Positions 1 to 64,000 of a stretch of DNA of 64,000 bases are shown one piece after another (within the stretch, counting starts at the first letter, position 1; the number at the start of each line of letters is the position of its first letter). The position numbers and the translations under genes are program-made. Where the stretch lies: the NCBI GenBank assembly GCA_951406725.2, contig OX597825.1:57288001-57352000 (forward strand). The letters run 5' to 3'. The notes beneath the pieces were generated by a model. That model saw only the letters and a program-made list of their open reading frames with translations, was not told where the DNA came from and did no database searches. Origin of the DNA: Octopus vulgaris (taxonomy: Eukaryota).

Positions 1-342
1 CACTCTGACTGTTGTTACTTGTAGGGCTGCAGGACTCCCTCAAACCCACCCAAGAAGCAAATTCGATAGAATTACTTGTTTAGCTGTTGATGATCCAGCC
101 AAGAAACGGGGTGCACACTTACATGTTACTTTAGGCAAGAAGCCAAATACCCAAGACATTGAGCGTATATGTATATATGTGTTTATTTATGTATATATAT
201 ATAAATAAAAACTGAACTTTGAACAAAGGATTTAACGCGTATACATCCTGATAAGCCAAACATGGCGAATCTTCGAAATTACTGTCAAAGATTTATTGTA
301 AATGTTTGTGTGTGTGTATGTATATACTCGTGCTAGAGCAAG

Positions 343-1072
343 TCATTATTTTCAATGCACTTTTATTTTTATTCCTATTGGCGGGAAAGTTAGTTTCGCG
401 CGCATCACTTGAACGTGCTCTCCCAGTCACAACAGTGCAGGCCTACACTTGAAATATCAGCGAAGTTATTGTTTTTAACTATGACCATGACTGTTCTGCA
501 TGATTTCATAACCAGAATCATAACAAATTTACATATTCTTTGTCAATTCATCAGTCATTGCCCGTCTGGACTAGTTCAGTCTTATTACTCACACAAGAAA
601 ATGGTCAAACATCAAGTTAGTTCTTGATGCACGTCATCTTGTATGGTCATTAAAAGTTTTTAGCCCAATCGTTCACGATTATAGCGTCAGGATATTGTCC
701 CACTGCCATTAGAATCCTTCGATGAATTTCGGCCTCTGATTGATAAACCTTCAATTTACTATGGGGGATAAAAAAGCATCATTGAATTCTGCTCTTGACG
801 CAAACAGAATGCTGAGCAGCAGCCATAGTTAACTCAAAAACAACTTAAGAGGCATTTAATATTCAAACTAGAGTGAGACTACAGTTAGTGATGCATGCAA
901 AAATAATTTTCCCGCCAATCGGCAAAGAGAATTTTCAGTGAATTGCAGCCATTGTTCATCTAATAACGATAACTTAACTGATGTTTCAAATTCAAACCTG
1001 CACTTTAAGTGTCTACTGATGCGTGCGGAACTATTTTTCCCGCCAAAGAACTCAAGTGAATTGCAGATAATT
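343..1072 (-). mobile_element. Decayed, internally deleted mariner/Tc1-type DNA transposon remnant with long inverted subterminal repeats
   Basis: attggcgggaaagttagtttcgcgcgcatcact (377-409) is matched in inverted orientation at 888-920 and again at ~1017-1047. The - strand translation from ATG ~826 gives ...AEIHRRI...VNDWAKNF with stops, resembling a mariner N-terminal HTH. Confidence 0.5.
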
Positions 1073-1140
1073 TATAACTCTTGTGTATGTGTGTGTGTGT
1101 GTGTGTATGTACACACACACACACACAGGTAACCAGAAGA

Positions 1141-1360
1141 TGGTGAGCTAGCAGAAATACCAGAGCTTCAAGGAAAAAACGCTTTCTAGTTTTTGTTTCG
1201 ATTCGTTACACCCTGAATTCAAATCCAGCCGAGGTCAACTTTACCCTATATCCTTCCTGGGTCGATAAAATAAAGTACCAGTCAAATACTACGCTCGATA
1301 GTAGCGATTAACCCCTCATCTTCGAATTGCTGGCATTGTTATGCCCTAAATTAGAAATTT
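1141..1360 (+). mobile_element. tRNA-derived SINE, family B (gagctggcagaa...ttcatccttt.ggggtcgataaaataagtaccag)
   Basis: Matches the family recurring at 5230, 20320-21520, 30660-31440 and 53340-60116. Confidence 0.75.
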
Positions 1361-1587
1361 AACGTATATAAAGTAATCTGAATTGAACATTCATCCCTAC
1401 TATCACTTCGTTATCAACTGGTTTCTAGCCAGTTTGATGATGTGTATACTTGTTGCTTGGCTTCCTGATCGAGTATACCTATAATTAAAACCATTCTAGC
1501 CGTGACTATCACGTTTTTTTTTTTCAGGTGTACAGTGATAATTATACTTCATAATAGGAAATATTTGATAGCTGTTTGATATTTAAG

Positions 1588-2052
1588 TACCGTAAATCCT
1601 CGAGTATAGTCCGCCCTTGGGTATAATACGCAGGGGATTTTTAGGGGGCTGTACCTCTGAAAAACCTAAACCTTGTGTATAATACACACCCCTTCTCTAA
1701 CTTGAGTCAAGGAGGTCTATATAACGTCCTTGTTTTGTATATACGGTAACGTCCTTTATTATTATTGTATATATAACATAATGCAAACGTGTAGCTTTTT
1801 TTGTGCATTTTGTTTGTTGAAAATAGAGAAATAACAGTAATAACGTTTAATAAATGTTGCTTACTGCAAGTTATGGATGATTCTTATATGACTTCATTGC
1901 TTTCAGGCTTAGCTTAAGGTATTTTCGCGCCCGACATCACAAAATGTCTGAGTAAACATTGCCGGACAGCAAATAGACTCATACATTGCTTAGAAAATAT
2001 TTTTCATTTTTAACCTCGTATATAGTACGCACTAGTGATTTTGACCTTTAAA
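1588..2052. mobile_element. Tc2/pogo-like non-autonomous DNA element fragment
   Basis: Begins TA-CCGTAAATCCTCGAGTATA. The subterminal motif CTYG.GTATARTMCGC is repeated about 4 times. Confidence 0.55.
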
Positions 2053-2108
2053 TTAAATCGAGATATCTATTTCAGTCGAATTATTTGAATAAAGTTTGTT
2101 TTTGTTTG

Positions 2109-2392
2109 TTCCTTCTGGAGCCATGCCTGGCTCATAAGGGCCGGTTTCCTTGGCGTATAGGTTCCAAGGTCAGGGCGCCGATACGTCGCAGGTGAGCTGC
2201 AAGATGCAGGAGGAAAGAGTGAGAGAAAGTTGTGTAAGAGTCAGCAGAAGTTCACCATTACCTTCTGCCGGAGCTACGTGGGGCTTAGGTGTTTCGCTCA
2301 TAAACACACACATCGCCCGGTCTGAGATTCGAACCCGCGATCCCTCGACCTCGAGTCTGTTGCTCTAACCACTTGGCCATGTGCCTCCACAT
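2109..2392 (-). mobile_element. tRNA-derived SINE, family D
   Basis: On the - strand there is an A box (tggccaagtgg) and a B box (ggttcgaatc). Homologous to the + strand copy at 49521-49822. Confidence 0.8.
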
Positions 2393-2537
2393 TTGAATAA
2401 GTCAAGAACTGAAAACAAAAGTTCAGAAATATTGCCCTAAAATCCTATCGATTACCCAATTTCTTTTATCGATCGATTGAAAGTGTTTGAGCAATGTTCC
2501 TTAAAAAAGAAAAGACAAAAACAAAAATAAGACTGGC

Positions 2538-2830
2538 TTACAATCATGAGATAGTGAGTTCGATTCCCCGACCGGGCTGTGTTCTTAAACAAGGCACTTT
2601 ATTTCACATGGCTCCAGTTCACTCAGCTGCAGGAATGAGTTGCGATGTCGCTAGTGCCAAGCTATATCGGCCTTTACCTTGGATAACATCGGTGGCGTGG
2701 AGAGGGGAGGTCGGTATGCATGGGTGACTGTTGGTCATCCATAAACTACCATGCCCGGACTTGTGACTCAGAGGGTAACTTTATAGGTGCAATCCCAAAG
2801 TCATTCATGACCGAAGGGGTCTTTTTTTTT
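2538..2830 (+). mobile_element. 5'-truncated tRNA-derived SINE (V/Deu-like body)
   Basis: B box gagttcgattcc, then caaggcactttatttcac and a T-rich tail. Confidence 0.6.
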
Positions 2831-2917
2831 TACCTTGTCCTGTGATCTGAGTTCCAAATATACTTGGATATACTGATTATTTCCCCTCTACCAAAATGAA
2901 TGATCTTGTACCACGTA

Positions 2918-3252
2918 AGCGTGACTATATGGTAAGTCTGCTTCCCAACAACATGGTTCCGGGTTCTGTCCCACTGAATGGCACCTTGGGCAAGGCCACT
3001 AAAACCTTATTAGTTGATTTGGTAGAAGGTAGACGAAACTGAAAGGAGCCAGCGATGTGTGTGTGTGGATGGGGGGTTGTTCCTCACCACCGCTTGACAA
3101 CAGGTGTTGATTTATTTACACCTTCGTAACTTAGTGATTGGGCAAAAGTGGCCGATTAAAGAAGTACTGGGGTTTGATTCTTCCGACTAAAACCCTTCGA
3201 GGAGGTGTCCCAGCATGGCCGCTGTCCAGTGACTGAAACAAAAGATAAAAGA
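2918..3252 (+). mobile_element. tRNA-derived SINE, family A (internal microsatellite, ends gactgaaacaa.taaaaga)
   Basis: Contains the cttcccaac.acatggttccgggttc.gtcccactg...ggcaccttgggcaag motif shared by many copies in the window. Confidence 0.8.
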
Positions 3253-3416
3253 CGGCAGAAGTGATGGAAGAACATTGGAGTAAATGTCTAGTATTTAGTC
3301 TCTTGTAGTTTTAAGTTAACAAGTTCTTGAAGATAGTGAAAGTAGCTGAGCAGTAACCATTACTTTTGAAGTTACTCCCAAACACAAAAATTGATACATT
3401 TGATTTTCAGCCAGAG

Positions 3417-3670
3417 CAATGTTTATCAACCATTTCTCCCTATAGGCCCTTTTGATTCTTAATTTTACTTGGATCGACCCTCCTAGTCATTCGATGTTTA
3501 AAAAATTATATTTTTATAAATATCATCAGAATTGTATATAAAAAATATTGTTATAGTATTTTGAATATTTTAGAAGTATAACCAATTTATTGCAGATAAA
3601 TTTTAACAAAATCTTATATGCTCCCCTCCCTCCACCTCAGGGCCATATAAAACCCGGTTGAAAATCACTG
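3417..3670. mobile_element. hAT-type MITE
   Basis: Degenerate TIRs caatgtttatcaacc / ggttgaaaatcactg and an imperfect 8-bp TSD (agccagag/aactagag). Same family as 36872-37099. Confidence 0.6.
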
Positions 3671-3679
3671 AACTAGAGC

Positions 3680-4950
3680 ATATGGTTACCGAAGGGGAAG
3701 GGTACGTGAGCTGGGGAAGAAATTCCAAAACATTTATGTAGTTCGCGGGTGTAAAGACGGGGTGAAGTGTATAAGTGTAAGATAAGAGAAGTGACACAGT
3801 AAAATTGACAAAAGGAGATAGGTGATTTTAGTGGACCTAGATGGTGATGTTTAGCTATGTTGTTCAGTGATAAAAGGAGAAACTATTTCTAAACGAGACG
3901 TTGTGTGTCGGTGAGTGTATCTATGCCGCCAGTAGTCGAACGTCCTTGATTAGAATGTCTTTAAAATTTTTGTGCATCAGCAGTACTGTCCCAAACATGA
4001 GGAGCAACATTTTCTACGGACGTTACTTAAAGTTAGAATCAGCAGCCGATCACAGAAGATAAAATGCTAGTCTTTGTAATACATTGTTGGCATATTTATC
4101 TAAGTAGAATCACCACGTAAGATATGACACTATGAAGTGACACTAAAGAATTTTGTTGACCGTTGTTCGTAATTAAAAAAGGTGGTTTACAAACAAGACT
4201 GCTTCTGTGATTGTGTTGTAGTGTATCAGGAAATTTGGTTGTTTATGTCTTTACTGAAAAATGTTTCCAAGATTTTTGTTCATGGACGCTCTCTTTGCTT
4301 GGTGTAATGTATTTAAGTTGATGCTATCCACGTACATACCGAACTCCAGTGTATGGAAAGTTAAGGAGTAGACTGTGATATCATGTACACAGGACAGTGT
4401 AGTCTGAAAGTGATAGCATGTAGGTCGTTAATGTAGAAATGGAAAAAAGTGGGAGTCATTACCGAATTTCGGAGTTTACCAAAGTAGAACGAAGGTCGCA
4501 GAGAAGCACTTGAGTACATACTACTACTGTAAGCTCCAAGAGGAAGTTTCCAGTGTCAGACGGGTGTTGCTATAAGCGATATCCGTCTGAGTAAGGTAAT
4601 TACGAGATTCTGATACCAGACGCGATCTAGGTCTTTGTTGATGTTGTCATATGATAATATTACTTTTGTCAGGGTGAGAAGCTACTGATGGGTGACACAA
4701 GAAAATAAGTTAACGATAGTTCAAGACCTGTGGAGGATATACTCGGTGGTCTCCGAGGAGAAAACTCAAGGTAATGAAGGATCGCTTTATGTCTGTAGAT
4801 TGCCAGTCCAGGGTGAGACACCGTAGGAAAACTTGCTGAAAAGTTTGGCGAAGATAGCAGGGTGGGTGCTTTACAGTGCACAATTTAAGGGTGCTGGAAG
4901 AGACCGTGCGTTGGAGCGATGAGAGAGGTTTTCCCGCGTAACAGCTCTGT
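3680..4950 (-). mobile_element. Highly decayed CR1/Jockey-clade LINE reverse transcriptase remnant
   Basis: - strand fragments NINKDLDRVWY (cf. DISKAFDRVWH), FFHFYINDL and VAPHVWD (cf. EYCSHVW), with many stops. Confidence 0.6.
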
Positions 4951-5074
4951 ATTCCAGAAAATGTATGTGCCATGAAACACATGTTGGAGGTACCGTAAAA
5001 TATGCGTTGATTACCAGCATACGGTAGATGTTGGGGAACCAGGAAATGGTTACGTACCGGGAGTTTTATATTGC

Positions 5075-5550
5075 TACAGATGTTTGTTGATGTGATGTGA
5101 AATGTAATGTCATCACAAGACATCAATGTACTATGGAGTGTAATCGCTGGATGAATGTTGGCGTGCCATCATTAGATGTATGCTGGCGTGCCATCACTGG
5201 AGGTACGTCAGTGTGCCATAGCCAGAATACGGCTGGCAGAAACGTTTGCACGTCGGGCGAAATACTTAGCGGTATTTCGTCTGCCGTTACGTTGTGAGTT
5301 CAAATTCCACCGAGGTCAACTTTGCCTTTCATCCTTTCGGGGTCGATTAAATAAGTACCAGTTACGCACTGGGGTCGATATAATCGACTTAATCCGTTTG
5401 TCTGTCCTTGTTTGTCTTCTCTGTGTTTAGCCCCTTGTGGGTAGTAAAGAAATAAGAAATACGTTAGTGTATCACTGCTAAATATTTGTTGGTATACCAT
5501 CGTTAGATATGTGTGCCTACATAAGCTGTACGTTGGTATTCCTCTAGATG
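5075..5550. repeat. Degenerate ~25-bp minisatellite interrupted by a young family-B SINE (5230-5458, +)
   Basis: gytggcgtgccatcaytrgakgtay units occur on both sides of an intact SINE copy. Confidence 0.6.
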
Positions 5551-5910
5551 AACTAGACCAAACATTCCAGCCTGGGATTCTCCTCTTACAACCCTACTGA
5601 CTCTCCCTATTTGACATTTCACATTGTTTTGATTTCTATTTCAAATCCAAGTGACTTATTTCCAAACGTGACTATGCCACCTTCATGTAGTTAGTACTAT
5701 CAAGAGGACCCTGACACTTTTTCCAACAAAAAGCTCTGTTTAAGCATTATTTTCACTGTACACCAACAGCTTTTGTTTATATTACCCATCTGATTCATGC
5801 TGACTTTCTAGGTTGTTGTAATTTAGTGCACAGATGATGTTCACTCCCAATCAGTTTCCCCATCATCTTATCTTTTATTCAGAAATGATGCATCTGAACG
5901 CACGAGTTCG

Positions 5911-6101
5911 GCTTTAGCGGGCACGATTTTGTTAGGTTATATCCCTAGGATATGCAAATGCGGGCGGTCTTGTGGTTTTGTGTTTACAGCTGAAAGTAAC
6001 GATGTTTCTGCTAGTTAGCATGCTGTAAACACAAACCATGTGGCCATCCTGGTTTTGCGTCTTCGAGGGATATAGTTAAACAAAATCGCGTCCTCTAAAG
6101 C
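5911..6101. repeat. Imperfect ~190-bp foldback (MITE-like)
   Basis: gctttagcgggcacgattttgttaggttatatccct pairs with agggatatagttaaacaaaatcgcgtcctctaaagc. The inner tttgtgtttacagc pairs with gctgtaaacacaaa. Confidence 0.65.
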
Positions 6102-7271
6102 GTACCCACGAGATCACAGGGCTAAGGTAGTAGGGTGTTAGTTGAGGACGATTTGACTGTTATTTCTACCAGATCAAGCAAACGTGCTGTGGTTCCTTCA
6201 TTTGCTGACGTGTTGGTGTCTGGAGGGATAAATGTAGCCCTGCCGTTAGATGTATGTTGACCTATACTTGTAAAGACTATGAGTTACTAGGGCTTAATTT
6301 TTTTCAAAACCATCATTAAATCGCCACTGTATGGCTAGTGTGTTTGTTAAATGCCATGGCTACATTTCCATTAGTGTGACAGCAAAATGTTAGTGATTCT
6401 AGGTAGTTAGCGAAATAAAATAACACAGAGGATTGATATATTATTGTTAGGCTGCCTTTCTAACATTTTTACAAGACTACATAGAACTTGATAAAGAGAG
6501 GGCTAATCGATTAAATCGATAACAGTAATTAAATTATGAAACCCAGTCGAAAGAGAAGCGAAGTCGATCTAGTTGGAATACGAACGCAAGACGTAACTAA
6601 ACAGTGCAAAGTATTTGTCCGATTTTCTGCTATGTACTGCTTTTTGTTTCCTAATAATAGAATTTAAAAAAAAATCGTATATAAACAAACTGAATCTTTA
6701 TCTTTTACATTTTCTCTCTCTCTTTTTTCTTGCTGTGTGGTTTGAGTGCCTGTCTGTGTGTGGCTCGGATATTTGTGTCAGAGGGGTTGTTTGTATATGG
6801 ATGTGGAGTTTGTGTTCGTGTGTGGCGTGGTGTCTCGTGTTGTGTTCGTGTATTGATGAGTGTGTGTTTGTGTGATTGTATGTGACTTGACGGCTGCGTG
6901 GTCTGGAGGTGTTTTGTTTTGTGTCGTTGAAGAGTATCTGGATTTCGCTAGATAGCTCGTGTGCGTGGGTGTTTTGTGTTTATAAGAATAGGATGAGGGG
7001 GACTGATATCGAATATAAAATTTCCTGAAAGGCATGGACGCCATGTAATCTTATTTTTCGATTCTTTGTAGATCTATGTGGTTTTATGCAGCATTATATA
7101 AGTCCAATAATTAACTCATTATTTAATATTATGCTTCACTTAACTAGTTGAGGCCATTTTAGTTCCCTTATGCTACTCATTAATATATTTTAGGAAAAAC
7201 ATGAACACTACAATTTCTCCTCCACTTTCATTTCCCCATCCAAACAGTCTTTGTATCTCGTTTAAAGCTTA

Positions 7272-7312
7272 AATATTTTATACAAACCCTGTAAGGGTTT
7301 GTATAAAATATT
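7272..7312. repeat. Perfect 19-bp-stem hairpin with GTA loop
   Basis: aatattttatacaaaccct-gta-agggtttgtataaaatatt. Confidence 0.9.
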
Positions 7313-7519
7313 AGTCTAAGATTCTCATGAGTAATGTTTGCATCCCGGTTTCAATTTGTGTTTAAGCCAAATTTACTGTCTCTAATTCTGTCGGGAAAAG
7401 CACGAACCTGTCTTACCCATTAAAAATATCGAACAGTTTGTCTAAACTCATCATACACATAAAAAAATATAAAAAATCCATCGCCAACTAGTATATCGAG
7501 AATTTTTTCTGGCTCATAA

Positions 7520-7878
7520 CGAACCATTTTCGCGCGGCTGTTGGATTCATTTCGCTTCATTTTTGTTGCTACTGCAGCTTTCTTCTTCGTCTTTAAATGT
7601 CTATTGCCATGTGCCTAGTCTAAATAAATCGATACAATTATTCTGCTAGTGTTTATATATATATATTTATTTATATACAAAGTGCCGGAGAGGGTGAGAT
7701 GATTGATTATTGTAAAAAGAAAGAAAAATACTAATTAGAATAAATCGTGTCGTCGAAAGAGAGACCACGCGGGGTGGACGGGAGAGCAAAGAGTTGCCGG
7801 CTCTGCTTGACTCCGATTGGCTAACATGGAGCACGTGACACTATCTTGTCATTGCTGGTTCCACTACATTTTTCTTTG
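7520..7878 (+). promoter_or_regulatory. Probable promoter and short first non-coding exon of gene 1
   Basis: Local CpG enrichment. E2F-like TTTTCGCGC 7527-7535, GC-rich box ~7768-7782, reverse CCAAT (ATTGG) 7816-7820, E-box CACGTGAC 7832-7839, Inr-like TCATTG 7849-7854, donor G|gtaagc at 7878/7879. A second strong donor AG|gtgagt lies at 8101/8102. Confidence 0.6.
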
Positions 7879-10800
7879 GTAAGCTCGATTTGGCTATCTT
7901 TTTATATTTCTATTTGACGGATAAATTCCACAAACGGCCGTTTATTTACTGTCATAGTTAAACATTAATATATATTCATGTGTGTGCTTGTACATAAACG
8001 TATATAACCGAGGCGATCGAGTTTTGTGGACGTTGCAAATTGGAGGGGTGAAGGTCTGTTTCTTTCATTTCTATGGGTTCTCTGTCCGAGACTATATAGA
8101 GGTGAGTGGTGTTATCGTTGCTTCTCTCCTTGTCTTAGATCGCGATCGCTTCACATTTGTAACAAGGCATTTGTAATCAGTAAATCGATTTAAGAGTCGG
8201 TCGCTCTTTTTATTTTTATTTGAATTGTATTGTTTACTTTATTTTCTTCCTTTCCCTTTGCTGCCATTTCCTCTGTATAAACACTATATTTTATATATAT
8301 ATATCTCTCTATATATATAGCTTAATTTTTTTTCAACTGGTCGTTTGATACCTGTATGTTTTGGTATGTGCATGCTTCTGTGTATTATTGATCAATATAC
8401 AATATATATCTACACATATGCGAGTCCCAAATAGAATATTCATACACAAATCTCTCTTTCCCTCCTTAACTATCTCCCCCCCTCTCTCTCTCTCTCTATA
8501 TATATATTCCACACGAGACTTGCATGCATGTAGGTATTTAATGATTTGTAATTGTTTTAATTGATCCCCCCCCTAATACATGTGTAGGCCTCTGAACAAA
8601 CACGTGGATTTACGCTGCATATATATATGTACATCTACAGTAGATATTTTCATAACTCTTTGTGCATTGCATGTGTGTGTGTGTATACATACGTACATAT
8701 ACACACACGTATTTATTCTGAAATGTTTAGCGAAGTCTGCTTTTTCAGCAATAAACCTGGGCAAATGTTTTAATAGAGAACCTGCTTGTACAGCGTTGGT
8801 GGCAGCAGTACTCTCTGTCTTGCTACTGTGATCTCTAAGTAGGACACAACCTATAAGGTAGGAATAGAGTTAAATGTCTTCTCTAATTATAACCTATACA
8901 GGTGCCAAACTTCCATTGTCTTTCCTTCGCATGTTTTATTACTTTGGAGGAACTTGTTGATTAATCTGGATCGATCGTTACGTACATATTTATATATGAA
9001 TGAAAATAGAATTAAAATTTATTTGATTTAACAAATATTTCTATTTTACTGTGTCTATTTAATTATAGAATATTCGTAAACGTAAGAGTGATGTTTTGTA
9101 ATAACCTCTTGGGAATATTTCATTGTTCTTTTTTTCCTGTACCTGTGTTAGTTGCAGATTGTAATGAGTACTTAGGCAGGTGTACTGATCGTCGTAATTG
9201 CGTAAACATGGACCTTTTGTTTCATAAAACAGTGCCATATTTTTAAATGGCAGTATGTGTTTAAATGTCTGGTTTAATATAACCAATGTCTATATTTATA
9301 ATTATATCGTTCTTATAAGTGTGCTGAAAATATTAAATAGAAACAGTTTCAGTGTAGCCTATCCTTATATATTCCTTGGTGTCCATTACAAATACCAGTA
9401 TTGGAGCCTTTGTGAACACTTGTTTTACGTTTTAATGTTAGAAAATGTGGAATTGACTTTTGAAAAATGGTGTGATTGTTCCAGTTTTTGTATTAGTATT
9501 TCTAATCTTCGATAATATGCTTGTTGTAAGGTTTCTCTTCCAATAGGATGTCATACATTAAAATATCGTCCATTTATTTGGATTATTCTGGCATTGGAAA
9601 AAGAAGAAAAAAAAAAGAAAAAGAAAAGGCTAGAAAGCTTGGGCGCCAAAACTAACAGTTTTCATTTCTTCAGATAGTATACACGGCCACTGATGTGAAG
9701 AGGAGTCAAGCTGTGTGCTTGTCAAGGCCATTGTTAATTTTTGATCACGTTGTTAGGGTGGTGGCGTGGTAGTAGACATTATAGGCTGCCGGATTATAAT
9801 GCCTAGCAATATTTAGTTTTCTCCTTCTACATTGCCCATGCCCGTGTTATAAAATTATCAGTCGTTCGACTTGACAACTCTCGACATCTGTTAGGCCTTG
9901 TAGTCAATGCGAGAAATAATTTTTTATCAGCATTTTCGTGTAATCCAAAACTAGGGTCTTAGGAGTTGCTTGAGCTTGGCAGTAATGTCTTGTTCGTCCT
10001 CGAGATGGAGTTGAAGTAAAACAATTTATTTTACTACTCTGGGTGGAAGATGCACATTGCATGTGAGACATGTTTTATCGTATCAACAATCAGTCTCAAG
10101 TGCAGTATCGATGCAACTGAAGTACATGACTACAACTAACAATAAAAACAAGGTCATAGACAAGAAATTGGGTCACTGTATCGAGAAGTAGGCTGCAGAC
10201 TCAGAAGTAGGTCATGGTTTCCAGAGCATGTCAGTCTCCTTAAGTCGCTATTAATTTCTATTGTTTTCTGATAAATTTAATTGCTCAGCTATTGAAACTC
10301 TTGTTAACAAAAAATTATTTTCTATAATTGATTTTATAAGATAATTGTAATCGTGGTAGACCGACATAGCCACTGACTATTTTAGAGTTTAATGTTGCAG
10401 TTGTACAACATAAATTTATGTGGTTTCTGTCAGAAATACGTGTATTACAGTAAAAATAGTGCAAGAGAAAGCAATTCCTTTTAAACTAATATTCACCTAG
10501 TGATGGGAGACAATGTTTGTTAGGCTAAAAATGTGGAACGTGCGTTTGCACACACCAGCAATCATTACATACAGGCTGTTATCTGAAGTCTCAGTCAGCT
10601 CTTTGCAACTTGTTCTTCAAATAAGTGTCGGGTGGGGTCAGTACTTACTGGTGAATGTATTGAAGATAAAAAAACAATGAAATCAGCATTTTTTGTCATG
10701 GAATTCAGAATCTCATTAATTTGGCATGCAAGATTTTATAAAGACAAAATGGCTGTTTTATCAAGTCATGCATGTGTGACTTGTTGAATGTCTTAATTGC

Positions 10801-13800
10801 ATTTAGAAAGAATGCATATATAAAAAAATGAAACCATTGGTGAATTTTGTATAGGGATGTAATTTTGGTTTTGACCCAAATTAACCTTAAAATTTGTGTT
10901 GTATAATTGCAACTTCAACACTTTGTTAGTTAACCCTTTAGCATAAATTACTGTTAAATGTATCATCTTGTAGCTTTGAGGTTTCAATAATGTGATTGTA
11001 TATTTTTAGAATGACATTGTAAGATAGGTGTGGGAGATCAGATCTGGCTGACATGTACATATAGCAGATAAAATATTTTGGCCGGATGTGACCTATTTAA
11101 ATGCTAAAAATGGTAGGTTTTACAATCAAAGGCTGTATATTTATACTTGTGTGCCTATCTCTACATAGGCACAAGTGTGGTCAGCATGAGAATATTGTGT
11201 ACATTTCTGGGATTGTGAATCTGTTAGATACAAAGAAAATTAACACAGTGCTTCCAACATCATAATTCTTCATTAGCATTTAACTTTGTAAAAGTGATGT
11301 CTGAAGAGGGGGTTATTTTTGTATGATAGCAGTAATGTTTTTCTCTAGTAGAGTAAATAGAGTTTCAAGATAAAGCACAGAGGTATCACTCACATACAGC
11401 TGAATAAATGTAGAAGTATCCCAAACAGACACTTTGGGCTTAGATTTGGTTATGAGTCAACATTATCACTATCTACAAAGTGTTTTGATCAAGTTGCATG
11501 TCCAGTACTCCTTTCTAGTTTCTGTTTATTCTGCTTCTCATTTTCGTATGATTATGTTCCATTTATTATAGCTTAACAGAAAGTTTTATTTTATACAATT
11601 GATGTTTTGGGGTGGCCTCTCTCTTCTTAAGATTCACTGCATGAAATAACAAGATCTGTTAGAGCTTTGAGTTTCATCTTAGAGCTAGATGTACTTGTCT
11701 GGTTCATTTCCATTAACCAACCCATTCATGATTCTTATCAGGCTTGGTTTGTGCTTGTTTGATTAACTTACTAGCAGTGATCATTCTCTATTGATGTTAT
11801 TAGGACAGTATTTGATGATGTACCCATCCCTTTTGAGTTCAGTAGCCTACTCCCTTTGCCTTTCATCATTCTTGGATGAATAAATCAAATAAGAATTCAA
11901 GTACTAGGGTTGAGATGACTGACTGTACATTACTCTTGTTCCATTGTTAATAATTTTGCTATTCACAAATATGCTAAGATTTGTAGGAAAGAGTGAACAA
12001 GATGCCATATAATATATATTGCTGTCCAAGTTCATATTTTAAATCTTACTGGATTCAACATTCAAGTGCCAGTCATATACTGATGTTGACTTCTCACTTT
12101 CAGATCCTTGATTGAGTGTATCATATTTAAATGAGACAACAGCCTGTCATTAACCTGATAAGTTAGAACATATGGTTTGCATCTTAGAATCCCCATTGCG
12201 TGGGGAATGGGGAGTTAAAAGAGGCTTCATTGTAACATTGAAGAAGTCCTGTTAATAGAAGTCCCCTTGGTGTGTTATTTTTTTATTGGGGCAACTAGGG
12301 TGTCTGATCATAAACTGAATGATACTTTTGATCACTAACTGAGAGAAGGGGACAATTGTTGTGTGTTTTATGCATTACTGCTTTGAATATTTTATACATT
12401 TGATGTATGTGAATGTGTATATACAATCCTTATATATATATATATATATATGTGTGTATGTATGATATATGCATACACATATGAACATCTTCACTTGTTT
12501 GTATATAAATGTCTTTGTAAATATGCTTGTATACATATACTTCTGTTCTATGTGTGTGTGTTTGTGTGTTTTTATATGGCACAAGCATGGCTGTATAGTT
12601 AAGAGGTTCTCTAAGAAACCACGTGGCTCCAACTACATTTCCTTTGAAACTGTAGAAGCCTATTGTACCTATGTGTTTGTGTTTATTTTGCAAGTGTTGT
12701 ATCAAAAAATGTATCTTAGCCATTCAATAAGTAGAGATCAATAAAATAAGTTCCAGGATGAAGCTAGTAAAAGAATGTATGCTTGTATACAGGTATGTGA
12801 GTGTATACACATACAGTACCCTATGTGTTAGTTTCCTATTCATACAGTCAGTCTGGTTTTCATGTCCACTTTTCTATGCTTGAGTCAGATGGAATTTATG
12901 GAGATTTTCTTGAAGTCAGTTGCCCTTCACCAACCCTCATTTATTTCCAACTAAGGTAATATTTCTCTTGGCCAGATATCTTTTTGTTGACGACTGGGAA
13001 CAAATGACACTGCTTTGTTTGTAAATAGTGTTGGTGCCTTACAATCGTCATGTGGTGTCAAGACGGGGACCAACATACACATGTGTACAACAGGCTTCTT
13101 TCAGTTTCTCTCTACCAAATCCACTCAAAACTTTGAGTGGCCTGGTGCTATAATAGAATACAGTTGCCCAAGGTGTCCTACTGTAAGACTGAACCTGGCA
13201 CCATGCTGTTGGAATGCAAACTTTTTAACCACACAGGCAGACGATTTTTGCAACTGAATCAAGGAAATTGCTTCCATAAGTTTTTTAGATTATTTATATA
13301 TATATGCATTCACCATTGGTATATTCTATTTATATACAACACATGTGTACACAACATGTTAGATCTCTTGCACTATTGAGGATGTGTTTATAATTGCATG
13401 TTTATTATATCTCCTAATAGTACTCTTAGCCTTCTCTGAGCACCATTGTTTGGTTCTCTTGCCTTTCAGTGCCCAAAGACACATAAGTATACTCACATGT
13501 ACACATACACACACATAACACCTAACTTGTTTGCATGTGCACATCTGCATATGCACACATACTCACAAACAGAACTTTGACATTGGTTTCTTTCTGAAGG
13601 AAAGAAATATTTCTTCAGGCTATTCTCACCACTACTACCAGCATCATTCCCATCACTATCACCACCACCACCATCATCATCGTCATCATTAGTAATATCA
13701 GTTTCTTACAAAATCATAGAGGTTCACCCACAAATTTGTGACCTTCATCATGACCTTCCACTAACATCTATCTACATATGTAATTAAAAACAAGAAAATA

Positions 13801-14049
13801 AAATTAGCTCCAGCTGGTAATTCAAAGTAATGCCTTGCCTCCCCACACACATTGGCATCTTCCATCATCATCATGTTAAATATCTGTTGTTTTGGCTGCT
13901 GGTAAAGATTGAAGTGGTCGTCAGTTAATACAGCCTCTACTGAGGTTTCTTGGTTCTACTTTATTTCATCTATGTAACCAAATTATCTGTTTCTTCATAA
14001 TGATTTTCAATCCACTGCTACGTACCCTATTCTAAATTTCCTCTGAGTA

Positions 14050-14900
14050 ATTGTGACAGAAAGGTCCTACTTCAAGGGTCATTTATGAAGTTTATCTAAA
14101 TATCTAAAATCCTAACTTGGAAGAGATTTATCTCTTATCTGCTTCATCTCATAAAGTTTGAGTTAAATACTAATCCTTTAAAAGAGATAGACTACTCAGC
14201 CCTTACAGAGAACTAAATGCCATTAAGTGGGACCATTTGATCGGCACAATGCAACCTTGCATTCACGATATGAGCCACTGACCTCTCATTTGCTTGTTTG
14301 ATAAGGAGGTACCCTGCTTGTAGAGCATTGAGAAACCTCTTCCTATTCCCTTAGTATCTATTTTTGTATGGCTAAGTGTTATAGTCTTTTGCCTTAGCCA
14401 CACTCAGATGAATAAAACACTGCCCTTATGTCAGGATTGGAACCACCAAACCATTGCTACTAAAAAAATTGGTCCATAAATGCTGACAGCTCTTTACAAG
14501 ACATAGGTACACCTTACATTATAATAGCACTTACATATCTGGGTGTACACAAGCATTCTAGATTAGATCTATTTATAAAAAAGAAAGAGAAGAACCATAT
14601 TGTTGATTGTAATGCTTCACTTACCAACACATTGCACAAGTGACTCACACTCATTGTTTCTTCACTTTCTATAGTTACTACAATTGGTTCTGCTTCTGAA
14701 CTAGCACACTGTGTACCATTTCACTTGAAGCATCTCAAGAGGTGTGTGTTAAATACTTTACCCAATTCCTCTTCATGATTGCAGCCCTCTGGAACACCTG
14801 TACTCTTTTTTATTTGTTTTTTACATTGATCTTCATGAGTTTGTAAGCATCAATTATATTGACTTGACTGGTCTTAGAGGGTCTGCAAGCATTAAACATT
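14050..14900 (+). mobile_element. Ancient CR1-like LINE 3' remnant
   Basis: Eroded LYK..V.P....HIW and LWN-like segments near 14490-14800. Confidence 0.4.
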
Positions 14901-17900
14901 TTGACACCTTCTTGCTTTCTATCTTTCTGCTAGCTAGACAAACCTAACAGTCTAGTAGTTTATCTAACTTCTACTATTTATGTCACAAACCTAGTTAAAG
15001 AGTTTATTGTAAGAAACGTGCTTGGTTGAAACCAGTTCTCACTCAAAGAACTGGTTGAACACCCTGTTACATAACAACATAATTTTTTGAACCAACTGTC
15101 CTCTACATTCTACTGTACTTTTTATGTGGTGGATGCGTGCATATGTATATTTATGATTATATTTATTTACATATATATTCAATTTTTACTGAATATTTGT
15201 GATGAGGAATTATTATTACTTACTGTTGTATTTATCAGAGTTGTTATAGTTACAGTGTTTTAACTGCTTGTACTCTCCAGCTCTCTTTGGGTGCCTGGCG
15301 GGTACAACAGCTGAAACATGACTATTACAGCCATGTTGAGAGTATTATACAGTATGGGTATTATGTTTACCCAAGCAGTCATCAGAACTATAGAACAGAA
15401 CGTCAAGGAAAGGATAGTGGAAAGTTCAATGTTTTGGACATAGTGGTTCCTTATCAAGAACAGAGAAAGAGAGAGAAAGAAAAAAAAGATGAAAATAAAA
15501 AACTGCAGTTATAGTAAAAGTAGTTTGGGAAATGGAAGAATTGGAGTAGAAAGGTGTTTTTCATTTTTCTATTCTTGATGAAAGGTGACTGTTCAAAACG
15601 TCTAGTTCCTCTTCATTTCTTCCTCAACAAAAATATGTACTTTTGTACTCTTTTTCATTGTTCTTTGTTCCTTGTGTTAATTTCCCCCTTTTTTTGTGAT
15701 TTTACTTGGATATTCTTCCTTTACCGCTTTGACACAAACTTTTCTGATTACTACTAGATATATCTTATTATTTACACGTGTGTGTGTCTAAACATTTATA
15801 AGGACCAATCAGAATATCTGACACACACACCCTTTGTGCTTCTTCACTTCCAATACTTTTAGCTTCACTTAATTACATGCTTCTTGTTTAATCAAGGCTG
15901 ACCTGGTTCTACATAATAATAACAAATTTACTTGATCATTAGTGTAATTAGTATTAAAGACGTATCCTTCAACATAATCAGTTTATTTTCAGTAGTAGTC
16001 AGATTGTGTGACATACATGCCTCTCACAACAGTCACTTGACTTTAGTTGTTGCGTACTTAACCCCCTTGATACCAGCCTATCTCAGGTTGCTCCTGGTTC
16101 TATGATATAAACATTATTTCAACATGATTTTAAATTAAAAGCTTCCATCAGTTTTATGTTAGTTTGTTCCACATTGAGTAGGCTATATCACTAAATTCTT
16201 CATTATTTTCAAAATTAATTGGAAAACAAAAAATGGGGCAGTCTGTTTTAGCAGAAATATGCTTAAAAGGTTAAATCAAGTTTATTTACTTTAATAATGA
16301 TTTCTAACTTGAAATACATGAGGTCACAAATTGCTTGTGGTGCTATTGGTGAATGAAATCAATAGTTTCAATTTACAATGTATATTACCATTATTATTTT
16401 ATCACCATGTCTTCAGAACATAAAACTCTGTCACATTTTTGCCTAGTTCTCTACCATTATTGCCACTCAACAACAACCTTAATGGTAATAATTCTTTGGT
16501 GGATTAAATAGTATGTTAGACTAAAATTAAAATGCCTGGCATTTTAATTAAGCATTTATGTTCTGTGGTCAAAGAAATGGCTACCAGTAATAGACTGTGG
16601 CTTTGTTTCAATGAAATAAAAAAATAAATAAAAGGTCATCATCATCAACTTTGTATCTAGTTTCTTTTATTTTCTTTATGGTTTTTGTTTTTAAACTAGG
16701 GTTGTCTTTACTCTTAAACTTACCCCTATCCAACCCCTTAGTCATAAATTTCAAAATGTGTTTTGTGTGACATTGGATCCAGTCTTCAGCTTTCCTTTTT
16801 GCTCAGCTAAAGACTGTATCAAGTGTTATCTGGAATAGATCTATGTAGTAGATAGAATAGATCTATGAGGGTGGTGTTGTGGTATTAGATATCCACTTGG
16901 GTACAGTGGTAATTTGATTTAGTTGGAGCTGGGTGTAATTATTGGTTCCATTTAGCTGGGAATTAAATTGCAAAGCTATGAACTAGATTTGCTTTAGGTT
17001 AAATCTGTACCTACTTAATCTGAATAAGAAGTACAGTGTCAGCCCATAGCATTTCTGAATGAGGTAATGTTTATCCTACAGTTACGGTTTATAATACAGC
17101 AGATGTTCAGATTTATATTTTGGTTCACTAAAGGCTGGATCTACTTAGCTTAGGAACCAGTCTTTGCTCTGAAAGAATCCAATTTATTTTGCTGGAATTG
17201 GTGCCAATAATATCAGAAATGTAGAAGTGTTCTCTTAATCCCTCATTTGCTTTCTTGAGTTCAAATCTTACAAGAAGCTAGTTTGCTTTTTATTTCTTTA
17301 GAAGGTGGATAGTGGTGTGGTGAGTGGTTAAGAAATCCAATACAGTTATTAAACAGGGAGCAAGTCACTTCTTTCTATTCTTCACTTTATGAAAGAAACA
17401 AAGATTTTTTTTATTTTTCAGTTTATGTGGACAGCTGGTTTTTAAAATAATTTGTTGCCAACTGTACACATTTCCTTGATCAAGCTGTCTATTGTTCTGC
17501 CATTTTGGGCATTAAAAAGCCACATGAGTGACAGCAGACGTCAACACAATTGAACTTTTGCATTTTGTAACATGTTTCTTTTACTCGCTGTTTGTAATGT
17601 TAGTGTGAATTTACTGAATGTTTGAATGAAAATATTTGACCCAGCTCTTTATACGAGTTCATTCCCTTGACTGTTATTTTGTTGTGTACTTTGGTGCAAT
17701 ACACTCACTCAATAGGTATCACATTGTCTGGAAATGAAAGATAGAACAGCATCATATACAGGGGCAGATTGATCCCTTCCTACTTTTACAGAAACTCGCT
17801 TTTAAGTAAGTTCCTGTGTAATTAGCTACCTCAATGGATTTGCTTTATAGCTACTTAATTTACCTGTATATGAAAATAAATTGTAAGAAAATGAAAACTT

Positions 17901-20319
17901 ATGTGCCCCTCTTGTTATAACCATTTCCTGCACCCTCTGACCTAATGGCTCATCTCAGTCCCATCCTAATCATTCCCCACATCTCCCATCTCAGCTGTTC
18001 TAACTCTCACTTCCTTCCTCATTTGTGCTTTTGTCTGCTGTCACAGAAACACATGGTTTTAGAACACCTGTCATTTCCACCATAACCTATGGAGTTGAAG
18101 AGCTACTAAAAACTGTTCTTCATGCAAAACAAGTGGTTGAGTGGATAGCTGAGAGGTCAATGGTTCACATCATGGGATTATCTAACAACAAAGTCTACCT
18201 GGTCATAAATATGTACCACATTATATGAACAACTCTGACTCTAGTCAACTATAGTAGCACTGTGGCATGTCTATTTGTAGTGCTGAATATAATTAATCAT
18301 TCTTGTATATAATGTAGTCTGAAGAAAGATTGGACTCCACTTAACTATTTTGTCTCTTTCATAGGCATTCTTCAGTGGTGCCCTTACACAACAATTCATT
18401 GTGGCAAAAGCACTAATATTGATAAGAAGACCACAATTTGCTAAACTTTTTATAGACTTTTATTTAAATCTGTTTTAGCACTTTCTATATTAAAGTCTTT
18501 TAGTAAACAAGAAATAATTCATTGAGTTTTCAATATCTAAAATTCTAATTGATATGGTATTGTTAGAACAAGTTCAGGAATATATTTATTTAATATGTAA
18601 AAATTTTATATAATTGTGTGAGAGAGAGTTTGTTAAAACAGCAGGAAGAAATCTGAGAAGATGGAATGTTGCAAAAGATGGTTTATATGTTGGAGTGGGG
18701 AACAACAGTGATTTGCCAAATATTGTCTTTTTTGTCAATGAGGTATGACATGTGAGAAATGAAAAGGTATTTTGTAAGTGACTTTGAAATTGGATCAAAA
18801 CTGAATGATAGAAACCCTTATTTACTCGTTGGATGTGAAGATTGACAAAGGCCACTGTAACCTCTTTGATAACATATTTGTATTCTTTCTTTCTTCTTTT
18901 TCTCAATTCCTTCTCCCAACCATAGAAAGATTTTCCAAAATCAAAATAGCTTTAGGAATTTCCTGATCTACATGTGTATGGTATTGAGTTGCTTAACTGA
19001 AGATAATCTTAAATTTTCCATTTTATTAACCTCATCTTTTATTTTTCATTCTTGCACTGTTTTGATTGTTTTCTTATTCATGCATGCAAGCAGGGCTGTC
19101 ATAACAGTATTATAGACTCCATGATACAGATAAGCACTGGAGGTCCCTAAAGTCAATTTTTGAGGCATATAATTATTTTTCAGGACTTATCTAGGATTGA
19201 ACTAGGAATTAATGAATTACATGTATATTTTCTTTTTAAAACTTCTATGAATAAATTCATTTCTGTTATACCGTAGTTTGAATTATCTCTCAATTTGGCT
19301 TTAGTAATTGCTAAAGCTTCATCCATTTGTTGGAGCTGTCATGAATTTGAATAGGCTACAATTTCCAAGAAATGGGTTTATATACTCCCTGTCTTTTGGC
19401 TAATAATTACCATGAGATGGTGGTAGAGTGGTTAAGAATGCAATAGAAACAGGAGCTTTATTTGTTTATTTTGTTGTGAGTGGAAATCTAGGCAATGGAA
19501 ATATGATATGTTGGAAAAGGGCAGTAGTAAACTGCTCAGAACTGTGTAAAGGAGAGAAGCTATAAAAAATGAAGTAGAAACTTCAGAAAATAGCATTTAT
19601 TTTAAACAGTTTCACAGACAGTTGTTTACACTAGCCTGAATTGGAGCAATTGTTATTACAGCTGATCACTCCTTCCTATCACTGACCCATGAAAAAGTGG
19701 AATGTGTTGGCTATCAGTCAGGGGTAGTTGTAGCCTGTTGTAGTAAACATAAGTCATGTTTGTCAGTAATTCTAGTATCATACTCTCAGTGTATTTTCTC
19801 TCAAAGTGCCAATATTGCAATAAGCTTGTCTTTACTCCATTCTCCAGCCTTTCATTTTTGAGATCAATTATCATTTTTAATGTCTTTTAAGTTTTGTTTT
19901 TCCATGTTGGCCTGAATAGAACAAGCCCATAGTATTGAAAATGGCCATTTTGTCTCAGTCCTAAGAGCTGGCCACATTATTTTATTCATATGTTCAGTTA
20001 TGCACGCATTAGCACACTTGTTTTGTATGTCATGCATATTGACCGTATACCTTGTGTTTTGTCTCCTGTCAGCAATTGAGAGATCTTCCATATTGGATGG
20101 CAGAATTAATAGCACATTTGACTAAATAGTCTATGATGCTTTCTTGTGTTTCCTTTTTGTCCAATATTCAAATTCTGTCTCTTCAAGATTGATGACTTGA
20201 ATAGCAATAATAAACTAATTTTCAATTGAATTGACTATATGTAATCCACTCAAATATGTTACAGATTTATGGTTTTGTACTCTTGTTGTTGTTCGTGTTG
20301 GTGGTAGTAGTAGTAATGG

Positions 20320-21520
20320 TGGGTTGGCAGAATCATTAGAGTTTAGAATATCGTCTTGACTTTCAAATCTTGGAGTCTATGAAGTACAGTACTAGTTAAG
20401 TACCAGGGTCAATAGTATCAACTAACTTTCCCCCTCCCCTCAAAATTGCTGAAACAAGCTGGCAGAATCGTTAACACACTGGACAAGATGCTGCTCAGCA
20501 TTTTATGTCTTTACATTCTGCCAAGGATAAATTAAGTACCAGTCAAGCACTGGGGACAATGCCATCAACTAATCCCTACCCTCAAAATTTCAGGCCTTGT
20601 GCCTATTGTAAAAAGCATTATTTTTAAGACAGTGAGCTGTTAGAAGCATTGATGTGTCAGGCAAAATGTTTTGCAGCATTTTTTCTGGCTTGTTATGTTC
20701 TGAGTTCTAATTCTGCTGAGGTCGGCTTTGCTTTTCATCATATTGAAGTCAGTAAAATAAAGTACCAGTTAAGCACCTGGGTTGATGTAATTAACTTGAC
20801 CCCTACCCTAAAATTTGAAGCCATTATTGTTGTTGTTGCTGTTAAGGCATGGAGCTGGCAGAATTGTTAGAATGTAAAGTCTGATGAAATGCTGCTAGGC
20901 ATTTTGCCCAGCGTACTGAGTTCAAATTCCACTGAGGTTGATTTTGCCTTTCATCTTTTCTGGGGCAATAAAATAAGTATCAGCTGAGTACTGGGGTCAA
21001 TGTAATTGACTTAACCTTCCCCTGAAATTGCTGGCCATGTGCCAAAATGTGAAACCATTACTATTAGTATTATCAGCAGCAGCACGATGGATTGAGAGGA
21101 TTGTTAGAGTGCTTAGCAGAATCTGTTCCTTCTGTTGTGAGTTCAAATCTAGTCAAGACCAGTTTGCTTTTTGTATCCTTTAGAGGTAGGGTGGTGTCAA
21201 TAAAATGAAGTACCAGTAAGTACTTGGGTTGATGTAATTAAGTAACTGCCTCTCTAAATTTCTGGTCTTGTGCCAAAAATTGGAAAGAATTATTATAATT
21301 GTTGTTGTTGTTGTAAGGCAGTGAGCTGGCAGAATTGTTAACATGTCAGGTAAAATGCTAAGTGACATTTCGTTGTTCTTTGTGTTCTAAGTTCAAATTC
21401 TGCTGTGGTTGATTTTGCCTTTGACCCTTTTGGGAGTCAATAAAACACACAAGTTGAGAACTGTGGTAAATATAATCAGCTTACCCTCTTCCTCTTATAC
21501 CAAAATTTGAAACCATTATT
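20320..21520 (+). mobile_element. Head-to-tail cluster of ~6-7 family-B SINE copies in gene 1 intron
   Basis: Repeated gagctggcagaat...gagttcaaatt...aagtaccag...ctggggtc units separated by (GTT)/(ATT) tails. Confidence 0.8.
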
Positions 21521-21740
21521 AGTGGTGGTAGTATCACCAAAGGCTGGACCTAGTTGTTGGTCTCACATTTCTGGCACTGACATCTATTCACCCTTTCTCT
21601 GGACTGTGTTAACATTGTTTGATTTTTTACTGGAATGCAGAGTGAAGGGTATTGTCTGTCTCAGCTAATGTAAGAATGCTAAATTAGCGAATTTTTATAA
21701 ATGGTTTATGTATTCATTTTCTTTTTCTTTGTCTTTTCAG

Positions 21741-21845
21741 GAAGAAAATGTCGACAATGTGAATGACAAAGTACTTGATATGGCAGATAAAATGAAGACA
21801 GACAACGAACCAGTTGAAAAGAAGATGAAGGTGGCTAATGACCAA
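21741..21845 (+). CDS. Gene 1 exon (EENVDNVNDKVLD-MADKMKTDNEPVEKKMKVANDQ); first in-frame ATG at 21780
   Basis: Acceptor ctttttctttgtcttttcag|, donor CAA|gtatgg, open frame, gatATGg context. The true start may lie in an unidentified upstream exon. Confidence 0.8.
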
Positions 21846-22476
21846 GTATGGACCGCATTGTAACTATTGCATGTATGGTGGACTTGTGGTGGTGCTGATT
21901 GAAGAGTAGTGGTTATTTGTGATGGCCTTCTGATTAGATGTGGTAACAGTAAGCTATCTGGTAGGATTATGTGAGGGTGATGAGTCTACTGGGTATCTGG
22001 GCTGGCTATCTGATTAAATGTAATGTGGGCGTATTTGGTGTGGCTGAGTGATTGATTGGTAGTGGCCGTGGGGTTAGTGGGCATCTAGCATGGCCTGATT
22101 GATTACATGTACTGGAATATCTGATGTGGTCATCTCATGGGATGCAGTGCTGGTGATGGCAGAAACTGTAGATTGCTGAAGTTTGAAGTTGTTAGTTTCT
22201 GCTAAAGTCAACAGAAGAATAATAGATTGAGTTATGGCTCTGAAATCAGTATTAGTCATGTGTTTTACCTTACATCCTTCCGGGGTCAATATAATAACAT
22301 ATCAGTCTAGTACTGGGCTTAATTGAATTCACTAATTTCCTCCCACAAAATTCCAAGTCAATTGCTAGGATTAATATAATCAACTTATTCCATCCCTTAA
22401 AACTGCTGACCTTGTGCTGAAATTTGAAACTTTTTATTATCTGCCACTCATGTTAACACTGTGTGTTTGTTTCCAG

Positions 22477-22564
22477 GAGAATGAAGCTGACAAGACAAAA
22501 GAAAGTAAAAATAAACGCGCCACCAACTGTCGCTACAAACGTCTTGGTATCAGTGATGACGAAG
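22477..22564 (+). CDS. Gene 1 exon (ENEADKTKESKNKRATNCRYKRLGISDDE)
   Basis: Acceptor tttgtttccag|, donor GAAG|gttagt. Phase 0 in, phase 1 out, consistent with the flanking exons. Confidence 0.85.
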
Positions 22565-22889
22565 GTTAGTATACTTGTATTCCCTTTTGTTTTGTCTTTT
22601 TTTTTCCTCCCCCATTCCTGTCTCCTTTTTTCTTTATATCCATACTCTTCATTGAGTTATTTTCTTTCTTCTTTATAAAGGCCTGGGCATGGCTGTGTAG
22701 TTTTAGAAGTTCACTTCACAATCACATGGTTTTGGATTTGGCTCCATTGTGTGGCACCTTGAACAAGTGTCTTCTACTACAGCCTCAGGCTAACCAAATT
22801 TATGTAGGTAAAAGTGTATGAGCAAGCAACAAGGTCAGCCAGCTGTAAAGCAATCATAATGAATTCTTCTAACCTATACTTGCATGGAA

Positions 22890-23430
22890 AAAGAGCATAC
22901 AGCAAATACATTTATAAGGAGGCAGTGGCAAGTGACTGAGACCTTTGGCAACAGACTCGTCAAACCAACAGAAATCGTAGTTATGGCTGATGCCAGTGTT
23001 GCATTCATGCTGGTGGCATGTGATAAGCACCCTTTGAATGTTAGGGGATATGCTGTACTTGAGAATATCTGTCAAACTAAGTGAAGTCGTAGTTGTGGCC
23101 AATGTCACTGTCATGTAACCAGCACATGAAAAGCACCCTTCAAACTTTGGGGCTCACAAAGGCAGTGGCAAGTGACCGAGACCTTTGGCAACATATACTG
23201 TGCTTGAGAAGACCTGTCAAGCCAAGTGAGATCGCAGTCATGGCAGTGTTTTGTAACTGGCACATGAAAGGCACCCTCTACACTCTTGGAGTGGTTGGCG
23301 TTAAGAAGGGCATCCAGCTGTAGAAACCATGCCATATCAGATTGGAACCTGGTGTAGCTCCCCAGCTTACTAGTTTTAAGTCAAATTGTCCAATATATGC
23401 CATCATGGAAAACGGATGTTAAATGATGAT
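22890..23430 (+). mobile_element. RTE-clade LINE 3' end / RTE-tailed SINE (family C) with internal duplication
   Basis: LQTLGLTKAVASDRDLW-like terminus, ggagtggttggcgttaagaagggcatccagc, (GAT)n tail. Related - strand copies at 24862-25030, 38125-38455, 40188-40337, 42735-42990 and 45145-45285. Confidence 0.7.
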
Positions 23431-23894
23431 CTATCTCCCCCACTCACACATTATCTTATTTACCTGATGATGATAACTATCAGAAGTCCTTATCTTTTGA
23501 TAATAAGAGCAGTTGAATTGTCAGTCCTTTTCCACAATACACTGGAACTTTATTGAGTTCCAAGGTTTTCATTGTTGCTGTTACTCTGAGTGGAGGGAGT
23601 GTGTGTGGAGTGAAGTGTGATAGGGGGGAAGTGTTTGCTTTTGAATAGCAAGAATTTGAAATTCCTTGGTAATCTCCAAAGTTTTTTCTTCTTTTTTTTA
23701 AAAAATATTGTATCGTAGCTCTTTCTAAAATAAACACTTGAGTTGTCAAAGGCTCCTACTTAGACCTGTGCCTGTTGTAATGTCATGTCTCATTGCAAAG
23801 ACAGAGTTTTTACAATGTTAAGTTTCATGGCTTTCATGCTGACCAATTGACAATGTTTGACCTATACTATGAAGCACATATTTTCTTTCTGCAG

Positions 23895-23970
23895 CCAGCT
23901 GTATTTTGCTAACATTAGTCAGTGATGACTTTTGCCGCTGAAGGTTTATTTCGGTTCAGTTGAACCATGG
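23895..23970 (+). other. Candidate alternative exon of gene 1 (poison exon and/or alternative start exon)
   Basis: ttttctttctgcag| acceptor and perfect |gtaagt donor. In-frame TGA at 23939-23941 after the 22477 exon. Ends in accATGG, in frame with the 29704 exon. Confidence 0.55.
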
Positions 23971-24104
23971 GTAAGTAGTGACACCATGATATACAATGTA
24001 GGCCAGCACAGCACAGCTTCCGGTATTTATACGGGATTCAGGAATGGAATATTTTATTCAAGTTTTCATGTACTAGTTGCAAATAATAAATGACTAGAGA
24101 TACA

Positions 24105-24330
24105 TGTAAATGTATGTATGTATGTGTGTGTGTGTGTGTGTATACATATGTATATGTATAAGTGTACATGTATATATATGTGTGTATATATATATATATC
24201 TACAACATATGTATGTGTATGTATGTATATATATGTGTGTATATATATATAAGTATGCATATATATATGTGTGTGTATGTATATATAAGTATGCATATAT
24301 ATGTGTGTGTGTATATATATGTATGTATGG
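24105..24330. repeat. (TA/TG/TATG)n compound microsatellite
   Basis: Directly visible. Confidence 0.95.
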
Positions 24331-25149
24331 GTAAAATCTGCATGTGGTATGGGTTGTTTCCCTTGGGCTGTTTAAATAAAATAGTAATATGTAGTAGATA
24401 GAAGGATCCATTGGAAGGGCCCTATTATCAGTTTTTTTCAACAATGGACGTATGTCACAAAGTTTCCAGTTGTGAGTTCTACTTGCATGTCAAACTATGA
24501 TAGTAATATTGTCTGCAAAAATTAGAAATAGGACACCAAAAGAAAATTATTATTCGAAGTAATCGAGCATAATCAATAAAATGGCTTATTTCCCTTGAGT
24601 GTTTAAAGAAAATATTGTACAGGTGTTATGGGTTATTTCCATTCAGTGCTTAAAAAAGGAAAAGTAGTTATATAAGGTAGATATAAAGGTCCCTTCCAGG
24701 GCTGTATTGATTTTTTTCAACAATCTAAGTATGTCATGAAGTTTCCAGACATGAGTTCTACTCACGTGTCAAGTCTCATCAAAATCAATAAAATGATGTA
24801 GGAGTTAGCTTAACAACGCCACAAACAAATACACACCAATTTTCTACGTATGTAGTATATATCATCATCATCATCATTTAACATCCGCTTTCCATGCTAG
24901 CATGGGTTGGACGATTTTACTGAGGACTGGCGAACCAGATTGCTGCACAAGGGTCCAATCTGATCTGGCAGAGTTTCTACAGCTGGATGCCCTTCCTAAC
25001 GCCAACCACTCCATGAGTGTAGTGGGTGCTAGATATATATGTTTGTGTGTGTGTGTGTATATATATATATATGCTTATGTGTGTATATATTTGTATGTCT
25101 ATATATATATATATGTGTGTGTTTATGTATTTGCGTATATATGTATACA

Positions 25150-26417
25150 TCAGGTCATCCCATAAGTTCTGTCCGAATATTGAATAAAGAAAACTATGAT
25201 CAAATGTTATATTTAATTGAAATTTAATCATCAATGTACTTTCCCTGATTATCTATGACTTCCTCCCATCTATTTACAAGCTTTTTAATCCCATCAATGT
25301 AAAACTCTTTTGGTTTCGAAGTGAAGAACTCTGAAATGTCAGTTTCAACCTCCTGGCTCGCGAAAGTTATATCCCCCAAATGATTTTGTAAACTATGAAA
25401 CAAATAGTAGTCGGAGCAAGGTCGGGAGAATAAGGTGGGTGGGGACTTTTTCCCAACCAAGCTCTTCAATCTTCTGTGATGTGATCTTTGCAGTGTGGGG
25501 TTGTGCATTGTGCTGATGAAACATCACTCCTTTTCGATTCACTAAAGCGGGTCTTTTTTCTTCAAAGCTTGGTTCAAACGCTCTTATTCCTGACAGTAGA
25601 CTTGGGCATTGATTGATGCATTAGGTGGTAACAATTCAAAGTGAATTACTCCTTTGCAGTTCCACCAAATAGAAGAACCTTTTTCCCATGAAGTTCCCTT
25701 CTCAGTTGTGGTTGAGTTTTTTTCCTTTTACCAAGCCACTGTTTACGATATTTAACATTTCGATTGAAGATCCATTTTTCGTCACCAGTCACAAGTCGAT
25801 CCAAAAAAAGGGTGAAATGAGTTAACGAGAATGGAGAGAAGAGCAGATGTCAACTCTGGATTTGCGGTTGTTTTCGGACAATTCATGAGGCACCCATTTT
25901 CCAAGTTTAGGAACCTCTCCGAGTTGTTGAAGATGAAATGAACAGTTGTATGGTTTGAACTAAGCTTTATTGCCAATTCTTCAACTGATAATGCAAGATT
26001 TTCTTAAAGTAATGCCTCAAGGAGCTTATTATCAAACTTAACTGGACGTTCTGTTCGATCTTCAAGGCTGAGATCTCCACCTCTGTATTTTGCAAACCAT
26101 CTTCTGCAAGTTCTTTCATTCAGGCATTCTTTCCCATAAACTGAGTGTGTGTTTTGAGTCGCTTTGGCTGCACAGTTTCCTTTTTTGTATTTATAAAGCA
26201 TTATGTGCCTCAAATGCTCTTTGGATACTTCCATGTTAGAAAGGGTTTTAATCAAAGAAATTTTACTTCTATTATTCTGTAAAATATTTAATTAGTTTAG
26301 CTGTATACAAATGCATAAAAATAATTTTTAATTCCATTAGCCATTCTAAAATTCGATTTTATTTTATATTCAATTTTAAAATAGGTAAAATCGGACACAA
26401 CTTATGAGACGACCTGA
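25150..26417 (-). mobile_element. Full-length (~1.27 kb) decayed mariner transposon; transposase pseudogene
   Basis: 27-bp TIRs tcaggtcatcccataagttctgtccga / tcggacacaacttatgagacgacctga, with TA on the right flank. - strand MEVSKEHLRHIMLY..., KWVPHEL, TGDEKW and PYSPDLAP motifs carry stops and frameshifts. Confidence 0.92.
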
Positions 26418-26950
26418 TATGTACATATGTATGTGTGTGTGTATATATATATATGTATACACATATATGTTTATATATATCTATATATGTGTGTGTGTGT
26501 ATATATATATATATATAATGTATGTATATAAGTATATGTATATATGTGTGTGTGTGTGTATATGTATATATTTGTATGTGTATATATGTATGTATATAGA
26601 TGTATGTATATAGATGTATGTGTATATAGATGTATGTATATAGATGTATGTATATATGTATATGTATATAGATGTATGTATATATATGTATATGTATATA
26701 GATGTATGTATATGTATATAGATGTATGTATGTATATGTATATAGATGTATGTATATATGTATGTATGTATATATATTTATGTGTATATATGTATATGTG
26801 CATATATGTATATGTAAATATACATATGTATATATATATGTACATATGTATATATACATATGTATATACATAAATGTATATGTATGTATACATATATATG
26901 TAGGTATATGTATCTTTGTATATATATATTGTTTAGATATATTTGTATAT
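26418..26950. repeat. Long compound (TA/TG/TATG/GATGTATGTATATA)n simple repeat
   Basis: Directly visible; the source of many spurious ORFs. Confidence 0.95.
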
Positions 26951-29403
26951 ACCAGCTGGTGTACCTGGTAATTCCCACGTGTAAAGATGTTCTATGGATA
27001 AATGGATTTAAAAAAATATTTTTATTTTAATGTGAACATGAATTTTTTAGTACTGTGTTTTGGAATTTTAAGAAATGAAAAATGTATGCTATTGAATGGA
27101 AACTTGCAATGTAATATTTCCAATCCTGAATAAAACCAGATTTGACACCCAGGAATTATTCCTGAAAAGCCACATCACTTTAGCCAGTTCTTCAGACATC
27201 AGCTTCCATCACAATTAATGCGAAATATTAATCACACTAACCTTTGACTTTTCCAAATCACTAGGACCCATAGCAGCTGATGATATGAATCGTGTTTCTT
27301 TAGGTTAAAGAGATGACAGAGAACTCTCATTTGCAGGATTGGGTACTAGTCTTTTTTAGGTAACTTTTGAAACACTGAAAATATTTTAGTACTGCTGCTA
27401 CCTACAGATGTGTCTTGTACCTTTGCTTGACTTCTCGTGTGACATCTATGTACTGCTAAATTGATCGAGCTGTTGAAGGTTAAATATCTATTTAAAGGTT
27501 GTTGTATGGAAGGTAGAATTGTGAACTACTGCTGCCAACATCCAGTCAGTTTCAAGCATCCTTGTTCTTGAAGGAGAATACATCCAACGAAGTCTCACTG
27601 TTGCTTTCTCAAACTTGTAGAAGATACTTGAACTTCAAACTACAAGTTTGCAAAATACTAATTTTTAAATCCAGGGAATTCTGGTACAGCAACTGTTGGG
27701 GCCTTTGAAACTAAGTCATATAGGAGTGCAATAGATTGACCCTGCACACTAAATAGTAAATCAAAGCCATTGACTTTTTGATTGGAGGTCCACATTAACT
27801 CGGTTGCAGTTGGTGGTGAATTGGCAGTCCATAATAAAAAATGTAGAAAGAAACTGTTTAACCTGTTGGTGTTTGAAGCAGCATATATCTTTTAGATAAT
27901 TCTTTAAGAACTGCTCTATGTAAACTTAATTATTAGGCTGGTTTAATGTCTCTTTCAATGAGTAAGTATGAGTGCTTTTTGTTACAAATTTTAATATTCT
28001 GTTAATTATTTTCTACAATAGCAGATAAAAATAGAAATCCTATTTTGTATTGAATGTGAAAGCACAGCACAGCATCAAATAATGTTGATTGATGGATGCT
28101 CTCTTTATCTAATATAAGACGTGTCTTCATCAGTGAACAGCCACAATCAGATTAGACAGCGAGCAGAACTTTGTTTGAATAAAAGCTTTTCTTTTAAGGC
28201 ATTTTTACTCAATACACTTGGTTTAAGCAAATGTAATAGAATATTAAAGGAGCATGGATGGGTTGATATTGAAAGGGTTAACACGTTAACTATGTGTGAG
28301 GTGAACCTTCTTCTGGCTAAAAGAAGCTACATACACCAGCAGCCTTGTATGGAACAAGCAGATGAACTAGTTGAAATTTTTTTTCTTTATTTTGGTTGTT
28401 GGATTGCAGTTGTGCTGGGGCACTGTCTTGAAGGGGTTATAGTTGCTCACGCCAAGTACAGTACTTGTTTTAGGTATGGTACTTTGTTGTCACTATATAT
28501 TGAATCACTAAATCACAGGGACACAAATGAACCAACACCAGTTGTTAAGCAACGAGAGAGATATTGAAAGACACTCAAATATATGTGATGGGTTTCTGCA
28601 GTTTTCATTTCCCAAATTTACAAGGCATTGATATTGGTTGGCCAGGACCTATAGTAGGAGACACTTGCTCAAAGTACTGTGCAGTGGGACTGAATTTGAA
28701 ACTATGCTGTTGCATAGTAAGCTTCTAAATATGTAGTCATGCTGTCATCTTTCATTTGACTTACCATCCATTTGTCTATAAATTGCTCCATCCAATTGTT
28801 TATAAATAGGTACCAGATAAATATTACATGACACTTTACTCTAACCAGTTACCTGTATTGTCACAGATCTTGGTGAAGAAAATACAAGATTTGCACTTGA
28901 AACAAAATTCCTAGATTGAACATCAGTCTGTCAGAAGTGGATTTTCCTTCAAGTAATTGGCAAGCCCAGTACACCGAACTGAAAATAGATACTACACTGT
29001 GATACCTATTTGTGACTTGGTGGACTGGGCTGTTGAGGGCCAAATAATTGAGGTATGGATACCTGACCCTCAGTTAATTATCTGTTATCTTCAAGGAAAA
29101 TCCTAACTTCTGGATATAATTTTGGCATTGTTCACCTAAGAGTGAATGGATTATCATTGGTAATGGTTTTAGCTCTGAATTATAAGTATCGCAGGTGAAT
29201 TCTAGGTGTCTTTGATAAGTGTAGAATTAGCTACATCTTACAATTGGTTGAAATTTGGGAAGTGAATTCCCTTTTTTTTTTTTTTGTTTTTTTGTTTTTG
29301 TAACCTGTAAATCTCCATCAATTCCATTATGTACATCTCTTTTTCAGTTTTCTGTCAGGAATGTTACAGCTACTGAATTCAAAATATGAAATATTTTGTT
29401 TAA

Positions 29404-29623
29404 CCCTTTCATTACTGTACTTATGTTGAGATGCTCTGTTTCATTCAATTAATTTTAAATACAACAAAAAATTTAGTGAAATAACTTAGTTATCATTAAG
29501 TTACTGTTAGGAACATAAATTGTGACTAAGGTTTGGTGGAAGATTTTAATTTAGAGCTTTTTTAAAGAAGACATTTGTACTACAGAGCCAGAGGCAGTTT
29601 CAGCCGAGTTGGTATCAAAAGGG
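29404..29623. mobile_element. piggyBac-like MITE with TTAA target duplication
   Basis: TTAA|CCCTTT...AAAGGG|TTAA. Relatives at ~10930-11110, 16060-16274, 29842-30026 and 50132-50358. Confidence 0.7.
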
Positions 29624-29703
29624 TTAACTTATGGAATTATTTCCATAAAACAATTATTTTTATATTTGTCATTTTACATCTATTGTTTTTTATTTCATTC
29701 TAG

Positions 29704-29816
29704 CTGAGAAAATTTTGCAATCAGATGAAAATGGAGGTCGAAGAACCCGCTCAAGATCCCGTGTTCAGACTCCTGAACAGAGCACTCGTAGCAGAAAATT
29801 AGCGACCCCTGCAAAA
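29704..29816 (+). CDS. Gene 1 exon (AEKILQSDENGGRRTRSRSRVQTPEQSTRSRKLATPAK)
   Basis: Acceptor ttttttatttcattctag|, donor AAA|gtaagg. Phase 1 in, phase 0 out. Confidence 0.88.
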
Positions 29817-30659
29817 GTAAGGCAGCAAAAGCATTTTTTCTTTAACCTTTTTGTTACTATATTTCTGTTGAAATACACTTCTTTTGTTTCAGTATTGAAA
29901 ATATGAAAATTTTAGTAAAATAACTGTGATCATTAAACTATTAGGCAGCTTAGATCACTTTAAGACAGGAAGCTCATATCATAGAAACAGGGACAGCCTC
30001 AGTTGGGTTGATATCAATAGGGTTAAATATTTAGATAATTGCAAATTGTTATGTTCCCCCATTTTACATTATGTTCCTTTATTGTTCCTTCAACCAATTT
30101 GTTATATTTCTGTTGAAATAGAATGCCTTTGTTTCAAATAATTTTGAAAATGATAATGACATGGTTATTTTACGCAAATTTTTATTAAATTGGTGTTTTG
30201 ACATAAATGAACACAAAATTTTTATAGAAGATTTTGAATAAAAAAAAAAAAACAGGAAAAAAAACCTTAGAACCAAGAGTGGTCTCTGATAAGTTGAATC
30301 ATTTTGCATCCAAATCCTGATGTAATTGCCAAAGTATCAATCTTGTTCTGTGGTAAAATTTTATACCTTCTCAGAATTGTCAAATTTAGAAAATATATTC
30401 TGCTTACCTACACTTTACACAACCTTAACTATGGAATGAAACTAGTTCTATTAATTATTATCATCATCATTATTTTTATTATTACCTGTCTTTGTTTTGT
30501 CCCTTCATCCTTCGCTCAGGTGGCAAATAAAAGAAATCATTATTAATATTATTATTAAGGTTAGGGTTTTAACAATGGAATGCTGATATGAAGATCTATT
30601 AATTTATGCATCAAAATAGGAATAAAAGCATTTATAAAACAGAATTTCTAGAAGTCTCA

Positions 30660-31440
30660 TTTGTTATTACTTGCCTTGTATTCTGAGTTTAAATTTTACC
30701 CAGGTCAACTTTCCTTTCAGCCTTCTGAGGTCAATAAGATATAGTGTTAGTCAAGTACTGGGGGTCAATGTAAACAACTGTTCCTTGTCTCCGACAAATA
30801 TCTTGCCTTGTGTTTATCTAAGTAGTAAGTAGTATTATAATTAGTAGTGACAGATTGAAATACTTCACAATATTGAGTTATGTCCCTTCGCATTTGAAAT
30901 TTAAGCATTATTATACTAAAGGCAGAATTGTTAGAGCTTGGAACAAACTGCTTTGTGGCATTTCTTCTGGCTCTGTATTTCGATTCAATTCCCACTGAGG
31001 TCAACTTTGCCCTTTTCAGTATTGATAAAATAAGGTACTAGTCAAGTACTGGGGTTGATGGCTTTTAGCTAATCCTGTCCCCTCAAGATGTCTGCCTGTG
31101 TTCTTCTGGACTAAATTAGAAACCAGCCAATAATAGAAGTCCTTCTTGTGAGAAGCAGATAGGCAGTATCATTAGATTGTTAGAAAAAAGGCTTTGCAGT
31201 ATTCATTCCACCTTTCTATATTCTCAGTTCAAATCCTGTCAAAGCTAACTTTCCTTTGTCCCTCTCTAAGGTCAATAAATTAATGTATCACCCAAGTATC
31301 AGGATCGGTTTAGTCTACTAAAAGTCTGGTGCCTGTACTTAGCTGGCAGAATCATTAGAGCATTGGTATAAATTCCTTTATGTGATAGATTTAATCCCTT
31401 CCCCCAAATTTGAGGCTTTGCGCTTCCAGTAGAAAGGATT
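30660..31440 (+). mobile_element. Cluster of decayed family-B SINEs
   Basis: Repeated gagttcaaat...gtcaactttgcc...agtcaagtactgggg units. Confidence 0.7.
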
Positions 31441-32650
31441 ATTATTTTTATTATTATTATTGTTCAGTAGTCTTATTTTCATAACGTGCTTTCACTGCAC
31501 TAATGAGCGCATCTCTGCCTTGGGTATGTGCTGTGGTTTGTTGTGATGGTAACTATATTGAAAGTGTTTTACATAGGATGTGTACAGTGCCTAGTAGTGC
31601 CATTTTCTGTATATTATATATATTTGTTAGTCCTGGTGTTTTTGTTATGTATTTGTCTGAATTTTTTTTCATGCACCCACTGTGATAGGAATTGTTTCTG
31701 CTTTTAGACTCCACATTCGAGTTACCTTTATTTCCAGGTCTTTGTATTTTGAAAGTTTCATGTTTATTTCTTTGGTAAATCCATGTACTGTCTGTAGTAA
31801 TGTTTCCAGCTGTTTATCATTTGTAGCATACAGCTTTAGATCATCCATATATAAGAGGTGGTTGATTGTTTTGCTGTAATAGTTGTATCCACATCCAGTT
31901 CTGTTTAGCATGTCAGATAAAGGTTTCAGTACCAAGCAGAAAAGGATTGGAGAGAGAGCGTGTCTCCTTGGAATATTCCTCTTCTAATGGGGATGGCTTC
32001 GGTTTTCATGAGTCCCTCTTTTGTCTGGAGCTCTAGCACTGTCTGCCATTTATTCATAGTGTTTTATATATTTTATAATTATTGGTGCTACCTTGTTCAT
32101 GGCTAGTGTTTCTAGGATCCATGTGTGGGGAATACTATCAAAAGCCTTTCGGTAATTGATCCAGGCCATACATAGACCCTTCTTTCTTCGGCTGTCTTCA
32201 GTTATGGCTTTATTGATCAGTAGCTGATCTTTACAGCCGTATGAGTCCTTGCAGCATCCCTTCTGCTCTTCTGGAAACGGGTTGTTTTCTTCCAGATGCT
32301 TGCTCATTCTCTGTGATATTATTTCTCAGCCAGCTTTTTGTGTGTTCCTGTCAGATATTTTACCTAGAAGCTGGGGATCTTATCGTGCCTGGGTGCCTTT
32401 TAGTTGCTTAGTTTTTGCAGTACCTGGGTGACCTCTTCAGTTGTTATAGGGGTCCAGAGTTGTTCAGGTGTTGAGTTCATTGTTTTAATAGACCTTTTCT
32501 GTGGTTGTTCCTTCATCGACCATATTTCTTTCCAAAATTCTTCCACTTCAGCTGTTGGCGCTGCATTGATGTCTATTTTATTTTTGCTAAGTTCTTGGTA
32601 GGATCTTTTGGGGTTGGAGTTGAACTGTTTGTTTTGTTCAAAGAAACATT
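31440..32650 (-). mobile_element. Internally deleted R4/Dong-clade non-LTR retrotransposon
   Basis: [41 protein letters not shown] and KYKDLEIKVTRMW...PITVGA motifs. (TAA)n 3' tail near 31440-31460. Confidence 0.85.
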
Positions 32651-32895
32651 GGCGTTTCTCATACTAGGCTTACAAAGAATAAGTCCTGAGGCTCGATTTG
32701 CTCGACTAAGGGCAGTACTCCAGCATGGCCACGGACAAATGACTGAAACAAGTAAAGGATATATTTTTCTTTTTATATTGGCTACTTTTTCCTCTCGTTC
32801 ATAAACTGAAACCTCTTTTGCATATGTGTGTGTGTTTGTGTTATACATATATGTGTATAAATTATTCAGTTTTTGTGTTTTCTTTTTGCTTTCAG

Positions 32896-33225
32896 GAAAC
32901 AAAGCCTGCAGCCAAACCAGGGCGGAAAGAGAAGAAAGCTGCCTCAGCAGGAGATGCTGCACCTGCCGTTGCTGATGAAGAAGTAAAGGCTGATGGTGAG
33001 AAGGCTGATGAAGTAAAAGCTGAGGATGCAGAACCTGTTGAGAAGGAGGAAGCTGCTGCTGAAGATGAGGTCAAGGAAGAAACTGCTGACGGTGAAGTGA
33101 AAGAAAATGATGAACATGAGAAGGAAAATGATGAGTCTAAAGCAGAGGAAGCTGATGAAGAAGTGAAAGAAGAGGAGAAAGCTAATGAAGAAAGTTCCAA
33201 GGAAGAGAATGCTGGGACAGAATAG
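32896..33225 (+). CDS. Gene 1 last coding exon: Lys/Pro/Ala linker and Glu/Asp-rich tail; complete product ~198 aa disordered basic-acidic protein (HMGN-like architecture)
   Basis: Acceptor tctttttgctttcag|, frame continuous with the previous exon, TAG at 33223-33225, coding-like codon usage. Confidence 0.9.
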   Translation, partial: ETKPAAKPGRKEKKAASAGDAAPAVADEEVKADGEKADEVKAEDAEPVEKEEAAAEDEVKEETADGEVKENDEHEKENDESKAEEADEEVKEEEKANEESSKEENAGTE

Positions 33226-36010
33226 ATATTATTTTTTCACTCATTAACGTTCATTACTTGATATATCTCAACATAGATTTGTTCCAACAACTTCATGACA
33301 ACATAAATCAAATCTTCTATTCATTTTTATTATTTTAAATTTTTTTCTCTCTCCCCTTCCTGCAATCATTATCATTTGCAGTTTTATTAAAATACTAAAA
33401 TAATTCATACAATATTTATGATTCTTGTTGATTTTGTTTGTTTTTTTTTTTAAATATTTTTATGTTTAATTTCTAATTTCAGTTTTGCATTTGAAATGGA
33501 TTATTGTGTTTTTCCTTTTTTTTTAATTTACTTTTTTCTATTGACAATTTATTTTCTGTTGGTTGTGGGGTGAAAACTTTTTTTGTTTTTTAAAAGTTTC
33601 TCTTGAATTTTGATTGTCAATAGTCAGACAACCAAGATTTGTGTGTATGTGTGGGGGGCTTACATCTAGAAAGGATTAGTAAGGTTTCTGTTAAGTGCAG
33701 TAGTTAGATGAGTAACGCTACTAGATCATTGTCTTTAATGAAGTTCCAGGAAGAAATAATTGCAAATGTTTGCTTCTTCTCCATATCCCCTCCCATTTGA
33801 TTTCTTTAGGCCTACAAGAGGATTTGAACACTGCCATGCCAGTTTATAGTCCTGCTGCTGCTTACATGAAATGAACTGGCCAATCATTGCATAATGTCTT
33901 GACTATGGTCATACTTCAGTAGCAATGACAAGATATGAGAACTTCCATGCTCTTAGCAAAGTTATTTCTAATATCATAATGTGAAGTGGAATTCTGAGAT
34001 TTTAGGACAATTCTGTAGTCCAATATTAAGCAGTAAGTAGCACAATGATATTGCAGAATTAACGAGAACTAACATACTTTCACTTCCTCCACCTCAAAAT
34101 GGTGTTGTTGGAACAACATTGTAAAGTGTGAGAGAGAAATGCACATATCAAATCTATTGATATTCCTATCTTGCTATCCTTATATAATTATAGATGATAA
34201 AAATGTTGATTGATTTCTCCAGTCACACATTACATCATATAAAGAGAGTTAAGATAAAAGGTGTTGGATGAGTGCACATACTAGGCTTCATGGCTAGAGA
34301 GAGAGTAAATGATTGGGTAGTTAGTTATGTAAGGAGTTATATATGAATAAGAATTTGTTTTTTTATTATTTCATTTTAAAGTAAATATTTTTCTTTCGAA
34401 AATTAGTATTCATTTCATCATTTTGTATAAGCACCAAGAAATTTGATAAAAGTTAGCTTATAATTATTACATGTGTGCCATATTTTGTGTCACATTGAGA
34501 GTAACACTTTAGTTTGCAATAAACCTGTGTGTGTATATGTCTATATGTATCTATCTACACGCACGTTTATTGCAAACTAAAGTGTTACTCTTAATGTGCC
34601 AGGAAATATATAATATATACCTGTTTATTGCAAATATTAAAATTGAAGTTCAAAGTTTAATAAAGATAAAATGCAAACATTAGAAAAGTTATAAGATAAC
34701 GGTGTGTATGTATGTGTGGCTGTGTGGTTTTTGAGACGGGTTTCCAGCCTTGGAAACTGACTACACCTGAAAGAAATATGGAGGCTATGTGTAAGAAATA
34801 TATACCCTCTTCCATCATTTCTTAGACCCACTTGGGTTATGAAATTTGAAACTGCTAATTTCACTAAATCCAGGAAATTATAGACAACTATGTCTTCACT
34901 GTTAGTCTAAAGGCCTGACAGCAGAGCCAGTGTTATTTCAAGAATGTTTCTTTGTCCAGGAGACCTCAGCAAACACTAGTGGAGGTCTAATCGATTGTAT
35001 ATTTTATTTTCCTTTCTTAAAATATTCACTAAATAATTCTCTTACTTTGTACTTTGTCTCTCTCTCTCTCTCTCTTTAAATTTCTTTAGAGCATTTCAGA
35101 GAATAATTTTGTATTATATGGTTATTAAAACAAATTAGTATTGTAGTTGCAAAGTTATCTTGATGATATTGACAAATTCCATAGTAGGATGTGTGTGTGT
35201 GTTAATTTTCTTTTTTTTCCTTTTTAACATTTTTTGTATCTCTTTTAGTTCTCATTTATTCTCAAACATGTTTTAAATTATATAAATATAAATTTTTTTT
35301 GTATGATAATATCTCAAACCATCCTAAATGTAACCAAAACCATTTTACGTCATTAAGTTCTATTTAACTGAAAAGAAAAAAAATGCTCTCAAAATCTTGG
35401 ACTACTAATATTACTTCTTCTACTATAAATAATAGTAATAATAATTAATTATCAAAAAGGCAGCACTCATTCGAAGTTGCATTTCTTCAAAATTTAACAT
35501 TATCTTTTTTTTTTACTTTTCAAAAAAAGGAATATTTTATTTGTCAAAGAGCTCAGTAAGTTGACAGATGTGGTTTTTAGTTTCATCCCTTTTACATTCT
35601 GATTTTAAATCCCGCCAGAACCAACTTTGCCTTTCAGCCCTCCTGGGGAGGTTGATAAAATAAGTACCAGTCATATGTACTGGGGGTGTGGGTTCAATCA
35701 ACTGTGTACCCGTCCCATGCAACAATTGGCCCTGTTGCCAAAGTAAAAAAAAATAAAATTCATTGTGTCAAATTCTGTACCATCTGTCTGAATCAATATG
35801 AAAAATTATAAATTCTTGGCATATATTCTGTAAGTCATTAATTACATAAATGTTGGGATGTTTTAGAATGTCACATATTAATTTTATTTTGAATTCATTA
35901 TCTGATTGATTATTGATCAAATTATAACTTTTGTGACGAGTACTTATATATAAAGATTATAAATGATTTAATTTCTAAATATGAATTACAAAAATAATAA
36001 AAACAACAAA
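33226..36010 (+). other. Probable long U-rich 3'UTR of gene 1 with several poly(A) signals
   Basis: Nearly TE-free to ~35550. AATAAA at 34518, 34659, 35752 and 35996, ATTAAA at 35124. The actual end is unknown. Confidence 0.5.
34480..34609 (+). repeat. Long near-perfect hairpin (34-bp core stem)
   Basis: 34491-34524 pairs with 34565-34598 (one G-U on the + RNA). Imperfect pairing extends both inward and outward. Confidence 0.9.
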
Positions 36011-36156
36011 AATTTGGATAACTATTTCCAAAGAGAATATATGTCAGGGTTACCATCTGAAAAAAATATGTTTTGGGGAAACACTGGTTTGTAAAGTGGA
36101 AAAAGAAATTGGAAAATTAGAATTAAATTGATTTAAAATTTAAAAACTATGTTTTA

Positions 36157-36555
36157 GATCTGCCATCTTTAGCAGAAAAATCCATCATCTTTTGTATAAA
36201 ACCATTTATTTCTAAAATCTTTTGTAAAAAACAAAAAACGTGAACAGTTATTTCTGCTATGCTTGGTTAAAAAAGAACATCAAAATCTGCTGTCTTTGAT
36301 AGAAAAATAACCAAGTTATTCCTACCACGTTTGGTAAATATGAAGAAGAAATCCCATTAGAAGCTCATCTATTGATAGAAAATCATTTATTGATAACCAT
36401 TTTTCATAGTAAAATCATGTATTTCTACTGTCTTTGGTAAGAAAAGCAACAAACTATTTCTATTAGCTTTGGTAATGTAACATCATTTCTACCATCTTTT
36501 CAGTGGTGGTGGGTGGATAAAAACATCTTTGTCTCACAATTTTTGGTAGAAAACC
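36157..36555. repeat. Array of ~12 degenerate palindromic motifs, consensus TTTCTRCCATCTTTGGTAGAAAA
   Basis: Copies begin near 36159, 36181, 36209, 36251, 36286, 36319, 36364, 36394, 36422, 36458, 36487 and 36532. Confidence 0.6.
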
Positions 36556-36871
36556 TCTTTCTATCGTATTGGAAGTAAAAATAAAATTCATCAGTTATAA
36601 TCTGTTCTTTGATTTCATTTGAAAATGGTAAATATTGTTGTTTGAAGCAGTACAGTTGTAGAATTGAATGGTCTTCAGTATTTGGTTCAATCCTGCTGCT
36701 ATATTCTGCTTCCATGCACCCACTGAGATCAACTTAAAGTGATCTATTTCAGAAGGATGAACAGCCAAGTTCCAGTGGAACATTGGGCCATAACCAGTGC
36801 CCTTGCCCTCCCCATAGGTCTGTGGCACAACAGTCACAATATAAGTGGTTTCAGTTAAAGTTACTTTTGAT

Positions 36872-37099
36872 CAATGGTTCTCAACCATTCTTACCCATGA
36901 ACCTTTTTTGATTTCTATTTTACTCTACTGGACCTCTATAGCCATTTGATGTATATAAAAATAATCCTATTTATAATTAAATCTCATTAGAAATTGTATT
37001 TAAAAAATGAAAATATTTTGTGTATTGTAGGCATATAACCAAATTATTTCACAAATTTTGACAACAAAATCTTACATGGACTCTGGTTGAGAACCACTG
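36872..37099. mobile_element. hAT (Charlie-like) MITE
   Basis: TIRs caatggttctcaacc / ggttgagaaccactg. 8-bp TSD cttttgat / ctttagat. Confidence 0.85.
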
Positions 37100-37234
37100 C
37101 TTTAGATGGTGGATCACAATTGGTAGAACACAAGATGAAATGTTTAGAAGTATTCACCCAAGTATAAATCTTGTGAATTATAACTTTGCTTTTCATCCTT
37201 CTGCGGTTCCATAGAATATGCTCTGGTTATAGAC

Positions 37235-37278
<44 letters not shown>

Positions 37279-37310
37279 ATGTGTGCAAGTATATATATTA
37301 TATGGGTGTA

Positions 37311-37702
37311 GACGTGGCTGTGCAGTAAGAAATACGCTTCCCAACCACATGGCTCCAGGTTCAGTCCCACTGCATGGCACCTTGAGTGGGTGTCTTCTAC
37401 TATAGCCTTGGGCTGACCAAAGCCATGTGAGTGGATTTTGTTGGCAGAAACTGAAAGAAGCCTGTTACGTGTATATATATATATCTGTTTGTATGTATTT
37501 GTCCCCCCGCCTCTTCTTGACAACCAGTGTTGGTGTGTATAAGTACCTGTAACTTAGTTCAGCAAAAGACCCCTATAGAATAAGTGCCAAGCTTTATAAA
37601 AGAAAAAAAAAGATAGTAAATTCTGGGGTTGATAAGTTTGACTAAAATTCTTTGAGGTAGTGCCCCAGAATACATGCAGTCTAATGACTGAACAAATAAA
37701 AG
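37311..37702 (+). mobile_element. Family-A SINE
   Basis: Full head, internal microsatellite and 3' end. Confidence 0.8.
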
Positions 37703-38519
37703 ATGTATTGATTTACTACGTGGTTTGTAGCCGGGTCCACTTAAGGAGCTTTTTTTGAGATTACCACTGGGTTAAATCCATATATTTTGCATTATATATA
37801 ATAACAAAGGGTAAAATTAAGAAGTAATCAATAATTTCACCAAGTAGAATTCGGCATGAAAAAGGACCATTTCACGATAAACTTAGGTAATACTTTATAA
37901 TTAGGGTTCAGAAAAACCAAAATATTTCAAAACAATCCACACAGGCAGAGAGGAAAAATAACGAAAATCAATCAATATCTGATATTGGGAGTCCCTTTTT
38001 AAAGTAGAAGAAATAGCTAAGGTTTTTTGGCTGCTATTTCTAAACTTTGGTATGTGGTAAAGCAAATCTTTGCTGAACCCTAATTATAAAGTATATATAT
38101 ATATATATATATAGTTATATGTATATCATCATTTAATGTTCTTCCATGCAAGCATTGGTTAAATAGTTTGACGAGTTGATCAGGCAGAAGCCGGCACCAT
38201 ATTTCAGTGTTTGTTTTGACACGGTTTTTACAGCTGGATGCCTTCCCTAACACCAAAAATCCTGCTGAGTGCTATTTACATGCCACCAGCACAAGCAAGG
38301 ACAGGTTTGGAACATTTATATATATATCATCAGCGTTTAATATCTGCCTTCCATGCCGGCACAGCTTGGATGGTTTGACACGGCTGGCTTGCAGGGAGCT
38401 GTCCAGACTCCAATTGTGGTGGCATGGTTTCTTCAGCTGGATGTCCTTCCCAACATATATTTTTATCTAAAAGCAGTGCTTCAGCATGGCTACAGTCAAG
38501 TGAATGAAAAAAGTGAAGG

Positions 38520-39677
38520 TATATATATAAGGCAGGATGTGTGTGTGTACGTGATAGTAGTTTATGCACATCCACAAATTAGCACGCATGTCGCTCAAAT
38601 TTTAGGAGGACATTCGTCACGAACCTAGCTGCATTTTCGCTAAATTATTTTCCCCTGAGGCACCTGCGAATAGCGGTAAATAATTTTGAGCCATAATTTC
38701 TAAATATTTACGGCGGAGAAACCCACCATTATTTACAAAGCAAACATGAGTTAAGTCCCCTCCTAGCGACTGCGTAAAGAGAGAGATAACAGATTTTAAA
38801 AATTTCGTCTTTTTACTGGCAAAAACAGACAGGTGTTGTTATGTATGTGTGAATGGCTTCAGTCACATACACATGAGCATGCATGCGTACAAAACTTGTA
38901 TGCAATGGGTGTGTGTGTGTTGCCCGTATATATATATATACACACAATATAAATGATATTCACTGTTTCATGACAACTAATTTCCAAATTAGCTGAATCT
39001 GTTGCTCTACTCATAGCGATATATAGCTGGTTGTGTGTGAACATGGGAGAGAGCAGAGATTACCAGAGCAAAAGACCTACGTGTTGACTGTAGACACACT
39101 CCTTCGCTATTATTTTCTAAACAATATTTCGAAACTGTTCATGTTTTCAAAAGGAGAGAGGACTTTCACATTTCTGCGGGAGAAGGTAGGTTTCTCTATT
39201 CCTGTTACAAAACTTACCTCTGGGAGCCAAATTTGCTTTGATTGATGGTATTACTCGGGTAGGAGGTGGTGGTGGGACAGTGGCAGGGGCAAAGGCATGC
39301 AAAAACATGTATGCAATAGGTGTATGTACGTATATGTGTGTGTTTCCCATATATCTATACTTAGTTGTGACCTGAACATAACCGCTTCTCACAGAGGATC
39401 ATGAGCCCTTTTGGGCGTTCTATTTTCCTTGCTGGAAGGGTTCTCAACCCATGGGCAAAGTGGGGTTACATGAAAAAAACCAATTGAGTGGAAAAAACCG
39501 ATTCCTTATGGGATTTCCCAGTCAAATTGTCTGCAAAATTGCAGCCAAAAGTTTACCAATTTCAACGGATTTCACTCAAATTTGACATCGATGTTACTTA
39601 GTTTGCTTTGAAATAAAGATCTTGATTAGCTTAATAATCCTAACTTAATCCCGAGCAAAGCCGGGCTATACTGCTAG
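38520..39677 (+). mobile_element. Non-autonomous Helitron carrying an antisense Rep/helicase C-terminal fragment
   Basis: 3' hairpin cccgagcaaagccggg followed by CTAG|T (39674-39677). - strand PMFTHNQLYIAMSRA...TVNIIY at ~38948-39050 resembles the Helitron Pif1 motif VFSHGQLYVALSR...TKNIVY. Confidence 0.7.
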
Positions 39678-40024
39678 TATTATATATATATGTGTGTGTA
39701 TTTGTTCCTCTGCCATTGCTTGACAACGAATGCTGGTGTGTTTATGTCTGTAAATTAGCAGTTTGGCAAAAGAGTCTGATAGTATAAGTACTAGGCTTAC
39801 AAAGAATAAGTCCCAGGGTCGATTTCTTTGATTAAAACCCTTTAAGGCAGTACTCCAGCATGGCTGCAGTCAAATGACTGAAACAAGTAAAAGAATATAT
39901 AAAACATCTCCGTTCTTCTCGAGCATCAAACTAATACACTTGCTAGTTGTTCCCTTACCTGTTGTCTTTTGTTTTCTGTAAATTTGAACTATATATATAT
40001 ATATATAAATAAAATTATTTGTGC

Positions 40025-40585
40025 AGATGTGGCTCTGTAGTAAGGAGTGAGCTTCCCAACCACATTGTTCTGGGTTTAGTCCCACAGTGTGGCATCTTGG
40101 GCAAGTGTCTTCTACTATAGCTGCAGGCTAACCAAAGCCTTGTGAGTGGATTTGGTAGATGGAAACTGAAAGAAAGCCACTATATACGTCATCATCATCA
40201 TCATCATCGTTTAGCGTCCGTTTTCCATGCTAGCATGGGTTGGACGGGTCAACTGGGGTCTGTGAAGCTGGAAGGCTTCGTCAGGCCCAGTCAGATCTGG
40301 CAGTGTTTCTACGGCTGGATGCCCTTCCTAACGCCAATACATGTATATTTATATATCTGTGTATGTGTGTGTGTCTTTGCATCTGTTTTTGTCCTCTACC
40401 ATCACTTAACAGCTGGTGTTTGTGTGTTTATGTCCTCATAACTTACCAGTTTGGCAAGAGTGATAGAATAAGTACTAGGCTTATAAAAAAGAAAGGTACT
40501 GGGGTTGATTCATTCACCTAAAATTTCTTCAAAGTGGTGCCCCAGCATGGCCACAGTCTGACTGAAACAAGTTAAAGATAAAAGA
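40025..40585 (+). mobile_element. Family-A SINE with a nested family-C element (40188-40337, -)
   Basis: The two halves of SINE A flank catcatcatcgtttagcgtccgttttccatgc... Confidence 0.75.
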
Positions 40586-40684
40586 TATATATATTTATAT
40601 ATAATAATAATATTAGGGAGTAAATCCAAACTTACAGGGAAAAATTAGATTTAGGATTAAATCTAATTTTATAGTATAAATATA

Positions 40685-40876
40685 TATATATATATTAAAT
40701 TAGAGATAAAACCACTATTAGGCAAATCAAACAGTGAAAATCATAAACCAATACATAGAATTAATTAATTAATAAAATTTAAATTTTATTAATTAATTAA
40801 TTCTATGTATTGGTTTATGATTTTCACTGTTTGATTTGCCTAATAGTGGTTTTAACTCTAATTTAATATATATATA
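40685..40876. repeat. 192-bp spacerless AT-rich palindrome (96-bp arms, 1 mismatch)
   Basis: Centre between 40780 and 40781. Checked in 10-nt blocks; the only mismatch is at 40706/40855. Confidence 0.95.
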
Positions 40877-40959
40877 AACTTAGATATGTTTTGACCAAAG
40901 ATTGGTCCAGGCCATGTCTGACATAATAGTGCCACCTGATAGGATTATCTAAATCCTTT

Positions 40960-42050
40960 TTAAGTCAAGTTTTGTGTTATGGTCCATTCAAGTAGCGAGT
41001 TGTATCCAGGTATGGATACAACTCACTCCAGACTCCATTTAAAGGTGATGTCCAGGCTCCGTTTAAAGGTGATGAGATCCTTTTTCCTCTTAGATCAGCT
41101 TCGGGACAAATTGTGTCGCAGTGTACCTATATGTTGTGATCCTGAATTGGGCAAGGGATGAACCTTGAAGTTAATGTTCAGGTCGTTTGGGCAATGCTGG
41201 TGGTATATTCTCCATATCATGCAAATGATGTACTGCTCGTGGTGACGCTGGAGAGAGGAGTTTTAAGGCTTTAAGGTGGTCCCAGTAATCAAGATCACAA
41301 CAATTACTCCTAGGTCTCTGATATTATCAGATGCTGTGAGCGGCTCCCCAGAAGGAAGAATGTATGGCTGTTTTAGTATAGTCTTTCTTCCAAAATGGAT
41401 CAGCTCATATTTTCCCTCGTTTAGTTGCATTTTGTTTTTGTACGCCCATTGACACACCACATATAGATCAGACGAGTTAAGTTTGGTCTTCTTCATCGAT
41501 AATTTTCTGGAGCCTAGTGTCATAAAATATTTTCACTTTGCAGTGTTTTGCGATGTTGGAAAGGTCGTTTATATAGATTACAAAGAGGAGTGGGCCCAAG
41601 ACAGTTTCCTGAGGGACACCACTGGTGACTTTTGCAGGGCTTGAGTGGACTCCATCGACCACAACATGTGTTCTATTCACCAGGAACTACTCAATCCAGT
41701 GTAGATGTTTTCCACAGATTCCAACATTTGCTAGTTTTGAGAATAAGATATTATAGTCTACTCTGTCGAATGCTTTACTGAAGTCAAGATATATGGCATC
41801 GGAGTTCGAACCTGTTCCCAAGGCTTTTAGTATATCCTCAATGAGGTGTAAGAGCTGTGTTAGACAGTCCCTGCCACAGTGAAAGCTATGCTGATTTGCA
41901 TTTAGGAGTTTGTGGATCTCCAGGAAGGCAGCTATCCTTGATCTTACCACTCTTTCAAACACTTTTAAGATTTGAGAGGTGAGTGAGATTGGGCGACAGT
42001 TGACTGTGAGGGATCTGTTTCCCTGTTTGAAAACTGGGATAGGAGCCGTT
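40960..42050 (-). mobile_element. CR1-clade LINE ORF2 (RT) fragment, pseudogenised
   Basis: NCRPISLTSQILKVFER, YLDFSKAFDRVD, SGVPQETVLGPLLFVIYINDL and IRDLGVIV motifs with stops and frameshifts. Confidence 0.9.
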
Positions 42051-45000
42051 TTGGTATATAACCTGAGTCTAAAGAATTTCACCAGAGGTTGGTCAGCCTG
42101 CTCAGAACGTGAAGACAGACGAAATACCACTAAGTGTTTCACCTAGTATGCTAACATTTCTTGCTTGCCTTAAACTTTACAATATTACAATAATTTTATT
42201 TTTATTACTTTACGAATCAAAGGATATTATAAGGAAACCTAATTTGACATAAAAATATCTTGACACATTTATAACATCCCAAATAACTCATTGGCATTTC
42301 TATCCACCTGTTTAATTTGACACTCCGACAGAGTAAAATTTATTGTACAGAACAATGTATTACACAGTAATAATAGTAAATAACTGTTACAAGTTGTACG
42401 CAATCTGACCTCACCAGTTTGACCTTGGTTACATTATAGCTGTTATAGCTGTTGAAAAAATCTAACTTCATAAAAGGAATGTTTTGTTTATCCCACACAC
42501 GCTGATTTTTTTTTCTAGAGGTCATAACTTCAAAATTACTTTAAAATACAACTCATTTCTATTTTATCTTTTAATCAGAAGAGAAGGTAGAGGCCAAAAC
42601 TTTCACAGGAGCTCCAAGATAGATGTGTGTGAGAGACAAGAATGCACTGACAAACTAGAGACCTGGTTTGAAAATTTATAACAGAGTAGTTTGCACTAAA
42701 GACACCCAAGGTGCCAAGTCATTAGCATTATTATCACCATCTATCTATGTTCCATGCTGGCATAGGTTGGGTGGTTTGACAGGATCCAATGGGCCCAAGG
42801 GCTGCATCATGCTCAGTGTCTGCTTTAGCATGGTTTCTATGGCTCAATGCTTTTTCTGTGCCATGAGCACTAGTGAGGTCACCATGCAGCTTGCATAACT
42901 ATGACATCTAAAGGGAAAGTTTTATGCTAGACAATGAAGGGTGAAAGTATGAAAGAAGGGGCCAGAGTAGAACAGGATTCTTGCTGTTCCACTCACTGTG
43001 AACATTTGTTATGAAACACCGAAGACTCTTCTAATTATTCCAGTTGCATGATTCGATCTTATTGCTGGGGTGACCAGATTAAATTTTTGGATATGTATAT
43101 TGATAGGTTATGCATTGATCCCTTGTATTTAAACATAGTATTATATCTAGGAATTTGACTAAAATTTAGTTTGTATTAATGATTGTGTCAAACACATCTA
43201 AATTTGCTCGTAGAATGATAATCCTTATGATATGAGACTGCTAAACCCTTTCTCTGTATAACTGTGTGGAGCTGGAAAACAATAAAAATATTGGTGGTGA
43301 TGGATTAAATCTGACCACCCAAGTAGAGCACAGCAAGATTTTGACTCAGAATGCAAAGGGCTGAAACAAATACAAGGAATTTGGTTCAGCATTTTTATAG
43401 TTCAACCAATCCATCCTGCTTCATTGGTACAGGTTTATCAAATCTTTAAAGATGAAAGGTAAAGTTGACTTCAGAGCATAGTGAATCAGAACAAATGCCA
43501 GGAGGCAAACTATCCAACTAATTAATTAATGTTCTTTTTACTATAGGCACAACACCTGAAATCTTAGAGGAGGGAGCTAGAAAATTATATCAACACTAGT
43601 GTGTGGCTGGTATTTATTTTATTGATCCTGAGAGGATGAAAGCAAAGTTGATCTTGGTGAGATTTGAACTCAGAATGTAAAGAGAGATGAAATAGCTCTA
43701 AGGATTCTGTCCAATGTGCTAATAATTCTACCACTTTGCTACCTTCCAACTAATTCATGCATTTAAAATATATAAAATTTTATTTTGATATAAGTGAAAT
43801 TTTAAAATTAAAAAAAATAAATTTAGTTTTAGAAAGTATGTAAGACTGAACAGAGAATTCCTGTTAGAAAAACTGAAAGAAAATTCTAGAAGTGTTTATT
43901 GGCTGAAGGAATCTTCACTGGCTTCTCAACTTTGAAGTATATTTTTCATATTGCCAATTTATACTGTCTCCAGAATTTCTTATGTTAAATTCAAATCTTA
44001 TCACTATGGACTTATCACATGAGCAGAGAAAAATTGTTTTGTGGCTGTAAACAAGACACCTACTGCTCTAGTGTAGCTCCAGTTTGTCTCTCTGAACGGA
44101 ATTAGAATGCTGGTCAACTACCAATAATATGGTCATGAATTCCGACCTCAACTACAACCTGGAGGTGTAGCTCTGAATAAGGCATCAAACTCTACTTGTG
44201 ACTCTCAAAGAACAGGGAAAAAAATTTCAAGAAATTGAGAATAATTTTTCAAAGTTAATTTACATGCCCAGAAAAATGTTTGAGCATGCAAGAGGGATAA
44301 CTATGGGCATATTTTTAGTCTATTACACTTCACCAACAAGGTACAAGAAGTACTCTATTCAAGAAGTTAGCAGGTTGATGTATAGAATGCTGTATCCCTA
44401 AAAATCTGAATTGAAATATACCTTTTAGTTGGAGAGAGAAAACAAAAATCCAATGGCAATTGTTTGTGACTCCTCAAACAAAAAAGGAGAAAATTGTTAG
44501 CAATTAAGAATTAATCTCTCAAAGTTAATTTACATGGTAAGGAAAGGAAAATCTTATTTTTGTTTGCAGACAAGGAACAAATTATAGAGACATGTTTCTG
44601 TCTATTCAGATCTCATCAGCATTAAATTGCCTACCATATCAGTTGACAAAAATATTTACATCTTAAAGAGAGTTACAAATAATTTTTAGTTACAGCCCAT
44701 TTCTTTTAGTTCATCATCATCTTACATCTGCATTCTATGCCAGAATGGTCCAGGTTACTGGAAGCCACTGCTCTCATAGACTGGTGCTTATATGTGTCAT
44801 TTTAGCTTGCCTTCTAAAGCTGGATGTCTTTTCTATTGCCAGCTACTTTATAGAATATTCTGCATTCATTTTCTAATGGCACCATCACTAGAAAGGTTGA
44901 TAAATTCTCAGTGAGAGGACTAAAGGGATCTCACAACCTAATGATTCCTTATAGTTTCAATCATGCAAACTATTTGTAACTCTTTTTCTAAATGCAAAAG

Positions 45001-45832
45001 TTATGGCAAGGAATCAAACAGACTCTACAGTGTTAATGAGGTCTAAAAAGTAGGAACAAGTCCATAGTAAATAAAGATCACATTTTCTACAAATCAAGCA
45101 AATTATTTTTGAGAGCAATGTTCTAATTTTTTTGTTGTCAGTGTCATCATCATCTTTTAATATCAATTCTCCAAGCTGGTATGGGTTGGACAGTTTGATT
45201 AGAATTGACCAGCTGGTGGGCTGCCCAGGCACCATTTGTCTGTTTTGACATGTTTTCTTCAGCTGGATGCCCTTCCTAACATGCAGAAATATGCAATGTG
45301 TGCATCCATGAGATAAACTATCACTCAAATTTCTTCAATTAAAATGTCCAATTTCCAAGTTGAAAGATGTGCGCACACATAAATGCACATCCTACAGAGA
45401 AATGTGTTTGAAGTTTGCAAAATATTATCTCCTCTTGTTCAATGAACATTGCTAAAAATACCTCTAGGCCTTTGTTTTCTTTCTTTTAATAAGAGAAAAG
45501 TTCAAATAATTAAGAATTTTTTTGTCAACAGCAATCAATACATCAATCCTTTAACTCTAATTTAACTTTATTTACTTGTTTCATTCACAGGACTGCGGTC
45601 ATACTGGTCATGAATAATTTTGTTGAACAAAATTAACTCCAGATATTATTTTAAATCTTGGAATACTTATTCTATTGGTCTCATTTTGTTGCATGTGATT
45701 AAAAAAAAAAAAGGACTAGGGTCACTTCATTAGGCTACAAATTCCTGAAGGAGGTGCCCCATCACTACCTTGAAACAAGTAAAAGATAATGACAGGAACA
45801 AGTAAAAGATAAAAAAATTATGTATATATGTA

Positions 45833-46237
45833 GGCACAGGAGTGGTTCTGTGGTAAGTAGCTTGCTTACCAGCCACATGGTTTCGGGTTCAGTCCCACTG
45901 CATAGCACCTTGGGCAAGTGTCTTTTACTGTAGCCTCGGGTCGACCAATGCCTTGTGAGTGGATTTGGTAGACGAAAAATGAAAGAAGCCCATCGTATAT
46001 ATATATATATATATGTATGCATATATGTGTGTGTGTATATGTTTGTGTGTCTGTCCCCCCAACATCGTTTGACAACCGATGCTGGTGTGTCTACGTCCCT
46101 GTAACTTAGTGGTTCGGCAAAAGAGACCGATAGATTAAGTACTAGGCTTACTAAGAATAAGTCCTGGAGTCGATTTGCTCGACAAAAGACGATGCTCCAG
46201 CACAGCCGCAGTCAAATGACTGAAACAAGTAAAAGAG
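45833..46237 (+). mobile_element. Young full-length family-A SINE
   Basis: Intact tRNA-like head, internal (TA/TG)n and taaaaga tail. Confidence 0.85.
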
Positions 46238-46705
46238 AATATATACATACACTAGATATTATGCACACACATTTTATATAACCCTAGGCCAACCTAAACT
46301 TTTTCAGCGTATTTAGTGGCTGGAGACTGTGTATATGTGTGTAATCGTGTCAGTGCACATGCATGTGTCCATGTGTTTGTTTACATTTGCACTTCAACAA
46401 AATCACAAAGGTGCAAGTGTGATATTGTTGTCATTTCTCTTACCAGCTGATCATTCATTGACTTTACACCTTCAAAGACATGTGAAATATGAGGTGCTTT
46501 AACTTAAAAGATAGGTGAGAGCTAGTGACAGGAAGAGCATCTGGCTTTAAAAAATTTCTTCAATAATATACTTGTATTCGCTAACCCACAACCATGTCAG
46601 CATGGAAAAACAGACATAAAATGAACATACTTACACACACACACACACACGCATGTATATATACATATAAATATGTGCATGTGTGTGTGTGAGAGTGTTC
46701 ATGTA

Positions 46706-46770
<65 letters not shown>

Positions 46771-46785
46771 CTGAGTAAAGGGCAG

Positions 46786-46853
<68 letters not shown>

Positions 46854-46876
46854 TATATACATATATATGTATATAT

Positions 46877-47266
46877 CTTTTACTTGTTTCAATCATTTGG
46901 TTGTGGTCATATGGGACTACCACCGTAAAGAGTATTTTAGTTGAAAAAGTTGATCCCAGGACTTATTCTTTGTAAGCCTAGTGCTTATTCTATCAGTCTT
47001 CTTTACTGAACTGCTAAGAAATGGGGACGTTAACACACCAACATCGTTTGTCAAGCACTGGTGGTGGGAACAAACACAGATACACATAAATATACACATA
47101 TACAACAGGCTTCTCTCAACTTCCGTCTACCAAATCCACTCACATGGCTTTGGTTGGGCCACGGCTATAGTAGAAGACACTTGCCCAAGGTGCCATGCAG
47201 TGGTACTGAACCTAGAACCATGTGGTCGAGAAGGAAGCTTCTTACCACACAGTCATACCTGTGCCT
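46877..47266 (-). mobile_element. Full-length family-A SINE
   Basis: Reverse complement of the family-A pattern. Confidence 0.85.
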
Positions 47267-47271
47267 GCAGG

Positions 47272-47321
<50 letters not shown>

Positions 47322-47343
47322 CATACATACATATATCTATATC

Positions 47344-47374
<31 letters not shown>

Positions 47375-47375
47375 A

Positions 47376-47593
47376 TTCAAAATGTGACCGCGTGTGTACC
47401 ATTGGTGATTTTTTCCCTCCGTCTTCCCTTCCTTGGATCTTTCCTTTTCCTATGTTTCTGATGAAGAGCTCCGCTCGAAACGTTAAATCCTCCTTCTTTC
47501 TTTCCTTTCCTGAGCGTCCAATAACACTGTACTTGTTTCATGTCCTTGCGTTGTTGTGTTTTCCCTTTGTGTTTTCATGTTTGGATTAACTTT

Positions 47594-47595
<2 letters not shown>
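47376..47595 (+). mobile_element. Penelope-like element pLTR fragment
   Basis: Pyrimidine-rich repeat embedded in (TA)n and containing a minimal hammerhead motif. Confidence 0.55.
47454..47488 (+). ncRNA. Minimal type I hammerhead ribozyme
   Basis: guuu-CUGAUGA-a-gagc(ucc)gcuc-GAAA-cg-UU-aaau. Intact core, 4-bp stem II, palindromic ACGU in place of stem III, short stem I. Confidence 0.7.
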
Positions 47596-47641
<46 letters not shown>

Positions 47642-47801
47642 TAAAGGTGTAGTGTTTGTAATAGTCTGGATAGAATTGACATATCAGTTCCATTCTAGCA
47701 AAAACTGTCCGATGAACGGCAACGGGAAACTCAGAGTAACAGGTTTTGTTGAATTTTCTGCTGCTTTAAATAAAGTATATATATATATATATATATATGG
47801 A

Positions 47802-47833
<32 letters not shown>

Positions 47834-47834
<1 letters not shown>

Positions 47835-48200
47835 CTCTATATATAAACGGCAGTTTGTCTGTGTGTGTTTCTGTGTGTCTGTCAGGTTGTACCCTCACTC
47901 TGACCACGGCTTTCAACCGATTCTGATGAAACTTGACACACACATAGCCCAATGTGATAATTCAAAACTAACGCAGCGAAAATTTTGAAAAGTTCCCCCA
48001 GATCTGAAAAAATCGATAAATTCGACATGGGGTCGAGAATCAGAAACACAAACCACAGACTGTCTAGGGGACGCAACTCGACCTTTTTAACTAAAAAAAT
48101 TTTACCATCATTTTTTTCCCATTTTTTGGCTAAAACTCTCTAAAAATGCTTTATAGTTATTTCCCTTACAAACCCGAGCAACGCCGGGCGATACTGCTAG
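47834..48200 (+). mobile_element. Young non-autonomous Helitron (367 bp)
   Basis: A|TC start, internal gtct/gt proto-microsatellite, 3' hairpin cccgagcaacgccggg and CTAG|T end, no TSD. Confidence 0.8.
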
Positions 48201-48216
48201 TATATATATATATGGA

Positions 48217-48257
<41 letters not shown>

Positions 48258-49314
48258 GTGTATGTGTGTGTGTGTGTATAAAACATAAATAAGTCAGGAT
48301 ACATAGCTGTAATGAGACATCATTATATATTGATCATAATCATAGAGAAAAATCAATTTACATATTGGTCTTTTGATCAAGAGAAATTTTAAAAAATACA
48401 CAAAAGTTACAGGAATTTATTAGGTATTGGACAACCATTTTGTAGGTCATGAGTTCAAATCTACAGAAAGTGTTTCATTGAGTTTTTTAGGCAAGGCACT
48501 TTATTTCACATGACCTCAATTTCCAGGGAATGTTATTTACCGGTTTAGATAACTTCATATACAGAGGGGAAATTATCAAACATCCATTCAATACCATGAA
48601 TCTCTAAAAACTGTGCCACTAAATGATGTTCTGAACTCAAAGTAAAATAGAAATTTTGTTTCACAATTTTTTTTTAGTAAATGTACAACTGAAATTCAGG
48701 AAATATGTCCTGATTGGAATGTTTGGTGGTTCTATAACAAAAATACTTCTATTTTTTGTCCAAAAATAAGTAAGGCATTAAGTGTATGTGTGTGTGAATT
48801 TATATATATATATATACACACACATATAGTTCCAGCAGATATTGTAGAAAATTTGGAAATGTTTTCCTCTTCGGTCAGAATTGCTGTATTCTACAATTAG
48901 TTAAGTTGAAAAGAGCAATTATGGTGGTAATATTTTTAGATTTAAAAAAAAAAAATGATAATGCTCTAAAATAAATATGGCAGCTAAGAAAATAACACAT
49001 TTTTGATTTTCTGTCTCTTAAAAAAAAAATAATCCAAAAACATAAAGAGAATTAAAATACAAGAAAACACTGAAACTGAATTAAAATTGTTCAAAAGACA
49101 TCATACAAATTATTTTTTCACATGTGATAAACCATTTTTGTAAATGAATGTTGGAATTCACAGAAATTTGTTATGAGAGTGAATATGTAGGAAAAAATAA
49201 TCTTTTTTTGATGAGATTGTTGTTGTTGTTGATTAGCCTCCAAGTCAATGTTCTAGGGATTTGAGATAGGACAATCTCTCATTTTATTCAGCCACTATAA
49301 ATTTAGGTCTACAC

Positions 49315-50437
49315 CAGTGGTTCTCAACAGGTATCCATATGGCCCCTGAGGGCCCATATAAGATTTTGGTGGGCTCCATGCAGCAAAATAGTAAATTGAG
49401 GATTCACAATAGTATTTTAAGGGCCCCTGAAAAAAATGTTGCTTTAAATGTATGTAATGGTGTTTATTGCAAGAAACAGATTTCTTTCTTTATTATTTTA
49501 CACAGTTATATCTACATATATGTGGAGGCAGATGGCCTAGTGGTTAGAGCAGCAGATTCGCAGTCGAGGGATCGCGAGTTCGAATCGCAGACCGGGCGAT
49601 GTGCGTGTTTATGAGTGAAACACCTAAGCTCCACGCAACTCCAGCAGAAGGTAATGGCGAACTTCTGCCGATTCTTTCGCCACAACTTTCTCTCACTCTT
49701 TCCTCCTGCATCTTGCAGCTCACCTACGATGGACCAGCAACCCATCCAGGTGGGGAACCTATACACCAAGGAAACCAGGAAACTGGCCCTTATGAGTTAG
49801 GCGTGGCTCGAGAAGGAACAAATCTACACATATGTTATGGTTTGAAAAACAAAATGTTAGTGTGAGTTGTGAAGAAATATCTAATATTTCAGACAGTTGA
49901 AATGGTGAGATAATTCAACAGCCTCTTGGTCAGCAGTTTTCAACTATTTTTCGCCTATGGACCCCTTTGATTATTATTTTACTCTGGTGAACCCCCATAG
50001 CCATTTGATGTTTAGAACTACTTGCTTTTCACACATTGAATTGTCGTGGTTGAATTATGCAAAGTGTTAGAGTGAGAAATCTTGGTGTTCCTTGCAATAT
50101 ATACATCTAAAACAACCTTTTTTCGTGAACCCTTAACTCTTCAGTAGTCGGATTCTTCTGTCAAATGTGATGCTTATTTATTTACATTGTTTTGAATTAA
50201 TCAAACTTTATCTCATAGCTTTGAAATTTTGATGATGTAATTGTATATTTTTTGTATGATATTGTAAGATACTGTACGAGGCCAAATCTGGCCAATTTGA
50301 GCATAAAACAGGTAATATATTTCGGCTGGATGTGGTCGGTTTAAATGTCAAGGGGTTAATATACTGCTGTGGGTCCCTAATTTACTATTTAGTGTGGACC
50401 CCCGCAATTTTATATGGATCCTGGTTGAGAACCACTG
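49315..50437. mobile_element. Nested hAT-type MITE(s) containing a family-D SINE (49521-49822) and a TTAA MITE (50132-50358)
   Basis: Ends cagtggttctcaac / gttgagaaccactg. The SINE has A box tggcctagtgg and B box gagttcgaatc. Confidence 0.7.
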
Positions 50438-51179
50438 GTCTAAGTGGTTGCTCAGTTTGCTAGAAACAGCAGCCAAATTTCTTTTCAAATCATACCTTAG
50501 CATCTTAAAACAAATAAGGACACACTAGATAAGAAGTTTTAGATACACAAGATACGATGGTTACAGGTGAGGTGCCCCTGATCAGAAGTCTACTTGCTTT
50601 AAGGATGACATAATATACCCTCTTTCATAATTTTTAAAAATATATCTCTTTTTTTTTTTTTGGCTGTACCAACTAATATTTTTTCTTGTAGTTTGCTTTT
50701 TCTTTTTTGGATTTCATACCAGAATATTCTGTGAAAGAATTTCATTGCATTGATAGTTATCTAGCTGCCACTGAGGAATGGAAATGGTTCCTTGTAGTAG
50801 TAGTAGTAGTAGTAGTAAGTAGTAGTAGTTGTTGTTGTTGTTGTTGTGGTGGTGGTAGTAGTAGTGGTGGTGGTGCTGGTGGTGGTAGTAGTAGTAGTGA
50901 CAACAGTAATAGTAATAGTCCTTATTGTCATATATTTCAACTTTTTAAGATAGGGAAGGGATGGATGATCCAAGTCCGGAGTATTACTGGTGTTTATCAA
51001 TATTATTATTATTTCATTTTGTTCTTTTGTTTTTGGCAGGGACTTGAACAGAAATTTAATGAAAGATGAAATCAGATTTGGCTGGATTGGAGCTCACAAC
51101 ACAGAGGAAATGTAACTAAATATTGTATTGTATTTAGTCAGTTTTTTTTTTTTTACTCTTCCTGCCAAACCCCTTTTTT

Positions 51180-53114
51180 TTAAAGGAGCTGAAATATTGC
51201 AACAAAATTTGTTTCAGTTGGATAATTATATAACCAAGTTTTGCCCTGAATTTCTACTTCAGACTGAAGATCTTTCCATCTTCCAGCTGGAATGTATATA
51301 TCACGCTTTTTGATGCTATCACATAAGTTGGGGGCAACCATTAACTTATTGCCAATAAGAAATTGGTCTGAGATGTTGAGAGTTGTTTTATCATTAGGGT
51401 TGACCCACCAAAGGGGGCGAATAATTGGAAGGCCTGCTTTGATGTCTGAAGAAAGGCCTTCAACAGTTTTGTACACTAATTTTCGATGGAGAGTGATAAG
51501 GCTTTGTAAATGTAATGAAGTTGTGTGATTATATAAGTACCTGCTGTATGACAAACGGACAACTGGCATAAAAGAAGCCAAGGTGATATATCGCATGTAC
51601 AGTTCTTGAGTAATATTGGGAAATTTTACAGGGGAAAGAGTTATGTACGGATATCCTAACATACTAACAGTTAGTGCCTGATCAATGACATTATTAATAC
51701 AGGTATACTTGCCTCTTGACACAAACATAGATTTAACATTGATCACTAATAGTTTATGTTTGTTTAATTTGGAATCGTAATAAAATATTTCTGAACTGTT
51801 TTTGTAGAATGACGCCATTTTATCAACGTAATCTTTTATAGTGTAACTTGTGTTATAAAAGCGAATGTTCTTTGGAATGTAGCTCTGTCCAATTGCTAAA
51901 TTACGGAATCCTCCAAATTCTGGCTTTGTAGAAAGGTGGAGCAATTTGTCCAAATACCATTTTGAAGCATTTGGGTTGGAAACATCTATAATAGCCATCT
52001 GTTTATTTTGCCATTTGACAAGTTTTGTAACGTCACTCAAATCATCCCTTATAAAATATCCTGACATCATTCCAACATTGAATTCTTTGGAAGTGAAATG
52101 GAAATAAGGACTTATTGGATATATAATACCAATATTATGACAATCAACTTGACGAAGGAATTCAGAGATATTTGGGAACTGTTTGGCATCAAAAGTGAAA
52201 TCTCCCTGACTTTGTTGCCAATTGTTATTCAATTCGATGTAAGTATCATTATAAGTGTGAGTGTATTTACTATTAATGAAATTAAGGATGGCACTTTGTA
52301 TAGAAATATTCCTGGAATTTTCTTCAAAAGACCAGATCATTGTTTTTAAAAGTTTATTGTTCTTTGCTAGTTCATTTTGGTTCACAGGTAAAAATATCTT
52401 TTTCATGTTGACATAAGTATCTCTGATATCATTACCTTGACACAGATAATAGTGGAGTTGTTGGTCGGGATATGGTTGTCTTAGGTCTGGCAGAAGACAA
52501 AATAATCCATCATCAGAAGAATTCCAGCTAATTTCAAAAGGATGTGAGTCATTTACAAAGATTCCAACACCATCAGAACTAATCCAAAGTGGTTCTAATA
52601 CAGAACCCAATATATCTGATGATTCTGTTGAAAATGGAATATGATCAGTAGAAAAATTCTTCAGTGGCCATGATTGCCTTGAACCAATGTTCATTCCATA
52701 CCAATTAGAAGATTTTATCTGGTAACAATCAAGGAACTCTTCTACCTGTGAAATTTCCCAATTTATAGAATAGCAATACAGACCGCCTTTTTCTTCATGA
52801 AGTATTTGTAGCTTGGTAGAGCGCTGACTTTGATAACATAATTCTTGAATGCTTTGTTCTTTAATCTTCGGTTGACAAAAATGAAAGCTAGATGTGAGGT
52901 TGATTCCTAACCATCCAGTTAGAGTTATTCCTTTAAATTTATTCAACAGTTGTACTTTCCGTTCAGCTTCAGAGAAATGGATAAGTCTGCCAACCAAAAT
53001 AGCATTGGTTTGTCTTGCATGAAGAACTCTTACAGATATGAAACCAGCAAGAATCAATATGAAGAGTGTGGCCACAGTGTATTTAAGCAGTTTGGAGTTT
53101 TCTTTACTTGGAGT
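51180..53114 (-). CDS. MYORG: MYORG/KIAA1161-like glycoside hydrolase family 31 type II membrane protein, main exon; catalytic residues apparently lost
   Basis: Intact 644-codon frame after acceptor ttcattag|. N-terminal TM (VATLFILILAGFISV). Motifs LGSVLEPLWISSDG, GDFTFDAKQFP, LTVSMLGYPY, PIIRPLWW, SDQFLIG..LMVAP and RDIYIPAGRW. Many N-glycosylation sequons. It is likely a divergent paralog rather than the true ortholog. Confidence 0.9.
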   Translation of the reverse strand, partial: TPSKENSKLLKYTVATLFILILAGFISVRVLHARQTNAILVGRLIHFSEAERKVQLLNKFKGITLTGWLGINLTSSFHFCQPKIKEQSIQELCYQSQRSTKLQILHEEKGGLYCYSINWEISQVEEFLDCYQIKSSNWYGMNIGSRQSWPLKNFSTDHIPFSTESSDILGSVLEPLWISSDGVGIFVNDSHPFEISWNSSDDGLFCLLPDLRQPYPDQQLHYYLCQGNDIRDTYVNMKKIFLPVNQNELAKNNKLLKTMIWSFEENSRNISIQSAILNFINSKYTHTYNDTYIELNNNWQQSQGDFTFDAKQFPNISEFLRQVDCHNIGIIYPISPYFHFTSKEFNVGMMSGYFIRDDLSDVTKLVKWQNKQMAIIDVSNPNASKWYLDKLLHLSTKPEFGGFRNLAIGQSYIPKNIRFYNTSYTIKDYVDKMASFYKNSSEIFYYDSKLNKHKLLVINVKSMFVSRGKYTCINNVIDQALTVSMLGYPYITLSPVKFPNITQELYMRYITLASFMPVVRLSYSRYLYNHTTSLHLQSLITLHRKLVYKTVEGLSSDIKAGLPIIRPLWWVNPNDKTTLNISDQFLIGNKLMVAPNLCDSIKKRDIYIPAGRWKDLQSEVEIQGKTWLYNYPTETNFVAIFQLL

Positions 53115-53279
53115 CTAATGAACAGATAAAATATAAACATATAATTAGCCATGGTAGAAAATGACCGTCTGAATCTGGAGCATTTAATACAATTAATACA
53201 AAGTAATTAAATATTAAAGAGGTAAAGCATTTTCATAAAACCAAATGAGGTCTCATTAAATAATCTGAGGAGGCTTTCG

Positions 53280-53324
<45 letters not shown>

Positions 53325-53331
53325 GCAGCAG

Positions 53332-53758
53332 ACTTAATTTTAGTAATAATCATTTCTATTAAAGGCACAAGGCTTGAAATTTGGAGGAAGGGGAATAGTT
53401 GATTACATCAACCCCATTGTGTAACTGGTATTTATTTCATCAATCCCCAAAGGATGAAAAGCAAAGTCAACCTAAGCAGAATTTGAACTCAACGTAAGAT
53501 GGATGAAATGCTGCTAAGCAATTTGCCTAGTGTGCCAACGATTCTGCCAGCTCATCTAGTTGATTACATCGACCCCAGTGTTTCATTGGTACTTAATTTT
53601 AGTAATAATCATTTCTATTAAAGGCACAAGGCTTGAAATTTGGAGGAAGGGGAATAGTTGATTACATCAACCCCATTGTATAACTGGTATTTATTTCATC
53701 AATCCCCAAAGGATGAAAAGCAAAGTCAACCTAAGCAGAATTTGAACTCAACGTAAGA
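53332..53758. repeat. Recent 168-bp direct duplication (53332-53499 and 53591-53758) within a - strand family-B SINE cluster
   Basis: The copies are identical except one base (tgtgtaact vs tgtataact). Confidence 0.85.
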
Positions 53759-53822
53759 GCAGACAAAATACCAGTAAGCATTTATCCTGGTGCGCTAACA
53801 ATTCTGCTAGCTTACCATCTTA

Positions 53823-53858
<36 letters not shown>

Positions 53859-54179
53859 GTCTTACTACTATAGGCACAAGGCCTGAAATTTTGGGGAGGG
53901 GTAAGTCAATTATATCAACCCCAGTACTCAACTGGTACTTAATTTATTGACGCCCAAAAGGATGAAAGGCAAAGTTGACCCCAGCAGAACATAGTGACTG
54001 ATGAAATGCCACTAAGCATTTAGCCTGGCATGCTAACAATTCTGCCACCTTAATAATAATAATAATGATGATGATTTCTTTACTGACCACAGAGTGTTTG
54101 CATAAAGAAAAACATTATGGATGGCACAGAAAAATATTAAATATGTGTGTGCACATGATATGCTGTGAGGCTTTTGTGT

Positions 54180-54530
54180 GTAAACAAAAGAAAAAACAAT
54201 TTAAGAAGGTGTAATCCTCAATAAGTAGGACACGTTTGAGGGCTGTTTGTGGGACCATCCACCAAACCACAGGTATCCTGACTTCTGGTGAAGGTACCTT
54301 TTCTCAGTTCCTTATCTCTGGTTTACAGGCATATACCCAATGATATAGTTGGACTGCATGGATTTTCTTCTCCAGGTACTGAGCTGCAAGCCACTGATTT
54401 TTCTTTCTTAAGCTTTGTTCCTGATACCATCTTATCCCTGAAAGTGGTGTCAATTATCTCAATGTGTTTATTTTCTGATACCACTATGGTGACATCATCA
54501 GCATTGACACTCTTACTTTCATGATCCACA
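54180..54530 (-). mobile_element. L1/Tx1-like RT fragment
   Basis: NADDVTIVVS...MVSGTKLKKEKS resembles YADDVT...VSGAKINKEKS. Confidence 0.6.
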
Positions 54531-54539
54531 TTCTCTCAA

Positions 54540-55077
54540 TATCTATTTTCAAGTCTTACTGCACAGACTTGAGAATAGATATCAAGAGAATGAAGAATAT
54601 GAAAGCAAAAGTGGTACCAACTGTGAGTGGAGTACTTGGGTCAGTGATGAAAAACCTTTAGAAACACCTTGGCAAAACTGGAATCTGTCTCAGCATTACA
54701 ACATTGCAAAAGGCAACACTTTTGGGAGCAGTAAATATCCTGCAGAATGTACTGTCTATCTGTTACACAATTTGATTAGGAGTCAATTAAACAATCCAGT
54801 GTTAACAAGATCATCACTGTGCGAATGAAGGAATAATAACACTTTCGTTATTCTGGCATGAGGTCAGCAATTTTGAGAGGTGGGAAACCAGGTTACATTG
54901 ATCCTAGCACTCAATTGGTACTTATTTTATCAACCTTGGAAGGATGAAAGGCATCACTGACTTTGGTAGAATTTGAACTCAGGATGTAAAGACAGATGAA
55001 ATACTGCTACAATTCTGCCAACTCACCATCTTAAGCCTTAATCATGATGATGACGATTGCAATGGTGGTAGTAGTGG

Positions 55078-55113
<36 letters not shown>

Positions 55114-55940
55114 GTATCATTATAAGTGTAAGTGGATTCAAAATAACAGAAAGGTGGTATGAACACAAGCCAGAGGCTGTAATGGTGAATCATAATTGTT
55201 GAATTTTATAGGATTTCTCTATAGAGACAGAACATACTACTGAAGCAAAATACAAAAACAAAACAAATATGATTGTAGAAGACATAAAAAAACAATGCAA
55301 GATCATAGACTTTGCAACACCAAATGATATTAGAATGAATACCATAGAAATGTCAAGACCTGGTCATAGAGGTAAAAAGATTACTCTTTACTCTTTTACC
55401 TGTTTCAGTCATTTGACTGCGGCCATGCTGGAGCACTGCCCTTAGTTGAGCAAATCAACTCCAGGACTTATTCTTTGTAAGCCTAGTTCTTATTCTATTG
55501 GTTTCTTTTGCCGAACCACTAAGTTATGGGGATATAAACACACCAGCATCGGTTGTCAAGCGAAGTTGGGGGGATGAACACAGACACACAAGCACACACA
55601 TATATATACATATACATATATACGATGGGCTTCTTTCAGTTTCCGTCTACCAAATCCACTCACATGGCTTTGGTCGGCCCGAGACTATAGTAGGAGACAT
55701 TTGCCCAAGGTGCCATGCAGTGGGACTGAACCTGGAACCATGTGGTTGGTAAGCAAGCTACTTACCACACAGCCACTCCTGCGCCTGTGGAAGACTTAAG
55801 ATGACAGGTGTGGAAATTGGTGCACTTGACACAACACACAATCTAAAAGACTGAAGAATATTGAGATTCATATTGTTGACCAGCAGAAAAGCACCATCCT
55901 ATATTCAACAAAAATCTTTAGGAAGTGTATTGAAATTTGA
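54540..55940 (+). mobile_element. R4/Dong-clade REL-endonuclease fragments, interrupted by SINEs including a family-A copy (55383-55786, -)
   Basis: DLRIDIKRM...VVP...LQKATLLG...IL and KWYEHKPE...CKIIDFATPND motifs. Confidence 0.7.
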
Positions 55941-56029
55941 GGAGACTTATCATTAAATTTGAAGACAACCTCTCTGCAAACTAATACAACATGTAATAGC
56001 TTTAACAACAACAACAGCAATAATAATCC

Positions 56030-58500
56030 TTTCTTTACTGGCCACAAGGGCTAAACACAAAACAATTAAGGGCAATACAAAACAAGGGACAAGTGGGGTT
56101 TAAAACAGAAAAGATGTAAATAATATAAAAAACAAAGAGTTAACAAAAGCGTTAGACAACAAAATTCCACAATAGGGGGTAGTTTCACCCAGGACCAGCC
56201 AGGGCAACCCAACTTCCAAGGCCACACCATGTAGGCACACCATGTCCTCTCAACTGCTCCAGCTTACAGACGAATATTCAGAGTAGGCTGACTCACACAA
56301 GCCATTTTTGCAACATTCATCTACCTTTCAACAAACTTGGGGTTAGTACTTCCCTCTCTACCCTCACTTTCCTTTTCAAGTGGAACTTGAAAATGTTGAT
56401 GAGGATTCAGCTGAAGAGGAAAGTGTCTGTCTTCAGTCCTTTCAAGCTTGTCCACTCCACTACCTCAGTCACTATAGCCATCAGGCAGAGGACAACTGCC
56501 TTTTCTTCCCAGCCAAAAGAAGGCAGTGGGGCAATCCTCACAATGGACTTGGCTCATAACAGGATCCATCCTACATGTGACAACAGCTGTTTGACAAAGC
56601 TTCACAGGTCAGTAATGCATGGACACTGGATGAGTGCACGCAGGACAGTTTCATCGCCCTGCGCACACCTTGGACAGGTCCATCTGACAGCACTTCTGGG
56701 TCTGTAGAACTTGTCTTGCACTGGCAGAGCTCCCTGAGGTGACACTGTGTGTCTTTGAGTGAGGTTCTCACTTTTAAAGAGGACTGCAATGCTGGCAAAC
56801 TGAATCCCTCTCTATATATGGGCCACATCTATTAAAATTTCTCTGAGGGCCTTCTCAAATGACTGATGGATGCTATTTCAGCTCTCCAAGTTTTGCATGA
56901 TACACATCCAAAATAGTCTTCTTCCTCTATTTTGCCTCTATTATTTCAGGAGGTGTGAGTACTGCAGCCTTATCACCCTCAAATTTAAGGATATCTTTTG
57001 CTTTTGTGAGTTCACACATTTTATCATTGAGTGGTATGACAAACATCTCTCTCTTTGTGTTCATTACATCAGCAAACCTTTTATTTTTGTTGTTGTTACA
57101 ACTGCTGCTGCTGTTACTGTCGGTGGGGGTGGGGGTGGAATTATGGTCATTTCCACTGTTGCCACTCTCACCACTGTCACCGTTATTTTCCTCCTCTCTG
57201 CCTTCGATATTAGCATTACTTTTTTTCCTGCTAAAATCTGTTGCATTTTTAAAGAACACACTATCCCTACTGCTACTGTCTCTGCCACCACTGCTAGGGG
57301 ATAAGGTGATTACATCAACCCAGTGCTTGACTGGTACTTATTTTACTGACCTTGAAAGGATGACAGTCAGAGTCAACCATGGCAGAATGTAAAGATAGAT
57401 GAGATGCTGCAAAGCTTTTTACCCAAACTACTAACAATTCTGTCAACAACAACAACAGCAACACCACCACCACCACCAGCAACAACAACAACAACAACAA
57501 CAATCCTTTCTACTAAAAGCACAAGGCCTGAAATTTTGGGGGAGGGGACCAGTCAATTACATTGACCCCAGTTTTTCACTGGTACTTAATTTATCGACCC
57601 CAAATGGATGAAAGGCAAAGTCAACCTCGGTGGAATTTCAATAATAATGACAATCTTTTCTTTATTCACCACTGAGGGTTTATATAGAAGACTGGCAACA
57701 GCACAGGACAATGCCACACAAAAAGTGTGGGATTTAATTGTGTAAAAAGGTAACAACAATAAAAATTATAACAAATAAATCTCCAAAAGAGGGAGGCTTC
57801 CAAGGGATACTCGTGGAAACCCTACAAAAACCATGATTGCCCTGATCTCTAAAGTATGTGCCCTCTCCACTTCATCTACCCTTGATATAAAGGTGCATGC
57901 TTAGAGTAGGCCTGCTCACTTGGGCTATCCACACTACATCTTTTGACAAAATTGCTGGGAGGCAGCATTTCCCTCTCTACCCTCACTCTTCAAGTGAAAC
58001 TTGAAAAAATTGATGAGGGTTTGGTCAAAAAGGAAAGTGTCTGTCTTCAGCCCTTTCAACCTGGTCCACCACACAACCTCTTTTGCTAAGACCACCAGAC
58101 AAAGAAACACTTATTTCTTTATTGCTCACTAGGGGCTAAACATAGGGGGAACAAACAAGGACAGACAAAGGGATTATGTCGATTACATCGACCCCAGTGC
58201 GTAACTGGTACTTAATTTATCTACCCTGAAAGGATGAAAGGCAAAGTCGACCTCGGCGGCATTTGAACTCAGAACGTAACGGCAGACAAAATATCGCTAA
58301 GCATTTCGCCCGGCATGCTAATGTTTCTGCCAGACAAAGAAACACTGTCTGCCTAAAGGAAAGCAGTGGGGCGATCTTCATGATGGAACAGCAGGTGTTT
58401 GACATAAATCCACAAGTGAGCAATGCTTGGGCACTGAATGAGAGTGTCGCGGGAGTAAGTGAATTAGCTCATACAGGGAACTGAGGCCATGCGACAGACT
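56030..58500 (-). mobile_element. Two Tx1/L1-like LINE remnants with inserted family-B SINEs
   Basis: IFKFHLKRKVRVERE-type ORF2 C-terminus occurs twice (~56350-56400 and ~57970-58015). The SINE at 58112-58333 is flanked by the repeat ccagacaaagaaacact. Confidence 0.6.
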
Positions 58501-58619
58501 TACTCTGTTTGAGGATTACTTCTAATGTAACATGTGTGTGTGTGTGTATGTTGAAAACACAAACATGCATCAGTTTTAGATTTTCTTTAGAATTCTATGA
58601 CATGTTAATAAATAAGAGA

Positions 58620-60215
58620 GAGCTGACACTTTCGTGATGTTTTGCTGTTTTATTTCACAGGCTGGGTGTGGACAGTAAATTTTCTTTTTCTTTTTTCTTT
58701 TTTCTACAAAACAAGAAAATAATTTAGCAATCTTAGCATTTACTGTGGCCTTCTCTCTTCTCCATTGCCCCAAGCAATCACTGCTACCCTTGCCGTCATA
58801 CCCAATCTATATTTTTCTAGTTCTGTTTGTTTTTAATTTTTGTTGTGGCTGTGTGGTAAGAAGCTTGCTTCCCAATCACATGGTTCTGGGTTTAGTCCCA
58901 CTGCATGACACCAGCAAGTGTCTTCTACTATAGCCTTAGGCGAACCAAAGCCTTGTCAGTGGATTTGATAGATGGAAACTAAAAGAAGCCTGATGTATAT
59001 ATATAGATATATTTATACGTACTTATGTGTGGTGTCTTTGTTTGTCCTTCCACCATCGCTCGACAACCAATGTTGTCAGCAAAAGAGACCAATAGAATAC
59101 GTACTAGGCTTACAAAGAATAAAGTCCTGGGGTTGATTACTTTGACTAAAACCCTTTAAAGTGGTGCTCCAGGATGGCCACAGTCAAATGACAGAAACGT
59201 GTAAAAGAATAAAAGAATATAAACAATACTTGATTTGTTTAGTGGTAGATTAGTCTTGCTTAAAGTAAACTTATGATTGAAAGCATTCCAACCACGACTA
59301 TACCATCTTTTTAGGGATATTTAAGACTATAGTATCCATTGTCTACCATGTCCATTGCTAAGGGGGTGCACTAGACAGCACTGCCCCTTTGTTATTCAAT
59401 GGTGTACCCTCAGATTTACTTATTTCGAAACTCCACTTCAGCATTATTACAAATTAGTAGCCACCCAGAATATTCCAAAGTCTGGTGATGGGTCTGATGT
59501 CTGCCCTTTCTAAGAAGACATTGAACTGTGAATTGAGGGGAAAAAACTTAGAAGCTATTATTTCTAGTAGCTTAAGCAGTCTCCTAGAGAGGGGGATGGT
59601 GCTGTCCTGTGCACCCCTTTAGCAATGGGCATGGCAGATATATTGGATACTGTAGTCCTAAATATCCTTAAAACGATGGCATGGTCATGGCTGGAATGCA
59701 TTCAATCATAAGTTAATTTAATCAAGACTAATCTAGCCAGACAAAACAAGTATTATTTATAATAGAACAAAAATTAAAAACAAACAAAAGTAGGAAAATA
59801 TAGATTGGGCATGGCGGCAGTGATGGCAATGGTTGCTTGGGTCAATAGGAAAAAGAGAAGGCCACAGTAAATGCTAATATTTTATTTCTGTATTGCCCAC
59901 AAGGAGCTAAACATGGAGGGGACAAACAAGGACAGACAAAGGGATTCAGTCGATTACATCAACCCCAGTGTGTAACTGGTACTTATTTAATTGACCTCGA
60001 AAGGATGAAAAGCAAAGTCAACCTCGGTGGAATTTGAACTCAGAACATAACAGCAGACAAAATACCGTTAAGCATTCCGCCCGGCGTGCTAATGATTCTG
60101 CCACCTCGCCGCCATTAGTAAATGCTAATATCGTTAATTTTTAGTCTGAGGAAGAAATTTTGACACAGGACATTTGACAAGAGTAAAATGAAACAAAACC
60201 TATGAGTGTCAGCTT
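58620..60215. repeat. Large interrupted inverted repeat (foldback) in the MYORG-like intron
   Basis: 59218-59387 pairs with 59591-59760 and 58734-58843 pairs with 59765-59877. SINE A (58844-59217) lies in the left arm. SINE B (59881-60116, TSD agtaaatgctaatat) lies in the right arm. Confidence 0.85.
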
Positions 60216-60577
60216 TTAGATGAGAACATCACATTGAAACTGTCACTTAACTGGATTATGTATTTTGAGCAGCAGCCACTGGTGCTGACTCCACCACAGG
60301 GCTTCTTGTCATGTCTTGTTTTAGTATCAGTTGTTACCACTTCACTGCAAAAACATTTCCAGGTTGTTCATTAGTCAATAGACTGGGAGATTATTATTAT
60401 TTTGCTTGGAAACAAATGAGAGCTGGTAACATACTCTCCCTTGACTCAGACAAGCATGGAAATGTAGATGTGACAACAACAATAATGAGAGCAATGGTGA
60501 TGATGATGATAAAGGAGAAGGAAGAGGAGGAGAGATTGCAACTCAGAGCTCTGAGATCTCATCTCATCTCATCTCAC

Positions 60578-60649
60578 CATTTCTTTGCACACCTTCCTCT
60601 TTTACTACAGGAATTTTTCAAAGAGGGAATCACAATCTAGTTGTTCTAC
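60578..60649 (-). CDS. Probable start-codon exon of the MYORG-like gene (5'UTR plus ATG at 60580-60578)
   Basis: Acceptor catatttgtag|, ends gaaATG|gtgaga (phase 0). It joins the 53114 exon to give MTPSKENSKLLKYTVATLF..., ~645 aa in total. Confidence 0.65.
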
Positions 60650-60759
60650 CTACAAATATGTGGTAAAACCTCTGAAATGACTTCTCAACAAAAACCTCTC
60701 TTTTGGTGTATTCATCAAAGAAAAGGCATCAAAGCTTTCATACACCATAAATATTTTAC

Positions 60760-61083
60760 CTTTCATTGCACACATTTTGTCAATTTCTTTTTATTTTCTT
60801 TGCAGAAAACAGTCTTTGAGAGTTGCATCTGTATGTTGTTGTCACCTGTTGCTCTAGTATTTATTATTGTGTCTCTTGTTGTTGTTGTGGTTCTTATTGT
60901 TGTCGACTGGTTTGTATATTTTCCCAAGCCTTCTAGGTTTTTTTTTTCATCATGGTAGTACCAAACCTTTGGACCTTGAGATTTGGGATTCAAGCCACTT
61001 TTTTTTTTCTCAGTCCCACCACTTATATTTCTCTTTGTTGACACCCCTCTCGCGCTGCATACACTCTATACCTCATCACTGAG
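60760..61083 (-). other. Probable 5'UTR exon of the MYORG-like gene
   Basis: Long polypyrimidine tract plus ccaatag| acceptor, AAG|gtaaaa donor, and a 110-nt intron to the next exon. Confidence 0.45.
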
Positions 61084-61849
61084 CTATTGGAAGCGGATGT
61101 TGTAAAATAAGACAGAAAAGGAAAAGAGATGATGATGATGAGAAAAAGATGACAAGTGACATATTCCACAAAAACTTCATTCACAAACAGCAACAACAAA
61201 TAATAATAATAATAATTTAAGCAGATGTGAAAAGAAAATTGCATTTTCCTAAAGTTGGAGAAAAATAAATTGAAGACAGCGAGCACAAAAAATAATAAAT
61301 AAATGATACAAACTTAACAAAAAATAAATGAAAAATAATGAAAACACTAATAAAAAACAGGTCAGTTAAATGTTAGTAGGAATCCAAAAAAGAATTTTAA
61401 GGAGTAACCTTTAACCTTTCTTGAAAGGAGTTGACATTTGAACTTTAGTTAAAAAATGAAGCTTAATGCAATTATCAAAACACAGTTAGGGGAATGTTAT
61501 GCAATGCATTATAATATTAAATACATATAATGTTATATAATACAATGTTATATAATGCATAGTGTTATATACTCTTGGGTTCAGCAAAAGATTTATTTCA
61601 ACAGTAATGTTGAACACAGATATAGAAGACAATATACATCTACACACACACACACTGATATTATATAAGCTTGTTTATCTGAAAGAAACTTGAACCAGTT
61701 GTTTTTCTGAATTTGGTGTAAAGTCCTGTGTAACTGGTTATAAAATTTATTTGTATGCACGTAACACAAACAGTTATATAAGTAATAATGTATGTGCATA
61801 CACACAAGCATAAACAAGTTTCTGCCTTTTATGTTTGTACACTACCAGA

Positions 61850-62045
61850 CTTTATCATCACCACCACAACCATGATGACCACCACCACCACCACCACCAC
61901 CACCACCACCAACACCACTGTCACAATTGCAACCACCACCACCACCATCTTCGTCACTGCTATGACCACCACTGTTGGTCATCATCCTCATCATCATCAA
62001 AACCTTCACTGCCATCACCACTGCCACCACTACCACCATTACCTT
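61850..62045. repeat. (ACC/ATC)n trinucleotide microsatellite; similar tracts at 50795-50920, 53282-53330 and 55077-55112
   Basis: Directly visible. Confidence 0.95.
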
Positions 62046-64000
62046 TACCAGTGTAGTTTTTATGTTTGCTTTCCACATCAGCATCGATTAGATGGATCAT
62101 CATGGTTCACAACAGTTCTTATTCAAAAGTTACTGTCCTCCTAGACAGGTTGGGAACTAAGTGTCACTCAAACATTCCAGTTTTGATAAGATCTCTGAAA
62201 CAAAAAGCCCTTCCCAGTATTAAACACTTTACAGAGTGTAATGGGCAAACACTTACACACATACACAATACATTTGTTCATTTATTTTATGACCATTTTT
62301 CTAAGCTAGCATGGGTTGGATGGTTTGACAGGAGCTGGTCAGCCAAAGAGCTATCCAGGCACCAACTGTTTGTTTTGGTATGGCTTCTGCTCAAAAAGAC
62401 AACTGGAGCCAAGACTTGTTACCATAAACACAATGAGAGAGAAAGAATAAGAGATGATGGAGAAGAGAGAATAAGAATTTTCTTAAAATAATTTCCTTAA
62501 TTCAATTAACAGGAGAACTTGTTAAGAATATTCTATCTCGGAACCACTTTATGCTAATCAATCAGATAGCTCTTTTCTGAAAGCAGTCTAGCATGTAGTA
62601 GCATCTGGGCAAGATCAAGAAAGACATGTTACAGATGTGGTAGATCTCAAAGTGTCAGCACCTTCCAGATGAGATAACATGGGGACTAGAACAAATAGTC
62701 ATCTACTGTATTATGATGACGATGGTGATGATGATGATAGTGGCAATGGTCAAGACATTGATAGTGCTAATAATGAATCTGTTTACAGCTAGAATCCAAA
62801 TTCTTGTTACCAGCCAATTGTCATCCTCCTATCTAGCTAAAAAGATTCAAGCGGAAATCATTTGACATAGATTCTAGAAGAGAAGTCAGTCTGGTACAAC
62901 AGTTCCTGGTAGAGAACAGGAAACTATAGAAACAAGGAAATTAGACAGAAGCAGAACTAAAAGGTGGTAGGTTTAAGTGGGCTGAATCTTGGATATAAGA
63001 GCATGATAAACTGGAACAAGTTAAGGAAATAATGGCTGCTTTTACACCAGCAGATTGTTGTTTCTCTATCAGCATTTCCAACTAATTCTACAAGTCTAAG
63101 AAGGAATGTTTATGGAACAGATCAACCTGCTAGAAATAGCAGCCAATCTCCCTTAAATCACACCATGCCAACACTGGATTATGCAGGCCTTGATTGTTGA
63201 AAGAAAACAGGAATGATCACAACCAAAATGTCTTTGGTCAAAGGTCTGTGTAACTAGGGCCAGCCTGGGGATAAACAACATGCTGATCATAGCTCAGAGC
63301 AAGCAGGGCTGATCTGAGGCTAAACAATATATACTTTTACATACCATTATGCTGATCATAGGTCTGCTCAACCATGACCACCCTAGGCTAAACAAGATTT
63401 ATTTCTACATACAGGTATAATGAAGATATATATTTTTTGTTTTCATTATGCCAAGTTTCGTTGTTCTACTGCTATGGGAAGTGGGTCAGGGGCATTACTT
63501 ATTGAACGCCCCTCCTAACAATTATTTCTTTTTCACAGCTGGATGGATGCTCCTTCATACCACTAACCACTCAACTGTGAAACAGGGAAATAGAGATTAC
63601 ATCAAGGGAGTTACTTATTTGGGATCTGTTCAATTTGGCTTACAGATTTTTTAATTAATTTTTTTTAAACCAGAGTTTCAGACTTTGTATACTGGTGGAA
63701 TTTCTCATCCAGAGTACAGTTTGCTTTGAACATTTTTGACAAAATTTCATATTTCAGAAGTTATTTTGTATTAAAGTTATTATATTTGGGTAATCAATGA
63801 CATGTATTCAGTTGAAGAAAGCTACTACTGTTTGTGATAGTAATCGAAGAGGAATAACTTCCGGGTCATCTCTACTAAATGTCACCACTCAGTTCTATTT
63901 TATTTTTTGTTTACTGTCTGTGTTGCATATTACACGCTTTTTATTTTTCTTGGTTCTCACGTCGGAGTAACCAGTGACCATATAGAGCTACAGGTCCACA

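Follow-up and report, generated by a model that had tools for sequence, protein, structure and literature searches.

Several described systems place a hairpin in a transcript in a way that resembles the one analyzed here, and each of them suggests a different reading of it. The inverted repeats of human 3′-UTRs (inverted Alus) and of C. elegans form long intramolecular dsRNA that is edited by ADAR, and the sections of PMC3458544 on which we draw report that human 3′-UTR inverted repeats lower translation independently of editing, with one case in which isoforms with and without the duplex are found. Hairpins can also be born by template switching: as the part of 10.1101/2023.04.19.537475 used here describes it, stems of 30–55 bases arise in one step, there are more than 6,000 of them in primates, and 18 became curated miRNAs. 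The HIV-1 polyA hairpin masks an AAUAAA inside a stem that would hinder CPSF; its stability is held at a fine balance of about −17.5 kcal/mol, and an enhancer located upstream opens it (the portion of PMC2645353 that deals with stability). Finally, canonical animal pre-miRNAs (MirGeneDB; PMC11701709, in part) are long hairpins in Pol II transcripts, and in molluscs the precursors are shorter than 80 nt, with arms that pair at about 19 positions.

Here we analyze a hairpin in octopus DNA, at positions 34480–34609 of a stretch of 64 kb that we call the window. Like the inverted repeats of human and C. elegans 3′-UTRs, as described in the same sections of PMC3458544, it is a long intramolecular duplex far from the stop codon, it is apparently present in longer isoforms only, and it is an expected ADAR target. 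Unlike them, it is far shorter (45–55 bp), and its arms are adjacent and are not dispersed repeats. With the template-switch hairpins it has in common that the stem is nearly perfect, lies in unique sequence and, at 34 bp, falls within the 30–55-base range, but its outer and inner parts are imperfect, and it may be older or have been formed stepwise. The likeness to the HIV-1 polyA hairpin lies in the AAUAAA inside the stem, and the difference in that the octopus stem has about four times the stability and lacks a usable alternative fold. Compared with a canonical pre-miRNA, the octopus helix is too long and too perfect: it would give either a precursor of 86–88 nt or a lower stem of 16–28 bp, and it has no CNNC. 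The reading that we favor, and that we consider probable if by no means certain, is that a local inverted duplication left a constitutive dsRNA in the long forms of a 3′-UTR, which is likely an ordinary ADAR substrate and involves no switch.

A hairpin with a single dominant predicted fold

The left arm of the stem (34491–34524, + strand) is the reverse complement of the right arm (34565–34598) at 33 of 34 positions. The sole mismatch, G34497 opposite T34592, is a G-U pair in RNA of the + strand, and the 34-bp stem with a lone G-U pair that the initial annotation described is exact (33 Watson-Crick pairs plus one G-U). The stem can also be extended to about 130 nt, as had been proposed. According to the fold and the arm alignment, an outer imperfect part continues each arm (34480–34490 on the left, 34599–34609 on the right), and the 40-nt spacer between the arms (34525–34564), which is TG/TA-rich, is predicted to pair partly with itself and to lengthen the helix. 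The extended arms, 34480–34537 and 34552–34609, have 58 nt each and are 86% complementary, for a total of 130 nt. The left arm contains an AATAAA (34518–34523) that is fully paired in the prediction; downstream of the hairpin lie a further copy, 12 nt long, of the first bases of the right arm (34623–34634) and another AATAAA (34659–34664), all present as first described, and between these last two there is also an ATTAAA at 34636.

Folding, which the initial annotation had proposed as a check, gives a very stable structure. The MFE of positions 34460–34680 (221 nt) is −80.7 kcal/mol vs. −38.8 ± 3.9 kcal/mol in shuffled sequences (n = 200), which corresponds to z = −10.84, and 0 of the 200 shuffles are equally stable. 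In a partition-function fold of 34440–34720, the left and right arms pair with each other with a probability of 0.999. An ADAR substrate requires a duplex of 20 bp or more, and the predicted 34-bp core is long and stable enough to be one.

The two strands of the hairpin are not equivalent. The sense strand folds at −73.9 vs. −61.4 kcal/mol for the antisense strand. In addition, the extended arms differ at 8 positions, of which 4 are transitions, and all 4 transitions result in G-U pairs on the sense strand and none on the antisense strand (chance 1 in 16). Taken together, the sense-only G-U transitions and the stronger sense fold are a weak sign, read from the sequence, of selection acting on an RNA rather than of a neutral leftover.

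How unusual is this hairpin within the window? It is the second among the non-microsatellite short-range inverted repeats, after a 72-bp palindrome, and it ranks fifth in a scan of 150-nt windows, after the same palindrome and three AT-rich repeat windows. The palindrome, which is perfect and AT-rich (40707–40778 / 40783–40854, with a 4-nt loop, and extendable to about 94 bp at 40685–40876), lies outside of the host-gene UTR and folds more strongly than anything else in the window (−98 kcal/mol per 150 nt). Our guess is that it may be the inverted junction of a repeat element.

The host transcript and its long 3′-UTR

The hairpin is found 1.27 kb downstream of the stop codon of P0003, an uncharacterized protein of 233 aa. 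Four coding exons on the + strand together correspond to P0003 residues 23–233 at 100% identity by tblastn. The first two, 21741–21845 (residues 23–57, 100%) and 22474–22563 (residues 57–86, 100%), are given as approximate match ranges, not as exact splice sites. The penultimate coding exon, 29703–29816, has its donor at 29816. The coding part of the last exon, 32896–33225, is placed by its reading frame, by tblastn (last match 32896–33222) and by contigs, and it ends with the stop TAG at 33223–33225. The first 22 residues of P0003 were not located by tblastn among the exons of the window.

P0003 is a low-complexity acidic/basic protein. Records under the names Octopus vulgaris and O. sinensis (“hypothetical protein”) have the identical sequence, which confirms the octopus setting in which the initial annotation had placed the locus, and the cluster of P0003 also holds an O. 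bimaculoides member. No Pfam family matches P0003. A homologue search with the host protein returned Octopus records only (2 of 35 candidates), and a metagenome scan for it produced 598 pattern matches, of which 0 were confirmed. The names ‘iws-1’ and ‘gelsolin-related’ that the sources attach to this protein we set aside, as they look like labels caused by low complexity. As separate observations, the host protein has alternative N-termini (P0003–P0005), and it is weakly ESM-like (0.85–0.89) to arthropod clusters in which 22–63% of members have DUF4775, which we treat as a lead only. P0007, an O. bimaculoides protein of 151 aa, resembles the host protein at 87–89%, differs from it by changes spread along the sequence and by a deletion, and may be a retrocopy or a paralogue.

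Evidence for transcription comes from a search of sequencing runs, in which 19 of the 22 runs listed contain 0.78–0.87 of the words of 32897–35800; none of these runs is annotated as RNA in its record. Four of the 22 (X1, X10, X15 and X20), as assembled contigs only, were aligned to 29600–37100 at 80% likeness. All four carry the joint 29816–32896 with GT..AG ends, and therefore they hold spliced RNA. In X15, a single contig extends from the exon upstream, across the splice junction, to 34575, thus including the left arm and the loop, and further contigs cover 34582–36597. Because spliced contigs run on to about 36,500–36,600 and the coding sequence ends at 33225, the hairpin is transcribed, on the sense strand of a 3′-UTR. 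The initial annotation had put the hairpin inside a long transcribed 3′-UTR, and so it is; a transcript that ends before 34480, which it had set against its own reading, is not the case for all transcripts.

The contigs end at 36597 (X1), 36594 (X15), 36531 (X10) and 36476 (X20), with a depth near zero in the following bin of all four. Taking the furthest of these ends, which is a weak hint as to the exact position, the longest form of the 3′-UTR is 33226–36597, about 3.37 kb. The host 3′-UTR thus reaches about 3.4 kb, vs. a median near 380 nt for octopus in the relevant section of PMC9699675.

X20 is the more distant run. It has no cover at 33616–34117 and at 34620–35121, and has slight cover over the hairpin, which is probably repeat-borne. 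We rejected this gap as proof that the hairpin is absent there, given that the listed X20 contig likewise breaks off within the coding region, at 33125, and that the records are filtered. The distal UTR, 35535–36476, is found in X20 at roughly 92–96% likeness, and the far end of the UTR appears conserved.

Poly(A) signals and 3′ ends

We scored nine hexamers for their downstream context. For AATAAA 34518, inside the left arm, downstream U+G is middling (0.51), vs. 0.73 for ATTAAA 33386–33391, which is followed by a U-rich stretch, 0.71 for AATAAA 34659–34664, and 0.67 for AATAAA 36580–36585. The strongly GU-rich sequence after 34659 has 19 TG/GT dinucleotides, the most of the nine, and this hexamer is a plausible candidate for a minor internal 3′ end. 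AATAAA 36580 is the candidate distal signal: contigs of X1 and X15, which come from two studies, stop 14–17 nt past its first base, a weak hint. ATTAAA 33386 is the candidate proximal signal. Near it, X10 contig depth goes from 3049 (33040–33339) to 362 (33310–34449), and from this drop one may suspect that a short isoform lacking the hairpin dominates; contig depth is a hint only and cannot rank the parts of one gene.

Across the hairpin, depth goes from 178 to 48 in X15 (a ratio of 3.7), from 40 to 22 in X1, and from 362 to 449 in X10, that is, with no fall. We considered whether the X15 and X1 falls could mark a poly(A) site at the hairpin, and rejected it, since X10 does not fall and contig averaging alone gives a like ratio. 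An X10-like profile averaged over the X15 contig predicts a ratio of 3.2–5.4 vs. the 3.7 observed, so that a proximal end near 33400 suffices. In the contig depth there is no indication of an end 10–30 nt behind hexamer 34518. As for the hexamer itself, AATAAA occurs in 3.9% of the 34-nt windows of the host UTR, and AATAAA or its complement in 14.3%. A hexamer or its complement being this common in arm-sized windows of the UTR, its presence in an arm needs no special cause.

The third copy is not predicted to compete with the hairpin

The initial annotation proposed that the 12-nt copy at 34623–34634 is a competing partner for the left arm, and that the two folds make up a structure-controlled switch. 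Neither claim is supported by the folding model. In the partition function, the third copy pairs with the left arm with a probability of 2 × 10⁻²⁶, and forcing that pairing costs +37.2 kcal/mol. Moreover, the third copy would pair with 34513–34524, thus covering AAUAAA 34518 as well. Therefore, neither fold exposes the hexamer, and an alternative of similar energy that frees it was not found in the folding model. What does hold, as a prediction, is that the hairpin buries this poly(A) signal: its probability of being unpaired is 0.005 or less, and opening the hexamer alone costs 10.6 kcal/mol. When the RNA is folded at successive lengths, as if its 3′ end were growing, the hexamer stays largely unpaired as far as 34566; from 34572 it is completely paired, and on this model it would lock about when the downstream elements would first become available. 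Given the specificity of CPSF, editing of the adenosines within the hexamer itself should abolish the signal and not free it.

Where does the third copy come from? Such a copy is expected 0.002 times within 200 nt, and 4 and 23 of 2000 shuffles score equally well; going by the sequence, it is probably not a chance match, and it may be a scar of duplication. That it is a piece of a longer tandem duplicate we rejected, as the alignment ends at 12 nt.

Sequence heterogeneity around the hairpin

Editing in octopus takes place mostly in introns and 3′-UTRs, according to the part of the RNA survey PMC9699675 that concerns it. Among the 40 of 531 variants listed, mostly in intronic repeats, the ones in the UTR are 34253 G>T and 34397 C>T, and none of the 40 is in the hairpin. 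Indirect hints of heterogeneity come from the contigs. In X1, X10 and X15 alike, contigs are interrupted within the hairpin or shortly upstream of it. Among the X10 contigs, the one that spans the loop and the right arm (34528–34889) shows 8 differences over 362 nt vs. 7 in 3175 nt for the other four X10 contigs of the locus (p = 4 × 10⁻⁵), and in X15 there are 5 differences in 622 nt vs. 8 in 3200 (p = 0.047). The bases adjoining contig ends, in contigs only, are A in 4 of 6 cases (p = 0.08). Alleles, loop polymorphism or hairpin-related loss in the library explain these observations equally well.

Copy number and other features of the window

Inverted arms that flank a simple-sequence spacer are the usual look of MITEs and foldback elements, and the octopus hairpin, of about 130 nt, shares it. 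It differs from them in having no clear target-site duplication, no pile-up in X15 and no second copy in the window. The arm 12-mers occur nowhere else in the 64 kb except for the third copy, and the two-arm pattern had 0 matches in the metagenome scan. In X15, whose contigs total 1,034 million letters, 153.0 of the mean depth of 154.6 in bin 34369–34619 comes from the two contigs of the locus; the depth of a repeat fragment in bin 32612–32862 is 2240–29987 across the four runs. In X1 and X10, short contigs outside those listed add 69.7 of 78.9 and 289.7 of 571.1 of the depth over the hairpin, and these may be variant bubbles, microsatellite (TG-repeat) look-alikes or a few true copies. At five candidate edges we found no clean target-site duplication, and the longest flanking direct matches have 7 nt and are out of register, although this inspection leaves room for short TA-type duplications. 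A high-copy MITE, which the initial annotation had named among the outcomes that would speak against its proposal, is unlikely, judging by RNA assemblies as opposed to a genome copy count, since there is no repeat-like pile-up on the hairpin.

The window also has other repeats and features. Broken frames on the − strand at 31550–32660, 41260–42140 and 25220–26290, the first of which draws many repeat contigs, resemble by eye a mariner-type transposase and reverse transcriptases of non-LTR retroelements. At 59246–59881 and 58729–58844 there is a long inverted repeat, imperfect and with several arm segments, which is possibly a foldback element. An intronless frame of 644 codons (51180–53114, − strand) has glycosyl hydrolase family 31 domains (Pfam PF01055, PF21365) and an N-terminal hydrophobic stretch. 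A 30-nt motif has three related copies at 377–409, 887–919 and 1017–1046, one direct and two inverted, and resembles paired E2F sites.

Weighing the explanations

In the explanation that we favor, the inverted repeat would have been born by local inverted duplication, either through template switching or from a decayed low-copy element. The computed folds predict that the nascent RNA forms a single dominant helix of 45–55 bp, which would bury AAUAAA 34518 permanently once base 34572 has been transcribed. The duplex would then likely be an ordinary ADAR substrate and undergo A-to-I editing. The transcript would end elsewhere, near 33400 and 36600, and perhaps 34680, with only the longer isoforms carrying the hairpin. 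Any effect on the mRNA would be of the general sort that dsRNA in a 3′-UTR has: editing, and lower translation or stability. The second, longer palindrome in the same window speaks for this explanation. Counting against it are the sense-only G-U transitions with the stronger sense fold, the extra short contigs of X1 and X10, and a third copy that is probably no chance match.

The reading of the initial annotation, a structure- or editing-controlled switch of poly(A) site 34518 with the third copy as the alternative partner, is very unlikely in the light of these results. Its appeal lies in a canonical AAUAAA placed in a stem with GU-rich sequence downstream, in signs of heterogeneous sequence around the hairpin, in the precedent of the HIV-1 polyA hairpin, and in the tandem poly(A) sites of 4,800 octopus genes (the pertinent section of PMC9699675). 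However, the alternative fold costs +37.2 kcal/mol and still hides the hexamer; the HIV-1 hairpin, tunable at the energy given above, is inhibitory already at −24.7 kcal/mol (PMC2645353, in its section on stability), vs. about −74 kcal/mol here; and X10 depth does not fall over the hairpin, and the X15 fall could come from the proximal end alone. We regard as highly improbable, too, a poly(A) gate tuned by ADAR and not involving the third copy, in which AAUAAA 34518 would be locked co-transcriptionally and neural or cold editing of the flanking stem would loosen it for cleavage, or else editing of the hexamer would disable the site permanently, so that editing would set 3′-UTR length. If editing did set the poly(A) choice here, it would tie the heavy non-coding editing of cephalopods to 3′-UTR length, a link that the portions of the octopus RNA survey PMC9699675 considered here do not report. 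A functional role could also be fixed instead of two-state, if the hairpin had been selected as a mask over poly(A) signal 34518, or as a damper on the translation or stability of the long isoform. The predicted burial of the hexamer from 34572 on, before the downstream elements are free, would fit this, as would the inter-arm transitions, all G-U in the sense strand, and the human inverted repeats that lower translation, one of them in isoforms with and without the duplex (the same sections of PMC3458544). We find it improbable nevertheless: chance alone puts the hexamer or its complement in 14% of arm-sized UTR windows, the context downstream of 34518 is middling next to the three likelier sites, and a single substitution within the hexamer would be a simpler way to silence it.

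MicroRNA processing is constrained by the length of the lower stem and by motifs, and these rules can be used to score cropping registers along the hairpin. None of the registers tried combines a precursor shorter than 80 nt with a short lower stem and the processing motifs. For a 5′ cut at 34502, a basal UG and an apical UGU are suitably placed, but the resulting precursor has 88 nt, TG is at 7% of UTR positions, which makes UG motifs cheap, and the cuts that give less than 80 nt leave 16–28 bp of perfect lower stem. CNNC is present in 0 of the 23 registers tried (34497–34519). In Rfam, 0 of 20 matches reach the gathering score; the best has 47.7 bits vs. a threshold of 100, and the models are generic ones of perfect hairpins. 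In favor of a recently arisen, microRNA-like precursor that Drosha would crop out of the 3′-UTR, one can say that the 34-bp perfect core is near the preferred stem of 35 bp (10.1101/2023.04.19.537475, the part on stem lengths), and that octopus has many novel miRNAs, with species-specific ones left out of the published set (PMC9699675, the part on small RNAs). On balance, a helix of 45–55 bp would be a poor fit to Microprocessor geometry, and we disfavor this reading as quite unlikely. The hairpin is also unlikely to be a source of endo-siRNA, because the sections of PMC12479628 that bear on it find no dedicated siRNA pathway in molluscs. There is still the view that the hairpin is what remains of a MITE, or of some other foldback element, with few copies, its arms being terminal inverted repeats around the TG/TA spacer. 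The arrangement of arms and spacer agrees with it, and so do the extra contigs of X1 and X10 and the weak Rfam matches to near-perfect hairpins with TA/TG loops (mir-3688, mir-4536), all far below threshold. It is unlikely, though, in view of X15, where just 1.6 of 154.6 of the depth is unexplained when known repeats in the same stretch pile up 10–100-fold, of the five edges without a clean target-site duplication, and of a window without a second copy.

Conclusions

On the explanation that we favor, a local inverted duplication that yields constitutive dsRNA, the octopus hairpin would be one more fold-back duplex in an octopus 3′-UTR, and of a known kind. It may also serve as a compact test object: it is short and apparently low-copy, it has a poly(A) hexamer inside, and it belongs to a well-expressed gene that likely has tandem 3′ ends.

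Follow-up and report, generated by a model that had tools for sequence, protein, structure and literature searches.

A retained, apparently expressed MYORG paralogue of Octopus vulgaris, very probably catalytically dead, and the old, apparently mollusc-wide clade to which it belongs

The window analysed here, a 64-kb stretch of Octopus vulgaris DNA, carries on its minus strand the last coding exon of a gene for a MYORG-like type II membrane protein. The exon translation is a 100% match to residues 140-783 of the Octopus sinensis protein XP_029643591.1, whose database name is 'myogenesis-regulating glycosidase'. The frame had been described from its letters as full-length and stop-free; stop-free it is, over 644 codons, but it has no start codon, and the 'stop' that precedes it belongs to a splice acceptor ending in TAG, so that only the last exon is at hand. 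The first 139 residues of the 783-residue protein are absent from the 64-kb window by tblastn, and just one of their 134 six-mers, of low complexity, matched it; the intron extends past the end of the window, or the upstream exons lie beyond it. The features on which the argument draws are given below, with residues of the octopus protein numbered along the exon's open reading frame.

51180..53114, minus strand: last coding exon, phase 0, 644 codons and stop, encoding residues 140-783 of a 783-residue MYORG-like type II membrane protein
53115..53150, minus strand: splice acceptor, a pyrimidine-rich tract ending in TAG (sequence; depth 0 at 53148-53281 in four of four runs)
53016..53078, minus strand: single transmembrane helix, residues 13-33 (hydropathy; helix 4-37 in the structure model)
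52323..52325, minus strand: Glu at the place of MYORG W321 (alignment)
52224..52229, minus strand: Asn-Asn at the place of MYORG D353/D354 (alignment)
51999..52097, minus strand: barrel insert, residues 340-372, corresponding to the MYORG dimer surface (alignment; predicted homodimer interface)
51897..51899, minus strand: Leu406 (TTA) at the place of the nucleophile D463 (alignment, model)
51774..51776, minus strand: Asp447 at the place of MYORG R504 (profile register), the same in five of five coleoid proteins
51729..51746, minus strand: strand beta6, VINVKS, with Ser462 (profile) or Val460 (pairwise) for the acid/base D520, and R517 lost
51699..51728, minus strand: predicted beta-hairpin in place of the loop that follows the acid/base, ending in Cys472 (51701-51699) (DSSP strands 463-467 and 470-474)
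51321..51323, minus strand: Cys598, new, in the C-terminal beta domain, always accompanying Cys472
50200..51179, minus strand: 3' untranslated region of at least about 1 kb (contig cover in four of four runs)

Contigs of four of four runs (from four studies; four of the 20 matching runs) cover the exon and end their match at 53114, past which they carry 338-502 further letters, known by their length, with 53148-53281 left uncovered. This pattern looks like that of a spliced transcript, the runs being presumed to be RNA. Continuity of the 3' untranslated region is assumed across a repeat gap at 50785-50926 that the contigs do not bridge. Within the coding part the contigs differ at five positions, four of them silent and one changing Ser to Asn (p about 0.04 if neutral), and the frame is open in three Octopus species, in Argonauta and in three further relatives, with 55-96% identity among coleoids. 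As a separate observation, three T>C changes on the plus strand (A>G in the transcript) fall in the 3' untranslated region, at 50378 in four of four runs and at 50382 and 50383 in two of four, partial in one; they look like clustered A-to-I editing, or alleles.

Elsewhere in the window, about 32896-33225 on the plus strand is probably the last exon of another gene, following a CAG acceptor-like site; its product is very acidic, of low complexity and rich in Glu, Ala and Lys, and has no Pfam match above cut-off. Short minus-strand frames at 31669-31983 and 41687-42142, which resemble LINE reverse transcriptase, and at 56927-57337 appear to be pieces of retrotransposon proteins, and SINE-like repeats occur in many copies, for example at 53280-54000.

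Assignment of the exon product to the MYORG branch of GH31 draws on sequence and on a predicted structure. Pfam recognises the GH31 barrel (59.7 bits, cut-off 23.5) and the GH31 C-terminal domain (63.3 bits, cut-off 24.4); the closest solved relative is MYORG (E 1e-63; 2.7e-63 and 8e-64 for the chains 7QQF and 7QQH), with the next family at 8e-20, and the single N-terminal helix and missing distal C-terminal domain are as in the MYORG/NET37 subfamily. The structure model (pLDDT 90.6) has MYORG as its best match (TM 0.80-0.82; Z 41.5; rmsd 2.8 over 585 residues, residues 39-644 of the model pairing with 88-713 of MYORG), and matches in the ESM Atlas are to MYORG-like clusters only. The superposition on MYORG that the preliminary description called for finds the GH31 fold retained in the model, and the transmembrane anchor that it reported is recovered as one helix, both by hydropathy and in the model. 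The query is a MYORG-derived GH31 protein with a predicted MYORG fold. Human MYORG (NET37, KIAA1161), a GH31 alpha-galactosidase of known structure (7QQF, 7QQG, 7QQH), shares with it the type II layout, the N-terminal beta domain, the barrel with its dimer insert, the proximal beta domain and the lack of a distal domain, at about 25% identity, whereas in the octopus protein all nine pocket residues, the two catalytic Asp included, are replaced, a new hairpin is predicted, a new cysteine pair is present, and the cytosolic tail, about 150 residues long, has ExxxLL and YxxV motifs.

Loss of the catalytic residues had been proposed from four altered motifs, and these lie where they were reported, IELNNNW at 52238-52218, GGFRNLAIG at 51914-51888, VINVKS at 51746-51729 and ITLSPVK at 51644-51624; alignment to 7QQF and 7QQH sets them opposite LEIDD, SFKFDAGE, RLVDRD and LPDMVGG, respectively. 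Pocket residues of MYORG were taken from the structure paper, in the available text of which D353 and D354 bind the 4-OH and 6-OH and W321 determines galactose specificity (PMC9491548), and were mapped in two ways, by pairwise alignment to 7QQF and with a profile built from 39 relatives whose nucleophile motif is intact. None of the nine (both catalytic Asp, W321, D353, D354, W426, K461, R504 and R517) is retained in the query: beyond the replacements already listed, Gln stands at the W426 place within the barrel insert and Arg at the K461 place. At the two catalytic positions stand Leu and Ser or Val, and neither Asp nor Glu. The nucleophile place is Leu in five of five coleoid proteins, and the acid/base place is Ser or Pro in the profile register or Val or Ile in the pairwise one, with a conserved acid in neither; the Ser462 register fits the modelled strand 457-460. 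Asp447 is the sole conserved acid at a pocket position. Coleoid relatives that share 55-96% identity with the query show the same losses, retaining 0/9 pocket residues in O. sinensis and in Argonauta and 1/9 in the three further relatives at 55-57% identity, which are probably squid or cuttlefish. Four coleoid proteins keep 6% of the nine pocket columns as against 60% of 65 other columns chosen as conserved at 90% or more in 40 fully intact relatives, a concentration of motif loss in the pocket that argues against chance. The protein very probably has no hydrolase activity, and binding of galactosides at the old site has probably been lost as well. What the preliminary description took for a retained, catalytically dead MYORG paralogue is thus borne out by the lost catalytic residues and the retained predicted fold, and the spliced-looking contigs make it an apparently expressed one.

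The single-exon nature of the frame was overlooked at that stage, as was the spread of the dead lineage over cephalopods, gastropods and bivalves. Both catalytic Asp are present in 45 of the 150 nearest representatives (50% clustering), a set biased by the query towards dead relatives. Both in a first tree and in an IQ-TREE analysis of 67 chosen rows, from which the pocket columns had been removed, the query falls inside an all-dead clade (SH-aLRT 99 in the latter) whose named members come from Octopus, Argonauta, Lottia (two), Nucella, Plakobranchus, Sinanodonta, Tegillarca and Mizuhopecten, and in which both Asp occur in 0/41 members. It is made up of subclade A (support 96), with a second dead O. 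sinensis paralogue, XP_029647573.1, and subclade B (97), with the query. Cephalopod, gastropod and bivalve members are found in both, which makes it likely that catalytic loss and the duplication predate the split of these three classes. Joining the coleoids to active mollusc MYORGs was rejected (p-AU 1.6e-6) in a 26-row subset of the 67 in which subclade B is unresolved, the group having been chosen in knowledge of a first tree. Both active and dead MYORG forms are present in bivalves and gastropods; with active MYORGs as queries, no named cephalopod active MYORG was found among the best 120 of 672 and the best 120 of 1511 matches, many of which are nameless.

As these are 'quick' trees with long branches, an independent marker matters, and one is provided by the two new cysteines. 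Of 377 proteins, isoforms included, 73 have both Cys472 and Cys598, and not one of these has both Asp; neither cysteine occurs in any of 213 proteins with both Asp or of 88 other dead proteins; three proteins have Cys472 alone, and all three lack the stretch that bears Cys598. One protein, P0155, was too short and was excluded from both tree and count. Together with six older cysteines the pair brings the conserved luminal cysteines to eight, which makes an internal disulfide, Cys472-Cys598 (Cys611-Cys737 along the full-length protein), likely. The pair makes members of the dead mollusc clade easy to recognise; on tree and marker that clade appears to be old and mollusc-wide. Of 149 representatives 66 are dead MYORG-like proteins that lack the pair (wasp, spider and others; e.g., P0113, P0020, P0038, P0059), and catalysis has thus seemingly been lost several times in the subfamily.

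Subclade A has features of its own. Its members (among them the second octopus paralogue, P0193 / P0013) have long cytosolic tails, with a median of about 300 residues, and in nearly all rows a transmembrane helix with His at its start and Trp/Leu-His/Tyr at its end. Acids are retained at the D353 and R504 places, D353 itself in 18 of 22 rows and Asp or Glu at the R504 place in 15 of 22, and given these acids subclade A may bind something; it may do a different job from B.

Dead NET37/MYORG paralogues are already known in flies, which the preliminary description also overlooked (PMC8063059), and the mollusc clade is apparently undescribed. The dipteran non-catalytic NET37 clade IV (e.g., sandfly LlGlyMyo1/2) is, in the available parts of that source, inactive by sequence and retained in several species, with the nucleophile Asp kept and Pro at the acid/base (PMC8063059 and its supplementary Table 6). 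Like the query, its members are MYORG-like membrane proteins judged inactive; unlike them, the query has Leu at the nucleophile. Arthropod rows that combine the nucleophile Asp with an acid/base Pro branch apart from the mollusc clade and do not have the cysteine pair, in a tree that did not include the sandfly sequences. MYORG appears under the GH31 activities in a survey of the glycoside hydrolases of molluscs, which in its available text does not mention dead members (PMC7560691), and no description of a dead mollusc MYORG clade was found in the literature searched, which left outside most subscription journals and the supplementary GH31 trees of that survey. Since the query and its relatives bear the database names 'myogenesis-regulating glycosidase' or 'alpha-glucosidase', counts of mollusc enzymes include many dead members.

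What is best conserved lies mostly near the membrane and at the dimer surface. The best-kept windows of four coleoid proteins are a cytosolic motif (13/15 invariant), the luminal end of the membrane helix (12/15), the stalk (12/15), the barrel insert (12/15) and a C-terminal strand (12/15), as against 47% for the luminal part overall. Within the insert F340, F345, M349, V362 and L365 are invariant in five of five coleoid proteins; five of the seven interface residues named in the available text of the MYORG structure paper map to invariant hydrophobics of the same kind, E407 being Met and I429 Gln (PMC9491548), and several insert columns have a conservation of 0.8-1.0 in the dead clade compared with about 0.6 or less in active enzymes. 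A homodimer through the barrel insert is predicted: the model scored 0.32 (best control 0.00), just at the mark, with the interface at 340-372, and separate runs gave 0.00, 0.32 and 0.36, with a contact agreement of at least 0% and pLDDT of at least 75. That mark is reached by 21/30 pairs and 0/23 single chains in a microbial benchmark, and by 17/29 pairs, 1/7 without a solved relative, and 0/30 single chains in a eukaryotic one; the MYORG dimer being already solved, the pass may be memory.

The tail, too, is distinctive. Active MYORG enzymes have a median tail of 16 residues. An ExxxLL pattern within the first 35 residues occurs in 8/8 of the subclade B tails of at least 60 residues (0.2 expected by shuffle), a test that leaves aside the 11 of 19 B rows without such a tail and in which four of the eight carriers are coleoid orthologues; elsewhere it occurs in 0/13 subclade A, 1/27 other dead and 0/3 active proteins. 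The named gastropod members of the subclade, from Lottia and Plakobranchus, have short tails and do not match the pattern. Motifs of the dileucine type are bound by clathrin adaptors, which direct their cargo to endosomes and lysosomes. That helix, stalk, dimer surface and tail motifs are all conserved speaks for protein contacts close to the membrane.

From these elements a role may be sketched. The protein would be a dead, dimeric MYORG derivative, its predicted fold and dimer surface retained and its catalysis and pocket gone. The ExxxLL of its tail would be recognised by adaptors, with endo-lysosomal routing as the outcome, a step that we hold to be somewhat probable. The conserved helix and stalk would hold a membrane partner, which the dimer would escort towards endosomes or lysosomes. 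This escort step is a matter of motif logic and analogy, and the reading we prefer, with slightly more doubt than confidence, is that of a subunit without catalysis that escorts a membrane protein, the latter held through helix and stalk. Our best guess for the partner would be a solute transporter, since according to two reviews, in their available text, human MYORG binds in the ER to SLC20A2, a phosphate transporter, and affects its surface delivery (PMC12404772 and PMC12844366).

Pseudoglycosidases such as YKL-39 (GH18) and klotho (GH1) are examples, in the available text of one source, of a fold that outlasts catalysis (PMC7828330), as it appears to have done in the query. YKL-39 retains sugar binding, as the same text has it, whereas the sugar contacts of the query are gone; klotho binds a protein hormone, and the query is likened to it by the retention of the fold (PMC7828330). 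The query might accordingly be a klotho-like receptor or co-receptor, its dead luminal domain binding a soluble protein or peptide and its dileucine motif serving for uptake. The large intact luminal domain, the remodelled pocket face with its predicted new hairpin and the sorting motifs of the tail would all suit such a role, for which dead glycosidase domains that bind proteins set a precedent (PMC7828330). We nevertheless consider it unlikely: across the subclade no part is less conserved than the pocket face, and in coleoids few are better conserved than the membrane helix and stalk, which favours a partner embedded in the membrane.

The first suggestion made for this protein, a glycan-binding lectin or chaperone, fares somewhat worse. 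As a lectin at the old site it does not stand, the sugar-binding residues having been lost along with the catalytic ones and their replacements varying across the subclade; the stacking tryptophans and hydroxyl contacts are gone. Rephrased as a lectin or glycoprotein chaperone that holds glycans in a rebuilt pocket, it could appeal to the retained barrel, to the possible ligands of the sister subclade, and to D447, R404 and R520, which are invariant in five of five coleoid proteins near the barrel mouth and leave room for some small-ligand site. Yet in the query's own subclade W321, D353, D354, W426, R504 and R517 are all lost, both stacking tryptophans among them, and at each of these places even the commonest residue is found in less than half of the 19 rows; we regard the idea as improbable.

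A regulatory subunit, heterodimerising through the retained insert with active MYORG, a partnership that the preliminary description also raised, or with the second dead paralogue, seems slightly more improbable still. The insert residues, in several columns better conserved in the dead clade than in active enzymes, would allow it, as would the coexistence of active and dead forms in bivalves and gastropods and the presence of XP_029647573.1 in O. sinensis; but active enzymes have neither long cytosolic tails nor sorting motifs, a difference that points to separate compartments.

That the protein is still an enzyme, through migrated catalytic residues or through rescue by A-to-I editing, is highly improbable. 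The invariant D447 lies at a strand end; editing could turn Asn codons into Asp at the places of D353, D354 and strand beta6; and in Argonauta hians P0003 strand beta6 has, beside the acid/base place, Asp and Glu, the residues that A-to-G changes would make of the octopus Asn (AAT) and Lys (AAA). Those Argonauta acids are missing from the other four of the five coleoid proteins, though, and no clade member has both Asp. Rescue by editing was rejected because the nucleophile codon, TTA, cannot yield an acidic residue by A-to-G editing and the contigs of four of four runs, which drop rare variants, carry no A-to-G change on the coding strand. A decaying pseudogene or assembly artefact, for which nothing more than the lost motifs would speak, can be set aside as a negligible prospect in view of the open frames across relatives, the spliced-looking contigs, the mostly silent differences and the pocket-specific loss.

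To return to the escort subunit, its nearest functional parallel would lie in another family. The SLC3 heavy chains (4F2hc/CD98hc and rBAT) are type II proteins with a glycosidase-like luminal domain and transporter partners. We think that the query may work like them, by analogy, with two differences: they belong to GH13 (PMC8063059, available text), whereas the query is GH31 by Pfam and by its top fold matches, and its eight conserved luminal cysteines, an even number, leave none unpaired for a covalent link. More speculatively, and rather improbable when taken as a whole, molluscs may have two ancient non-enzymatic MYORG accessory subunits, a GH31 counterpart of SLC3, the query escorting a solute transporter, perhaps an SLC20-type phosphate transporter, to organelles that are endo-lysosomal or related to lysosomes, and with dead forms perhaps the only ones left in coleoids.

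MYORG causes human brain calcification, and we know of no natural substrate for it. A lineage that has probably been without catalysis since before the main mollusc classes split, and in which dimer surface and anchor are retained, offers a natural test of the non-catalytic side of MYORG, and bears on whether MYORG works by catalysis or by way of proteins that it binds, SLC20A2 for example. If the reading of two SLC3-like accessory subunits is true, it would amount to a split made by nature between the escort role and the galactosidase activity of MYORG.
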